Source: Spizellomyces punctatus DAOM BR117 (lineage: Eukaryota). Taken from it: a stretch of DNA of 64,000 nt. This document shows, piece by piece, positions 1-64,000 of this stretch. The notes under the pieces were generated by a model. That model had not been told where the DNA came from, did not search any database, and worked only from the letters and a program-made list of their open reading frames with translations. The stretch lies in NCBI GenBank assembly GCA_000182565.2, contig KQ257471.1; one strand, given 5' to 3'. Position 1 is the first letter of the stretch, and the number at the start of each line of letters is the position of its first letter. The translations under genes were made by a program, and so were the position numbers.

Positions 1-169
1 TATTTTTTATAACTGGCTCCGAAACCTTTATATAATCTAACTGGGATTTGGTGACAACATGCCCCCCTTTCAATTGTGCAGTTTCTTCACAGAGCTTGCG
101 TGATTTCGAGTAGTTTCAACATCTAGGAATAAATATTCCGTGCAAAAAGAAACAGTGAATTAAAACTAC

Positions 170-253
170 TCCGGCCTCCCAGAGTCGAACTGGGGACCCT
201 TAGATCGCTGATATCTTACAGTCTAATGCTACTGCCAACTGAGCTAAGGCCGG
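170..253 (-). tRNA. tRNA-Tyr(GTA) with 10-nt intron
   Basis: Reverse complement reads CCGGCCTTAGCTCAGTTGGCAGTAGCATTAGACTGTAA[GATATCAGCG]ATCTAAGGGTCCCCAGTTCGACTCTGGGAGGCCGGA. C1-G72 pair typical of eukaryotic Tyr, anticodon GTA, intron after position 37. Confidence 0.95.
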
Positions 254-2230
254 GTGCGATCCGAGCCTTGGCAGATGTTCAAACTTGCTGAAAGAATCCA
301 AAAAATCCCGCCTGATGACTGAGGTTGACATGCTATTACGTTGATGTCCACCCATTAATTCGGTCAAATGGCATAAGTCATTTCATTGTCCAGCAAGTTG
401 AGCGCTTTTGACGGATCGTGACCCTCCGGTGTGATTTCATTTGTGGACACGACTGCATGTGCAATGTTTTAGTGTGCAGGCTAAGCTTGGCTGTGTAAAA
501 TCAACGCTGCCAAGCTCCTCATGTTTGCAGTGTTCATTGCGCATATCTTGATTCGGTGCAACACTTACCCGGATCTTGAAACCAACTTGTGATGGGAACG
601 GCGATGACTGATCGTCCTCTTTGAGTGGATTCCTTTAATCGCCGCAATCCGTGCTCGTCTACTTTCCAACCATGGAATTGGCGCACAACAAAGGACGTAA
701 TGTGCAATATCAAGTCAAAAACACACGTACTCCTCCCCTTTTCGAAATATTAAACAGCAAAGAAAGTTGAGCAAAAAAGAGATTTGGAACTTTTAATTTC
801 CAGTGTCTATTTTTGTTCCACAGGCCTGGTCGCAGTGTTCAAATTTCCTGCGCCTCCAGGTGTCTGGCTTGGCTTCACTGGTTTTGAATTCTTTCTCTCT
901 CTCTCGTGAATAGAGATGGCCGAGTTTTACAATTTCTCCGCTGCCTTGTTTGCCACACCCCCACCATCATCATAACAATCTCTATTCCCATCATACCACA
1001 CACATTTCAGCTTGACGTTTTTTGTTTCTAGGCAGCGAGGCCTCTTGTATACTTTTCCAAGGAAACGAGTGCGCACATGCATACGCAAACTGGTTTTTTT
1101 CCCTCCGTTCAATCACCACCTTTCCCTCGTGCTAAATTGGTTCGCATTGCCCATATGTGGTAAAGCGACGAAATTTGAGGCACCAAGAAAACAAATCAAA
1201 ATGGATACACTGGACCCTTTGCAATATGATAACACGAATAGCGTGGTTCTGCACGTTTATGGATAAATGAAATGATAGAAAGGGCATCGCAAGAAACCCT
1301 TTAATTAGCGAAAGGAAAAAAAACAATTTTCAGATGAACCGACAAACTGGTACTGGGCAACGCTACATCGGAGTCCCTTATCCCGTTTTAGGAGCTGCTA
1401 GGACATTGCGTATTATTCCTATTTGGCCTCCAAATCTAAACTTGTCAATTTGCCGTGGGCTGTACGTGTGTCTTTTCCTTTTGCCCACACAAACTGCATC
1501 CGGCTGGCGCGAACCAAGATCCACTCGTCCCGCCCAACATTGGGGGGGCTTAACAATGTTCAATTTGCACGACGGGCAAATCGACAAGAAAGGTAGAGCA
1601 GCGGTTGGTTGGGATAAGGGACCAAGCAGCTCGGAAGACATCGTTCTTTTCCTCGATCGCTTCTTGATCAGTTTTATTTTTTTTTTGGCGCGCGAGAATG
1701 AATGTGCGAATAGACCTGTCTTGCGTACGGCTCTTCACACCCACACAGAACGGTAATAATCATCACGCGGCGCGCGTGTGTGTGTTGCATGCGTTCGCTT
1801 TTTGAAGGTTCGCCTAAATGACATATGCATGAACCACACACGCTTTTTGCCTCCTCCCCCCTTTGCTCTTCCCTCGATTTTTTCCCACGCGTTTGATTTA
1901 TATCTAAGGTCATTCTCAATTTAATTCCCCCCTTCACTCCTCTCCCCTCCCATTCGAACACTCTCCTTTTTATACCTCCCTCCTCCTCCTCTTCCCCCCC
2001 GGCATCTTAACAGCCTCGCCCTACTAGTAGTAAGCAAGATCCTATACAGAAATTCATTGAAAGCTTCTTTCATCTTGGGGTAGCTTCTTTTCTTGTTACC
2101 TCCTATTCCATCGTCGTCCTTTTTCGACGCTAGTTTCCCCCTTCTCTCTTAGCCTATTCTGTGGCTGTCATCCCGATCGTTGTCGTCTCACGTCATCTGT
2201 CAAGTCTTGTTGACACTACCCAAACAAAGC

Positions 2231-3530
2231 ATGACGACGTTGCTCGACTGGAATCCTACACCGCTCTCGTCGTCTCATTTCGCAGACTTTGCAAGTGTCG
2301 GCCACGAACAGTCTGGTTTCAATTCGGGCTTCGATCTCGCTTACCAACCAAAGGATCATTTGGCATCAAACAGCAACAGCCACGGTGCGAGCGGCAACCC
2401 TCACTCAGCTAATCATAGCACCGTGTCTCCCGCCCGAAATCAAAGACCTCTCTCCCCTGCCACACCTATCACGGTTCCTCCTAGCCCGGTCCACACTGAA
2501 TATTCGTCTGCTTCTCCGCCTATTAAAAGCGAGTGGGCTCCGGCTCCCACTCCCATCATGAAGGACGATTGGGTGTCAAATGTTGTCAGTCGCCCAAACA
2601 AGTCAGAATGGCCCGTTACAGAACCTACCCAACAATCTCAACACGCGCAATCACACAATGAATCTAGCACCTCCACGCCTTCCTCCTCCGCTGCCTTTGT
2701 TCCCCGGATGATGGCTTCGGCTCATCACCATCACCATCCACATCACCACAATTCTCACCCTGACCGCGTTGCCACGACCTCTGAGCACTACCCTCACCCG
2801 GCTGCATCTATCTCTGGAAATGGCACCATTCCCCCGTCTCACCTTCACCTACACCAACCTCGACACCAACCCCATTATCACGCTGTTCCCCCGTACCACA
2901 TTTGGCGAGGCCTTCCTGCCGGGCCAAGGGGCTCCTTTGGTCGACCACTCAACGTCGTGTCTCATATGATGGACCCCACCGTTGGCATGCAAATGACCAC
3001 CACAAGCGAACAGTTCCCACACCACCCTGCCCACATGATGCGCCCTCCTGCACCGCTCTTGATCCCTCCTCACGCGACGTACTCTCACCCTAGCTACGGA
3101 GCCGGCCTCCCAACCCCTCCGCCTGATCATCCCTTGCATCCGTATGCACGAGGAAGGAGGATGAAGTCTTGGCACGGAAACAATTCCGCTTCATCAGCTG
3201 GAAAAATCTTTACTTGCACACACGAAGGATGGTAAGTACAGACAGACATGCACATTTTGTCTGTATTGACAGTGTCTAATCCGTATTTTCACATTCATCA
3301 GTGGCAAATCTTTCAAACGCGCGGAACACCTCAACCGACACAGCCGAATGCACACTGGTGAACGACCTTTTCCTTGTGATGAAGTTGGTTGCGACCGTCG
3401 CTTTTCTCGCTCTGACAATCTCGCGGCGCACAAGCGCACTCACCTCAAGCACAAAGCCAAAGCCGCGGCACAGCAAGCTCAAGGGCATACCCATATGGGC
3501 AAAATGGTCTCGGATATGGGAAGATTTTAA
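2231..3530 (+). CDS. C2H2 zinc-finger transcription factor, two C-terminal fingers (BrlA/Msn2-like finger type)
   Basis: Exons 2231-3231 and 3302-3530 (GTAAGT...CAG intron) give [53 protein letters not shown]; Pro/His/Ser-rich N-terminus. Confidence 0.9.
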
Positions 3531-3877
3531 TAGTTGTCTCATAATCAATTAGCTGTATTGTTTCGTCCCTTTGTATTTTCTTGTTGTACCATATTGTGTT
3601 TGGACTTTGGTTGAGGTTAGATACCCGGGACGTTGATGGACTTTGTATTCTTAGTTACTTGTTTCATTGTTTTATGTTTTTGATAATTTTGCCTGTGATT
3701 TTTTGTGAATTGTATGTACGAATCGTGTACAGTGTTTGAATGAAGAGATATATTTTGTAGTTCAACTCCGCTATGCAGTCTTGTTGTTTTTAGATAGGAA
3801 AACTTGTGTGTGTGCACTGTCCTTGTTCGGTGGTATATCCAAAGGATATCTTATAACTAGATTGGCTGGAGTATGAA

Positions 3878-3961
3878 CCGGCCTTAGCTCAGTTGGCAGT
3901 AGCATTAGACTGTAATGAACCAGCAATCTAAGGGTCCCCAGTTCGACTCTGGGAGGCCGGA
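3878..3961 (+). tRNA. tRNA-Tyr(GTA) with 10-nt intron
   Basis: Exons identical to the copy at 170-253; intron TGAACCAGCA; T-run terminator near 3978. Confidence 0.95.
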
Positions 3962-4324
3962 TCAGCACGCTCGATAGTTTTTTAAGTGTTTCTGTTTTGA
4001 TCCTAACAAAAACCTAGTCCCCCGAATACAATGTGGCAATGTCAATCTAGACGCTTACCTGCAATCCCTTCAGGCTCCGTGGGACAGTGGATCCCAGCAT
4101 CCTTTTTTTTTCTAACCCTGGAGTTCAGGTCAAATTGCCGATCTAATTTGTGGTGGTGGCTTTCACTTGTGGCAGCTTTTCCACTCATTTTCGTGTGGCA
4201 ATGGTGGCCAAACGTACAGGTATTTGTTCACCCAATCGTCGTAAACATGGTGGGAAATCAAGCGTTACCACACGTGAGAGGTCGCAAAGGGAGGGTTTGT
4301 CGAGTGTATTGGCTGCGGGGTGTG

Positions 4325-4362
4325 CATCGGTGAGACATCGGTGAGACATCGGTGAGACATCG
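4325..4362. repeat. 11-bp tandem repeat (CATCGGTGAGA) x3 plus partial
   Basis: Directly visible between the two plus-strand tRNA-Tyr genes. Confidence 0.9.
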
Positions 4363-4446
4363 CTGGAGGGCCCATGGGCCCTCTTGGAACGACGTTCACG
4401 AATGTGGCTATAGCTTATTAGTATTGCAGTCAACACCTGGGAGACA

Positions 4447-4530
4447 CCGGCCTTAGCTCAGTTGGCAGTAGCATTAGACTGTAATGAACTAGCAATCTAA
4501 GGGTCCCCAGTTCGACTCTGGGAGGCCGGA
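4447..4530 (+). tRNA. tRNA-Tyr(GTA) with 10-nt intron
   Basis: Same exons; intron TGAACTAGCA; T-run near 4550. Confidence 0.95.
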
Positions 4531-5650
4531 TCAGTGTATGTGAGAATCCTTTTTTTTATCTTTTTCCGCGTTCGTTGATGACATGAATATATCGTTCAGA
4601 TTCAAGTGCGTGGCAAACAGGTGTGATTTCGTCTTGGATGTTCGCTTTGCATAGGGAATCAGCCTATGGAGGGGTATAGAATCCATTTAGCGTGCTTCAA
4701 CCTTTATTTGAAGCAAATGCCGTCGAAAGCAGCGTCATGATTTTATATATGCTTCAAACACCGGTTGTGCGGCATAGTGCAATTCTAACTCCATTCATGT
4801 GCTTTCTCAAAAATCCGATGCATTCACCGATAAAACCGCATCGGTCCTGCTCGGGAAGTCTTTTTTCAAGCCTTGGCGGATATCGAGTTCAATCTCTTTC
4901 GGGTCTGTTGTGAAAAAGGATAGTGAAGAAGCCATCGCCGTAAGATGCCACGATTACACCCCACTCGCCCGCTAGTAAACCTTCACTGCTGGTTCGGCGT
5001 CACAGTTTGGAATTGTATATGTACGTAGTGAACTGTCCAGGTACTTGCATTAATGAAGGTCAAGTATAGTTCCTCTACCGTCGTCAGTGAGAGTTAGTGT
5101 TGCATATCTGATTGACTCGCAATTGCGTGTTGCCTGACATAGTTGAGAGCATGCCGTTGTAAAGTGTCGAATAAGAGTATCCGAACGTTACAACTGACTC
5201 TTGCCAGGACTGATTTGTACTGATTGATTATCTGATAATACGTAGAGGGGGAAACCAATGTGTGTCAGGGAATTCTGGCCTGTCCTTTTAATTACCAATA
5301 TGAACCATGAGATGATATGTGAGCAGTTGAGAATGGCTCGGAGATGTTAGTGCGGCACATGTCAGTTACATAAATGGGAGGGTCGATCCTTTGCTTAAAC
5401 TGACACTTTGCATAATCAACGATTGCATTGATTTAGTATTCAACTGGTCCAGAGTAACCTGTTTTTTTCCTCGCGCACGTCAGCCGTGAAAAATGAGGGC
5501 TAAACAAAACAAGACTATATTAAGGTTAAACATTAGCGTATACCCTTAATGTTAACATTTTACGATCAGTGCATGTAGAAGGACGAGTGCTTTCGGAGGG
5601 GGAACATTTTACCCTTTCAATTGGCGAAAAAAACAGCAAAAAACATACTC

Positions 5651-6647
5651 ATGTCGATTCTCCCGTCTCCTTACGATGAAATCCGCGTCACTTTGGCCGC
5701 TATCGCCCTTGTCATCCAAGTATGCAACCTTGGCTACTCGTCCCAAAGACTTGTACGGCGAGTCACATCCTTTACGTTAGGCTTGTTCTCGCAACAGATG
5801 TTTATGTTAGGGTTCACGATTGTCAACATGATTGCGAGTCGGACGTTGTTAGCGGACGGAGAAGCGCATGACAAGTTGAATATTTCTGGGAATGTTTGTT
5901 ACAATTTCGCTTGCTTGGTACATGTGCTTTTATTGGTGAAGAGATTCGGGTTGTGTGGGACGAGGTGGGATAAACCAGTTTGGAATCGGGTCATGTTTCT
6001 GGTGAGCTCCGTGCATCTCTTTTATCCGTTATTATCGTATTTATGGTTTTTGGTCGTTTTCGTAGGGAACGATCGTCATTTTTATTGCTACTGCTGGAAC
6101 CGGGATGGGGTTTGCCTTTTACCGACTTCACCGTATCCTGCAGAGCTACCTACCCGGAATGGAGACTTTATACCGCCGTGTCAACACCCTCCTTTACGCG
6201 GGATTTACTTTATATCTCCTCGTAATGGATACTATACTCTCCAGCATCATGTATATCCGCCTTCAAAAGCTTCGTATCGAACCCTCACCATCACACCACG
6301 TAAAATCCAGCAACCTCCACGTCCGAACGGTTTATACAATGATCGTCATGGTTATCATGTCATGGATCGGCATGACACTCGTCGTCGTATCCAGTCTCCA
6401 TCCGAGTCTCGACGAAAAACCACTTGGTCTCGTGATGAATCAGTTGGCTTATGTCTTTGCAAGCTTTCATATGACGTTTGCTTGTTTGTATTTGGTTAGC
6501 ATTGAGCAGGTTTTGAAGGGGTATGGATTACCTGCATTGCCGGATGCGAATCCGTCGGGAATGCCGATGGATGGGAAATCAGGTACGACCGCCACACGGC
6601 TGGTTGCGGTGAAAGATACCCGAATTGGTACTGCGAGCTATGTTTAA
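5651..6647 (+). CDS. multi-pass (about 7TM) membrane protein, GPCR-like topology, unknown family
   Basis: Intron 6002-6065 (GTGAGC...CGTAG) joins ORF 5621-6499 to ORF 6105-6647 in frame; about 310 aa with roughly seven hydrophobic segments and a polar C-tail. Confidence 0.7.
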
Positions 6648-6990
6648 AATAAGGATGATGATGGGGTAGTATGTAATTATTTTCTGAGGCATATATACGG
6701 ATTTATTGTGTGTCTGTCTTTCTCTGCTTTTGACCAGGGCTGTATGACCCTGATAGAGGAGGGGACTGCGACTGCCGACACTGAGGGGTCCCGAGGCCGT
6801 ATGTCTCTCTATCAGAATCAATGCAATTACTAAATTAAATGAAAACAACAATAAGCCGCCGTTCTTTTCGAGTTCGACGCCAGACGATCTTTCAAATAGG
6901 ACGCTAAGTGTCATCAAGATGTGGGTTGTGTCAAGGACAAACACAGGGTGCCAAGAAATATCAATCCCAATTTTGCTAGACATTTCAACA

Positions 6991-7063
6991 GCTTCCTTAG
7001 CTCAGTTGGGAGAGCGTTAGACTGAAGATCTAAAGGTCTCGTGTTCAATCCACGAAGGGAGCA
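6991..7063 (+). tRNA. tRNA-Phe(GAA), intronless
   Basis: GCTTCCTTAGCTCAGTTGGGAGAGCGTTAGACTGAAGATCTAAAGGTCTCGTGTTCAATCCACGAAGGGAGCA, 73-nt cloverleaf. Confidence 0.97.
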
Positions 7064-8152
7064 ATTAAATTTCGCAAGGTTCATTTTTTCCTTTTCCTGA
7101 ACAGATGACATTTGTTTTGATGTTTTCTTACGCGCCATTAGTGAAATACTTTTATTTCCTGACGAACGAGAATGGAGTGTACGAAATGACACAAAGCGCC
7201 TTTCAACACTTTTTGTTTCTTTGCGGCGTGATAGCTAAAACTAAAACTCTTGCCTAGCGGATATCGTCGTAGCAATGACTCGTTGGCCTGTTCCTCCCGA
7301 CGATACCTCCAACGCAATTATACAAAGTTACGGTCAATGGCTTCTGCATAAGGAGACATCTGACGATATATTCGGGTGGATTTCGCAAACGAACCCTCCA
7401 ATCTCAAGTCACTATACGACAATCGAATAGGAGCCATCCGTAAACCTTATTCACAACGTTTAGAAAAGAAGGTGTGTGCATGGTGGGTACATCGCCGCTG
7501 GAAGGTATACATTCATGGTTGGGTATTGAATGTAACTTTAATTTGCGTACATTACTTGTATGGTTTCGTACGACGATGATATTTCATATGTGGGTATTGA
7601 AGCGTGTTGGTTTGGGTAGATTGAGTATGGATATGACACGATTCTTGTAAAAGAAGATGATATGTCGATTGTGAATGGTTTTTGTTGTCGCATGGTGTTT
7701 TTTTGCATGTAGAGTTAGTTCGTGGTATACTCACTTGATTTTTCGAACGGTGCATAGCACTAGTATAGCAAGTGTTAGAAACATTTGTTTCTGTGGTTTT
7801 CGAACGTTATGGTGGAGTGGATGATTAGTCAATTTGTTAAGGCTGGTTAAAATGAGATTAAATATAGGGAGCCAAGGATATTTTGGCCGGTGATCGAATT
7901 TTTTTTTTTTTTTTGGATTTGTCGGTGGGTTCCGGTCATGAATATAACGAATTATGTGCCCTAACTTTTTTGTGTTCCTCCAAACGGCCAGATATGGGGA
8001 GAGTATTGCGCAAAGGAAAAGGGGAAATTTCAAAAAACGCAAGAGCACATTCGAAAGAACGCAAACTCGACATTCCACATCATTCGCAAAATACCACAAA
8101 AACAACTCTGACCAGATAGCACGATTTTATCATTTCAAAACAAAAAACAAAA

Positions 8153-10411
8153 CTAGACATTCCCAGTTGCCGACTCTGTGCCAGAAACAGTTTGCCTAAC
8201 ATGTACACGACTCAACGATGGGTTAGGAGCTTGATTCGCACTGGTACTTTGACCCCCTTTGGTCAAATTCTTATTATTTTGAATGGCGTGAGCGAATTTG
8301 GTTAACATTTTGTTGAATGTATCTTGCATATCGCTGATTTCGGAGAATAGGGAGCGTTCGTTCATGTATCCGTTTTGGAGGGCTGTGAAATCGAATAGGG
8401 TTGCCTAAACCAAAATCAAAAACAGACAAGTCATGAAAAATCCTCATGTGCGAATCCCCACACAAAGGGAAAGGTTGAAAAAAAAGAAACAACGTACCGC
8501 TTGCATGGTGTTTTGAAGTTTACGAATAGGTGCCGTAATGCAATAACTAGCACCCACCACCATAGCAAGAAAAACAACAGCAACGACTCCGCATACAATG
8601 GCGATATTGGTTTTTGTACCGGTAATGTCACCCCAAAAGTCATCACGGGGGATACTGAGGACTAAAAGCCAACGTAAACCACCTCCGTCCCTATTTTTTT
8701 TTTTTAATGTTTTGGTATTTTTTGCAAAAAGGGTAGAAAAAAATGAGAAAAGTGAACGAAATAGAGTATTGCCAATAACGCACCCTCTTGTTCGGTCGTA
8801 TACTATCCAACGGGTATTCACGAGGATGATTGTGTTATCGGTTGCTTTGAGGGTGATGGCGAGGTCATCTGGTGCGTTTGCGACTGATCCGTAGGTATTG
8901 ATAATATACCGAGCCGTCATCTATCCAAAAAAAAAATAAAACAATAATATATAAACAATTAATAACTGTTTCTTGTCCATTTTTTTTTTATGAATAATAC
9001 TTACCGCAATAACAGATTGAGGAGACTGATCAGCACTAAACGTCGCCGACTGTTTTCAATCTGCGATACACCGGGCACACTTGCTGCGATCATACTCCCC
9101 GTGCTTTCCCATAATGAGACAACACCGTTCGTGCTGACATTGACAGAGGCTAGGATGGACTCGATGGATCGTGTGGAGAGCATGATAAAGTGGGTTGCGT
9201 AGTAGGGTTCGTTGGGAGTAATGGTGCCAAAGGGTTGTTGGTACCAGACTGGCCTAAGGGGTTCGGTTAGGGTTACGAAAAACGTAAAAGGGATTGGATA
9301 AGAGAGAGTTTTTAAAAAACGTACCAGAATAATGGGAAAAGAAAGGTTTTTTGGACGGGTGTGAATATTTTGGAAACCCAAAAGGCGGACCCGTTTGCGG
9401 ATGCGAGTTGAGGCCATTTTAGCTTTTGGAGACCATATAGGTAAGCTTTTTCTTTTTCCGGCAACTTTTGTCACAAACACTCTTTTGCAAAGAAAAAACT
9501 TACATTGGGAAACCAGTCACGTCTAATGAGAGCTTTTTCGCTGCCAAGATTCAAAGTATAGTTGTTATAGACGCCTAGGATATCGACGGACCACAGTTCC
9601 TTTAGGTTCGTTGTGGTATTGTAGGTATTTTTATCTTGCCAGTATACTTTCATGGGTCCTGGGTAGGCTAGTCGTATAGTATGTACAGCGTCAACGCAAG
9701 GATAGCCAATTTAGCAACGCAAATTAAGGAAAACGTTGTTTTTGCGAGAAGCTGGGTTATCTTACTTGCAATATAATCCGAGTTATTCAAAAAGAATCCG
9801 GTACTAACAAAACAAAATAACATAAAAGAGGTTAAACACAAGATCTCTATAACGAAAAAAAAACACTTTTTACGTTCGCGAATAACCTTACTTTGCCAAA
9901 AAAGAGTTCTGCAGGGTCATTTGATACAAATGCGCAACAACTTGAGGCTGCTCAAGAAGCAAATCCTGAGACATTGCAGCAGTCATATTCGGGTTTTGTA
10001 TAAATGCATTCAAGTATGGGTTACGTCCATTGGCTTCAAGAACATGTTGGCAATTTGAGAGCATGGTAGTCACTAGATACATAAGAATCGGATTTAATTT
10101 ATCGTTTGTTTGGATGTAACAAAACAAGTTTCTTGTCTTACCTCGTCCATAAACGCTTTGAATAGTCTCTGTTCGAAGAGATGTGGTGATGGTGTCAACG
10201 GTAGCGTTTGAGGTAAAGAATGAGAGAACACCAATAATGGTTGAGAATGTTCCGCCGATAATAATGGTTGATGCTTTTTTTCCAAATCGGAAATGTCCTT
10301 TCATTTAGAAAGTAGGTATCATACTACCCCACATATGCGAGACGCACCGAGAAGGAGTGCCCAAATAGGGACAACCAGATGTCGCTTGATGTTGGGTTTT
10401 TTGTCAGACAT
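8153..10411 (-). CDS. membrane sensor-like protein: N-terminal TM, extracellular (Cache-like) region, second TM, HAMP-like linker, no output domain
   Basis: Multi-exon. N-terminal TM (LVVPIWALLLASTIIIGGTFSTIIGVLSFF), then ...LRWLLVLSIPRDDFWGDI, TM IAIVCGVVAVVFLAMVVGASYCI, HAMP-like TAPIRKLQNTMQA...SLFSEISDMQDTFNKMLTKF, stop at 8153. Internal exon boundaries only partly resolved. Confidence 0.7.
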
Positions 10412-12546
10412 TTTTTTTTTTTTGTTCGTTGTGGTGAAAGCTGGAGCCAAACTGGATACCAAGAATAAATGGGTGAAAAGATGACTAAAAAAAATAGGCA
10501 TCTTGTTACCTACCAGCGGTGTTTTATCTCAAAAAACCTTTTACGAAAAAGCAAACCGTCATAAATCCCACGGTTCCTCGATAAAGGGACAAGAGTATTT
10601 AAGAAAACATACTTTTTGCTGATGGCACTAGGGAACATTCCCATATCGACAAAACTATCCCATCAAAACCCTCATGATTTGAATCATTTGCTTAACGGTT
10701 CTGATAATGGAACTGTCACACGATTATTATTAGTATTATGGGTAGTTATTTACCATGGTTCTTGGGCGAGAGCAGCCGAGTCGTTATGGCGTATTTTTGG
10801 GATATCAGATTACGGGTAATGTCTAATTGGACAATAGCAAGTTTGTCCGCGCCTTGGGACGGAGGTCTCCGAAACTTTGGAGGCGTGTTTGTTTTTGGGA
10901 TATTGGTAAATGGCGGATCTATGTCTATTGGAACAATAACAAGTTTTTTTAAAAGCATGTCACGGACTTTATGTGGGAACAGGGTAGGGCAATTGCGCAG
11001 GATCGAGGTATTGGATAGTTGGGTTATTTTATTTTTGGAAATCTGAATCTTGTCGCGACAGTTTTATGGTTGGAAGAAAATGGTCGCTTGAGAATGGCAA
11101 CGACCAAGTACTATATCGCCCGACGAAAACAGACAAATGCCAGCATATGCGGCATGTTTTTTTGTAATGTGATGGGTACCAAGGGTCGTTGCAGCAAACA
11201 TTGATTCCCTGGATTTCGCAACAATATAATTCAAAACAAGGAGGACCCGCGGGCGGGCGGGGGGAAAACTCGTAAACTATTAAAAGGATCAAAAAGCAAT
11301 TGCTTGGCCCATTAGGGTCCGGCACGGCAGGAAGCATTCCTTGCTTTCACAATATGTAACTAGAAAAATGTCTTTTTTATGCATGAGGAATTCATTCCTA
11401 ATCGATGAATAACATCGGAAGTAAGCCCCTATGGAAACAATACGGTACATTTAAGCAACAGACTTGCAAACCTGTATTGACGATTAGGTATTACATTCAT
11501 TCAATATGATATGCAAAAAAGCGAGTATTGAGTAATTAACCGGTTGTTTGTATTTGGTTTAACCCGGCTTTTGGACTTACTCAGATATTTCTATGGCACA
11601 TAACAGAATATGGTTTTACTGTTTGGGAACAATGCTTACCCATTTGATACACATACAAGTGTTTTTTTGTACGATTTAGATATTTTTTTTACATTTTGTT
11701 CATTTCAATATCCTAACAAACAACGAACCGTGGTTCTTACGTTTGGTACATGTCTGTAAACCACGGTTTCTCTCTTGGTGTATTTTTGTCGTACAAGGGT
11801 TATTCCCTGCAATATAGCATGATTGATATCTTAACTATTGCAAAAAAAAGTATACAAGCGGATTCTCTTGAATTCCTGATCTCATCTTGACCCGCTTAGA
11901 ATTCCTTTTTCTTTTTTTCATCAGGTGATTTTCACTTGTGAGCTTTGCCATCGTGGACTACTGCATGCATCATCGTTACAGGTTGTAAATCTTCATTTAT
12001 TTTTTTTTTTTTTTAAATTATTGGATTTAAAACTTTTTCGATATGTTCTGAGTTGACCGGGGTATAACACACAGTATAAGATCAAGAAATATTCGATGCT
12101 TTTTTTTTATCTCAGCTGGTTGGTAAAGTGTGGGTGCTATATGAAAATACTTGTACGTAATATGAGGGATAGAGTGTACTTGTCATTTAGGTTTCGTCAA
12201 TGTAATGGTGGCATTCAAGTGGAGGTATTGTGCAATGGTGTAGTGATTGAATTAGATCCATTTGCCGATGGTACGTTTGTGTAGGATCTTTTCGAAATTG
12301 TTATGTAGAGAGAAGCTAGATGGGGAATCCTTCGTCACGACCCATAAATCAACCAAAAATCACAATGAGAGAGATACTGGTTTTTGTATATATTTTTTGT
12401 TCTTCTCTAAATAGCAAATTCAACCCGCTAATCCACAACCAATCCATTAAAAAAAAAACCACAATGCTATACAACTAGCAAATGTACAAAACGAAAAAAA
12501 ATACAAAACCAAAGCAGGTAAACAACAAACAGTTCAACATCTTTTT

Positions 12547-13806
12547 TTACAAGACTGCCAAAACTCCCATCACGAGTGCACCCACCCAAGCACCAGGTTG
12601 TATCGACACGGCAAGACTCTTTTCACCTGACGCGCCGGTACGTGGTGCAGTGGTGGCCGTGGGGGGAGACTGTGTACGGGGGGCCGGCACAGCTGTGGTG
12701 GTCGCAGCTGGGAGGGTCGTGGTATTGGGAGCGGGAGCAAGACCATCAGCATAGGCAGATGTACCTAGACAGGTTCCGACGGGCATAATCTTGAGTGGAA
12801 AGCCTGGACCAGCGGCTTTAATGCTTTGCAAGAGTTTAACGGCGATTTCGGATGTTGTGGTAGAGATATCGTGTTCAAGGGAAATAAAACCGGGTTGGGC
12901 TTGGAACCATGATCGGGCAGTGTTGAGAATCTTGTTGACACCATCAGCGCCTTGGGCTGTTGTGTCTTCCGTGTCGCGGGGGGCAGTCCAAATGATGGCC
13001 GTGTAGCCGAGGGCAGATGCGACGGCGCGGACACGATCGTCAATATCCCCGTAGGGGGGACGGAAGAATCTGGGTTTACGGCCAATGACCTTGTAGATTT
13101 GGGCTTCAGTATACAAGATTTCTGCGACGATTTGTTGGTTGGTGAGGGAGGTTAGGGGGTGGTGTGTCCAAGTGTGGACGGCGATTTCGTGGCCAGCGTC
13201 AAAAGATTTTTTGAGTTCATCGGGAAACGCGATTGCGTTTGTTCCGCAGACGAAAAAGGTGGCTTTGGCATTATTGAGATCTGTGAGGGCCGTGCGAATG
13301 TCTTCTGTGTCAAACTGGCCAGTGGGAGCCACGGTGGGACCGTCGTCGTATGTAATTCCCCAATCGTTTTGGTTTGGACATTTGGACACGTCGGCGTTAT
13401 AACCTTGGGCTGCGACATCACGGACGCATTGGCCGGCGGGCCAGTAGCAATTGGCTGCCGCTGCTGCAGCGCCTCCTGGATACTCTGGTGTGGGTGTGCC
13501 CACGTATTTTGCGACGGGGAGGTTGAGAAGGCTGGCTGGGACGGCCGCTTGGACCTTGCGCATGCCTTCTGCGACCAGGGGATGTTGGAGAAGGTTGTCT
13601 GGGATCATGACTGTTTGGTCAATGGGAGGGAACACGGTGGGCATGTTTGGGTAGCCGGCAGCTCCATTGCCGCCCGGTGCGGGTGCTGCAGGTGCTCCAG
13701 TAGGTTGTGCGGGTGGAACAGGGTCGACAATGGTGGATTGGGCGGATACGGCACCGATTGCGGCGAGCGCAAAGCACACGCTCGTTGTCAAGCGTGCAAA
13801 GGACAT
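12547..13806 (-). CDS. GPI-anchored chitin/polysaccharide deacetylase (CE4, NodB domain)
   Basis: Signal peptide MSFARLTTSVCFALAAIGAVSA; motifs TYDDGP, HTWTHHPL, RPPYGD, LEHD; Thr/Pro linker and hydrophobic C-terminus. Start taken at ATG 13806 rather than the ORF-track start. Confidence 0.93.
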   Translation of the reverse strand: MSFARLTTSVCFALAAIGAVSAQSTIVDPVPPAQPTGAPAAPAPGGNGAAGYPNMPTVFPPIDQTVMIPDNLLQHPLVAEGMRKVQAAVPASLLNLPVAKYVGTPTPEYPGGAAAAAANCYWPAGQCVRDVAAQGYNADVSKCPNQNDWGITYDDGPTVAPTGQFDTEDIRTALTDLNNAKATFFVCGTNAIAFPDELKKSFDAGHEIAVHTWTHHPLTSLTNQQIVAEILYTEAQIYKVIGRKPRFFRPPYGDIDDRVRAVASALGYTAIIWTAPRDTEDTTAQGADGVNKILNTARSWFQAQPGFISLEHDISTTTSEIAVKLLQSIKAAGPGFPLKIMPVGTCLGTSAYADGLAPAPNTTTLPAATTTAVPAPRTQSPPTATTAPRTGASGEKSLAVSIQPGAWVGALVMGVLAVL

Positions 13807-14075
13807 ATTATTATTGATGTTGTTGTTGGGTTGTATGATGATGCTAAAAGCAAAATAAAATAATACTAATGTGGCAACCACCGATGATCGACAAATGACA
13901 GAAATCGACGACGATGGGGACAATCGTTGTGTGTGTGGGGAGGAATGTTTTGTCAATGGATGCGAGTCCTTTTCCCTTTTATAATGTTCCCATCCCCCGC
14001 CCCTTTCTTTCACCTGCAACACAGGAGGAGGGAGACAAGGCAAAGGAGAAGGCAAGGAGAGGCAGTGCCATGTCC

Positions 14076-14076
<1 letters not shown>

Positions 14077-14106
<30 letters not shown>
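14077..14106. repeat. (TG)n microsatellite
   Basis: Direct dinucleotide run; further (TG)n near 14770-14793 and (AG)n near 15061-15077. Confidence 0.9.
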
Positions 14107-14108
<2 letters not shown>

Positions 14109-15570
14109 AAAAAAAAAAAGTCTACAAAAAGATGCTGTTTGAGAAAGGCATAAAAACTATAAAAACTTTAACTGATTAGAGGAGAGGCATAGTCATGCAT
14201 GCATGAATGCACAGTCATGAAATGCACGGCAGATATGGGGAAAATGCGCAGCAATCCATGCGGGCTGAAGGGGTCAAGATGAAACCACGCGGGGATCGAC
14301 CGCTTTGGGAGATCGCGGCCATGTCTCCGACTCAGCCCTTTAAAAAAGGTTTTATTATTATTCGTGCCTTGTGGGCGGTTATTTGGACAGGGCTGAAGAT
14401 TTCTCAAATTGTATAAACGCACAAAAGGGCGGTCAATGTGTGTGTTGCAGTGCGCATGTAAGCAACATTTGTGGGTAGTGACAAGGCGCTGGTTCAACAT
14501 GTGTGTGTGTATACAAATCTTGTGAACAAGGTTTCAGTTCACGATAGCCACGAACGGCCAGCGACCGGGGGGGAGGTTGTGCGCATACAGAGAGACAGGG
14601 AGACAGAGAGTATGAGAGAGAACACACACACACAGCTGTTAAATCATGCACTGTTAAAAGTAAATATACAAACGCAGCCACTGCATGGGTTGGGCCTATG
14701 CATGGGGCCATTGCACAATTGCATGAGTTTAAATGAATCGGGCATCCACAAGAGTATTCAGATGCAACTTGTGTGTGTGTGTGTGTGTGTGTGTATATAC
14801 TAGGAAATGAATGAAAATGGCTGTTGCATTTTGTGTGCCCACCTTGTGCAAGAAACACAAGAATCATAAAAGGGTAGTGAATGGTCCTCTAAACAAGAGG
14901 GAAATGTCGTTTCCCTGTGAGTGTTAAATAAAGACAATCATGTCATGTATGTGAAAGAGCTAGTAATGGACTAGGAGGAGGGAATATGAAATATAGCGAT
15001 AAGAGCAAAGAGAGAAGCGGCAAGTCATGAAGCCAAACGACCGCACAAACACTACACAAAAGAGAGAGAGAGAGAGACAAGAGAAAAAAACGCGCAAAAA
15101 TCCATTCTTTTTACAACAACATTAGCCGCTTCTTGTATGTTTTTCCCACCCATTGCATGCACACACACACAGAGCACACACACAGAGCACTAATAACACA
15201 CAACACACAACATACAACATTTGCACATCCACTCTTATAAACACAAAAAGGGAAATTCTCTCTTTCCCATGATCCCATTGCGGCATTTCTCTCTCTCTTC
15301 TCTCTTCTTCTCTCTCTCTCTCCAATCACAACGACAATCACAACACACACACACTTTTTACTCTTTGCGTATCATTTACTCACTTGTTCAACACAAATGG
15401 CGTTTTTCTTTTTTCTTGCTTTTTTCCCATGCTCTTGTTCTTTATTCATAATGCTCTTGTCCCATTTCCCCCCTTCTTTTTATTCCAATAGACTTTAGAC
15501 GAGGGGAGTTATCCTCATAGACAACTTACTCTCATAGACATTTTATTCCCATACCCTACACACAAAGAAA

Positions 15571-17136
15571 ATGGTCAAGGCATTGGTTCTCTCTACAGTC
15601 TTGTTGGCAACGGGTGCGGTCGCTATTCCCCGTCCTCAGGATGGTGGATTTGCAGACAAGATGAAGTCAGCAGTTGCTCCTCTTCCCACAACAGGTGTTC
15701 CTTCAGAGCAGATTCAAGTGCCTGCTTATCCTGTTGGCACGCAGCCTCCCGTTGTTGTTCAACCGCCCAAGGAGACTGAACAACCAAAGGAGACTCAACC
15801 GCCCAAGGAGACTGAACAACCAAAGGAGACTGAGCAACCAAAGGAGACGCAACCGCCCAAGGAGACTCAGCAACCCAAAGAGACTCAACCCGTAGACAAC
15901 AAGCCTCCTTCGTACCCGGCTCCCCCCGCCAAAGAGACTCAAGAACCCGTCAAGACGACAACGCCCGTTGCCACTTCCCAGCCTGTTCCTCCTCCTCCTC
16001 AGACAGAGGCCCCTGGTTACCCTACAGACATTCCCCAGTTCCCTGGTTACCCCGAGGGTCCCATCGGAACCACCACCGCGGCCGTTCCCAGCAAGCCCAC
16101 CGTCACCTATGGCGTAACGCCCATTCCCAACCCCACTGGATCTCCTAACGAGGTGCCTATCGGCATCCCCGAGACTCCCGTGGGTACTCCAGAGGGCGAG
16201 ATTCCCGTTGGTACGCCCGAGACGCCTATTGGTACTCCTGAGGGTGAGACTCCCGTGGGCACGCCCGAGATGCCCGTTGGTACTCCAGAGGGCGAGACTC
16301 CCGAAGGTACTCCCGAAGGATCTCCCGAGGTCTCTTTGCCCACTGACTTCCCTATCAACTTCCCTGGTGCTGAGGAGGGTGGCGAGGAAAACTTGCCCGT
16401 GGCTCTGCCCGTTCCCACTCCCACTGGAGCTCCCGAGGAAGAGTGTGAAGAGGGCGGTGAAGGAAACTCGCCCATTGTCGTTCCCACGCCCACGGGAACC
16501 CCCGAGGAGGAAGAGTGTGAAGAAGAAGGTGGCGAAGAAAACTCACCCATTGTCGTGCCCACTCCCACCGGATCCCCCGAGGAAGAGTGCGAAGAAGGTG
16601 GAGAGGAGAACCTTCCCGTCCCCGCCCCCATTCCTACTCCCACCGGAACAAAGGAACTGACCGAGCCCACTCCTGTCCCTGAGGAAGAAGAATGTGAGGA
16701 GGAGGAAGAAGAGCCTTCGGAAGGAGAAGAGGAAGAGTGCGAAGAGGAGGGTGACCAATACAAGGTTCCCGTTGCGACTGACGTGCTCCCCGTGCCTATT
16801 GCCACTGGCACACCCACCGGTGCTCCCGTGCCCACCGAAACGGGTGCTCCTGAGGAAGAGTGCGAAACGGAGACTGCCGCCCCCGTTGCTACGCCCACTG
16901 CTGGTTACCAGGAAGTGCCCGTGGAAGCCCCCGTTCAGACTCCCAGCTACGGAAACGTGGAAAACCCTCTCTCGTACGCAAAGCCCGAAGATGCCAGCAA
17001 GCCCTACCCACAAGTTCGCGCAACCTCTGTCCCAACCGAGACCAGCGCCCCCATTTTCAGTGCCGCATCCCGCAATGTCAAGTCGGTCGCCGTAGCACTT
17101 GCTGGTGTATTGGTGGGCGTGGTTGCTTTCCTCTAA
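15571..17136 (+). CDS. secreted, probably GPI-anchored Pro/Glu/Thr-rich repetitive cell-surface protein
   Basis: Single 521-aa ORF; signal peptide; PKETxQ, PVGTPE and PTPTGxPEEECEE repeats; hydrophobic C-terminus after FSAAS. Confidence 0.88.
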   Translation: MVKALVLSTVLLATGAVAIPRPQDGGFADKMKSAVAPLPTTGVPSEQIQVPAYPVGTQPPVVVQPPKETEQPKETQPPKETEQPKETEQPKETQPPKETQQPKETQPVDNKPPSYPAPPAKETQEPVKTTTPVATSQPVPPPPQTEAPGYPTDIPQFPGYPEGPIGTTTAAVPSKPTVTYGVTPIPNPTGSPNEVPIGIPETPVGTPEGEIPVGTPETPIGTPEGETPVGTPEMPVGTPEGETPEGTPEGSPEVSLPTDFPINFPGAEEGGEENLPVALPVPTPTGAPEEECEEGGEGNSPIVVPTPTGTPEEEECEEEGGEENSPIVVPTPTGSPEEECEEGGEENLPVPAPIPTPTGTKELTEPTPVPEEEECEEEEEEPSEGEEEECEEEGDQYKVPVATDVLPVPIATGTPTGAPVPTETGAPEEECETETAAPVATPTAGYQEVPVEAPVQTPSYGNVENPLSYAKPEDASKPYPQVRATSVPTETSAPIFSAASRNVKSVAVALAGVLVGVVAFL

Positions 17137-17738
17137 GCCCGCAAACTGTTGTCACCTTCTATGATTTGATGGTTTTGAGAGAGTGAAAACACACGAGATA
17201 CTATGTTGGAGAAAGGACGCTTTTGCGACGAACGCGTTTCATGATTGTCATCGTCGTCGTTGATTACTGTAATGGCTTTTTTGAAAAATGAGGTGTTTAA
17301 TTCCGTTTATAAGACAAAGGGAACAAAAAAAAACAGTACAATAAACACACAAACCTAAAAGTTTTGTTGCTTTCTCAATTGCCGAGAGTGCTGGTCACTT
17401 GAAGTCATTGAGAGAAGAATTAGAGAAATTATATATCCTGCTCTTTTATTTTTGTGTGGACGTTTTGTTTTGAATGGTGACTGGCCTCATGTTTTAAAAT
17501 GCTGGTTGTTTTCTTTTCTGGTTTTTGACGAGTGTCCCTCCATGAGTCACGTGCATGTCCGAAGGTGCGTCCGGACACTTGTTCCGCTGTTATTGAACGG
17601 GGCTTTCTTCCGAACCGTGTCCGCGCTTCCAAAAGACGTGATTGAAACTGTTTTTAGACCGACAGAGCGTGTAGAGGTTGAACGGAACGAACCTAATATA
17701 CGCTTTAGATTTGTTTGATTTTTTCAAAGTTTTCAGTA

Positions 17739-20598
17739 ATGGACTCGAATCAGAATCCCAGCGTACGTGGCTTTTTGGATGCATTTCAGTCGCAAAAAGG
17801 TGCCAACTTGTGTGCTTTCCACAGGACCCACCCCCGCCGACCACCACCTCCCTTCCCCCGCTCACACCCCGCACCATCGGGCGTCTCAAACCCCCAAGCA
17901 AAATCGCACCCATGTCGGTCAAACCCCTCTCGTTCACACCAAAAGGTGATCAAAACGTTGACCCCGACCAACTCCTCACGGCCGAAGACTTTAAAGTCCA
18001 CACCGTGCCCCAAAAGCGAAAAACAGAAGCACCACCTCCAACGTCTCGTAACACGAGGTTGAAAACGGATTCTTCTTCTTCTTCTTCAATTTATTCTGGG
18101 AGTGTGACTGCCCGGTCTACTCGGACGACTACCGTGACGAGGAACCCACCCACACGAGCGAGTACCACCCGTGCTCCAACCAAACCAACAACAACGACAA
18201 CAACGACACGATCCACGACATTGAAATCCAAACCCTCGACCATGGCCAAACCTGTATCCAAACCCGCGAAACCCACCCCAAAAGACTCTGATGAACCTGT
18301 CAAGAAAAAGCGACCGGCGTGGGATGTCAAGGGGCGGTTACAGGATTTAGAAGAGTATCATCATCAAACTCAGTCGCAACTGTTGGATTCTCAGTCTCAG
18401 ATTGCGAATATGACGGATGAGTTGTCGAGGAGTCGGTCGACCAGTACGTTTTGTTGTTTTTGATGATGTTTGATTGTTTTTGAAATCGTATATAGCGTGG
18501 TGATGAATTCGATTGGTTCTTTTGTAGTCGATGAATTGATTCAGTTTAGACAAACGCTTGAAAATCAAGTTCATGTCAAGGAAGCCGAAAACAGCACGTT
18601 TGCGCAACAAGTCACGGAACTACGGGCCGAGTTGTTGGTACGTTACCTATTGTATCAGATGATTCAAAAAGTGCATTAACGTGGGTTATCCTTTTTGTTT
18701 AGGGTGTTGAGAAAAAATACAAGGATGAGATTGCGTTGTTGATTAGCCGACATGCAAGAGAGATTGAGGAGCGGGAGGGCGAGATTGGGAGGTTGAAGAA
18801 GGTGCAAGAGGGGTTGGATGGCGAGTTACGGATTGCAAAGGAGGAGAATATTACGTTGAGGGTATGTTTACGTGTGTTTTGTACAATGCGTGTGATGGGG
18901 GTTTTTGATTTTGGGCTCTAGTCGACGATTTCGACGCAAAGTGCGTTGAGTGTGTCGCTTGAATCCGAGTGTCGGGCCAATAAACTTTTACTCGAGGTAT
19001 TGTTTACACTTGTCGTTTTGTTTTTTTATGAATTCGTGTCCTCACTCTATGGTTTAGCAAACAGAGTCTACGCTCCGGGACCGCGAAACCCGTATCCAGA
19101 CCATTGAGCAGCAACTTGATGCATCCCGGGCTGCTGTGCAGGCACTTGAAGCTAAAGTCCGGGAAGAAGAAACCGTGCGACGGAGGTTGCATAATACGAT
19201 TCAAGAATTGAAGGGGAATATTCGAGTGTTTTGTCGAGTTCGGCCGCCTTTGGGTGAGTTTTATTGTTTTGTTTTTGGTGACGAGGTGTTTATAACGCGG
19301 TGCGGGTACTCATGGTTTATTTTTGGTAGACGCGGAAAAGAGTGAGAAACCGGATGAAGTCTTGTCGCATATTAGTTTTGCAGAGGGGGATGAACAAGTG
19401 ATTGAGTTACGACAAGCTGTGGTGAGTTTACTTTTCTTTTTAACACGTTGATATGTGGTTAAATCTGTAAAATTTAGGAATCGGCTTCGGGACAAAAAAC
19501 AGTGGAAAAAACGTACCCGTTTTCCTTTGACCGGGTCTTTCCACCCACCACAACGCAACCACAAGTCTTTGAAGAAATTTCGCAGCTTGTTCAATCGGCA
19601 TTGGATGGGTACAATGTGTGCATTTTCGCGTATGGACAGACGGGGAGTGGCAAGACTTTTACGTATGTGAAACCCTTTAAAACATGTCGCTTTTTTTGAC
19701 ATTGGTGACTGAAAAATGGACCACTCTTAGTATGGAAGGCCCCAGTCATGCCCTGGACGACCCCGATACAATGGGCATGATCCCGCGTGCCGTGCACCAA
19801 ATCTTTGATACGGCCACAACACTGGAACATAAGGGGTGGACGTATGAGATGGAAGCGCAGTACCTAGAGATTTATAACGAGACGATTCGGGATTTGATTG
19901 GTGGTAAAGAGGGCAAGCATGAGATTAAGCATTTAGGGTCTACGACGGTCGTGACGGATGTTGTTACTGGTGAGTTTCAATTGTTTTTGTGTTGATGATG
20001 AGATTTTGTTTGGTGGTGTTTACATTTTTTTTGGGAAATCTAGTCAAGGTTGAGACGCCTACCCAAGTTCATGAAGTCTTACGAAAAGCGTCGCATAACC
20101 GTGCTGTTGCAGCTACCAACTGCAATGAACGGTCTTCGCGTAGTCACAGGTACCAACCTCCTCCCCCTTTATTCTTGTCATTCTCACTTTTTGACGCACC
20201 CATTTTATAGTGTCTTTACTCTCCGCCTTAAAGGCACCAACCCCCTAACCTCTGAATCCTCCTCTGGCACCCTCAACCTGATTGACCTAGCCGGCAGCGA
20301 ACGCCTCTCCTCCTCTGGCTCAACCGGGGATCGCCTCCGCGAAACCCAAGCCATCAATAAATCCCTCTCGTGCCTGGGCGACGTGATCTCCGCCCTCTCA
20401 TCCGGGGACAAACATGTCCCGTACCGAAACTCGCGGCTAACCTACCTATTACAAAATTCTCTTGGAGGGAATTCCAAAACGCTCATGTTTGTTAATGTGA
20501 GTCCTCTTTCTGGGAGTTTTGGCGAAACGCTTTGTTCTTTGAGGTTTGCGACAAAGGTTAATTCTTGTATGATTGGGAGTGCTAAGAGGGTCAAATAA
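17739..20598 (+). CDS. KAR3: kinesin-14 (Kar3/KlpA/KIFC1-type C-terminal motor)
   Basis: Multi-exon; neck [24 protein letters not shown]-loop [56 protein letters not shown]; first exon MDSNQNPS followed by GTACGT donor. Confidence 0.92.
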
Positions 20599-20697
20599 TT
20601 GAGCAAGTGTAAAGGGGGAGGGGTTGTATTTGGAGTTTTGTTAATATATATATTATATATTTTTATGTTTATGTGTGTGGTGGTATGAGTTTGTGGG

Positions 20698-21046
20698 NNN
20701 NNNNNNNNNNNNNNNNNNNNNNNNNNNNNNNNNNNNNNNNNNNNNNNNNNNNNNNNNNNNNNNNNNNNNNNNNNNNNNNNNNNNNNNNNNNNNNNNNNNN
20801 NNNNNNNNNNNNNNNNNNNNNNNNNNNNNNNNNNNNNNNNNNNNNNNNNNNNNNNNNNNNNNNNNNNNNNNNNNNNNNNNNNNNNNNNNNNNNNNNNNNN
20901 NNNNNNNNNNNNNNNNNNNNNNNNNNNNNNNNNNNNNNNNNNNNNNNNNNNNNNNNNNNNNNNNNNNNNNNNNNNNNNNNNNNNNNNNNNNNNNNNNNNN
21001 NNNNNNNNNNNNNNNNNNNNNNNNNNNNNNNNNNNNNNNNNNNNNN
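20698..21046. other. assembly gap (349 N)
   Basis: Run of n characters. Confidence 1.
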
Positions 21047-23003
21047 GAGTTGTGGGTTTGGGAGTTTGGTCAAGTGATGCTGTGTTGCGTTTCAAGTGAA
21101 TACTTTTGTCGAGACTTTCTTTGGTGGGTATTTGGATGTTTGTGTGCAGTATCAAAATACTTGATTGCGAGGATACAGTGGTGGGTGTGAACGCGAAGCT
21201 AAGCCCCCCTAGCTCCCCCAAAGGCTGACTTTTGATGTTGATCTGTAGGAGTCATTGGAGAGGGTTTTTTTTTTTTTTTTGATATGGGAGGTGGGAGAGA
21301 GGGGGTTTGAAAGGGTGAATTACTTGGTTTTTTGGAAACTGGTCAATATTTGGCGAGTTGGTGGGTACTTATCAGTTTCTTGTTTTTGTTTTTTGTGTTT
21401 GGTGTAGTGAGTTGGAGGAGCGTAGGGGATTTTTTTATGATACTTGTTATAATAGCGTTTGAGTAAATCATACCGTTTTTCTGTTAAAGAACTTGGGGGG
21501 TTCACACTGTGCTGTTTATTTGTTTAAGAACGTGGAGATTTATCCGTCTTTTCCAAACTCTATTTGTTTAAACTGGAATGAAGGGATATGGCAAGTTATT
21601 TTCGAATGCTGTGTAATTATCATTAGCGGGTGCTCAGTATGAGTTGGTTTGAGTAGGGTGGATTTTTCGTAAAATGGTTTTATTGGAAATGCTGCGTCCG
21701 TGAGCGGTTTTTTTTGGGGGGGGATTTTTGGTTTTGGCTTTTGGATTTTATGGATTTATGGGGTTTTGGCAATGGTGGGAATCAACCCGAACGATCCATT
21801 AATTGTTATTTTTTTAGGGATTATATAGAGGATGTTGGATGTCTGTTTTTTTTTTGGGAGGGGTTGGAATGGTGGGTCATACTTGGCAGACCCATATCGT
21901 ATATGCGTAATGTCTAGGTGCCTATGAATGTGGTGCTGATAACGTATACCATTAGAACTTGTACTTTTAAAAACGGTTTGTTTGTTTCCTTGCACTGTTT
22001 TTTTTGGAGACGGTATTGGTTCTTTTGGATGTTTTCTACATACATGTGATAAACGGGACCATCTACGTCTGTGTCTAGGGTTATGTTTTTTGTGTGGGGG
22101 TTTTGGGGTGTCTTGTTTTATGTCATATGATAAGTCGTCAAGATGTCGGTTCCTTTTTTTGGATTTGAAATGTGTAAGTTGGATCTATTTTCTTGTTGAT
22201 ACTACCCATTTTTCTATCTTGTATATCTTTTTGTTTCCTCTGGTACTCAACGTTGTTTGTTTTTGTTACTTGGCAGTTTCATACCGAGGGCAGTCGGTAT
22301 GATGTTGTTCTGATGATGAGAGTTTAAAGTGTGTTTTGTGCTGGTGGTAGCTTTCGATCGAGGTGATATTTTAGATGGACTTTGGGATGTTATTGGGGAA
22401 CGTTGCTTTAAAAAAAGCAGAAAGCCAATCTCACGTGATTTACTGGCTTGAAACAAGACCACTGTTAGATATCCAAAATTTCTCTATGGTTTTTAGAACA
22501 CTGTATTAATCAAAGGTGGAAAGTAAGCCGCAAAAATACCAAAAGCCATAAAATGTCGATATGAACAGTTCTTGATTTATGGAACTCTTTTGCTTTCAAC
22601 AGCTGTTTTTCTTTTACTTTTTTTACTTTTATGGGACACAAAAGTGTAGCGTACTTTTAAAACATCTGAATTTCATGGTTGGACATTTTGACCAAAAAAA
22701 AAGTGCCGTCCGTGATCATTGCTGTCCGTCCGTTGTGTTTTTGTGTGTGTGAACCTTTATCGTACAAGACGGCGAGAGAAAAGCCAAAAGTCAATATGGA
22801 GTCCGTTTTTCGACTAGCACGGTTCTTTCTGACCTTGATCCAAAAAAGAGGGGGTGTGTGAAAAAAAACCCAAGGAAAAAACGTGCAGAGTACTTGCAAG
22901 GGGAAAAAGGACACCACCTTGCCAAAACATAAAGAAGCAAGTGTGTTAGTGCCCTTTTCATGAAGGCTAGTCGTACCCTCCCGGCAAGACCCATTCCGTC
23001 AAG

Positions 23004-24145
23004 ATGATCCTCATATGGATGGTCCTGCTTGGTGCAGCTAGTGTGAGCGCACTCCCCGTACTCAACACGACTGTAAAGACCCAGAGCGTCTGTGAGGGAG
23101 TGCCTGATTTTGTCTTACGGAATGGTATGCGTTTTTTTACTTGATACCCTATAAGTTTGTGTTGTATATGTGTATGAACGCTTTATTCGATATATTAGCT
23201 CCTATCGTCTACCTTGAGGCCTCTGAAAAGCATTTCCCGGGGGACCCAGCCGAATTCCTCGGCCACATTAACCCTCTCGACCCCACCAACAACCTCATAC
23301 CGGGTCCAACACCGATCACCTTGGCCAACCTCCCCCAATACCCCTCAAAAACATTCCTAACCGCTCAAGATAATGTGGAAACCGATCCAACCTGGCTCAC
23401 AAACCCAACCGCAAAACCAACCAACCTAGTCTCAACCGCCCCATCCACCCTCATCACCGTCTCAAAACCCAATGGCATCACCGACGCATTCTGGTTCCTA
23501 TTCTACCCATTCAATCATGGTCCCAAAGTCCTTGGCCGGCATTACGGTGACCACGTGGGAGATTGGGAACACGTTCTGGTCCGGTTTGAAGGTGATCAAC
23601 CACGTTTTGTTTACTTTTCGGCTCATGATGGGGGAAAGGGGCTAGATTATGCTGCTACCGATAAACACTCTTCGGGTCGACCCATTTCCTATACCGCGCG
23701 CGGATCGCATGCCAATTATCCTAATAATGGAGATAAAGGAAAACACCCCTATATCCTCCCCTTTGGATTACTCGCCGACATTACATCCGATGCAAAAACA
23801 GCGTTCCAATGGGACCCTGCTCGATTTTATCGGGCGTATTGCATGTCTGATGGCCACTTTACGGCTGTACCTGGTACGACTCTCCCCGATACCGACTGGT
23901 TGGCATGGCCTGGCACGTGGGGTGACCAACAATACCCTCGTAGTGATAAACGACAGTACGAACTCTTTGGACAGTGGCATTATGTGAGTGGACCTTCTGG
24001 ACCTGCCTTCAAGAATTTGGGGAGGACGCAGATTTGTGAGAATGAGAGCAAGTGTAGTGTTGCGGTGCGGAATACGTACATGACGATGGATCAAGCTATG
24101 AATTCTATGAAGAATGCTAGCTTTGTGGTTGGTGGGTATGAATAG
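23004..24145 (+). CDS. Vps62-related secreted protein
   Basis: Exon 23004-23124 (signal peptide MILIWMVLLGAASVSA), intron 23125-23198, then APIVYL..E..FP, DAFWFLFYPFNHG, HVGDWEHV, YFSAHDGG, GSHANY, WPGTWGDQQYP, GPSGP. Confidence 0.85.
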
Positions 24146-24536
24146 AAGAGATGTGGTAGATGAGTGGTAGGTAGATTGGAGGGATAAGATTTCGTTTTGT
24201 TTTTTTTTTTTTTTTGTGGTGGTCTTTCTTCAAGTTGGACTTTTCCATGGGTGAAAGTATCAATTTCAAGTTTTGTTAGAGTAGATACGTGATGGACCGA
24301 GATATACAAAGGAGGATAAAAGTTATACGTTCCATAGTTTTTACAGCGGAAATTAGTTACCATAGGGTATTAGTATATTTGAAATTAGGTGAAATAAAAC
24401 TAATACAAGTTATATAAAAAAAAAAAAAAAGTTGGACAACAAATGAAAACTTGTAAAATGTAAAAGACTAAATTGGTTTGTTCAAAAAGTGTTTTCGTAG
24501 AGCCCACGGACCCCCTTCTCGGACCATGTTTTTCCT

Positions 24537-26089
24537 TTATTGTATGCAAACTTGACTCGTGCCTTCGCTTTCTCCATTCACAATCTTATCATAAGCACCC
24601 AACAAATCCCCAACAGCCAACCGAACCCCAAACATGCCAACAGCCAGCTTTCTCGACATGCGTCTCGCTTCCACACCTTGCTCAAAACATGTCACGACTT
24701 TGTCAACAAAATCCGTAACTTCATCCTCATCAAACATCCACTGATTAATACACTTGTACACTGTCGCAAAGGCACCACTCCGAACCACCACGGCAGGTGT
24801 TCCGCACGCCAGAGCCTCCGCAACCGTGAATCCAAACGTTTCTGACGCTGATGCAGAGACAAAGATATCCGCATGGGCATAGTACTGAGCAATCTCACGT
24901 TCGGAGAGGACCATCCCTGTGAAAATGACGCGATGTATGGCGGTGCTGGCTGCCATAGCCGGTGCGAGCGAGAGAGCACTGTACGGATCCCTCCGAGTAC
25001 TCGCAGGAGGGGGATTCGAGTATACATGTGATTCACCGACTGTGCTCTGTGCGAGTTGTTCTAATTGCCATCGAGAGGGTCCATCGCCTACGATGACGAG
25101 GGACGCGGTTTGGAGAGTCGGATGCGCCAAGGCACGAATGAGAAACTGAACATTCTTTTCGGGAGCCAACCGGCCAACGTAAACCAATATCGGTCCATTC
25201 GATCCCGATGGTGATGGAGATGGTATCGCTGCTGCTTCAACCACTTCCTCATCCTCTGCCGAATACGGAGGCAAAAACTCTTCAACATCCTTGACTCTCG
25301 ATCCAGTACTCTTTCGAAACCCGTTCTCTTTCCCAACTTCCCTCACCAATGCACCGCTCAGCAATCCATCCATAGTCCCTTCCTCCTTTGGCACAAACAC
25401 CTTGGTATCCAATCCACTCTTCATAAAATGAATCCGCTTGGCAAAACGATACACAACTGAATCCGCCGTGCGAGATGGAACACCCACCAAATCCGCCAAA
25501 TAAACTAACGGAACAAAATAAATCCATGTATAAATCTTTTCAATGACATCCCCGACAAGTTTATGGAGCCATGTCTTGTTGTAAAAGTATGCTTTTTTGT
25601 AGAATTCCATGTAAACGTGGTAAGAGACGTAAATCTTGACACCTCGGAGCTTGAAGAGGGGGGTGAGTGGGACCAACGGGAGGCAAAGTGGTGAGACGAG
25701 ATGGACAATGTCGTAAGGGACTGGACGGAACGGATTACAAAGTTGCCAGAGAAGTAAGAGGGGAGGGAAAAAAAACATTCTGTAAAGTGCAACATTTGTA
25801 GTGAGAAAAACCCCCCGTTTTCTGCCCAACTCGATGCCCATCAATAAAACACTCACCTCTGCGCCGGATAAAAAAAGTTGGGAACACTCGGCACAACAAG
25901 ATCACACGCTGTCCCCGCCACCGACGCAACCGTCACCTCATGCCCTTCCTCTCGATATCCCTTGACAAGGTTCTTGAATCGATTCGCAATACCAGAGACA
26001 TATGGAGGTAGGTACTCTGTTGCAACTAGAATCCGTAAAGGGCGGCCCCGAGGATGTATCCCCAGTTGAACAGTATCCCGAATCGCCAT
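24537..26089 (-). CDS. GT4 (GT-B) glycosyltransferase, SQD2/sulfoquinovosyl- or mannosyltransferase-like
   Basis: Exon 1 RILVATEYLPPYVSGIANRFKNL; exon 2 YVGRLAPEKNV, IVGDGP, DIFVSASASETFGFTVAEALACGTP; one intron at about 25780-25855. Confidence 0.85.
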
Positions 26090-26172
26090 GGTAGTCGTGA
26101 CAGACGGTACACTTTATCGTTCCTTGTTCAAATACAAGCCCCGTCACGAACGGGTTATCCAATATCGAAAAC

Positions 26173-26173
<1 letters not shown>

Positions 26174-26206
<33 letters not shown>

Positions 26207-26235
26207 GTGCGTGCGTGTGTGTGTGTGTGTGTGTG
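26174..26235. repeat. interrupted (TG)n microsatellite upstream of the GT4 gene
   Basis: Direct observation. Confidence 0.9.
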
Positions 26236-27096
26236 GTAGGTAGACAAGGGAAGGCAGCGACACTAGCGTTGGACGGCCAAACAGAAAACAAGAGTAGGGA
26301 GAAAAACCCCCCAACTCTACTCTTTATATAAAAAAGAAGCGAGAGAGAGAGAGCGGGACTTACCAAAATCCCAATCCCAATACGGCAAATCCAAACGGAA
26401 AATAACACAAAGGAAAAACTGAATTACTACTTTAGAAAAAAAAAAAATCAACCAGCTGCGGAATGCCCGACCACATGCCAACAATGAACCCAAAATAATA
26501 ATAATGATATTATTATAAAGAACACCTTTTGTTCATCCAAAAACCCAACCACGCACTCCCCCAACATAGAATAAAAAAAACCCCCTTTGTAACAAGGAAT
26601 GTTTCCTAGCCGCTCGACCCCCTCCTCCTCCATCCAACACACACACACACGTTAAAAAAGAATAATTTTGCATAACCAAAACGGGGCTTTTGAACTAAGC
26701 AAGAAACTAACATTATCCCCCCCATATTCAAGGGCACGTGTTGCATCTCAAACACACGTTGTCGTGCCATTGGGAATCATATCTCCCCTTGTTAGACCAA
26801 AAAAGAACGTGTGTTGGAGCAAGATAAAAAACGTGCAGTGGTAAAAGGGGGAGAATGATGTATACGAGCAGCAACTGGAAAACAAAACGGGTATTACACA
26901 AGTCACCTCAAGGCAACCCGACCCCCACGAGGACATTTGTATGGATGAGATCCAATAGCGAACGCGGTATGGATGACACTACTTGTACTTGTAGATGGTA
27001 AATGTTGGCTAGAAAGCTTTCGGTAAATGCCAGCGTGTGCATTTGCTAATAATACATATATTGCACATGTTATCATCTACAATATCCACACATACT

Positions 27097-29579
27097 CTAT
27101 TCGGCATCCTCTCCTTCCAAAGGAGTTGAAACAGCTTCCTCACGACCACCCTTCCCTCGTACCTTCCTCCGGTTCGCCAGCTCCTGCTCTCTCTTCTCAA
27201 TATTTGATGCCAAAAGTGAGGATCGGAATGACAGTGCTCGCGTTCGCTCAATGACTTGCTGGTAGATTGAATTGTACTGTGTGCCCATGATAACCGTGTT
27301 CTGTGAAACAGGGTCCACACATATCAGAGTGCAAATCAACAAGCCGTTGCTCTCATATCACCCACTCACCGTCTTGGAGTCAATCTTGGCGTCCATCCGC
27401 GCATTTCGGATCAGGTTCACAATCCATTTTTCACCCGCTTCAGGGCTCAAATCGAGTTTCTGGCTCACATCCTTGATGTCAATGCATTGGTGGATACGGC
27501 AGTACGTCTCAAATATGAATAACCGTCCATTCTCCTTGAAGTCCTCTTGAAGTGAAACCAAAAAGAAATCGTTGGCAATCACTTCATCACACTCCTTGAG
27601 CTTCTGCTGTGCACCGTCAAAGTCAAAGTTGACGTAAAGACACTCAATAAACTCGGTAATCGGATCCCGGTAGGCATGGGACTCTTGCTGCACTACTTTA
27701 ATCAGGTCTTTGAGGACGTTGCGGCGCTTCTTGTTCACGACGACGGCAGTGGTGAGGTAACGGAGGATCCATGGGCATGCGGTCTGGATGGTATTGAGGT
27801 ATTGCGGTTGGAAGAATAGGTCGGCAATGCCGTCCCGGCCTTTGGGGTGGTTGAAAAAGACAAAGAGAGACCAGTGAATCAGCCAGGATCGCTGTTGGAG
27901 TGCTTGGAGGTGGGAGGTGAAGTTGCGCTGTTCAATCATTTCTTTCAGTCGGTTTAGGTCGTCGTACGCGGTTTCCCAGTTTTGGGTGAGAATCTCAGCG
28001 GCGAGCTTTCCCCAGAGCGAGCTGACGTTGAGGTCGTAGTCTGTGGACTATAGCAAGAAACAGGGTTAGCACATGCCAGAGCATCATTGTGGAAGGCTTA
28101 AAAAGTCGACTTTTACGATGCCCATAACACATCCCAAATTAAAAAAACGCATGACTCACCAAAATACGAAAATGATACAGCATCTCTGCAGCGCTGGAGT
28201 AGTTACCAATGTCGTAATTGTAGAGCGCGAATTCGTAAAGTGCGTTGAGCATTTCAGGTTTGAACTGTAAGAGGGACAATGTCAGAATAGAGCTTCAAAT
28301 TCAAATATTAGAGTATCATTTGCCTTACGTTGTAGTTGTCACTTAGAAACTGGATGTTGGCGAGTTTGTCCTGCTTAAGCTGCTGGATGACGATAGGGTC
28401 CTGGATCATATCCATGATTTCGGAGCTCTGCTCCGTCAATTCCTCAAACTTTTGCAAGACACCCGCACGCCGCTCTTCGTATCCTAGTAGAGGTAACGTT
28501 CGTGGTTAGTCGAGTGGTACTCCAACAATCCTACGGCTACAGTCTACAGTATCTCCGCAAGTCATTCTCGCCAGCAGACTACACATATCCAGACTGCCTG
28601 ATGGCTGAGATGTCGCCCACCCCACCAACATCAAGCCCGTGCAGATGTGCGGCAGATCTTTGAACGAGAAAAGGAAAAAAATATAGTCAGCGATCAGTTG
28701 AGGCATAGAGTCAAAATCCTCATGCGAGAAAGGTCACATCAGAAGATGTTATCTAGCGAATAATGAGGATATAATCATAGATATCATACAGCCAAAGGAA
28801 ACCATGTATCTCATCATTTGTGACCTTCCTTCATGAGTCTCGAATTTTAACAACGTACCTGATGGTTGAAAATATCGTCCACCCCACCAACATCAGCAAA
28901 GAGACAAGCCTATACAAATGTGCGGCTGATCTTTGATAAGAAAGCAAAAAAGTACCGTTAGCAATCAGTCGATGCATAGAGTCAAAAGCTTATGCTAGGA
29001 AGGTCACATCAGAAGATGTTATCTAGCGAATAATGAGGATATAATCATAGATATCATACAGCCAAAGGAAACCATGTATCTCATCATTTGTGACCTTCCC
29101 ATCACGAGGCTCGGGTTTAACAACGTACCTGATGGTTGATTGTCGTCATTCCACTTCCATATCTGAATGCTTCCCATCCACGCTTTCACGAATCCAAATA
29201 CTCTTGCCCTCCATCAGAAGTATCATGCTTACCCGGCTCATTATCTCCCTCATCTTCCAACCCATTAATCTCTTTATAAATCTGATTGGTATAGTCAATC
29301 ATCTTCGTTTTCGAGAGAAGGTCATACTTGGCCTGCATCAAGTCTTTGTGGGAGTAGATCTATTGAAACAGAGTGAGTACTACTTGTCGTCAAGTCCCAG
29401 TAGGTCTGGTGAACCTCCATGTCAATTGCTGCGACTTGCTTTTACAGCAGCAAGCGTCAAGATCCATACTGAATGAAAAGCAACCATACCTCTTTTCCCA
29501 ACAAAAACTCGAGTAATGGAGCCACCATATGGCGGTCCAGGTAGTGACCAATCTTTGTCGTAAGGTCGTGTTGAGCCAT
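27097..29579 (-). CDS. EIF3E: translation initiation factor 3 subunit E (Int6)
   Basis: Six exons in consistent phase: 29579-29490 ([30 protein letters not shown]), 29359-29233, 28483-28329, 28264-28160, 28047-27370, 27300-27097. Hallmarks [59 protein letters not shown] (PCI domain). Confidence 0.96.
28731..28826 (-). ncRNA. C/D box snoRNA, SNORD53-like guide for LSU rRNA (copy 2)
   Basis: Minus strand: terminal stem AGGTCACA/TGTGACCT, C box ATGATGA, guide TTCCTTTGGCTGT, D' ATGA, C' ATGATTA, second antisense TTCGCTAGATA, D box CTGA. Both elements complement the conserved LSU segment UAUCUAGCGAAACCACAGCCAAGGGAAC (recalled). Intronic, same strand as host. Confidence 0.88.
29001..29096 (-). ncRNA. 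C/D box snoRNA, SNORD53-like (copy 1)
   Basis: Identical to 28731-28826 at a 270-nt offset; terminal stem extends to GGAAGGTCACA/TGTGACCTTCC. Confidence 0.88.
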
Positions 29580-30469
29580 GTTGTCCTGCTGACCTCTTGA
29601 TGGTCCGAGAAAAGCAGTTCCTAACAACCAGTTGAGCGGAAATGCTAGCCTGCCAGCCTTTGTGTTGAAGCTTCACCATATTTTCTTGAGCAGCTAACGC
29701 TAGTTGTCATGGCAATGCTTATCACGTGATACAACCGTCACACTTTCACTAGTAGTGATGATGCAGCTTATTGTTATTACTTACATCCTATCCCGTAAAA
29801 AAGTCTTTGAGTGCACTATATCTTCCATAAATATAACAGTATTTCAGTCTTCACGCATTTTATGTATATAGATGCATTATTGCATCACTGTGCCTCACTT
29901 GCTTTTCTAAGTACATCTCAACCACTAAGGTAAGTATAACTATATATAATTCAAGCTTTGTTCTTTGCTTTTGTTGATTTCATTGTTGAGCGCTATATGG
30001 AAACTGCCAACTCTGACACACATCACGGCATGTGCGCCGTCATGTGTTTTCCATGTCACTCCGAGTTAAAATATTGTATTATAAGATTTGAAAGCAACCA
30101 GAAACCTACTAGGCTGCCAATTTAAAGATACGAATAGTGGGGATATAATAGTAATGGATGGCTCCTTTCGTGATAAGCAGTATGTATCTGCACTTTGGCG
30201 TGAATTTCTTCATACAGTGTCTCCACTTCTCGTTCCGCTGCGCTGTTGGTTTGCCTAAGTGTAATTTTCTTCACTCTGCCCCATGCGTTCATCTTTGCTG
30301 CGAACTGCTCGTTAACAAGCGTCACATGGGAGTCACGCTTTCCAGTGGTCTTGATGTCGTGGCCTCAAAGTTACCAACTTCAGACGCTTGTGGTAAAAAG
30401 TGTCGTATGGTATCCAAAAGTCACAATCTACTCCTATCCGGAGAGAATACACAAAACTTGCACAGACTG

Positions 30470-30715
30470 AAACCGGTACGTGATGTGTAAGAAGCAATCT
30501 AGATGGCCACGGTCACGAATGTCAACCTAAAATGGAACTTACGCTATGTTGACATCTCTTGTCGAAACTGCGGGCTGTTCCCGAGCAGTTCACCACTGAA
30601 ACCAGCACGTGATGTGTAGGCAGCAACCATAAACAGTTCACGGTCACCAACGAAAATGGAATACGCATTGTTGACATCTCTAATCGAAACTGCCGGTGGT
30701 TCCCGAGCAGTTCAG
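30470..30715. repeat. imperfect tandem duplication, about 120-130 bp unit
   Basis: Shared blocks ACGTGATGTGTA, CACGGTCAC, AAAATGGAA, TGTTGACATCTCT, TCGAAACTGC, GTTCCCGAGCAGTTCA each occur twice in the same order. Confidence 0.8.
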
Positions 30716-32204
30716 CGCGTTTGGAGATGTAGCGTGTCTTTGTGACCGGGCACCTCTGCAGGCACAACATCTGCAGTGCATTTAGGACGTTGACGAGTTT
30801 GAGCACCGACCCGGATCCGACACCTTTCGCGAAACGAATCGCTTACTCCTACGACACGAGAAGCTTTGACCTTGGCATCAGGTGAAACTACTGACACTGA
30901 GGAGTAATGGAATCGACAATAGTTGGAACTTGTAGCAACTCCGCCATCTAGTAGGCGCTGCAAACCGGAATCTCCACAATCGAGTACGAGCCACTACGAG
31001 GAGAACTCGTTGCCACCGCATGTAAATGCAGACATGCGGTTTGCCACTAAATGCCACCAAATGTCATCAAATGTCGCAATATTCACACATTATCGAAAAA
31101 TTCCACAGAACAAAAGTTTAAAGTGAAATTGCAAGTGGTGGCGACGACTAGAGAAAAAGCATATATTCAAATTCCTCCTACCAAAGTAAGCCAGAAGCCG
31201 GAAGCCACTGGACCACGTTTACCGTTGGGAAATTGCTCCTCTCCGGATTCTACTGGGATACCACGAAATGTGGACATATTGCAATGTTCTGTGAGCTTAT
31301 CAAATCAATGATTCCATGCTGTAGAAAAAAAGTCCGTGGTGCCAGTCCTCCCCCGGTTCGCAGTGGGCCACTCCCCCCCGTTTGAAACTCTTTAAAAAGT
31401 GCACAGAAAGGCAAGCGCATATATATTCACGTGACAAGCAGAAATTAAATGAGTGTGGCTGCCGGCCTAAATTTGATTTGAGTTGTGACTTTTAAGTAGC
31501 ACAAGGTTGGACAAGGAAAAGTTAGTAGTCGGTGATCTAAACAAGGTGTGGAATAGGTAAACAAAACAAAAAATACAACGAAAAGTTAGAAGGTTGATTT
31601 GCCAACACTGTCTCAACGCTTGTATCGTTTTTTTTACGGTCATGAGAAATCGAAACCAAACCACGAGCTACTACATGGAAGGATGAAACTTTGGTGAAAT
31701 GCCAACCTTTGCTATATGGATGATGGCTGCTTTTGTTGCCAAGTGCTTTGCCTTCCCATCAAAAGAACGGCGCCTTTACGACGTAGCAAAAACAGAAAGG
31801 AACCAAAATTGAAGATGGAGATTTTGGCTATTAGTCGTATGAAAAAGTCTAAAACCTTTCATTATCTTGCGTAAAACGGCGATGGATCGGGCCAGGAGAT
31901 GGATCCTCCACCTCCTGCTTGTTTAGCTCCGTGAGTAGCTTCGCTGTTTCGAGGAAGCAGGCACGTTTTCGTGAAGGACGTCGGTGGAGTTGAAGCGAAG
32001 GGGGAATTGTGGTCTATAAAAGACCGGTCACCGGGAGTATCCCTCCTCTCGTTATCCCAGCAAAGAACATAACATCCGAGAGCTGCAGCCTTGCAAAGCA
32101 TAAATCTCTCTCCTCCCTCCTAGTCTCTTCTGAGCTTAACCAAATACCTGTAAATCCTCTTCAAACACACCTCTTTTCATATCCCAGACTCCGAACCCAC
32201 AAAA

Positions 32205-33599
32205 ATGCCTTCCCAGCAATCCGTCATTGCTGGCCTCGTTATCCTCGCCGCTATCGGCTCGGTAAATGCTGATATGCGAATTGCCTCCACGCAGAAGAAA
32301 GGTTTCTTGGACACCCAAATCCAAAAGAACCCCAATCTCGCTAATGGCCGTGACGGTTCCCTCAAGCTCACCCGTCGTCAGAACGTTGCTGTATTCCCCT
32401 ACCAAGTCCCATCGAACTTCGGTTACGCTAAGCTTGCTGCGCAGGAGAAAAATAACAACGACCAGTTCCTACGGTCCAACATTGACAACGAAGCTAACAA
32501 GCGTAACACAGCCAAAGAACAGCCCCAGGATATGACACCTTGTCGTCAGGACGCTACTCCCTTCCAAGCTCCCACTATGGCCCTCGCCGCCGGTCAAACC
32601 GTTGAAATTCCCCTCCAGTTCAACAACCCTCACGATGGCGAGTGCGAGGTCAACATCTGGACCAACATGAACCAGAAGGTTCCCGACGTCGCTCCCATTA
32701 CCCGCTTTGCCTGCGGTGGTGGATACGCCCAAAACCGTCCCAACTTCACTGTTCCTGCCGACTTCCCCAACGTCTGTGGGGCTGGCGCTGGCTGTCTCAT
32801 GCAATTGTACTGGCACTCTGTGGAACCCCGTACCTACGCCGTCTGCACACCTGTCGAAATTGGAGCTCCAGCTGGTCCCGCTGGTCAGAAGGCTCGTCTC
32901 CGTACTCGCCAGGAATCGAGTGTCAAGTTCAAGCCTGCTCTCTTGTATTCTGACTCTTTCGATACGGCCCACATCGACTCTACCCACTCTGGTTACCGTG
33001 GGCAACAACCCGACCTTGTCGGTCCCCAATTGAAGGCGCGTATCGCCCTCCAATCCTTCACTGGTAACGGTGGTTTGCTCAAGGACGCTGAGCCAAAGGC
33101 AGTCATTGCACAGCGTAACAACCTACGTGGCCAGGTCGAGGCCGCTGTGAAGAAGCTCGAGGCAAAAGCCATCAAGGAAAACAAAGCCGCTCAGGCCGCC
33201 CTCGACGCCGGAGCTGGTAAAGGAAAGAACGGTGTCTTCGAAGGTGCCAAGTACAACGTCGTCCTCAACGACAACGCCAAGCGCCAGTTCACAAACACCT
33301 ACGTTACCAACGTGGACTACGTCGGTCTTCTCGCTCAATTCGAACCCAAGTTCCAGAAGGCTGGTCTCGCACCTCAAGGCGTTGCTATCAAGGACTCGCT
33401 TGCAACACCAGAAGTCTTCGGTACCAAGGCCAACAACCTTAAGAACAAAGGAAACGCAGCCAATCTTCCAGCAAACTTTGCCGCGGCTCTTGGTCCTATT
33501 GGCAAGCGCACCCTTGCCCGCCGTGCTTTGGGCGAGGATGATGAGTTCGTCGAGCCCAACCCAGATGACGCTTTGTTCACCGAGTCTGAGGGCATTTAA
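32205..33599 (+). CDS. secreted Cys-containing protein with LPMO-like (AA11/AA17-type) motif spacing
   Basis: Intronless 464-aa ORF, strong C/T-ending codon bias, TATAAAA near 32015, signal peptide, NPHDGECEV...C...C.....CLMQLYWHSVEPRTYAVC. Confidence 0.8.
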   Translation: MPSQQSVIAGLVILAAIGSVNADMRIASTQKKGFLDTQIQKNPNLANGRDGSLKLTRRQNVAVFPYQVPSNFGYAKLAAQEKNNNDQFLRSNIDNEANKRNTAKEQPQDMTPCRQDATPFQAPTMALAAGQTVEIPLQFNNPHDGECEVNIWTNMNQKVPDVAPITRFACGGGYAQNRPNFTVPADFPNVCGAGAGCLMQLYWHSVEPRTYAVCTPVEIGAPAGPAGQKARLRTRQESSVKFKPALLYSDSFDTAHIDSTHSGYRGQQPDLVGPQLKARIALQSFTGNGGLLKDAEPKAVIAQRNNLRGQVEAAVKKLEAKAIKENKAAQAALDAGAGKGKNGVFEGAKYNVVLNDNAKRQFTNTYVTNVDYVGLLAQFEPKFQKAGLAPQGVAIKDSLATPEVFGTKANNLKNKGNAANLPANFAAALGPIGKRTLARRALGEDDEFVEPNPDDALFTESEGI

Positions 33600-33947
33600 G
33601 CAGTTTCTTTTCAACGTTGCGATGTAGATTGAGATATTCGGATGAGGGCTAGATGAGCCATTTTGTACAGTATAGGTCTGACGGATGGAAAGAGAATGGA
33701 AGTACATGGGCGCACAGTACAAATGTATCGAGTAGTATGAAGTATCGAGCGGACATAGGAGTTTCATGTTTTTCGGTTTCTGCAAGCTAGCTTATGGGGG
33801 ATGGTTGTTATTCATGCAAGCCATCATATTCCCGAAAAAAATTGTACATAAAACTATCACTGAAAAACATAAAAAAAAGAATAAAATAATTAAAAAGCAC
33901 CACGTTTGTCCCTTTCTTAGTTTTTTCGACTCTAACTTACTGCTTCG

Positions 33948-34059
33948 AAAAGCAAGGTATGAGAACTAACTTTGCAGCGTAGGAACTGAAGTGTCCCTTT
34001 CTATTTTGTCGACTGGTCAAAAAGCAAGGTATGAGAACTAGCTTTGTTGCATAGGAACT
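33948..34059. repeat. two imperfect 40-bp direct repeats upstream of tRNA-Phe
   Basis: AAAGCAAGGTATGAGAACTA(A/G)CTTTG..GC.TAGGAACT at about 33948 and 34021. Confidence 0.85.
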
Positions 34060-34133
34060 AGGCAATCTTCTGCGAGTGCGTGAGCTGTTGAATATCAAGA
34101 CATTGGTCAAGACACTCTCTCTTGTTTTCCATG

Positions 34134-34206
34134 GCTTCCTTAGCTCAGTTGGGAGAGCGTTAGACTGAAGATCTAAAGGTCTCGTGTTCAATCCACGAAG
34201 GGAGCA
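34134..34206 (+). tRNA. tRNA-Phe(GAA)
   Basis: Identical to 6991-7063. Confidence 0.97.
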
Positions 34207-34397
34207 GTCAAACAATCTGGACCGCATTTTTTTTTTTCAGTTATCTATCCTGAACAGGATGGTGTCCTTTTTTTGATGTTCGTCAAATTACATCCACTGC
34301 TGTGTTATCCCCAATGCGAGCCCCTGCTGCAGATCTCGTAGTTACTGAGAGCGTATTGCAAATGCACAATACTGACAAAGATTTGTAAATTTTAACA

Positions 34398-34470
34398 GCT
34401 TCCTTAGCTCAGTTGGGAGAGCGTTAGACTGAAGATCTAAAGGTCTCGTGTTCAATCCACGAAGGGAGCA
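34398..34470 (+). tRNA. tRNA-Phe(GAA)
   Basis: Identical to 6991-7063. Confidence 0.97.
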
Positions 34471-35515
34471 TTTAACACATCGAATATCAATTTTTTTGCA
34501 TGATGTCACTATCCTTCGATAAGCCCGAGCTCCCTGTTGAGTCAACGAAAATAGCAGAAAATCGACCTGATTTTTGGTCTGCTCTTCTTCCCTTAGGTAT
34601 TGTGACGGTTTAAAACAGATGTGTCAACTGACAAAATCTCTTTCCGCTTTTTTGAATTTTTGTTAGTCGACGACTTGCCCTACTTTTAAAACCCTGTCCC
34701 CCGCGTATCAAGCCCGCTTGGTGACAACCTGCCATTCCGACATACAAGTACTCGTCTGCCCGCAGCAAGCCTTTGTAGGGTGTACGTTCAGATGAGGCTA
34801 GCCCTCATACGTATTCAAATGGCCCAGTCATTCAATATCACAGGGCTTTCGAGAGGTGTGAACACGCCCTGATCTTACGAGTAGACAATACAAAGCTGGT
34901 TTGTTCAATCACTTTGGTATGAAAGTTCAATGGTACTCAGCGTTTGCTGGTAGGGAAAACCGAGCTACCCTGCTGACATAACGAGTATTCCAACTTTTGG
35001 GCTTGTTGCCCGTCCTAAGGCTGAGTAGCTTGGGGCAGTGTTTTTGATGGGTTGTTTGAATTGTTGATTCGTTAGTAGAATCATGATTTTGGGAAATCTG
35101 CACTCTTTCATGAGGACAGGATTGATGCAGGTCCTGCCGAAAACCCTCGAGCCGCGAATAGGGCCCCGTCACCGCCCGTCACCTCCTAAAATGAGACGAT
35201 TTTCGGTATTTGCGCTGTGAACCGGATTTTTCTTCAGGCATTATTAAAAGAAGAAACCTGGGATGTAGAATTGCGGTGGTTGATTGGGAAATTTCATTCG
35301 TGGGAAGGGGGGGTGATGAAGTGGTGATGGCTGGTGACGGATACTGGATTATCTTCCTTTCCGTGGGAGAAATGGTTATTTTCTGTTGCTTATAGGTGGG
35401 GAGGATGAAGGTTACTACTAGCCTTTAAGTAACTCTTGACCCCCGCTTTTTCTCTTTTGAAAATTTCTTTTTCCGGTCTATCATTGTCCGTTCTTTTGTT
35501 TTCGACCGGGCGCGT

Positions 35516-36950
35516 ATGATGCGGAAAGCAGCTCCGATGCCTCCACTTTCTCTGCCATTTTGCACATGCAATGAGTGCTTGGCTTGCTCCACAAGTTCCA
35601 TGAGTCCGGGAACGTCCTCTTGCCATACGGCATTGATGAACATCCTTTCCTCCCAGTCGTGTTATTCTACCACCGTGATGAATGATGTCAACGGAAATAT
35701 AGTCGGCAACAACGTTGGTGGACAGATGCAGATTTCGTCTGCAGGTTGTGAAAGCGTGGACGTTGTTCGCGTCTGGGATTGTAACCAGCTGGCGGCTTGT
35801 GATGAGGAAGTTCGTGATTGCCAATATACGCAGCAGTCAATTGATCCCAATGGGGTTGACCAAGTTTTCGAGATTTTGGGCAGTCAGCAACAATCGGATA
35901 TGTTTGCATCGGTGGAAGGAAAGTATACGATCAATCTCGACTATGTTCCCGAATTAAGTAAGGCGGAAAACATCGGGGAGAGGAATTTGGCACAAGGCTT
36001 ATCCATCTGGTCGGGGGATCTTTCGCGTGAGCTATTGGCTATTGAGTTTGAGTCCAGCGCGGGTTCTTCCTTGCCATCGGATAACTCTGCTCTTCCTATG
36101 TCAGGCGCAGCATTTGCCTGCGCTAATTCAGAGCCAGCACCCCAAGTTGCTAGCCCTCTGGGAGATGAGGCATGCCCATTCGACTTTGCATCAGCTTTTG
36201 GTTCGATCGATATGTCCCAGGTCGCCTCATTGCAATTCAGTTCCCCGTATGATTCGAATTATACTTTCTCCCCCGGTATATTCCAAGTCTCAACAAGCGG
36301 GTCGGGAAAACAAACTGATAACCCGTTAACTCCATCGTCGGTGGTTTCACAAAGCTTGCGTCTGGATACGTCCCATCTCGAAAAAGCGGATCCGGTCTTT
36401 GATTTATTTTCCCCACTATACACATCGGGTTCGCCCTCGACCAGTTCACTACCGTCGCCACCATTGAGTCCGATGACATACTGCAGGGAGGCTTTGTCGA
36501 AAGCTATGAATGATTCGAGTGACGTTGGTTTGGCACCGATGGATAGTGAAGCTCCCGCCGTAATGGAGCGCACTACCCCGATCCGGCGCAAATCCGCCCC
36601 TCCCAAGACTCTTGTGTGCAACTGGCCAGGCTGCACCAAAACTTTTACGAGGTATATAGCCAACGTTCGTGGTTGTTAACTCACCGGTGATAGCTAAAAA
36701 CCATTTACACTCACCTAACAGAAAATTCAACCTTAAAGTACACCAGAAAGTTCATACCGGGCAGGACTTTTTTACTTGCCAGCACCCACCTTGTTCCCGC
36801 CAATTTGCTCGTCGCCACGATCTGATCCGTCATAGCCGCTTGCATACTAATGAGCGACCATTTGTGTGCACTTGGTGCGGAGCTGGGTGGTGCAGGAGCG
36901 ACGCACTGAAAAGGCATTTGAGGAGGTGCGTTGAGAGCATGCACGTGTAA
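35516..36950 (+). CDS. three-finger C2H2 transcription factor (Crz1-like finger type); start uncertain
   Basis: Intron 36652-36721 gives CNWPGCTKTFTRKFNLKVHQKVHTGQDFFTCQHPPCSRQFARRHDLIRHSRLHTNERPFVCTWCGAGWCRSDALKRHL; Ser-rich acidic N-terminus. Confidence 0.85.
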
Positions 36951-37535
36951 GAGTGGTACGAGTTATGGTTGCATAATTGTAGGGGGTGAAATGAGGGGCG
37001 AAGCGTTGATTTACTTACTGATATATAGGGATTACATACTGATGTATATTGCACATATTAATGGATTCTAAACATTTTGTAATAGGTAGCTAGGTTTAAA
37101 CAGAATAACAGTAATCTTACCTACCTAGGATACTCCTAAAAATAAAATGTCGAACACTGTCTGGCAGCCGTAACATGACAAAAGTCCACTAAGACTCCCC
37201 TTCAGACCAGCTCAAAATACCGGCTGATATGTTCCAATGGAACGTTAGCTGGTTAGGTTTATTCTGTAGGGTTCGGCGAGCATATCATTCCGGCCATTGG
37301 CCACATGCTGACCATGGCAGCTGCTCAAGGCTACAGTGCCTACAGATGGACGCAATTGAGAAAATGACTGGTTCCATTAGTGAGGCATTATTCATGCACA
37401 GAAACTATGTTACACTATGTACGTATCATCCCAAGGTCCGAAATTCACAAGTAGCAGAACAATAGACTAGAAAAACAAAAGGAGACTCATAGAGCAAAAA
37501 CTATACAGACTATACAAAAGCACCGTCGCGCCTTA

Positions 37536-38630
37536 TTATTTCCTTGATCCTCGCTTTCCCCACGCAGAGTTCGGATATCTCCTGTCCAACGATTCCAATT
37601 TACTATACAGGGAGGCCACATCACCCTTATCTCTGTCATTTATCTTGACTGAGACTCCCGAGTCGCGTTGCTCCGAATCCATGGATAGAACTGATAGTTG
37701 TCTTGACCAGGAAGGAGGGGGCCGAAGAGAAGATGTTCGTACGGAAATACAAGGTGCAATAAGGGAAGAAGAGGTCGAGGAGCGCATTGAATAGCGCGTG
37801 GTGGAGCTCGATGATCCAGCAGGTGATGCCGGCGGGCTCGGATATTTCGAAGCGTCCAGTACCGCTCCATTGTATAACCAACCTCCCCCAACAAAACGTC
37901 GGAACGCGCCCTTGAATATTGCTTCCAATACCCAAGCAACACACTCGTCCAATATTCCGCACCAAATCTTCTCGTTGCTCATCCCAATCGCTATATTCAT
38001 CCGAACATGACCAGGAATCCACATTCCTAGATGCGTGTCATCCCATGAATGTGCAACATATGTTGCCCACAGTTTGTGAATGTGTGGAACAAATTTGGAA
38101 GGAAAGGAGAGCGATGGTGCAGGCGGTGCATCTGGGGAAAGGAATCGACTAATGGCAAATGTTGGATGTGAGAGGGAAAGCCGGTAGGATGGTGGAAGGC
38201 GTTCCGTCAGATGACGGATAACACGAGTATATGCACTGTGGAATCGAAGTGCGTGATAGGTTGGTGTGTCAAACTTTTGAAAAATGAAAGTTAGCGAACC
38301 AACCCGCTACGCATTTCATCGCAATCCAATCATCACAATGCTTTTCTACCTTGCAAAAGTCTGAGAATCTCGCAAATATCTCCTCTTGTTCGAATAAAAT
38401 CTTGACAAATGCCCGCCGTGTCCATACAACATTAAATTCTTTTGGTCGCTCCCGCATCCACAATCCACCGTCGGAACAGCTATTAACTGTTTCAGTGTCG
38501 TCATCGTCATTTTGCTCATTTTCTCCTGTCATCCGAAGATTCAGTTGCTCGAGCAATGGATATTCAACCTCAGAATCAGTCTCTGGAGTGGTCGCACGAT
38601 ACGGAGACATTGCGAAGAATTTTTGGCTAC
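37536..38630 (-). CDS. 3' exons of a hypothetical protein with an RGS-like domain; 5' exons (to about 39.6 kb) unresolved
   Basis: FVKILFEQEEIFARFSDFCKVE spliced to ...IHKLWATYV...IPGHVRMNI...LDECVAWVLEAIFKGAFRRFV resembles RGS helices, followed by a Ser-rich tail. Confidence 0.5.
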
Positions 38631-40682
38631 GATTACTGTGTCATTATGAGCATAGCTCATAGAGAGACGAAATCAATGGGAGGAACAACAGGTTCAAGAA
38701 CTTACGAAGTATGACGTATATCTTAACGGTGCGGGCAGAAGGTTCGAAATAGCGCCTATCCCCAACTGAAAGACTGGTATATGAGGTCCGTTAGGAAAGT
38801 CTCGTTGCGAGATGAGGTGTCCAAGAGTATCTCTAGAGGCACTTTTCCTCCCAAAGCTCCAGCCTTAAAGGACACCTTTTTGAAGTGACCAAAGGAGTAA
38901 TACCCAGCATGTTGTGGGTCCGAGTGCAGCCGACAAACAACGTCGATGACTGCGCCATGCACGCGTTAATGTGTGCGATGCGCATGCAAGGGAGGAAATA
39001 GATAACATGCGTGTGATCACAAAAGGATTTTATACAAACGAACTTTTTTGTGCGCGGCAATTTAATTCTGAAATTGACGACCCCTGGCGCTGGCGTTCGA
39101 TAGCATCCAGCAAAAGATTGAAAGGGCATGTAATGGTCGGGAGTTTGAATGCCGAGAGCGTCAGTCAGACAGCGATGACGGACACATTCGGCGAGCCGCG
39201 TTTCTCATGTGGAATGCATGGGTGGACCCATGTGGTAAATACATGATGGACCCTTCCATGCAGAGGTTTCCAATGTTTCGGTATTTAAGTATTCCCCCAC
39301 TGCCGCGCGACAGATGATCCTGCAGGGTTGTTGGCTCGCCTGGCAAGTAATCCTGGGAAGCAAATCCTGGATCGCCAAGTTTTCCTTGATTTGGCGCCTG
39401 GATGATTGGGATTCTCTTCTGTATCGTATCTAAACCGTGGTCAACAAGCCATTAGCTACCTGATACCAATCTTGCCCATCAAATACCAGTTAGAAACATT
39501 GTAGAAATGATAAATTTAAAAAAAGACTGTCATTGTATTGATGCATCATGTCCTCTCTTGGGCATGCCGGGCTGTTGCATTTCAGTTGCGCTTCAACCCA
39601 ACACAACCTGGAGTGCCCAAATTTTGAAAATAGAAAATCCCCGTGGGTCTGACATGACCGGAAACCGATGGCATATCCGATACTTGCTTGAAAATACTTT
39701 GTAAAGGCTTTTGTGTTCACATAGCGTATAGAAAAGTGCTTCCACAAATACAAATAAAACCACTCGCTATAGCTCATTGTCGTCTCTCTCCCTCCATGCG
39801 TCTATCAAACTTTCCTCCCTCTGTACGATCGCACTCGTGTTTTCTGCATGTCCCTCGCCATAGCTCAATGTCACTCTCCACTATATCTCCATGACGGACG
39901 TTTTAGCAAGTCATGCCCGGCCACCCTAACCCGAGGCCCAATGCGAACCCGAACGCACTTGACTCCAAAAATTGACTGACTTTTGTTATTTTTCAGGGTC
40001 TTCAGTGAGTGTGTTGCACGCCCCGGTTCACACTATTGCCTACTAAATATCAAAGGCGAGCCAGTTATAGTTCATTCCAGCACGATATCGTCTTTCAACA
40101 TCTTCAGACCAAACAATCCTCTGCATCCGACGCAACACCTTGAGATCAAACACCATGGTCAAGCTTTTTGCAAATATCGTCTTTGAGTCGCCGCTACAAT
40201 CGTGAATGCCGCCGACTGCGCCTGTGTCAGCAGTGTTACTGTGAACGTCTTTCATATCTCACCAAAAACTGCTGTAAAGTGGAATGGGGCGTGTACAGCT
40301 GTTGCATAGCCGAAGACTTCAGATGTTACTAAAGTGCCCTCTTTTCCTCAATGTAGTTATCAGTGAATCTTTCGCAATATTACCGATTTATGTACAGGGT
40401 GACTGTTCTAGATGTAGTGAAAACAAAAAACTTTGACTGTATAGAAAAGTGCTTCCATAGATATAATGTTAACTGTAACCTGCATCTTTTGTATTTGCCT
40501 TTTGTTCAATTCACACTCACACACATTTGCCATTTCAGGTCGAATGACATATCACGTGCTCGTCGCGCTCCATCGTCATCCACCAAACGGATCGCCAACA
40601 GCTTCAACCCAGGAACAGCCTCATTTTCAATTGACAGTGCAAAGAAAAGAGCATTTCTTTCCATATAGTTATATTTGGAATC

Positions 40683-42688
40683 ATGGTTCAGGACATTACA
40701 GAAATGAGATCGACTACTCCAGGCGAGCAGGAACCAAGTACTGGGGTTCTCAAGCGATCTGCTAGCACAAGCATGTCCGCTGAAGAAACGTTGGTGCGAG
40801 TTCAAGAGGAGGCCATCGTAGTAGACAACACAGAGGACGGACAAGAAAAACAGTCTCAAGTTCACATATCCCTGACAGCAGCATGGAATGGGTAAGTCAT
40901 TGAGGTAATGTGGTACACCATTTGAATACTCCTTGGTTCACGGGCTCGAACAGGCAAAAGTACCCGATATTACTACCTGCCACCTCAACAATTGGTGATC
41001 TCAAGCGGCAATTAGCTGAAGTTACCCAAGTGCAGCCATTGCGCCAAAAACTCATTGGATTCGTCAAGGGGAAGCTACCGAATGATGATGTGGTATTGGA
41101 CTCGTTGGGGCTGAAGGCAGACCATGCTTTCATGATGATCGGGACAGGTATACAGCAAATCATTTTTTGTTCTAGATTTATTTTATTCATATATTGCTAG
41201 TGGAGCAGAAGATTCTGCAGGAGCCTGCGATCGCGGAATTACCAGAGGTCGTAAATGTATGTAACCCGTAACATTATGTGACAATGTCAGGATTCATGAT
41301 CCTAATATGATGATGCGTTTCTTTAGGACCTTGATTTTGATTTTCTTGATTACATGCCGAGTGATGATCGGTATCGGAATGATGAGCGCAATCGAAGGAA
41401 GCTGCGAGAATACATAGATAAGGTTCGTGATCCATGAGGGTTTTATTGGTCGCTTCATGCACCTTACATATCCGCAGACAAAAATCACTGTGTTTAACGA
41501 TTTAAGGGCAGGTAAGCGGTTTTAACGAGTTAATGTTTAGTTGAAAACCTAGGGCATAAGTATTCACGACAGGACTGATTATAGGAAAGAAGATGTTGGT
41601 GCTGGACCTAGGTACAGTGAAGTCTACTGTTCTATTCAGCACTGCTGTGTTCTCAGTTCATTGTGCTTACCAATATCTCGCCACCTAGACTACACATTGT
41701 TTGGTGAGCATTACAGTATCGTGAGCAGCCATTGTGCTGAAAACATCTTATGGGCATTCTGACTCCCTTCAGACTGCAAATCTACTGCGGGACACATATC
41801 AGAACTGGCCCGTCCGGGACTACATGAAATGTTGACGGCGGTATATGCATATTATGATATTTGCATATGGAGTCAAACCTCTTGGAAGGTATGTTTCATA
41901 GTCATATTCCGTTTCGTTACTCTGCTGATAACTGGTTTTCCTGCAGTGGCTAGAAATGAAAATCACGGAGTTGGGTATCTTGACGCACTCTAGTTATCGG
42001 ATAGCCTTCGGTAGGATGAGGAATGGTTGTTTTTCGTACTAATTGGATGCTGATCATCGTCAATGATCTGGCAGTTATGGATCGCACTTCCATGTTCAGT
42101 ATCACTAGTACGACGAGGCGGGTTGACGGCAAGCCCGTAAAGCATGAAGTCAAGGCGTTGGACATTATCTGGACCAAATTCCCGGACCGATACAGTGCAG
42201 CGAGTAGGTGGTTGTCGCCGTCCGAACGGAGATAAAGATCCACCTCACGATCGTATATGGCAGATACCATTCACATTGACGATGTCAGCCGAAACTTTGC
42301 AATGAATCCTCAAAGCGTATGTTGGGACAGTGTGTTCACCTTGACTAGTTTGTGGAAATGTTTTAACATGTTGGTGGCCATAGGGCTTGAAGATTTCTGC
42401 GTTCAAAAACGCGCCCATCAATCGCCACAAAGATCGAACCCTGTTTCCTCTCACAAAGTATCTTCTTCAACTGGCACTCGTGGATGACTTTCGAAGACTC
42501 GATCATAAGGTTGGTAGGAATTGTAGGCTGCCTCCTGGCCTCTGTATGCGTGTATGCGTGTATTTACTCTTTTCCTGTTCCAGAATTGGAAATCTTTCAG
42601 TGGCCAACTTCCATCCAACATACCAGACATGTCGTTCCCACCCGAATGGGGATCCAATTGGGGCGCATTTGGTGGTAGTGGGTCGTAA
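40683..42688 (+). CDS. UBLCP1: ubiquitin-like domain-containing CTD phosphatase 1 (HAD family)
   Basis: UBL TIGDLKRQLAEVTQVQPLRQKLIG; spliced LVLDLDYTLFD; RPGLHEML, IWSQTS, TIHIDDVSRNFAMNPQSGLKI; many short introns. Start may be the later ATG at 40773. Confidence 0.9.
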
Positions 42689-44413
42689 ACTGAATACAAT
42701 TTTCATGTTTGACTGGCTTTCAGCCCCATGGTCCTTTGTTTTTGATTGTAATGATTCGCTGTGTCCCTGTCCTCCCCCTATCGAGCTTGTGCCATCCACA
42801 TCAGCCCACGAGGAGGAGTGACATTCTCAGGCCCTGGAGTTGGTCCATTGTTGTCGTTATCCAGTGCAACAAGACGGCTTTTTGCCACCGGACACGGAGC
42901 GTCTAATGGAATCAAAAAATCAGCCCGGTCGATCGTGGTTTAGATCGAGGCCGATACGCAGTTTGCTGATCGATTTACTATACGGTGGAAACAGGTAAGA
43001 AGGCCGACGACGGCAAAGGCCAGTACTCAAGAGTGAATCACAAAGGGGTGGAATGATGCTCTGCAGTCGCGTTCGGGTCCGCGGACATATCAGCGCGTAC
43101 CTTTTAAGCTGCCCCAATAAAAACACGCGATGTCGGGAGGGAGGGAGGGGGATGGCTGAGACTGTCCCGTTAAAAGAATGCGGTGAGGGCAAGACGCCAA
43201 ACTGTCCCCTTCACATGGCCACGGAAAACCGGAGCTTCCCCAAAAGACACCCCGAAGGGTTCGGACTCAAGATGACGTTTTCTTATTCATTAATGTATTT
43301 CGCAACCCGCTTGATGAATTTTTGGGTTTTTTTCCCTTGCCGTTTCCTGTTTGTTGCCTGCTGCACATTCAGGGTGTGTGTGTTTTTTATTTATTAATCA
43401 CTGGAGGATCAAAAGTAACCGTATAAAATGGTTATATACTGTCAGTGATCCCACCCCCCTCGTATTTTGCCAAAAGCAACGATACTTAAGTAGTCAACAT
43501 CAGACCCATCCCATTTTCTAAAGACCTTGTTGGGGGCAATGCTTTTCCCAATTTGCTGAGTTTTGCAAGTCATGGACAAGTTTTTCTCAACCTGGGAGAC
43601 AAAAAAGGACATATGAATCGTGGAGACAAGGTCTACAATGTGCAGTTATCATTCGTGGATGAGAAAGCGTTCAGTCTTGACGTTAACGCCCAGGTTTTAT
43701 TTTTTTGCATTATAGGATCGGAAGTCACAAAGTTTCCCTCCACCAACAAGCAAAACGCCCGTTATTACAACGCCTTTACTTTTTAAACGGCTGGCGAACC
43801 TTCCCCCCCCCCCCCAACTTGCTCCATCGTTAACAAAAAGTTGAAGGATAAAACCCTCCCCCGAACAAACAAACGAGAGAGAGGAGTTGCAACGCGTGTG
43901 TGTGTCAGAGAAACTTGCGATTCCGTCAACGTACAAGTTCTACATGTATGAGAGAACGCGTCTCAACCCAACTTTTGGACTTGCTCCAATGTATGACGCA
44001 ACAAAAAGCTTTATAAAAAAGACTGGTCGCTTCTATTCTCTCTCTTTTTGCATTTCCCCCCCTTAAAAGTGTGGAGTCAGGCCATCCAACGAACAAAAAA
44101 CAAAAGAAAAAGCGAAAGCGGTTTATAGAAAGAAACACACGACAACTGCTCATCATGTCCAAAGAGATCCCTCAGGCGCCTTCCCTCTCGCTCACGCCAA
44201 TCTTACATACTCAAGTAGACAAAAAAGGGTATATCTTTTCACCACGTCTTTCCAAGCCATGCCAGCTGGCGAGGCGAAGAGGACACCCTGAGCAAGCAGG
44301 TGGCACATCGGGATTGCAAAAAAAAAAAAAAAACAAAAGGTTTTGTGGAGCCCATCTAGTCTTATCACAAATTAACATTTTCTCTTTTCTGGTAGAGAGT
44401 CATGTTGCTCGTA

Positions 44414-46343
44414 TCAGTTCCCTTCTCGCACCCGCTGCAACGGAGGTGAAGTCGATGACGAGTAACGAGTGCTAAGCGCACGTAGACCTCCCCGCTCTAT
44501 ATCTCTCGCCCCAGGAAGTGTCAAGTTTCCAACAGGTGGACCTAACGGATGTCCATAGGACCCAGAATCATGTCTTGGTCCGGGATAATACGAAGGCGCC
44601 GCAGATGTTGTCACTGGCGGGGGCGGAGGATGTCTTTGCTCTTGATAAAAATACGTATTGTATGGATGAGGATGTTGCTGATGAGAGTGGCCGGGTCGGC
44701 CAAGATCTGGCGTCCGCCCGCTGAAGGCTCTCGGTGGTGAGCCTATCACAGCCGAAGAGCTCATGCGGGGACTCGGTGGGGAACCGGGTGGCCGTTGAAA
44801 GGACGTCGGAGGTCGCGAGGCCCCATACGGACGAAACGCACTTGAGTAGCTGTTGTTCCCAAGTTCCGCTGATGGATGATGCGTATACACTGGATCACTC
44901 CGGGATCGCCGTGCCTCGGGTGATTTCAGGCGTGGAGGAGGATAAGGTGGTTGTCCTGAAAACGTTGAGGTACGTGAGGAAGAGTGAAGGCTGGGATTGG
45001 CCGACTGCTGTGAGCGATATGAATATTCTTGCTGTGGTGAGTATTCCACCGGAGCGGAAGGTGGATATCGCATCGGAGGAATTGGAGACGCAGGACGAGC
45101 GACGGGCAACGGAGGATCACGATTTAAACCAGATTGTTGAGGAGTTCTTTGCAGGGCAGCAGATGGTGCACCAGGGTTTCCTCCGATCACAGGTGTATTC
45201 ATTTCACCTCCGACAGGTAACGAAGGCGGAGGTCGGCCTGATTCGCCCTTCAACAGATCCAATTCCGCTCCCATTTTGTAGACGCTATGCCGTAGCTCTT
45301 CGCATTGATGATACCAATAGTCTCTTTCCCTCAGCAAACCATCTCTCTCAAAAGCAGCCCTCTCTAAAGCGTCTTGGAAATCACGGCAGCGTTTTTCAAA
45401 AGGTTCTAGATACTTGGCTCGATCTTCCCACGACTGAGCGCGGGTTTCAAGATCTCTAAGGTATTGTTCTTTACGTTGTCTGAAAGCACGCTGGGCGGCA
45501 CGATTCTGTTGCGCACGTTTCTCGGAAACTTTTCGTTTCGGGTACTGCGCGGCCTCATCGGCTGAGACAGAATCGCCGCCCGTAGGCGGGGCCTCATTAC
45601 TTGAAGGTCTAGCGGATGCTGTAGTATTAGAGTTAGAGTTGGATGGATAAGGTTGCCACCTGGATGGGTAAAATGAGGCGGATGCAGAACCGCCCGAGGT
45701 AATATCTGATTGCGGAGCATGATGCGCCTGATGCGACAAGGAAGACAGCGACGACGCTGATGAAACGGATGTGGGAGAAACAACGTCGTGAGGATTACGT
45801 GGCACTCGAGTCTCGATGCTGAGTTCCGGTGACTGGGGACGAGGATGTGATGTGGAAATACCGTTTGTGGTTGGGATTGTTGACGAGTCTACAAAAAGAG
45901 GATTGGTTGGAACTAGACAAATAAACTTGTCCATAATATCTATGTAGGCCGCTTTGCATCAGCACATGCTGGCACTATGAACAAGGATGACCCATGTTGC
46001 ATGTAGAAAAAAAAAAGTGCCAGTCGCCACTATTGGCATAACACGCTCTCTTTGGCAGCAGCTCACCTTTTGGTAAACTAGCTTCACGTACGATGCGCGT
46101 AAGATCTGATCCAGCTACCGGCGCAGCAGAAAGTTCCAAAGGGTTGGCATGTCCGCGGAGAGCAGCGTCGGGTTTCGGGGAACGGTTTGCAGTTTGATCC
46201 GACGGTCTGCTGTAGTCGTCCATGGATGTCACGGGCGCTCGAGGTGGGCTACCATGGTCTGGAGTGTACGATCTGGTGTGATCGTGCTGCACACCATCCG
46301 GTTGTTGTCGGTCATCCTCTTCCGATAGGGGTGGATTCGACAT
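44414..46343 (-). CDS. bZIP transcription factor (YAP/AP-1-like basic region)
   Basis: KRAQQNRAAQRAFRQRKEQYLRDLE plus coiled coil; upstream exon 46343-46067 ends at a GTGAGC donor in phase with ORF 44414-45934. Confidence 0.87.
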
Positions 46344-48000
46344 GGCTTGCTCTGGTTATTTTATTGTTTACTGCCCGCCAATAAGAACTGTCCAATCAGG
46401 TATCTTCATGGATAGTTCCACGATAGCGGCAGTGCACCAACGAGCGGAAAATAGATCTCGGAGATGAGACACTAAAAAAGTAGACGCTTATTAAAATAAA
46501 AAAAACGCAGAGATGCGTTCAGTGCAGCCGCTAACGATTTATCTTCCCCCCGATGTTATACAAAAGTAACCCTGGAAGCCGTGTGGCCAGCAGCAGGCGA
46601 AAGCCCCTTTGCAAAAGGAATGCTTTGTGGGGGGTGGTAGGATAGAAAGCCTCTCCATGAAAGCTCCGCCTCCCAAAGTCACTCACCGGTGACACGCAAA
46701 AATACGTACGTTTTTTTTTTATTTTATTTTTTTTCAAACAATGCCGAAAGACGGATCTGGCGCAGAAAAATGGGCCTTATCGACGCGTGACGAATGTTGC
46801 GGTCTCAAAATCAAGTCATCCGTGAGGCCGTATGGGGCAAGAGGAGGGGGTGGGTGGATTGGCACAGATGGGGTTGGAAAATAGCGGAGCCACGGATGTT
46901 GAGCAGTGGGATTTTTCGTGGATACTTATATGCCCGGGGGGTTCGGGGACAGTGTACAATAGATTTCACGGTTAAGCTGGATCGGCGAGGGGAAAAAAAC
47001 GGCGTGGAAAAGGGAGGGCAGAGATGGGAGGAGGAAAAGAGTTTCCAGCGTTGCCAAGTAAACAAAGGCCCGAGTTTGGTAAGATGTTCCACCTCGTCGG
47101 CGGACAACAAATTCTTCACCTACCTTCTCAACTGCCCTTTTTTTGTGCGTCCTTTTCGTGCGTCATCTGTGCGTACCCTTACTCACATTCCAGACTCTGC
47201 ATGGTGATGATCCGAGCCCACGGACAGTACCTGGTCCCAGTCTTCCCGACAAACACGATAAATGACATGCTACAGAAAGGAGTTTGATCGTGGCCGCAAG
47301 GACGCGTGCCCATTGTTCCTGCGACCTGGAATCAGTGTTGCGGGGAGGCGGCGCATTCTCGGAGCTCCAAAATAAACTAAGCTTTGATCGGAGTGAGACG
47401 AACGCGCGTTGGCCGAAACACAAGGGGGGCCCGAACAAAAGCAAGCAATGCTTCGCCATTACTCTATCGTTTATTATCATTGTAACGCCATTTTCAACTT
47501 TTGGCCCACGGGGGTTGTGGATTTTTGTTTGACAAATTTCAAATAAATTGTGGCCTGCGCACCAGTCTGACCAACCTTTGCAGCAAGCACCTCGTAAGAC
47601 ATGTCTCAAAATTGTAAATGTCTGTATTATTCGTCTGAAAAATGAGCGCGTCCCATTTACCAAAACGTACGGACAATGTCCATTGAAAACGACGTGGCTG
47701 AGAAACGAACGTCGGACTGGTTGTCAAGCTCCGTGTCAACCAAGGGGGACACGTGTCCTGTCTGTCCCGAACTGAGGTGCATGGAAAAAGGGCATTGTCA
47801 TAAAGGATGAGAAAGAGGTGAAAGAGTGAGGATAATGATCTGGATACATGTAGCGCTTGAGTGCTTACCAAGGCTTTGTCATTGTCACACACACCCGGTT
47901 CAACTGTCACACAATCTCCGATCTGTATTTCCGCCTCCGATTCTCACATAAAAACCTGACTGCCAAGACTCAAACGCTTCTTTCTTTTCACAAATACGTG

Positions 48001-48693
48001 ATGGACGACAAGAATTATTCGCTGTACGGGCTTCCCGTCGCCATTGTCCTGGCGTACGTTCCTCATGTGGTCAAGTATGTGTACACGGAGCCCTTGCCAG
48101 GAGATTCCACAATGCTGACTCACTTGTAGGGGCGCTATAATCACCAAGTCTCTGGGAAAATACAACAAGTGAATATCCATTTTTTCAGATTCGTTTCAAG
48201 AAAAAAAATGCCTAACCAAGCGGATCAGTGTCAACCCTAGATCACAGCTCGAGAAGGTGCAATCGCGCATGACAAAGGCGGTAAGATCATTCAATTCTGG
48301 GAAGGATTTGTGGCCCTGACAGCACCAATCACATGGCGTTGTTTTGCATTCAGTCGTATGAGATGGCCAAACGGGCGGACGCGGCACACCACAATGGGCT
48401 CGAAATCTTCCCCATATTCGCTGGGGCAGTGGTGCGTAATCCTTTTACGCCCAGCCCGGACCAGTATCTAAACCTTTCCACTCCCTATCCAGTTGGCCGG
48501 CAATTTTGCTGGGTTGCCAAACAGCACTCTCAACAAGTATAGTGCTGTTTTCCTTACCGCTCGGTTCTTTTACAATTTTGTGTACATCAAGAATTCAAAC
48601 TCAATCGTCGCTGGATTGAGATCGTTGATTTGGATGGTTAGCATAGTATCCTGTTTTGGACTTTATTTGGAGGCTGCGAAGGGCAAGCTTTAA
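48001..48693 (+). CDS. MAPEG-family membrane protein
   Basis: Five exons give YSLYGLPVAIVLAYVPH...YNNVNPR...AKRADAAHHNGLEIFPIFAGAV...FLTARFFYNFVYI...LRSLIW. Confidence 0.85.
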
Positions 48694-51220
48694 GAAAGTT
48701 TGGCGAGTCTGTAGAGCCCGCAAAGGTCTTAGATCTAACAAAATCCTCATAGATTTTCTAATACTAGTCAAATACGCACTAGAGATTTTTCGATGCTTAT
48801 TCCCATGATTATGACTTCCTGATCCAAACCCGCATCATTTTCCCATGAATTTGGAGTCCCCGTTTCCTGGGTATGCTGGGTTGGCTCCATTGTTATACAG
48901 GATGACACAATGACAGGCTCCGTCCGAAGGATCGAATATTTGGTGGCAACACCTTGGCTTGTCAGCGATTATCAAGGACAAAGGGCTTCAAAACATTCCG
49001 TCGTTTCTTGAATGGTTTCCTCCAGAGCATGTGTCCAGTACCAATCAAACAAATATCCTCCCTTTGTTGGTGATACGCTCGCGCATTCTATTATTGATCC
49101 TCGCCTTCCTGACAGAAAGTGTTCTAATACCAGTGGTTTCGGGCGGTCAAGACCCTTAGAGATAGTGTTAGTGTGTAATGTTGCCTTCTAGTTCAGGTTT
49201 CTGCAGATCTGGCGTTCAGGGCTTCGGCGATCAAGTTCCCTGCATTCTGTCCCCTCCTCATATTTCATAATATTCGCCGTCATACGTTGGTGTCTATTAG
49301 GAAATGGCTACGTGCATTCGAAGGTGATTATATACTCTAGGACAACAAACCCATAGTCGTACGCAGCATTCAAGGTCACATGAACTTTGGAATGCTGCCA
49401 GTGGGTGTGGCCAGGAAACAAGTCATAGCCAGGTAGTGAGATGCAGTCTTCGCAGCGTTGCTCTTGTTGAGATCGACTACTACGAGACATGGGTGCCATC
49501 AGTGTTTGGTTCTATGACTTGGCCCACTAGAAGGAAGACTTTTTGCCTGGTATTCAAAAAGCTGGAACCGAGGTTTACCTGAAATTACCAATCTTGTCTC
49601 ATCACCTACGAACGCCCAAAGATTTCTCAACTCCAAGTCCGAGCCCGAAGGAACCAAACGTACCATGCCCCCCCCCAGAGGCATTTTCGATACCAAGGCG
49701 GCCAAAGTTGCCCGACAAGCTTATGGTTTGTGGGTATGCTGACGTTGGAGTACCTTCTGAATGGAATCGGAACCTAATTTTCCGTCCCACCCACCCATCG
49801 ATTGCATCGGTTGTTTGCACACGGCCATGGATGAGATACAAAGCTTCTCGACAACAGTGGGGACGCCGCCATCACCTTTGAACTAATGAAAACGTTTCTC
49901 GATGTTTCAATTTTCAACGTCCCCTTGCTGTAATCTTTTGTCCAATTGTCATTTGTTTATTAGAAAAGGTGGGGACGGCAATATTAGATTCGGCAATACA
50001 CATTTTCATGAGACCGAAAGCGGAACCGGTGAGGTAGACAACTCGTCTGTTGTGTATACAATACCGCTGGCACGCATTAATAATAACCAGAATTCCTTTT
50101 TTAAGGTTTTACGAGTGTCTGCAGTTGCGTCTACTGCTGCTGCGCTCCCATGGGAGCAGCTCTGTCACACACGGCTAATACCATGACATTCGAATTGTAC
50201 CTCTAGAAATCCGGTAAAATGAGAATTCGTTGAGGGCCCTTGGTGGAATTGAACACACTTTTGGCACAAAAAACACATTTTGAAAACTGATTGAAGATAT
50301 TCACACTTTTTAGTCAGATGATGGAATATCCATGAAATGAATGATATGCTTGAGATATACAAAATAATTCGGGACTGTATATCTGTTTTGTTAGAATGTC
50401 GAATTCGTGCTCAAGCAAGCCCCAGGAATTGTTTCACTAACTTTGTTACAACGGTCTCATCACCCTTACCTTATCTGTAATGTGGAATCTTTGAATATGA
50501 GACGCTCTCCCATTGCAAAATGATGGTTTATCGGTTCTAGTATGTCTTCGAACCGACTTGGGATATCAGAACGAAAACCTCTAGAGACATGTAAATAGCC
50601 ATGGGGAGTTGATACACAATAACCAAGTCGCTTGATAGTAAACGCCACGAAGGGAACAGTAAATACCTTAAACCACCCTATGTTAGCTTCCCTAATCCCT
50701 TAATCCGCCGCCTCAACCCTGTCCACCCTGGGCGCCCTCCCATATCGAAATTCCCAAGCCCACATCGCTGGGTCCTCTGATCCGGATAAGCGCCAGACAA
50801 CGCCTCATTGCTCATATACACACGGTCATCCTTTTAAAGGGTTCTGTTACCTTAATCTGCCCTTTCTCGCTTACGTTGTAGAGTCTTTGTGGTTCTGGGG
50901 CATGCAAATACTGTTATCTCATGGCGGTGCCATCTTGCCAGTCCGAGAATCTCCTCCATACTTACTCTCTGTTGTCATGATGAAGGTGCGTTCCAGAAAT
51001 GAACTTTTGAAGGTTTCCACATTTTTCAGGCATTGTGCACATGGTTATAAAATGAGAATGGAAACCGGATCCGTGATAACTCTATCCAGCAATTGTCGAC
51101 ATCCGAATGTTATTTGAGAAATATGTAAAGCCCTAATTAAAAATAGCGCTGAAGCTGTTCACAAGAAAAGATAAATTGATTCCATTCATGATGGAAAAAA
51201 GCACGTTTAATTCAAGCTGA

Positions 51221-51293
51221 TGCTCCCTTCGTGGATTGAACACGAGACCTTTAGATCTTCAGTCTAACGCTCTCCCAACTGAGCTAAGGAAGC
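51221..51293 (-). tRNA. tRNA-Phe(GAA)
   Basis: Reverse complement identical to the other Phe copies. Confidence 0.97.
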
Positions 51294-51451
51294 CGCTTGT
51301 AATTGGACGCAAACGCAAACAGTTATCATAAGACTAAACAATCACGTGCGATGTGCTACCTCAATAGGGACTTAGGCGGCGGAACTGGCGCGCTGGTGGG
51401 CGCTCGCGACCGGCCTCTAATTACGTTTCCACTGCGAAGTAGCAGTCTCAC

Positions 51452-52857
51452 ATGGCTGCACAAGGGGCTATCAACGATGGAGCGACTGTGCTGACGCCCA
51501 GCCACTCAACTTCTGTCTCGGCTTTATGTGTCTGGGAAGATAAATTGTACAGCGCTGGAAAGGACAAAGATATCAGAGTATGTTGATCCTCGATGCAGTT
51601 GTTGATCTAACCGCCTTCACCTAATGACTAGTACTTCAAAGGAATGGGACATTAGCAGTTTAGCCCTTTTGCGCACATTCAAGGGACATACCGGTTGGAT
51701 TCGGGCTTTAGTGGCCGGGCCATTCTATCTCTTCAGTGGCTCTTGGGATGACACAGTTAGAATATGGTCTCTGGAAACGGGTGTATGCGCGTTCGTCCTA
51801 TCCTGTCCATCTGCCAATGCTCTGTACTATGAACCAGCGACGCTTCGACTCTACTCGGGTGGCGGGTACAGCCGTGTAGTATGCGAATGGGACGTTTCGA
51901 CTGGAGTCCTTACAGGAGAGATGGAGCCTCGCGACCAACAGATTGGGGGCACAGTGGGATGTATGGTTGGAGATGGGGTGCGGCTGTTTGTAGGTATGAC
52001 CGATGGGGCTATCTCGTTGTACAATTTGGATACGGGAACAGGTATGGGGTTTTTTGATGGCCATGCAGCGGAGGTGACATCAATAGTTTTACTGGATGAA
52101 AAGTGCTACTCTAGTGGGAATGATCGGAGAATTCTGGAATGGGATGTTCCTACTGGCCAGTTGTTGCGGAGATTCGAGGGGCACGAGGCATTTGTATCTG
52201 CTTTGGCTGTTGTTCCGCCTCCAGTCTCAGACAGCGAAAGTCATGACAGTGGGCCTTTGAATGGTCAAGCAGAGGCAGATGCACATGAGGGCAAACTCAT
52301 CAGTGGAGCTTGGGACGGGACGGTGAGAGTATGGGATTTGGTCACTGGCACCGCCGAAGGATATTTGAAAGCCCATCGGCTCAGCATCAATGCGTTGGTG
52401 AACGTCAATGACAAACTCTTTACTGCTGATGCTGAAGGTGCGATCAAAAGCTGGAATTTGGGTAAGTAAGCGTGTCCAATAAGGTCCTCTCGTGCATCCG
52501 CTCATACAAGCACGTGTTTTTCCAGAATCAATCCCAGCACCGCCGCCCCATCTCGACGCAGTTGCCATCTCAATGACACCACCCCCGGCGCGGCATCTGT
52601 TTAACCCGTACGTCTTCCCTCCGCCGATGCCACCGTACTACCAAGCCTTGCCACCACATATGATGTACACCCAACATCCCAGCCAAGCCTCCGGACCCTC
52701 TACAACAAACGCACCTCAATTTCGCCCTCGCCCACCTCCACAAGGAGGACAAATATGCACGTTCTTTCTGCAGGGCCGCTGCAGATTTGGCGATGCATGT
52801 CGAAACATACATCCGCCACCTGTGGTAGACGCTAATGGGATGGGGATGGCTCTGTAA
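51452..52857 (+). CDS. WD40-repeat protein with C-terminal CCCH zinc finger
   Basis: Three exons; repeats such as GHTGWIRAL...LFSGSWDDTVRIW; Pro-rich linker; CTFFLQGRCRFGDACRNIH. Confidence 0.88.
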
Positions 52858-53947
52858 GAATCTTCCATCTAGGTATGATGCAGGAATTGGAGGTACTGGC
52901 AGGGCCGGCGAGTTGCATGGTAGTTAATGATTGCGTATTCGGTTTCGGTGTCATGGGAGGGACCGCGTGAACATGAGCTTGGTGACTGTTGAATACTCGG
53001 CATGTATTTTCGTTTTAGGTTGTAGCTCCTTGAAATTGTGGCGGGATGCATGTATAGTATATATCTATTTTTGTGTATATAGAATACGGTCGTGCCTGTC
53101 TAGTTGATGGATAAACCCGTCAGTTAATTTTCTCGTGTTGAGTGTTAACGTGTACTTGTAAAGCAAGGGGAGACGGAGCGGGAGAGCCAACGGCCCCGTG
53201 CTGGAACGTGACAGCACGTCGTCTCCCAGTACACTGCCACGCAAGGGCTTGAGTGAAAACAACTTGCGGTTGCATCGTGATACCTTGCTAATGCAAAGCA
53301 GAAAAAACAAAAAAGATGGAATGGCATTCTCATCGATCAAGGCTACCATCTCCTTGCGTTCATCAAACGAAAAAGATCTTATTGCTAAACATTTCCCGAC
53401 GGGACGTGTCAAAACTACTGTGGAGGTGGCGTGCCATTTCAGGCAAGCTGGATACATGCTGGCACCATTACAGGAAGCCAGCCACTAAAAGAAAACAAGA
53501 AAAGTAAGATCAGTCCCTAGCACGCGATAGGACGAGCCGCAATACGTTCTTTCGATACATTGGGGTGACCCAGCAGAAAAGCACAGGAAGGAGATGTCGC
53601 CGACAGGTAATGTCCTTGCTGCCTGTTCTCCAACAGACGTCTGGAGTTGACATCAACTGCACATGCCAAGGTAGCGTTAAGCTCGCCATTGTACGGGAGA
53701 TGCACGCGAAGCAACATCGATGTTCCGAATGACCAAGTATGAATACAAAAAAACGAAAAAAAAAGAAAACCAAAAAGAAAAACCAAAAGATCACAAGTCT
53801 ACACAGTGGTGAACGAGCTCTTTTTTGCTATAAAAGCAGCGAGGATTTCGTCTTTCCCAAACATCATCCTCCCAGCAACACAGCTTGTCTTGGAGTTGAA
53901 GTACCATCAAAACAAACCTTTCTTTCACTTGTCTCTATCAATTCAAA

Positions 53948-55513
53948 ATGTCCGCTGCTTCGAACTCGTTCCGCCGCAACCAGCTTTTCGATGTGTTGGA
54001 GCAAATTGAAGACGTCAGGCGCAATGAACTTGTTAACGACATCTTGGACGCCATTCAAGAGCATCAGGTGCGTTTGTTTATACACGATGGCATGTCATTA
54101 AAATTTAACATCGCGTCTGGTTCAGAACTATCAAGGCGGTCTCGGCGGTCTCGGCGGGGGTTTCCGCAATGACTTTTCCAACCGTCGTCGGGGAGGCAAT
54201 GACGTTGACCAGTTGATTGATCTTGTGCTTGGTTCTTACGGTCGCCAGGGGGCAGATGGCTGGGGAAACAACCGGTACGACAACGATGTGGTCGGTGAGG
54301 TATGCGCCTTTCTGTTGAATTACCTACCTGTTTTCTTTAAAGTCAACTAATCTGCTCTAGATCTTTGGTAACCGCGGCCGTTACGGTCTGAACAACGATC
54401 TTGAGGACATTGTCGAGCAACTCTGCGGCAATGATCGTTACGGAAGAGATTTTGGCAACAGGCCCCACGTTCTCGAGTACATTGTCAATCAGCTTGTCGG
54501 CGGCGACCGAAACAGCTTCCGTGGAAGCCAGGGCGGCAATATTCAGCAGCTGCTCCACCAGCTGCTCCGCGGTCGAAACCAGCGTGGTGGCTACGATCAG
54601 GACCAAAGGCTCAACGATGTTGCCCTTGTGATTATCAACAGGTTGATTCGCAACCTCGATGGTGACAACTCTCGCCATGGACGCTTTGAACTGGACATTC
54701 TTGATTACCTGCTGAACAACTATAACCGTGGAGGTCGCCAAGTGGACTTGTACCAAGTGATTCAACGTCTCTTCAACGGTTACGACTCGAACTCTCGGCG
54801 TCGTTTCGGCGAACACGACATTGTTAGGGAGATCTTCCGTTTGGTCAACGATGACGGCAACAGGTCCTTCTACGATGACGACCAGGATATCTACCGTGGC
54901 CGTAATTCGAACATTCTCCAAATATTGCGTCAATATTTTCGAAACCAAGAGAACGACGAAGAAGGTGGCTATCGCGACCAGCGCTTTCGGGACTTTCTCG
55001 GCGGCTTCGGAGGGATCTCCTCCGGATTCAACTCCTACGGCAGGTCGGGCGACCGCTTCCACAGGAATGACAATGTCCAAGAAATCCTTCGCGACCTCTT
55101 CGAAGGGCAAGGAAACCGCCGCCGAAACAACGGGGGAAGATTCGGCCACAACGACATTGCCGACCTCTTTGAGCAGTTCGGGCAGGAGGGCAGGCGGGGA
55201 AACTTCTTCGGCGGACGCAACAGGCGTGGCTACCAGGACATCTTCGCCGACCTTTTTGAACAGGACGACCTCCAGAGAGGATTCGGACGCGGGTACAACT
55301 CCTACGCCGGCGGATCCCTTGGGAACCGCGGCTTCTTCGGCGGTAACCGCTCCAACAACCGCTTCAACCGCTTTGGTCGCAGCAGGTTCGACGACTATGA
55401 CGCCGGGAACTCCGGCCTCTTCAACAGTTTCAACAAACAACGGAGGGTGAGTTCCTTTTCATCCCATTACTGTTTCTTTGTCGTTTTCTAATTTCTCCGA
55501 CTTATAGTTTTGA
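53948..55513 (+). CDS. low-complexity R/G/N/D/F-rich protein with repeated short amphipathic helices
   Basis: Four exons (donors at about 54068, 54300, 55447; last exon TTT TGA at 55508-55513); TATAAAA near 53830; strong codon bias; no signal peptide. Confidence 0.8.
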
Positions 55514-56038
55514 TCTGGTTCCACTACCCGCTTCTGAAGCTCAAGGCACTGTAACCACTTTGGAGAACAATTTTGCAACTGAACAACAGGATAACGAAAG
55601 TGGGAAGGTGAACTCGGGCGATGATGATGGGGAGGATTGGTATGAGTAGTTTCACAGATCTGTACATATATGATTGAAAATATATCACGAAGAATATCAT
55701 TCCAACCTCAATTTGAACTTCCTGATTGATAAGCTTGGATGCTCGTTTGTCGACAAGTGACAACCTTCACATGTTATAGTTTGCAAAGCACACATGAATT
55801 CCAAGTTACTTACTTCATGCGCAACACCTTTAGCTTTCCGGATACAAACTCAGTTAGCATTTGGCATTCCTTCCAGTGATGAAGGCAATCTTTATGCACT
55901 GTAGCCGCATAGTTGACATTGTGAGGTTCGTCATTGTCAACTTGGGCACTCTCCGCCTCTGCGTAGAAATATCTCTCTAACGATAACTTATTTTTCAGGT
56001 GTCCATATATTTACAAAAATCCAACCTAAAGATACCCA

Positions 56039-56376
56039 TCAAAGTACACCAATTTCATCATCCGGATCTGCCTCATTATTCCCTGCAACAGCATCCTTTA
56101 CACTTTGATACGCAGTATTAGCCATGTCCTTTGCAGATTGATATGCATGCGTGGCTGTGTCCTTTGCGGATTGGTATGTTGAGCTTGCTGTGGTGGATGC
56201 GCTCGTGAAGGTGGGCACAGAGGATTGCGTAGAGCTCGAGTCAGCGTTCTCGAATACGTGGCCGGCGGCAAGTTGGCGGTCGCGTTCGTTCTAGGGGATC
56301 ATATTTAATGCCTGTCTTATCAGGCAACCCAGGATAAGCCTGGACTTACCACAATTGGTGCTGATTGGGAAGACAT
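56039..56376 (-). CDS. 92-aa LEA group 3-like protein with 11-mer repeats
   Basis: Exon 56376-56350 (MSSQSAPIV, GTAAGT donor) plus exon 56290-56039 containing TASSTYQSAKD/TATHAYQSAKD/MANTAYQSVKD; not in the ORF track. Confidence 0.8.
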
Positions 56377-56824
56377 TTTGTTTCGTTTGCTTGCTTTGAA
56401 GATAAAATAAGATTTGCGTCTTATCAGAAATGTTAAATCTCTCAGAGATATTATCTTTTGAATGAGGGATTTTTTTGGGAGATGCGGGGCTTATAAGAGC
56501 TAGTGATGGCAATGACGTCAGGATGATCGGATTAATCACGGGACCTGGAGACAGACCTTAAATCACGGGGGTGGCATCGGAGACGAGTTGAAAGTTAACA
56601 TATGCGTTCATAGGTATTAGCTGAGGTGGTAACAAGAGGCAGGGCACTGACCCGAGCAAGAAGGCGTCAATGAGCGTGTAATAGGGTATACTTACATTGG
56701 GAAGACTTGGGTGAGTTTGGCAAAGTGTGATATCATCCAGGTGTAGATACTAGATACTATATAGTGTTATGTGGAAAGTGATATGGGAATAAACCAACTA
56801 CAACTAGGATAAGACCCCTTTTAT

Positions 56825-58884
56825 CTAAAACTTAACAAAACATGCCCATATGGTTCCGATAGTGCCCAGCCCAACACCCATGGCGACTACCCCCATCTCC
56901 ATAGCCCACTCCTTGGCACCCAGGAGAGGTCCAAACAACTTTAGATAGCACATACCAGGAAATACCACACAAACCGAAAAGGCAAACAAGCTCCCCATGA
57001 GAGACATGATAGAATGGAAAGTTGGAAACAGAATCGCAATGATAAGGATGAGCAAGGAGGTGAACGAGCGAAGGAGAACGCGGTGAAGGATGGGGAGGGG
57101 ATAGAGGACGTACGTAGGAAAGACTGCATGGAGGGAGTGTTCTGGAATGTTGCTTAATGAGTAAGTAAAGTTGTAGTGAGCAAAGCGGTGGCATGGCTTA
57201 CCTATCTGGACGTTGATGGGGTTCACATTGAGAGGGAACTTTGTCAGCGGGTTGATCGCCGTTAGCCAGAGCGTAACTGATGTCAAGATATGGTTGTACG
57301 AAGGAACTTGGGGAAGGTTTTGAGTAATCTAAGACGGTAGAGAGTATTATAAGAGCCGTAAAGGAAGCAATTAAAGTATTCAGAGCTACCTCTGGCATCG
57401 TAAAGTCGCCAAACATCAGATATCCACAGGCAGCTATAAATATGTACATAATCGTCGCAACCACATAGGAAACATTTAGCATATTGTTGTATTTTTCAGG
57501 CTCGGTCATGTCTCGATATATATTTGGGAAAACACTGTGACCTAAAAGTATTCGCAAACCGCATGAAAATAACCAAATATCAGCGGTCATCGAAAAAAGA
57601 AATTCGTGACAGCAACACGATCAGCTTACCGCAAAAACCAGCCATGATCAATCCAATAGCCAAGGGTACTGTCTCCCAATTTTCCGGCCAGATTCGCGTA
57701 ACAGCAGGATGGATCAAGCTTCCCGGCGTCTCTACCGTTGTTAGCCCGTCATACAGGATAATGATCATCAGATTTGACAAGGCTACGACGCCAAGTAAAC
57801 TCCCGTAGCTCGCCCATCGCAACGATGTTGGATATGTCATGGGGATGATGAGCCCAACAGCCACGCTCTTCACCACGACATGGTGCCATTCAGGAAATAG
57901 CGCTGTGATGGAATCGGAAATCAGGATAACTAGAGCTACACACGCAGCCATCAGCTCCACACAGAATAGCACGGAAATGAAGTTCCGGCCTCTGCTTCCA
58001 TATGCTAGTTCACCGATATCACCATATGTTGTTGGTCGACGGCGGAACGATGGGAATAAAGTGAGCTGTTCACCGGGTACTTTGATTTGCGGTAGAGGAG
58101 AACTGTAGTCTAAACATTTTGCCAGAAGCCGTGCGGTGTGATGGGTCATGAGGCAACATAAGGTAAGTAGAATGCCACCGACAACCCAACCGGTTATGCG
58201 GAAGGCAAACGGAAGGGAGAGGATTCCAATACCCCTGCAGAGGTCCTCCATTTAGGTTCATTTGATCCGAATGCTAGCAAGAATCAAAGCACTCACATTA
58301 GGACGTTAACTGCATTAAAAACCGTTTGAGCAAAAGTCGACATTGGCGCAGTTCCTACGTCCATCACATGTTCGTGTTCCTGCAATCTTTGCAGATCCAT
58401 ATTAATGTGAGACGTCAGATCTGAAATCTCTCATCTTTGCTTACTTTGCATCAATTTCTTCTACCCCCTCCACAGTGCCATAGTCTGTCAACAGATGCTC
58501 TCGTTCCAATGCATCCTCCACCTGTCCAACGGAGGCGACCTCAGGAGGTTCGCTCCCAATAGAATCAAATGAAGCAACGTTCCGTAGTTTGTTTACAGGT
58601 CCCGCAGCCTCTTCAAGAAATCCAGCCGAACGAGCGTAAGATGACATCCATGAACCAATGACAGCAGATGCCGTCGATCTGGACGCATAACTTGTCGAGG
58701 CAGGATTGAGTCGAAATCGACGCCGGCGGGGTGAGGATGCGTTTAGATCATCCTCGTCTTGATCTGAATGCTCATCATCTGAGGAGCTGGATGACTCCTC
58801 TGCGCACTCGTATTCTGCAACATTGTGAATAATAATCGGCACATTGTCGTCGTCGACGTCGCTTTCGGTCTGTGGGCGGCGCAT
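56825..58884 (-). CDS. amino acid transporter, AAAP/Aa_trans family (vacuolar AVT1-like)
   Basis: Acidic N-tail; STFAQTVFNAVNVL, GIGILSLPFAFRITGW, TYGDIGELAYG, GHSVFPNIYRDM, NPLTKFPL; many TM segments. Confidence 0.9.
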
Positions 58885-59270
58885 CGCGGACGACGAGCCG
58901 TAACGTTGAAAACACTCTCACCGTAACTTTATTCCATCTGACTGTGTAGGTAAGCAAGCTTTTAATCTTTTGTGTCGCTGCAAACGATTGACGTTATCGG
59001 CGGGCAAGTGCGCGATAAGAATGTCAAGCCGTGGTTCTGGCTAAGCAGAACATGTCCCGGGAATGCGGTGAACCCACGTGTCAATTTGCATGCTGCAAAT
59101 GTCAATATCAAGTAGATGTTTAGTTACTGCCCGCCGGTCAGCCCATTAAATGGGGAGCATTTAGGATTATATCTCACAGAGTCCATTCAAAAGACAGTTT
59201 AGTAGCACATATTTGGACGTCTATAAAAAAATTTGGCACATTTATACTTGATTATTCTTCCTAAAGTCCT

Positions 59271-60855
59271 TCATTTCATTTTTACACCATTCCTTGCAAC
59301 CCTTCCATGCTGATGCCTTGTAACACATTCATCACAAACTACAATGCTTTTCACCCACTCATCTTCCAAGCACTCGTCAATGGTAGCACGTCGGTCCGGA
59401 TTAGGATCTAACATTCTAGACAAGATCTGTCGAGGACCATCGGGTAATCGGTCAAAGAACTTTGAATGTCCACCGTTTTCGACATACGCCGCGTAGTGCT
59501 CGTCAGATCCTTTAGCACTATGCCAAGGGAACCGTTGAAACATCATAGCCAGGTATATGATGGCACACGCCCAAACGTCTACTTTGCGCCCGTCGTAGGA
59601 GGGTTGAGTGAACTCTTCGGGAGCCATGTACGGGCCCGATCCACATCGGCCAGTTGAGCGCCGGCATTCAGTTTCAAAAGGAGATTTGACCACGTCCGCT
59701 GACCCGAAATCGATGATTTTCAGGTGGTTATTAGAATCAAAAAGACAATTCTCTGGCTTCAGATCGCGGTGACAGACACCGATCGAGTGGAGGTACGCGA
59801 CGCCTTGCATTAGTTGAGCAAAAATGCAATTCGACTCTTCTGTTGTCATAGTGTGACTGGAGATGGCTTCAAAAAGATCACCGCCCTCACAGAGTTCCAT
59901 CACTTCGTAGCAATGACCCTTTTCGAATATAATATCCAAAGTTTCTACAACATTAGGATGATGCTAAGGAAAGTTGAATTTGAGTATCAAAATTTCAAGG
60001 TAAGTCACGAATAACTCCCTTACCAAAAGACTTCCAATACAATACTCGTTCGTCAATTTTTTCATGTACTGCCTTTGAGACTCATTTTCACGCCGACGCC
60101 TAAATTCTTTTACTGCAAACACCTTTTGATCCGTGTGACGACGAACCAGCCAGCAATTTCCATTGGCACCCTTTCCCAGGAGTTGGCAAGGCTTTCCGTA
60201 TTTCTCCTTCAGTGTACACGGGGTAGAGTTGTTGACTGGGGCAGTATTGGCGCGTATAGCTACTGGACGAGCGAATGCTGCAGCAACCTGATGTTGAGCT
60301 GCAGGAACGGTTCCATTACCAGGGGTAGTAGCACCTGGGCCGTTGCTACTATTTCTCGCATGGCCAGTATTACTGGGAGATCTGCCGAGAAATTTCTTTA
60401 TAGGACCAAGAAGCTCCAAAAAGTGTACTTTGCGTCCTCCATCGCCGGTGGGACTAGAAAAGTCGGCATGGTGGTGAGCACGCAGTGTGCAGGTGTATTT
60501 GTAGTTTGGACTCTAGCCTTCACAGCGGGTTGACGGCGACAGCCGACTACCATCCCATCATTCAACGCCCCTGTTAACGGATTCCGGTCCAATCGTTGCT
60601 TACACCGTACCTGATCCTTTCATCATTCGTGTAGGTACTATTACACGAACTCCCAGCACTTAAACCACGCTTCATTTCCTCAGGGCTATTACGGCTTCTT
60701 CTCAAAATACTCGGTGTAGGATCCGCAAAGTGACGCTTCTCCACTAATGGGCCTTGAACACCCACAACGCCATTTGATCTCTCTGCAGCAGGCGCAGCCG
60801 CCTGGTTGGACGAGGATGACGACGAACGCATTGATACAAGGGCCGAGGCCGCCAT
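59271..60855 (-). CDS. Ser/Thr protein kinase, HAL/Npr1/Hrk1 family
   Basis: LGKGANG, FAVKEFRRR..E...Y.KKLTNEYCIGSL, VMELCEGGDLF, HRDLKPEN, IIDFG, CGSGPYMAPEE, DVWAC; three exons. Confidence 0.92.
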
Positions 60856-61554
60856 GTGTTAAGACGATATTACAGAGTCAGATAATTCTAAGATGTCGAG
60901 TATAAGGAACTGTGTGTGCAAACACACAGAGACGGGAGAGCACGGTATTCCCTCTTTTAAAAGAGGCAATAGTTCAGCATAGCGAGCAAGCCAACTTGTA
61001 AATGGAACCCCAACGAGAGCAAGAGAAACGAACAAAACGCGAACAGAGAGACGTAATGACGAGAGGGAACAGCAAACGCCGACGCGAGACAAGCCGCCCA
61101 ACAACAAGGAGAGGGGCTGTCCACACGTTCCCCAGAACGTCAACACAGATGAAGGGTAAACGTTGAAAACAAAAACAGATTCAAAAAGTCCGAAGCGAGA
61201 GAGAACGGGAGAAAAGGGAAAATAAATGGTGTAAGCAAAAGCGTAGGGCCACAAAGATTGCCAAGTTGAGCTGAGCGGCAAGAAAGGAGATTTTTGACCC
61301 CATTGAATGCTTGGTTTGATGCATGTCACATGTCAAGTAACACGCGCGCAGTCGTCTGTGCTTAGAGTGTTGAACAACTACGAATTCGCTTTGGCATGAA
61401 AAGTTAATTTCACGAGCAGCTCCCTTCTGCTACAATTTTACATACAATCATGATCATGAAAATTTAAAATGCAACGGAAATACAGGATCACTGCACAAGT
61501 TGTGACAGCATAAATCAACTAATTGATATTCTATGACATTGACGCTTTTGTGTT

Positions 61555-63452
61555 TCAACTTTCAACAGGTGCTCCTTCTCTATCGAGTGAGTCCAGAAAA
61601 TCTTCCAGCCGTGGCACCCCTGCGATCCCCCCAGCTCCCTCAACCTGTCCATTTTTAATCTTTAAAGAACACGGACTTTCTTTTCCAGGCTCGCCCGCTT
61701 TCAAATGACGTCGTAGGGCATCGCTTCGTGCAAATGCCTTATGGCAGGCTATACACATGTACGGTTTGAGGCCCCTGTGTTGTTGGAACATAGTTTGTTA
61801 GTAAAGTTGCATATATAGCAACGAACGATCCTATATTGCGTACGTACTCGTGTAGTTTAGAATGTCGTTTTAGATCGTGTTTACGAGAAAATGTTGCGGG
61901 ACAGTGCTCGCACACAAATGGTCTTTCGCCCGTATGTGATCGGTAGTGGGATTTTAGATTGTACGGGCGCGTGAATGCTATGGTTGTAGAGCATCAAATT
62001 TAATGCAAGCATTTCAATGCACACCACTTGGTCAGATAGCACGTACTCTTTCCACAATCTGGGTAAGGACACTGGTACAAGGTTTGTCGCTGCGTTTTGA
62101 CTGCCATCTGCGACGGCTTTGGTAATGGCGGCATGTCTGGGTTGGGAGGTACCGGCGACCCTCGTCGCTCGGGTGGCGGCGACGGTACCTCGAGTTCCTC
62201 TCGCTTGACTTGTTCCTGTAAAAGGGACGATGACGAGGGCGTCGTCGATAGAGTGGTCGACGTAGTCTTCGAGGAAAGGATGTAACCGGCTTCAGATGAT
62301 GGATCATACTGATCCGGAGGTGTAGGGTGGCCCAATAAGACAGACTGCCCAAATTGCTGTTGCAACAGAGTGGTTCGTTGATCGGTTTGAGGAAACTGGG
62401 GTGATACGCCTTGCTCGTACTTTTGAAATTCCGACATTAGGTCATCAAACGAGATTGATCGATGAAGATCAGTTTGGGCCACTGGATTTTCTTCCACATT
62501 TCCAAACATCGAGTCTGACCCCAACCCTGTCCCATTGTAATCCAGAAACTGTGTAATAGCAGTAGCAGGAAGCTCGATATTATTGGGGGTTGGATATGGT
62601 GATATTGAGTACGCCGAATGAGGTGAGTAGGAAGGACCCGGGGCGGGCGATGTGGAAGGGGATGGAATTGCGTGAATCATAGGAGATGTCAATTGGACGA
62701 TATTCGTAAACCTGTACCAAATTTGGTAAGTACCATCATCTTGCTACTTCTAGCAAGTCCTTAACTTACTGCGGATCATACTGCGATGGAGTCAAATAAC
62801 CATCGTCGCTTGCATCGTCACCTAGTGTCAAATCTTCGAACCCGCTTAAAGAACTTGCACTGGAACGTCTCGATTGTCGGGAAGGAACTTCCAGAAAAGG
62901 CGCACTCAAATTGATGCTTGGATACTGCTGGTGTCCAAAATCGACAGGTCCCATGAACGGCGATGGCGCACCAGAAGAAACCGAAATGGAGTCGTTATCC
63001 GATTCGCTGTACACTGACGACCTCTCCTCGCGATCATGCCACTGGGGGTACTGATATGATGTGTTCTCAAAGTTCACCGTGAGTTGTGGTACAGAGGCAT
63101 AGAGACCGTTCTCTGGTGAGGAAGGATATTTGTTTTGGCCTAATGCTGGCATGGATCCGAAGAGGGGCGTACCCATGCCGTTTGTGTCCGAATCGGAAAG
63201 CACTACCTGAGGCGTCGGCGTCACCATTGTGATATCAGAGCCCATATCTGCATATGCTATTTCGCTTTCTTCCGAACCAAGAATTGCCGCCAGAGCTTGG
63301 TCCAGGCTCTCGGAAGTGAGTTGGTGTGGTTGTTGCTCCTGTCGTTGTTGAGGGGAGCTCTTCAACATATCTTGTGCATACTGGAAGTCTTGAGGCTCAT
63401 CCGCTTGTTCGGGTGGAAGTCCATACACATCATTGCGTGAAGAGGTCATCAT
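61555..63452 (-). CDS. CRZ1: Crz1-like calcineurin-responsive C2H2 transcription factor
   Basis: Spliced fingers [51 protein letters not shown]...[17 protein letters not shown]; Ser-rich region; PxIxIT-like motifs PQVVLS, PQLTVN, PSINLS. Orthology is inferred. Confidence 0.75.
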
Positions 63453-64000
63453 ATCTTACGGAATGAACTGCGACGGAATGAGCAAGTAGCCGGCTAGATT
63501 GTTTTATGTGCGGTTGATACGAGACCACTAAGAGGATAGCCAAACCGCATCAGTTTTCACGCCATTTCTATGGGGTATTGTCAATCTTTCGTCTTCCTTA
63601 CCTTTAAAGGTTAGCGGCAAGTGCTTTCCTGCGTACGGTGTGAACCAGATTCAGCTTCCTCCGCCAAAACCGCTGTCCGCTCACATTACCCCGGAGCTGT
63701 TTCACCAAGAGACATATCACGTGAATAATCATGTGCTGATTATGCAATGTCGGACTTTCAGGCGGATGTTCTACGGATACGATCCTTTGAACTGCCTGGA
63801 TCAATCCAACCTGAGCCGTGTGGCCGGGTGTATATGGAATGGGCATGAGCCTGGATAGAATATTTTAAGTAACTGGATATTTTAAATAGCTCACGTATGA
63901 ACATATTATCGGTTGATTTGCCACCCATCGAAATACCATGGCCGAATTTTGTTGGTATAATGCGGTATCCACGGATATTTGTAATCCGCAACTCTTGTTG

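Follow-up and report, generated by a model that had tools for sequence, protein, structure and literature searches.

Two box C/D snoRNA copies, each with its own splice-signal set, form candidate nested introns within a coding intron of eIF3e in Spizellomyces punctatus

Several systems are described in which more than one snoRNA is released from a single host transcript. In filamentous fungi, the Neurospora clusters I-V carry one snoRNA per intron (Liu 2009), and stepwise, nested and recursive splicing has been described for the snoRNA clusters of Candida, Debaryomyces and Yarrowia (Luo 2013; Donovan 2016). For such fungal hosts, ESTs, RT-PCR and RNA-seq provide the evidence of ordered, nested or recursive removal (Liu 2009; Luo 2013; Donovan 2016). 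As presented in these papers, the polycistronic fungal hosts are stand-alone non-coding transcripts in which every C/D snoRNA has a short intron to itself, with tiny non-coding exons in between. The human multi-snoRNA introns (Lykke-Andersen 2014, as summarized by Wilusz and Wilusz 2014) belong to protein-coding, translation-related hosts; more than one snoRNA is located between two coding exons, and internal splice sites choose the lariats. The literature already covers arrays with one snoRNA per intron, fungal snoRNA hosts with nested and recursive splicing, and human introns that bear several snoRNAs and are handled by alternative splicing and NMD.

The window analysed here is a stretch of 64,000 nt from contig KQ257471.1 of S. 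punctatus DAOM BR117. Its minus strand carries the gene for eIF3e, and intron 2 of this gene contains two copies of a box C/D snoRNA, each within an intron-like unit (Table 1). The arrangement of each snoRNA in its own short intron, with small spacers in between, is shared with the polycistronic fungal hosts. However, in contrast to those non-coding transcripts, the array lies between the coding exons 2 and 3 of eIF3e, and its "exons" must be removed together with the outer intron in order to save the reading frame. The translation-related, protein-coding host and the internal splice sites between two coding exons are shared with the human introns. Whereas the human cases, as summarized, rely on alternative exons and decay, a productive nested route is possible in eIF3e, the spacers are not annotated exons, and the lineage is a chytrid.

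Three further systems can be compared with this locus. The sno-lncRNAs, in which snoRNA ends protect the RNA between them, likewise derive from a single annotated intron that contains two C/D snoRNAs. The loci outlined in the review that describes them lack internal splice sites separating or flanking the snoRNAs, whereas in eIF3e every snoRNA is provided with a set of its own, which speaks against a sno-lncRNA fate. In Cryptococcus neoformans, spliceosome profiling placed a short intron inside a large fungal intron of 391 nt, for which polyA RNA shows the outer junction only (preprint). The preprint's description of this intron does not report a snoRNA cargo, whereas eIF3e intron 2 holds two nested units, each around a snoRNA. 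The stwintrons of filamentous fungi are also introns within introns that are removed by consecutive splicing reactions, but in the stwintrons described the inner intron splits the donor, the branch or the acceptor of the outer intron. All outer signals of eIF3e intron 2 are intact: GTAAGC (29232-29227), GACTAAC (28511-28505) and TAG (28486-28484) are uninterrupted, and an assignment as stwintron was rejected.

Identity and structure of the host gene were established by comparison with the public protein P0001 (Spizellomyces punctatus SPPG_08496), which is 100% identical. Spliced alignment of P0001 to the window gave six exons and introns of 130, 749, 64, 112 and 69 nt. PF09440 (eIF3_N) was found in exons 1-3, followed by PF01399 (PCI) in exon 5, which is the domain order of eIF3 subunit E. 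The initial annotation had proposed an outer intron from 29232 to 28484, running from GTAAGC to GACTAAC...CTACTAG on the minus strand, needed to keep eIF3e in frame and several times longer than the other introns. The minus-strand reading placed each element as claimed, with the donor CGG/GTAAGC (29232; the slash marks the splice site), the branch GACTAAC (A at 28506) and the acceptor CTACTAG ending at 28484. The frame is indeed kept: the P0001 alignment runs across the junction (...NEPGYEERR...), and the eIF3_N profile is unbroken over it, with positions 1-25 in exon 1, 27-62 in exon 2 (residues 1-36 of the 42 in this exon) and 69-118 in exon 3. The difference in length from the four neighbouring introns is evident from the values given above. 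Among the acceptors of the five annotated introns, TAG occurs three times, CAG twice and AAG not at all. Neither of the two plus-strand ORFs across the region had a Pfam family. The eIF3e model of Powellomyces shows an odd N-terminus right at the intron 2 junction.

Table 1. Features of eIF3e intron 2 and its flanking exons (positions in the window).
Feature	Position	Strand	Evidence
eIF3e exon 2 of 127 nt, phase 1 at its end	29233..29359	-	spliced alignment of P0001; Pfam eIF3_N 27-62
eIF3e intron 2 (outer intron), 749 nt	28484..29232	-	sequence reading, spliced alignment
Leader piece, outer donor to inner donor A	29129..29226	-	sequence reading; fold z +0.23
Inner intron-like unit A, 198 nt	28931..29128	-	sequence reading, alignment, signal test
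Box C/D snoRNA copy A, 98 nt	29000..29097	-	boxes, terminal stem, fold z = -2.00
Spacer of 72 nt ("mini-exon 1"), inner acceptor A to inner donor B	28859..28930	-	sequence reading; fold z -0.18
Inner intron-like unit B, 201 nt	28658..28858	-	sequence reading, alignment, signal test
Box C/D snoRNA copy B, same as copy A at 98/98 positions	28730..28827	-	alignment
Outer intron tail, 174 nt: partial third repeat, then unique sequence with outer branch and acceptor	28484..28657	-	
eIF3e exon 3	28329..28483	-	spliced alignment; Pfam eIF3_N 69-118

The snoRNA possesses the boxes C (AUGAUGA), D' (AUGA), C' (AUGAUUA) and D (CUGA) and a terminal stem of 7 bp, which extends to 12-13 bp when G-U pairs in the flanks are counted; this combination of boxes and stem is that of a C/D snoRNA. 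Its minimum free energy corresponds to z = -2.00, with 4 of 200 shuffles folding equally well. Both antisense elements are presumably complementary to adjoining segments of the large-subunit rRNA. A search of Rfam gave no match at the gathering threshold, the best model being SNORD12 with 22.6 bits (threshold 43, E = 0.12). The 13-nt guide at D' agrees with that of the families snoZ157 and SNORD53/92, which belong to Rfam clan CL00063 (SNORD53/SNORD92, snoZ157/R69/R10). The D'-adjacent antisense differs by one C-to-U change, compatible with G-U pairing, from the snoZ157 guide CCCUUGGCUGU followed by CUGA. On the other hand, the snoRNA of the window did not match the models of this clan even at E up to 10, and its guide precedes D' (AUGA) instead of D. 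Metagenomic snoRNAs found via the snoZ157 guide match snoZ157 and SNORD53_SNORD92. Scanning metagenomes with the guide pattern of the window snoRNA revealed eight loci, none of which resembled the window unit near the match beyond the pattern itself; four matches in a pattern scan of genome contigs came from bacterial assemblies and were taken as chance. A preprint links SNORD53/92 with accessory pairing as well as with human 28S A3846/C3848.

The two inner units had been predicted at 29128-28931 (A) and 28858-28658 (B), each with a full signal set, and every coordinate was matched in the sequence; the predicted residual outer intron of 350 nt follows by subtraction (749-198-201). Unit A starts at CAG/GTACGT and contains the branch GCTAAC (A at 28958), a pyrimidine tract (75%) and AAG, which is the first AG past the branch. 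Unit B starts at the same CAG/GTACGT and contains the branch GCTGAC (A at 28687), a pyrimidine tract (85%) and AAG. Donor, branch and acceptor of both units thus lie fully inside an intron whose own signals are intact, as in a nested intron. The 749-nt intron contains no GTRNGT hexamers other than the two inner donors. Against the U1-complementary consensus, these match at 8 of 9 positions and the outer donor at 7 of 9. Donor usage was judged from the five introns of eIF3e itself; an ab initio intron census of the window was discarded, as its 200 and 1,945 candidates were mostly false. The units are separated by the 72-nt spacer, which contains a conserved G-rich block, GATGTTGGTGGGGTGG, and presents a TGA in frame when joined to exon 2, so that the layout is that of a one-snoRNA-per-intron array with a stop-bearing spacer. 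The last ~25 nt of the leader piece are similar to those with which both later spacer pieces end, and the leader piece has no usable acceptor in front. The stretch from the outer donor to inner donor A was rejected as the place of a conventional exon, because its sole branch-like site implies an intron of ~30 nt.

The position of the snoRNAs within the units was also considered. The distance from the snoRNA to the branch point is described as important (Liu 2009). From the snoRNA's 3' end it is 42-45 nt to the inner branch and 69-74 nt to the inner acceptor, whereas the outer branch is 494 nt away from copy A and 224 nt away from copy B. This spacing is the classic one for the inner branch points, but not for the outer branch. 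For comparison, 98-nt segments were placed at random in the window and a full signal set was scored when a donor GTRNGT, a CTRAY, the first AG and a tract with at least 60% pyrimidines were each in the right place. Such a set was found in 72 of 18,172 placements (0.40%), and both real copies passed.

Units A and B represent a tandem duplication of ~270 nt, with 89% mean column identity over 304 columns of the MAFFT alignment; TRF reported no tandem repeats, although the duplication is apparent in the MAFFT alignments. The two snoRNA copies are identical throughout (98 of 98 positions), whereas 142 of the 198 remaining aligned columns are identical. Within the latter, the donor is identical at all six positions and lies in an identical block of 21 nt, and the acceptor is identical at all three positions within an identical block of 9 nt. 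The branch differs at two of seven positions, with both copies still CTRAC, and the pyrimidine tracts share only 16 of 25 positions yet have kept the pyrimidine contents given above. Other regions outside the snoRNA are 55-81% identical, depending on the region. A third, partial repeat ends with CATCAG/GCAGTC (28598/28597); here the donor has been lost and no snoRNA lies behind it. The probability that the 56 mismatch or gap columns among the 198 all miss the 15 critical columns is 0.0055 (0.023 when 11 columns are counted as critical), a statistic that compares two paralogous copies in one genome, where an apparent sign of selection could also result from uneven mutation or patchy gene conversion. 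Retention of the critical positions and the distance between snoRNA and branch speak for the inner sets as genuine, selected splice signals and partly support the initial annotation.

This pattern bears on one alternative, in which all 749 nt leave together as a single lariat. The inner signals would then be leftovers of a duplicated or captured unit, which could derive, for example, from a non-coding host gene, and the snoRNAs would be released by an endonuclease, as happens in intronic clusters of plants and flies, or remain joined as a snoRNA-ended long RNA. The public gene model requires the outer junction only, sno-lncRNAs are known to arise from introns with two snoRNAs (review), and intronic clusters of rice and Drosophila without internal splicing are cited in Liu (2009). 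Relic signals, however, should decay like their surroundings, which are 64-81% identical, whereas units A and B both retain the critical positions and a loss is seen only in the repeat that is not followed by a snoRNA. Moreover, the spacer between the snoRNAs offers no stable hairpin for an RNase III-type cut (z +1.23), the three spacer pieces (z -0.18, -0.25 and +0.23) fold no better than shuffles, and both snoRNAs are far from the outer branch. We therefore regard removal as a single lariat as unlikely.

The reading that we prefer, and to which we assign an even chance on the basis of the signals described, is that the two inner units are real nested introns that are spliced out before the 350-nt remainder. 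The splice-signal set around each snoRNA would probably allow it to be excised separately. The strong inner donors would pair with the nearest branch and acceptor during transcription, and each snoRNA would depart on a separate lariat, 42-45 nt upstream of the branch point, where C/D snoRNP assembly and splicing are coupled; the lariat would be debranched and then trimmed. Excision of A and B would also take away two decoy acceptors and would leave the outer donor (29232) with the outer branch and acceptor (28506/28484) as its sole partner. Excision of the 350-nt remainder would then result in in-frame eIF3e mRNA. Each host transcript would yield two snoRNAs and one mRNA, and the rule of one snoRNA per lariat would be kept. 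Once inner sites are used, only the inner-first order would be productive and keep the mRNA in frame, because exon 2 joined to either inner acceptor reads a stop, and competition of the outer donor for the inner acceptors could lead to dead-end products. A point against the use of the inner units is that both inner acceptors are AAG, unlike the acceptors of all five annotated eIF3e introns.

The same splice signals could also be used in another way, namely as a poison exon or an alternative 5' site. The inner sites would be used mostly in combination with the outer donor (29233^28930, or a lengthened exon 2 that reaches 29129) rather than in nested order, and the snoRNAs would originate from stop-containing eIF3e isoforms cleared by NMD, so that their output would be uncoupled from the mRNA and traded against it. 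The in-frame TGA that the 72-nt piece yields after exon 2 fits this scheme, as do the human multi-snoRNA-intron hosts, which are described as extensively alternatively spliced to NMD substrates (Wilusz and Wilusz 2014). It is nevertheless improbable in our view: the tail past unit B has no donor, and the products would retain 174 nt of junk; each such transcript would cost one eIF3e message; and the inner donors, which are no weaker than the outer donor, have the shorter distance to their acceptors. A more specific version of inner-first splicing can be put forward only tentatively. The locus may be an SNHG-like two-intron array in a coding intron that is resolvable solely by obligately ordered nested splicing, in which the order acts as a switch of the snoRNA/eIF3e ratio. 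Inner-first splicing would give two snoRNAs and eIF3e mRNA, and early use of the outer donor would give a stop-containing dead-end transcript.

The initial annotation had offered as a variant that the CAG/GT points act as recursive splice sites, and for this part there is little support. The outer donor would join CAG/GTACGT as a zero-length exon and regenerate a donor, which would lead to two or three successive lariats. There are two perfect, donor-regenerating AG/GTACGT sites of ratchet type, at 29129/29128 and 28859/28858, and spliced alignment with the same protein accepts zero-length exons at these points. Recursive splicing is also reported from the snoRNA clusters of Candida and Debaryomyces and from one Cryptococcus gene. 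However, neither point has a good branch and pyrimidine tract upstream: no CTRAY is located within 40 nt upstream of the first site, and the second site has only GCTGAT 34 nt upstream, with a G-rich tract of 45% pyrimidines. The real sets of branch, tract and acceptor lie downstream of the snoRNAs and not upstream of the CAG/GT points, which makes recursive splicing very improbable.

Equally little probability is given to an independent gene, a non-coding snoRNA host in the same orientation with its own promoter inside eIF3e intron 2. The order of exon, snoRNA-bearing intron, 72-nt exon, second snoRNA-bearing intron and exon resembles fungal UHG-like hosts (cf. Liu 2009), and the exons of eIF3e show no relation to the spacer pieces. 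On the other side, the first inner donor comes only 104 nt after the outer donor, and read-through from eIF3e would show identical signals regardless. A scan for bacterial-type promoters and terminators gave results at chance level and is not applicable to a fungus.

RNA reads over the locus were few. Among the listed data sets that contain the stretch, none is recorded as RNA. A single raw RNA run that carries the same species name was sampled to ~6% and gave 25 reads on 1,701 nt, far too shallow for junctions. These reads showed no intron 2 junction, inner or outer, and covered introns about as much as exons; over the two snoRNAs the depth ranged from 0 to 0.19. Libraries of this kind usually do not retain small RNAs. 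Two RNA-like contig sets each contained one contig, covering 27950-28217 only, in which intron 4 was spliced (joint 28047 to 28160) and neither of which showed a junction of intron 2, inner or outer; a third data set had no records on the stretch.

If the inner sites are unused, the locus is an ordinary duplicated intronic snoRNA. Long snoRNA-bearing introns of this kind may also mislead gene callers and represent a hazard for annotation. If the inner introns are used, the locus would be a test case for the ordering of competing sites by an intron-definition spliceosome, and for how the one-snoRNA-per-lariat rule survives the duplication of a snoRNA in a coding intron. Spizellomyces is culturable and transformable, and the locus would then also provide a test of a possible trade-off between snoRNA and host mRNA output in an early-diverging fungus. 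Should the order of splicing indeed act as a switch, it would set the ratio of a ribosome-modifying snoRNA to a translation initiation factor.

The window carries DNA of fungal nuclear type, with a minus-strand gene whose exons encode the Pfam eIF3_N domain and a PCI domain, the eIF3_N profile being covered by exon 1 (positions 1-25), exon 2 (27-62) and exon 3 (69-118). A 229-aa exon showed 100% identity with a public protein (452 aa) from Spizellomyces punctatus DAOM BR117, labeled at its source as an uncharacterized protein. The protein search matched 1,806 of 2,473 candidates at an E value of up to 1e-20; in the best 120 of these 1,806 matches, the closest after S. punctatus were from other Spizellomycetales (90-94%). 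Threading of the 452-aa protein through the window resulted in six exons and five introns (130, 749, 64, 112, and 69 nt). In the spliced protein alignment, the donors are, in order, GTATGG, GTAAGC, GTAAGG, GTGAGT, and GTGAGT, and all acceptors are TAG or CAG. Nine formal solutions were obtained, and those listed (three of nine) differ solely in zero-length exons, at AG|GT points, in intron 2. The sequence of the public protein over the end of exon 2 and the start of exon 3 is ...NEPGYEERR...; the public gene model thus relies on precisely the junction 29233^28483, which is the outer junction proposed in the initial annotation. In the eIF3e model of Powellomyces hirtus (P0002), the first 27 residues are unrelated and family similarity begins at ...GYEERR, exactly at the exon 2/exon 3 junction. 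The gene caller may have failed at this place on a long or complex intron, and there is a hint that the unusual intron may be shared with P. hirtus.

When intron 2 was read on the minus strand, every splice element named for the outer intron and for its two inner intron-like units, A and B, was located where it had been annotated. In both units AAG is the first AG past the branch, and the branch-to-AAG tracts consist of 75% (A) and 85% (B) pyrimidine. Only two GTRNGT hexamers are present in the 749-nt intron, and these are the inner donors, which match the U1-complementary consensus at 8/9 positions (outer donor, 7/9). Alignment revealed a feature absent from the initial annotation: A and B are two units of a ~270-nt tandem duplication, though TRF reported no tandem repeat. 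The third repeat is partial and terminates in CATCAG|GCAGTC (28598|28597); it thus extends as far as the exon side of a donor, but the donor itself is lost where no snoRNA follows. A 16-nt G-rich block (GATGTTGGTGGGGTGG) is identical at 28879-28894 and 28617-28632 (minus strand) within otherwise ~71% identical spacer sequence. All three spacer pieces also contain a (C)UGAUG element able to base-pair with the CAUCAG that immediately precedes the donor position.

Coordinates of the intron 2 elements, snoRNA copies and tRNA genes in the window
Feature	Position	Strand	Description
Outer intron	29232-28484	minus	749 nt; CGG|GTAAGC; branch GACTAAC (A 28506); TAG
Inner unit A	29128-28931	minus	198 nt; CAG|GTACGT; branch GCTAAC (A 28958); AAG
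Inner unit B	28858-28658	minus	201 nt; CAG|GTACGT; branch GCTGAC (A 28687); AAG
Box C/D snoRNA, copy A	29097-29000	minus	98 nt, inside unit A
Box C/D snoRNA, copy B	28827-28730	minus	98 nt, inside unit B
tRNA-Phe(GAA)	6991-7063	plus	
tRNA-Phe(GAA)	34134-34206	plus	
tRNA-Phe(GAA)	34398-34470	plus	
tRNA-Phe(GAA)	51221-51293	minus	
tRNA-Leu(TAA)	4447-4530		84 nt, apparently with intron

The inner signals were compared with chance in a placement test, in which a 98-nt segment had to have a GTRNGT donor 10-70 nt upstream and CTRAY 20-80 nt downstream, the first AG 8-35 nt after the branch, and at least 60% pyrimidine between. Random placements in this window, real introns included, passed the full test in 72 of 18,172 cases (0.40%), the real snoRNA copies in 2/2. 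In the alignment of A with B, the snoRNA (98/98 columns), the donor (6/6, inside a 21-nt identical block) and the acceptor (3/3, inside a 9-nt identical block) are identical. The branch agrees at 5/7 columns, with CTRAC in both forms, and the pyrimidine tract, pyrimidine-rich in both, at 16/25; the remaining regions are 55-81% identical, and all non-snoRNA columns together 142/198. With the 56 changed columns placed at random, P was 0.0055 for the sparing of 15 critical columns and 0.023 for that of 11. The snoRNA 3' end is located 42-45 nt from the inner branch and 69-74 nt from the inner acceptor, compared with 494 nt (A) and 224 nt (B) from the outer branch. The optimum snoRNA position is reportedly roughly 50 nt before the branch; the observed spacing fits the inner units. 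Distance to the 3' splice site matters for the processing of intronic C/D snoRNAs, according to the accessible part of Liu (2009). Because of the placement test, the divergence that spared the signals and the geometry, we consider on sequence grounds that the inner signals are more than chance.

Both snoRNA copies possess the boxes C (AUGAUGA), D' (AUGA), C' (AUGAUUA), and D (CUGA) and a terminal stem of 7 pairs, or of 12-13 pairs when flanks with G-U are included; only 4/200 shuffles fold as well. One pair in the flank part of the extended stem is G-C in unit A but G-U in unit B. The copies are identical also at non-guide, non-box positions, whereas their flanks are ~72% identical, which points to gene conversion limited to the snoRNA or to an unusually tight constraint. 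No Rfam family was matched at gathering score (best SNORD12, 22.6 bits, E 0.12). Scanning metagenomes with a pattern that combined the C and D' boxes with the 13-nt element preceding D' revealed eight loci, five of which were run against Rfam. Two of them scored below gathering with snoZ157/R69/R10 (L005, 41.7 bits) and SNORD53_SNORD92 (L006, 36.5 bits), both belonging to clan CL00063, and the printed snoZ157 consensus carries the matching guide directly before CUGA. The window's snoRNA itself has no detectable membership in either of these two models. Since the guide matches that of snoZ157, the snoRNA probably directs the large-subunit rRNA methylation of clan CL00063; the accessible part of a preprint links SNORD53/92 with human 28S A3846/C3848 and with accessory pairing. 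In the sequence near the match, all eight metagenomic loci resembled the window's unit in nothing but the search pattern and are therefore uninformative on the intron. One metagenome contig (L007:1-1633) has three SNORD14-like matches ~400-540 nt apart, and the flank of its same-guide snoRNA repeats ~320 nt downstream of that snoRNA, suggesting a tandemly repeated snoRNA cluster of a eukaryote. Elsewhere in the window, a simple box-and-stem scan indicated a weak third C/D-like candidate at 2597-2735 (minus strand; 5-bp stem, 139 nt, GC-rich), probably due to chance. The four tRNA-Phe(GAA) genes are scattered and share both their Rfam score and their printed sequence; ARAGORN gave an odd call at 170-253.

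The initial annotation had offered two interpretations, of which the nested one is plausible from the signals described. Its second option, recursive splicing at CAG|GTACGT, appears very improbable: the sites are present, but no adequate branch and pyrimidine tract lie upstream of them. In the nested form, A and B would be spliced out first, given that the inner donors are no weaker than the outer donor and lie closer than it to the inner acceptors. Each snoRNA would exit on its own ~200-nt lariat and then be trimmed to size. Excision of A and B would also delete two decoy acceptors and leave the outer donor with the outer branch and acceptor alone, and removal of the remainder (350 nt as originally calculated, i.e., 749 nt less 198 + 201) would result in in-frame eIF3e mRNA. 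This order would be forced, since a splice from exon 2 to the 72-nt spacer would read into a TGA, no donor follows unit B within intron 2, and no usable acceptor precedes unit A, where the sole branch-like site would make a ~30-nt intron.

Pairing of the inner sites mostly with the outer donor, the stop-containing isoforms being cleared by NMD, is an unlikely alternative with a precedent: for human introns with several snoRNAs, the available parts of the literature describe alternative splicing with NMD, or sno-lncRNAs (Wilusz and Wilusz 2014; review). It is likewise doubtful that the intron is removed in one piece, the inner signals being relics and the snoRNAs being freed by endonuclease or joined as a sno-lncRNA. 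Precedents for both routes appear in the accessible parts of Liu (2009) and of a sno-lncRNA review, but the splice signals are retained in A and B, and neither the inter-snoRNA spacer nor the three spacer pieces fold into a stable hairpin or better than shuffles (z +1.23, -0.18, -0.25, +0.23). An independent host gene nested in the intron is hardly to be expected.

None of the data sets listed as containing the stretch is annotated as RNA. Alignment of four runs yielded 25 reads on the stretch, from the one raw RNA run (~6% read), with intron coverage about equal to exon coverage; at this very low depth, none of the 25 contained an intron 2 junction. In two RNA-like contig sets, intron 4 was the only one seen spliced. 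In unit B, six molecules from the raw run stop at 28695, one base before a CTGAT motif. Going by the bin depths, these are short partial alignments in a low-complexity A/T stretch; they may be spurious or duplicates of a single molecule, and were given no weight.

The observation is real and non-random. A stwintron was ruled out because the outer-intron signals are uninterrupted. The arrangement is undescribed in the literature found on snoRNAs with nested or recursive introns, stwintrons, same-intron snoRNAs and NMD (supplements lay outside the search), and no paper on S. punctatus snoRNAs was recognized from titles and abstract openings. As far as the accessible parts of the publications indicate, filamentous fungi as a rule carry a single snoRNA in each intron, with tiny non-coding exons (Liu 2009), snoRNA arrays of Euascomycetes, Debaryomyces, Yarrowia, and Candida have been shown to undergo stepwise, nested and recursive splicing (Luo 2013; Donovan 2016), and nested introns occur in Cryptococcus (preprint). 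The present case differs from those known in its lineage, a chytrid, and from the fungal snoRNA arrays in that the array lies inside a coding intron, so that its "exons" must be discarded with the outer intron.

Follow-up and report, generated by a model that had tools for sequence, protein, structure and literature searches.

The window analysed here is a stretch of 64,000 nt from contig KQ257471.1 of Spizellomyces punctatus DAOM BR117 (assembly GCA_000182565.2). It carries the gene for eIF3e on its minus strand. In the protein comparison the S. punctatus eIF3e protein (P0001) matched the long exon at 100%, and a six-exon minus-strand model gives the exact translation of this protein of 452 aa. 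Intron 2 has a length of 749 nt, in contrast to 64-130 nt for the remaining four introns. It is bounded by the donor G/GTAAGC at 29232 and the acceptor TAG at 28484, with the branch ACTAAC at 28510. The host features are:

29233..29359, minus strand: eIF3e exon 2 (gene model and spliced contig)
28484..29232, minus strand: eIF3e intron 2, the outer intron, 749 nt, phase 1 (model identical to P0001; contig of run X9)
28329..28483, minus strand: eIF3e exon 3 (gene model and spliced contig)

The whole 749-nt interval is removed from the mRNA, since a contig of run X9 joins exon 3 to exon 2. In this contig introns 3 and 4 are spliced out and exon 3 runs on into the letters of exon 2. A single base of exon 2, near 29242, is different between the X9 contig and the window, so that the contig may derive from another strain. 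In Powellomyces hirtus the first 28 residues of the eIF3e protein P0002 are unrelated and are fused at the start of exon 3. This N-terminus has the appearance of a translated intron end at the same position; the model from another strain (P0122) is normal.

Several other features were observed in the window. A second local duplication of about 125 nt is located upstream of eIF3e (30466-30714) and consists of two blocks that are 83-88% alike; it gave no match in Rfam. Four identical tRNA-Phe(GAA) genes were found at 6991-7063, 34134-34206, 34398-34470 and 51221-51293, two of them 264 nt apart. The loci 4447-4530 and 170-253 received the ARAGORN labels Leu and unknown. Because the Rfam alignment of 4447-4530 shows the anticodon GUA and a short insert, both are more likely intron-containing tRNA-Tyr genes.

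Intron 2 of eIF3e contains two copies of a small RNA unit, which by their sequence are well-formed box C/D snoRNAs:

29000..29099, minus strand: snoRNA copy 1 with terminal stem (sequence, fold)
Parts of copy 1, minus strand: C 29087-29081, guide 29070-29058 (+5 G 29062), D' 29057-29054, C' 29048-29042, extra-pairing element 29030-29020, D 29012-29009
28730..28829, minus strand: snoRNA copy 2 with terminal stem (sequence, fold)
Parts of copy 2, minus strand: C 28817-28811, guide 28800-28788 (+5 G 28792), D' 28787-28784, C' 28778-28772, extra-pairing element 28760-28750, D 28742-28739

Along the minus strand, the elements of each copy are, in order, stem AAGGTCACA, C ATGATGA, guide TTCCTTTGGCTGT, D' ATGA, C' ATGATTA, D CTGA and stem TGTGACCTT. 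Boxes C (RUGAUGA) and D (CUGA) are closed by a 9-bp terminal stem, the internal D' and C' boxes are 5 nt apart, and the length from C to D is 79 nt in both copies. The four boxes and the stem agree with the C/D snoRNAs proposed in a preliminary description of this DNA. Folding with flanks gave z values of -3.0 and -3.4, compared to -1.5 for the 96-nt core alone, and the terminal stem extends differently in each copy once the flanks are included. The Rfam search, which had been suggested as a check, turned out negative: neither snoRNA copy gave a match at gathering in the scan of the window. The weak matches (SNORD12 with 22.6 bits vs. a gathering value of 43, snoZ196, DdR16 and snoU83) were discarded as generic C/D similarity. 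Reads of run X10 over 27960-28999 showed no pile-up at the snoRNA, at a depth near 1.

The identity of the two cores within diverged flanks is real, and with 100 nt (28730-28829 and 29000-29099, spacing 270) the identical run is longer than the 96 nt originally given. The surrounding parts of the units agree in 128 of 174 aligned columns (74%), with indels. As the flanks match at only this rate, the identity of 100 bases is far beyond chance (p about 5e-14). BLAST revealed only two units of the repeat in the window. The tandem also exists in reads, because a 300-nt contig of the DNA-like run X4 leads from one core across the spacer into the next with zero differences; X4 is possibly from the source strain and thus not independent, and the contig shows copy-to-copy identity over 30 nt only. 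The C-to-D part of the pair differs at 0 of 79 positions, with 55-nt flanks that are 78-79% alike. Two paralog pairs of SNORD53-like snoRNAs, the only two used as controls and both from another lineage, have 3 differing columns among 75 and 7 among 76 in the core. This comparison suggests recent conversion on top of selection, and the perfect identity of the copies probably needs gene conversion as well as selection.

Run X4 also contains a 309-nt contig with a third, diverged relative of the unit, which matches the window at 28941-28978 and is itself absent from the window. It resembles the flank before the core, the branch region and the start of the spacer and has no AAG, the loose ends having been compared by eye. 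It is either a paralog elsewhere or comes from another organism in the sample.

A duplex of 13 bp (one G-U) is possible between the guide in front of box D' and ACAGCCAAGGGAA. Counted from D', base five is a G and is placed opposite the first C of GCC. Guide and register as first described hold with target letters taken from an rRNA-like stretch in L096, not from the LSU rRNA of S. punctatus itself; this stretch was located with a sequence pattern and is below the Rfam gathering threshold. L096 is a viral contig in which about 50 nt (395-445) read like eukaryotic LSU rRNA, unlike the sequence that follows. A second antisense element, TTCGCTAGATA, had been overlooked in the preliminary description. 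It pairs over 11 bp, starting 3 nt upstream of the guide duplex. A double-guide function was rejected, as 7 nt separate the end of the element from box D. Methylation was reported to be raised by additional pairings of 4-11 bp that are located in the second guide region and do not border on box D (van Nues et al., 2011; PMC3116282). By analogy, the 11-nt element fits such an accessory, non-guiding pairing. With the snoRNAs of that study it shares a complement of 11 nt that flanks the target, lies in the unused guide half and is set off from box D. Stimulation of methylation is described there, whereas the element here is a putative one.

The target site corresponds to C3848 of human 28S rRNA and C2355 of Arabidopsis (PMC6461891, Table 1). 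For S. cerevisiae the column is blank at this site in Table 1 of PMC3511168, in which the human base is printed as Am3848. The text of a Neurospora crassa survey (PMC2780460) names neither U53 nor a guide numbered 2327, an equivalence that depends on an inferred numbering offset, and SNORD53 has zero occurrences in PMC6984369. L014, the only one of 11 scanned metagenome loci that reaches the gathering value of RF00325 (46.5 bits vs. 46), forms its guide duplex with these 13 target bases in an identical register and likewise pairs over 11 bp upstream. The proposal that the chytrid RNA addresses the same base as SNORD53 is thereby upheld against a member of the Rfam family. The stated position of the SNORD53 guide, in front of box D rather than D', is likewise seen in L014. 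In the chytrid RNA this order is reversed: its guide is located at D' and its extra element in the D half, whereas in RF00325 the guide precedes D and the extra element follows C.

The label SNORD53-like stands for the target base and does not extend to the family. RF00325 was not among the 8 Rfam matches to the snoRNA copies up to E=5, and a profile from 15 SNORD53-like sequences scored the chytrid copies at E=1.3. As these sequence tests fail and the elements are swapped, we regard the RNA as a functional counterpart that would work like U53; membership in SNORD53 is not supported. With SNORD53/SNORD92 (U53; RF00325) and the Arabidopsis U53/snoR37 it shares the guide core, the target base and an upstream-pairing element (11 bp in L014). 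It differs from SNORD53/SNORD92 in the element order, the lack of a significant sequence match and the host. The letters ACATGGTTTC after box C are also present in the SNORD53-like family, in 11 of its 17 rows (counted by eye; the rows are not independent). This is one weak hint of common descent, as 7 of 10 letters could reflect convergent pairing.

The SNORD53-like family consists of L001-L005, L014, L015, L020, L029, L044, L060-L062, L065, L081, L082 and L092. Its contigs sometimes carry two snoRNAs; among the scanned L001, L014, L029 and L044 only L014 was at or above the Rfam threshold. A pattern scan of metagenomes gave 95 stretches, with 76 distinct matches, among which no homolog of the chytrid layout was found. 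Two of the 76 have a 10-bp downstream complement, neither with a following D box. The sole match in a prokaryote genome, L097, has no proper C box and was taken as chance.

The sequence around each snoRNA points to a further level of organization. Both copies are surrounded by signals of short introns, which divide the outer intron into the following parts:

29129..29232, minus strand: 5' segment of the outer intron, 104 nt, ending in CAACCATCAG (the gene model P0121 of a sister species treats it as coding as far as the inner donor)
28931..29128, minus strand: predicted inner intron 1, 198 nt, donor CAG/GTACGT, acceptor AAG (sequence)
28986, 28969 and 28962, minus strand: branch-type hexamers of inner intron 1, followed by a pyrimidine tract and AAG
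28859..28930, minus strand: spacer 1, 72 nt, separating the two inner introns (fusion to exon 2 would give an in-frame stop)
28658..28858, minus strand: predicted inner intron 2, 201 nt, donor CAG/GTACGT, acceptor AAG (sequence)
28715, 28698 and 28691, minus strand: branch-type hexamers of inner intron 2, followed by a pyrimidine tract and AAG
28598..28657, minus strand: spacer 2, 60 nt, a homolog of spacer 1 with the third copy of the pre-donor motif at its end
28484..28597, minus strand: 3' segment of the outer intron, 114 nt, with the outer branch and acceptor (sequence)

The inner donors at 29128 and 28858 match the donor consensus in 8 of 9 positions, compared to 6, 7, 6 and 6 for four true eIF3e introns. 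Sites of this class are rare (10 in 128 kb, both inner donors included), and the only donor-type hexamers within the interval are the outer donor and the two inner ones. Between the copies the donor block is identical in 24 of 24 positions, the neighbouring flank in 10 of 17. Purifying selection or gene conversion restricted to the RNA had been proposed initially. Support for it exists at the RNA, but the restriction does not hold, because the donor block is conserved as well. Both copies also retain three branch-type hexamers, an AG-free pyrimidine tract and the AAG, which ends the inner introns at 28931 and 28658; the inner branch differs only at the purine position. Box D is 51 and 52 nt away from the branch A and 78 and 81 nt from the AG. 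The spacing of box D and branch is near to that favoured for intronic C/D snoRNAs. The chance that a donor and a branch/acceptor are so placed around one snoRNA is 3e-4 to 2e-3. The two units represent one duplicated event and not independent cases. The acceptor AAG lies 27-29 nt from the branch, compared to 13-22 nt in those four true introns for which a branch motif could be recognised. GTACGT is outside of the consensus GURWGY (quoted from PMC7138796), as are two true eIF3e donors.

Taken together, each snoRNA appears to be housed in a complete inner intron of its own within eIF3e intron 2. A complete set of inner donor, branch and acceptor with unbroken outer signals is the structure of a stwintron sensu lato. 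The locus does not belong to the stwintrons sensu stricto ([D], [L], [A]), as none of the outer signals (donor, branch and acceptor) is interrupted and all of them are 104 nt or more away from the inner introns. Intron 1, the outer segments and spacer 1 did not show unusual folding (z -0.8 to 0.3). Spacers that are coding and in frame were rejected, since spacer 1 has a stop and an open frame through spacer 2 would require a weak GC donor. Three copies of the pre-donor motif are present (29129-29139, 28859-28869 and 28598-28608), compared to two snoRNA introns, which suggests either a lost third unit or direct repeats around an inserted unit.

Signals equivalent to the inner donors are also found in the sister taxon Spizellomyces sp. 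'palustris', where they were picked by a gene predictor. The eIF3e model P0121 of this organism has an insert of 42 residues at the junction of interest. In this model the coding sequence continues past the outer donor and is spliced where inner donor 1 would lie, with 23 identities over 35 codons, ending in NHQ. The last six residues of the insert, encoded by a 19-nt exon, match 28616-28598 in 5 of 6 positions, and by implication a donor follows the third copy of the pre-donor motif in this model. As P0121 was computed from a genome for which only DNA reads are listed (PMC6572847), it is a case of signal conservation and not of RNA proof.

Reads from four of 12 listed runs were aligned to 27960-28999, a region that covers one core copy and the whole of inner intron 2, with donor 1 outside. 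An inner junction was not seen in this region in X9, X10, X4 and X1, the cover being thin or uninformative. X9 contributed one mRNA contig and X10 21 short reads, most of them scattered and one across intron 4. Four unspliced contigs were obtained from X4, and no reads of X1 aligned.

To explain these observations, we lean towards a model in which the inner introns are removed first, with one snoRNP per lariat, and the outer remainder afterwards. The short inner introns (about 200 nt) would be recognised and excised before the outer intron, and each inner lariat would be debranched and trimmed to one snoRNP. The remaining outer intron of 350 nt would be removed last, joining exon 2 to exon 3. 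If expressed, the two identical snoRNAs (79 nt from C to D) would guide 2'-O-methylation of the LSU cytidine at the U53/SNORD53 site of plants and animals. The D' guide would set the methylation site, and the 11-nt element of the D half would serve as an accessory contact 3 nt upstream. The pair may have been born by tandem duplication of an inner intron and its spacer, and selection together with recent gene conversion may keep the copies identical. For Lipomyces, removal of nested introns from the inside out was shown (PMC7138796). In the snoRNA clusters of Euascomycetes and yeasts, in which there are no exons between the introns, downstream introns were never found to be removed first (PMC3596301).

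The main rival arises from the reading frame, because retention of the outer remainder or of spacer 1 creates stops. Inner splicing could occur only in a non-productive isoform that is destroyed by NMD, while the coding mRNA loses the 749 nt in one step; snoRNA output would then be uncoupled from the eIF3e protein. We consider this unlikely. In-frame stops follow from retention of the 5' segment (at codon 88), of spacer 1, or of spacer 2 together with the 3' segment. The 'palustris' model uses such segments as exons, and the concept that isoforms of snoRNA hosts are subject to NMD is established (PMC11028025). However, the outer donor GTAAGC corresponds to the consensus and would still be usable after inner splicing, and the site directly after spacer 2, for which the sister model implies a donor, is weak here (GCAGTC, 5 of 9). 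No such isoform was seen in the runs examined, in which the data are thin.

That intron 2 is one ordinary intron of 749 nt that forms one lariat seems rather improbable. The inner signals would then be vestiges of a source host, or would serve only snoRNP assembly or first-step cleavage, and an RNA of about 350 nt with snoRNA ends is possibly formed, as paired snoRNAs in one intron can yield sno-lncRNAs (PMC11028025). The long junction is indeed the only one seen, the AAG acceptor is weak and far from its branch, and the third unit elsewhere lacks an acceptor. It is difficult to reconcile with this that the inner donors, which are stronger than the true ones of the gene and would harm if idle, form the best conserved block after the RNA itself.

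Recursive splicing, known from fungal snoRNA clusters (PMC5033589, PMC3596301), is a very improbable explanation. Here, CAG/GTACGT would act as a zero-length exon, and exon 2 would be joined at 29129, at 28859 and then to exon 3, each step with its own lariat. CAG precedes both inner donors, and spacer 1 contains the branch-type GCTGAT with the first AG after it at 28859. However, there is no consensus branch motif ahead of the CAG at 29129, CAG is also a normal exon end before a donor, and the conserved branch, tract and AAG would be left without an explanation. It is just as improbable that the units are non-functional (a chance C/D-like repeat, a dead copy or copies homogenised by the assembly): Rfam gave zero matches at gathering and read support for the identity spans just 30 nt, but four boxes, a terminal stem and separate complements of 13 and 11 bp to adjacent rRNA-like sequence occur within 79 nt, and the tandem was found in X4 contigs.

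If inner splicing as in the preferred model is real, nesting of whole introns would keep one snoRNA per lariat in a shared coding intron, and the locus would offer a small system in which to test ordered splicing in an early-diverging fungus. The model also predicts that an rRNA methylation common to animals and plants, and blank for budding yeast (PMC3511168), is directed by a guide with swapped elements. A more far-reaching combination of a double nested coding intron, obligatory inner removal, a portable snoRNA-intron module and a rearranged U53-type guide is tentative, and we think it somewhat unlikely to hold as a whole. In that case, output of eIF3e mRNA would be tied to snoRNP production. 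The module would duplicate in place and copy elsewhere, as the third X4 unit may indicate, with the reading frame untouched, and a rearranged U53-type guide would have been kept in a chytrid and be absent from yeast.

Duplication of snoRNAs is ordinary, and the architecture of the locus is a variant of known nested splicing that is backed by sequence and not yet by RNA. In the covered literature, which left aside most subscription papers and the supplements of the fungal snoRNA inventory PMC5824354, no paper was found that deals with the locus or describes a coding intron with two inner introns that each bear a snoRNA. Introns within introns of coding genes are described as stwintrons sensu lato (PMC7138796, PMC8469720). 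The Lipomyces example (PMC7138796) has in common with the eIF3e intron a complete inner intron, unbroken outer signals and the expected inside-out removal. It differs in that here two tandem inner introns carry snoRNAs and start at a distance of 104 nt from the outer donor, not directly next to it; the word snoRNA is absent from the text of the Lipomyces paper. Splicing intermediates were shown in Lipomyces, whereas the inner introns of S. punctatus are predicted from the DNA. Nested splicing in Cryptococcus neoformans (10.1101/224170) likewise involves a small intron inside a larger one, and poly(A) data show the long intron only, which resembles the picture here. It was found by spliceosome profiling, and its description, in the text available, does not mention snoRNA cargo. 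The polycistronic snoRNA clusters of fungi (PMC5033589, PMC3596301) share with the eIF3e locus nested or recursive splicing and a separate intron for each snoRNA. Their hosts are non-coding and their introns abut or overlap, whereas here the host is a coding intron in which spacers of 60-72 nt follow the inner introns.
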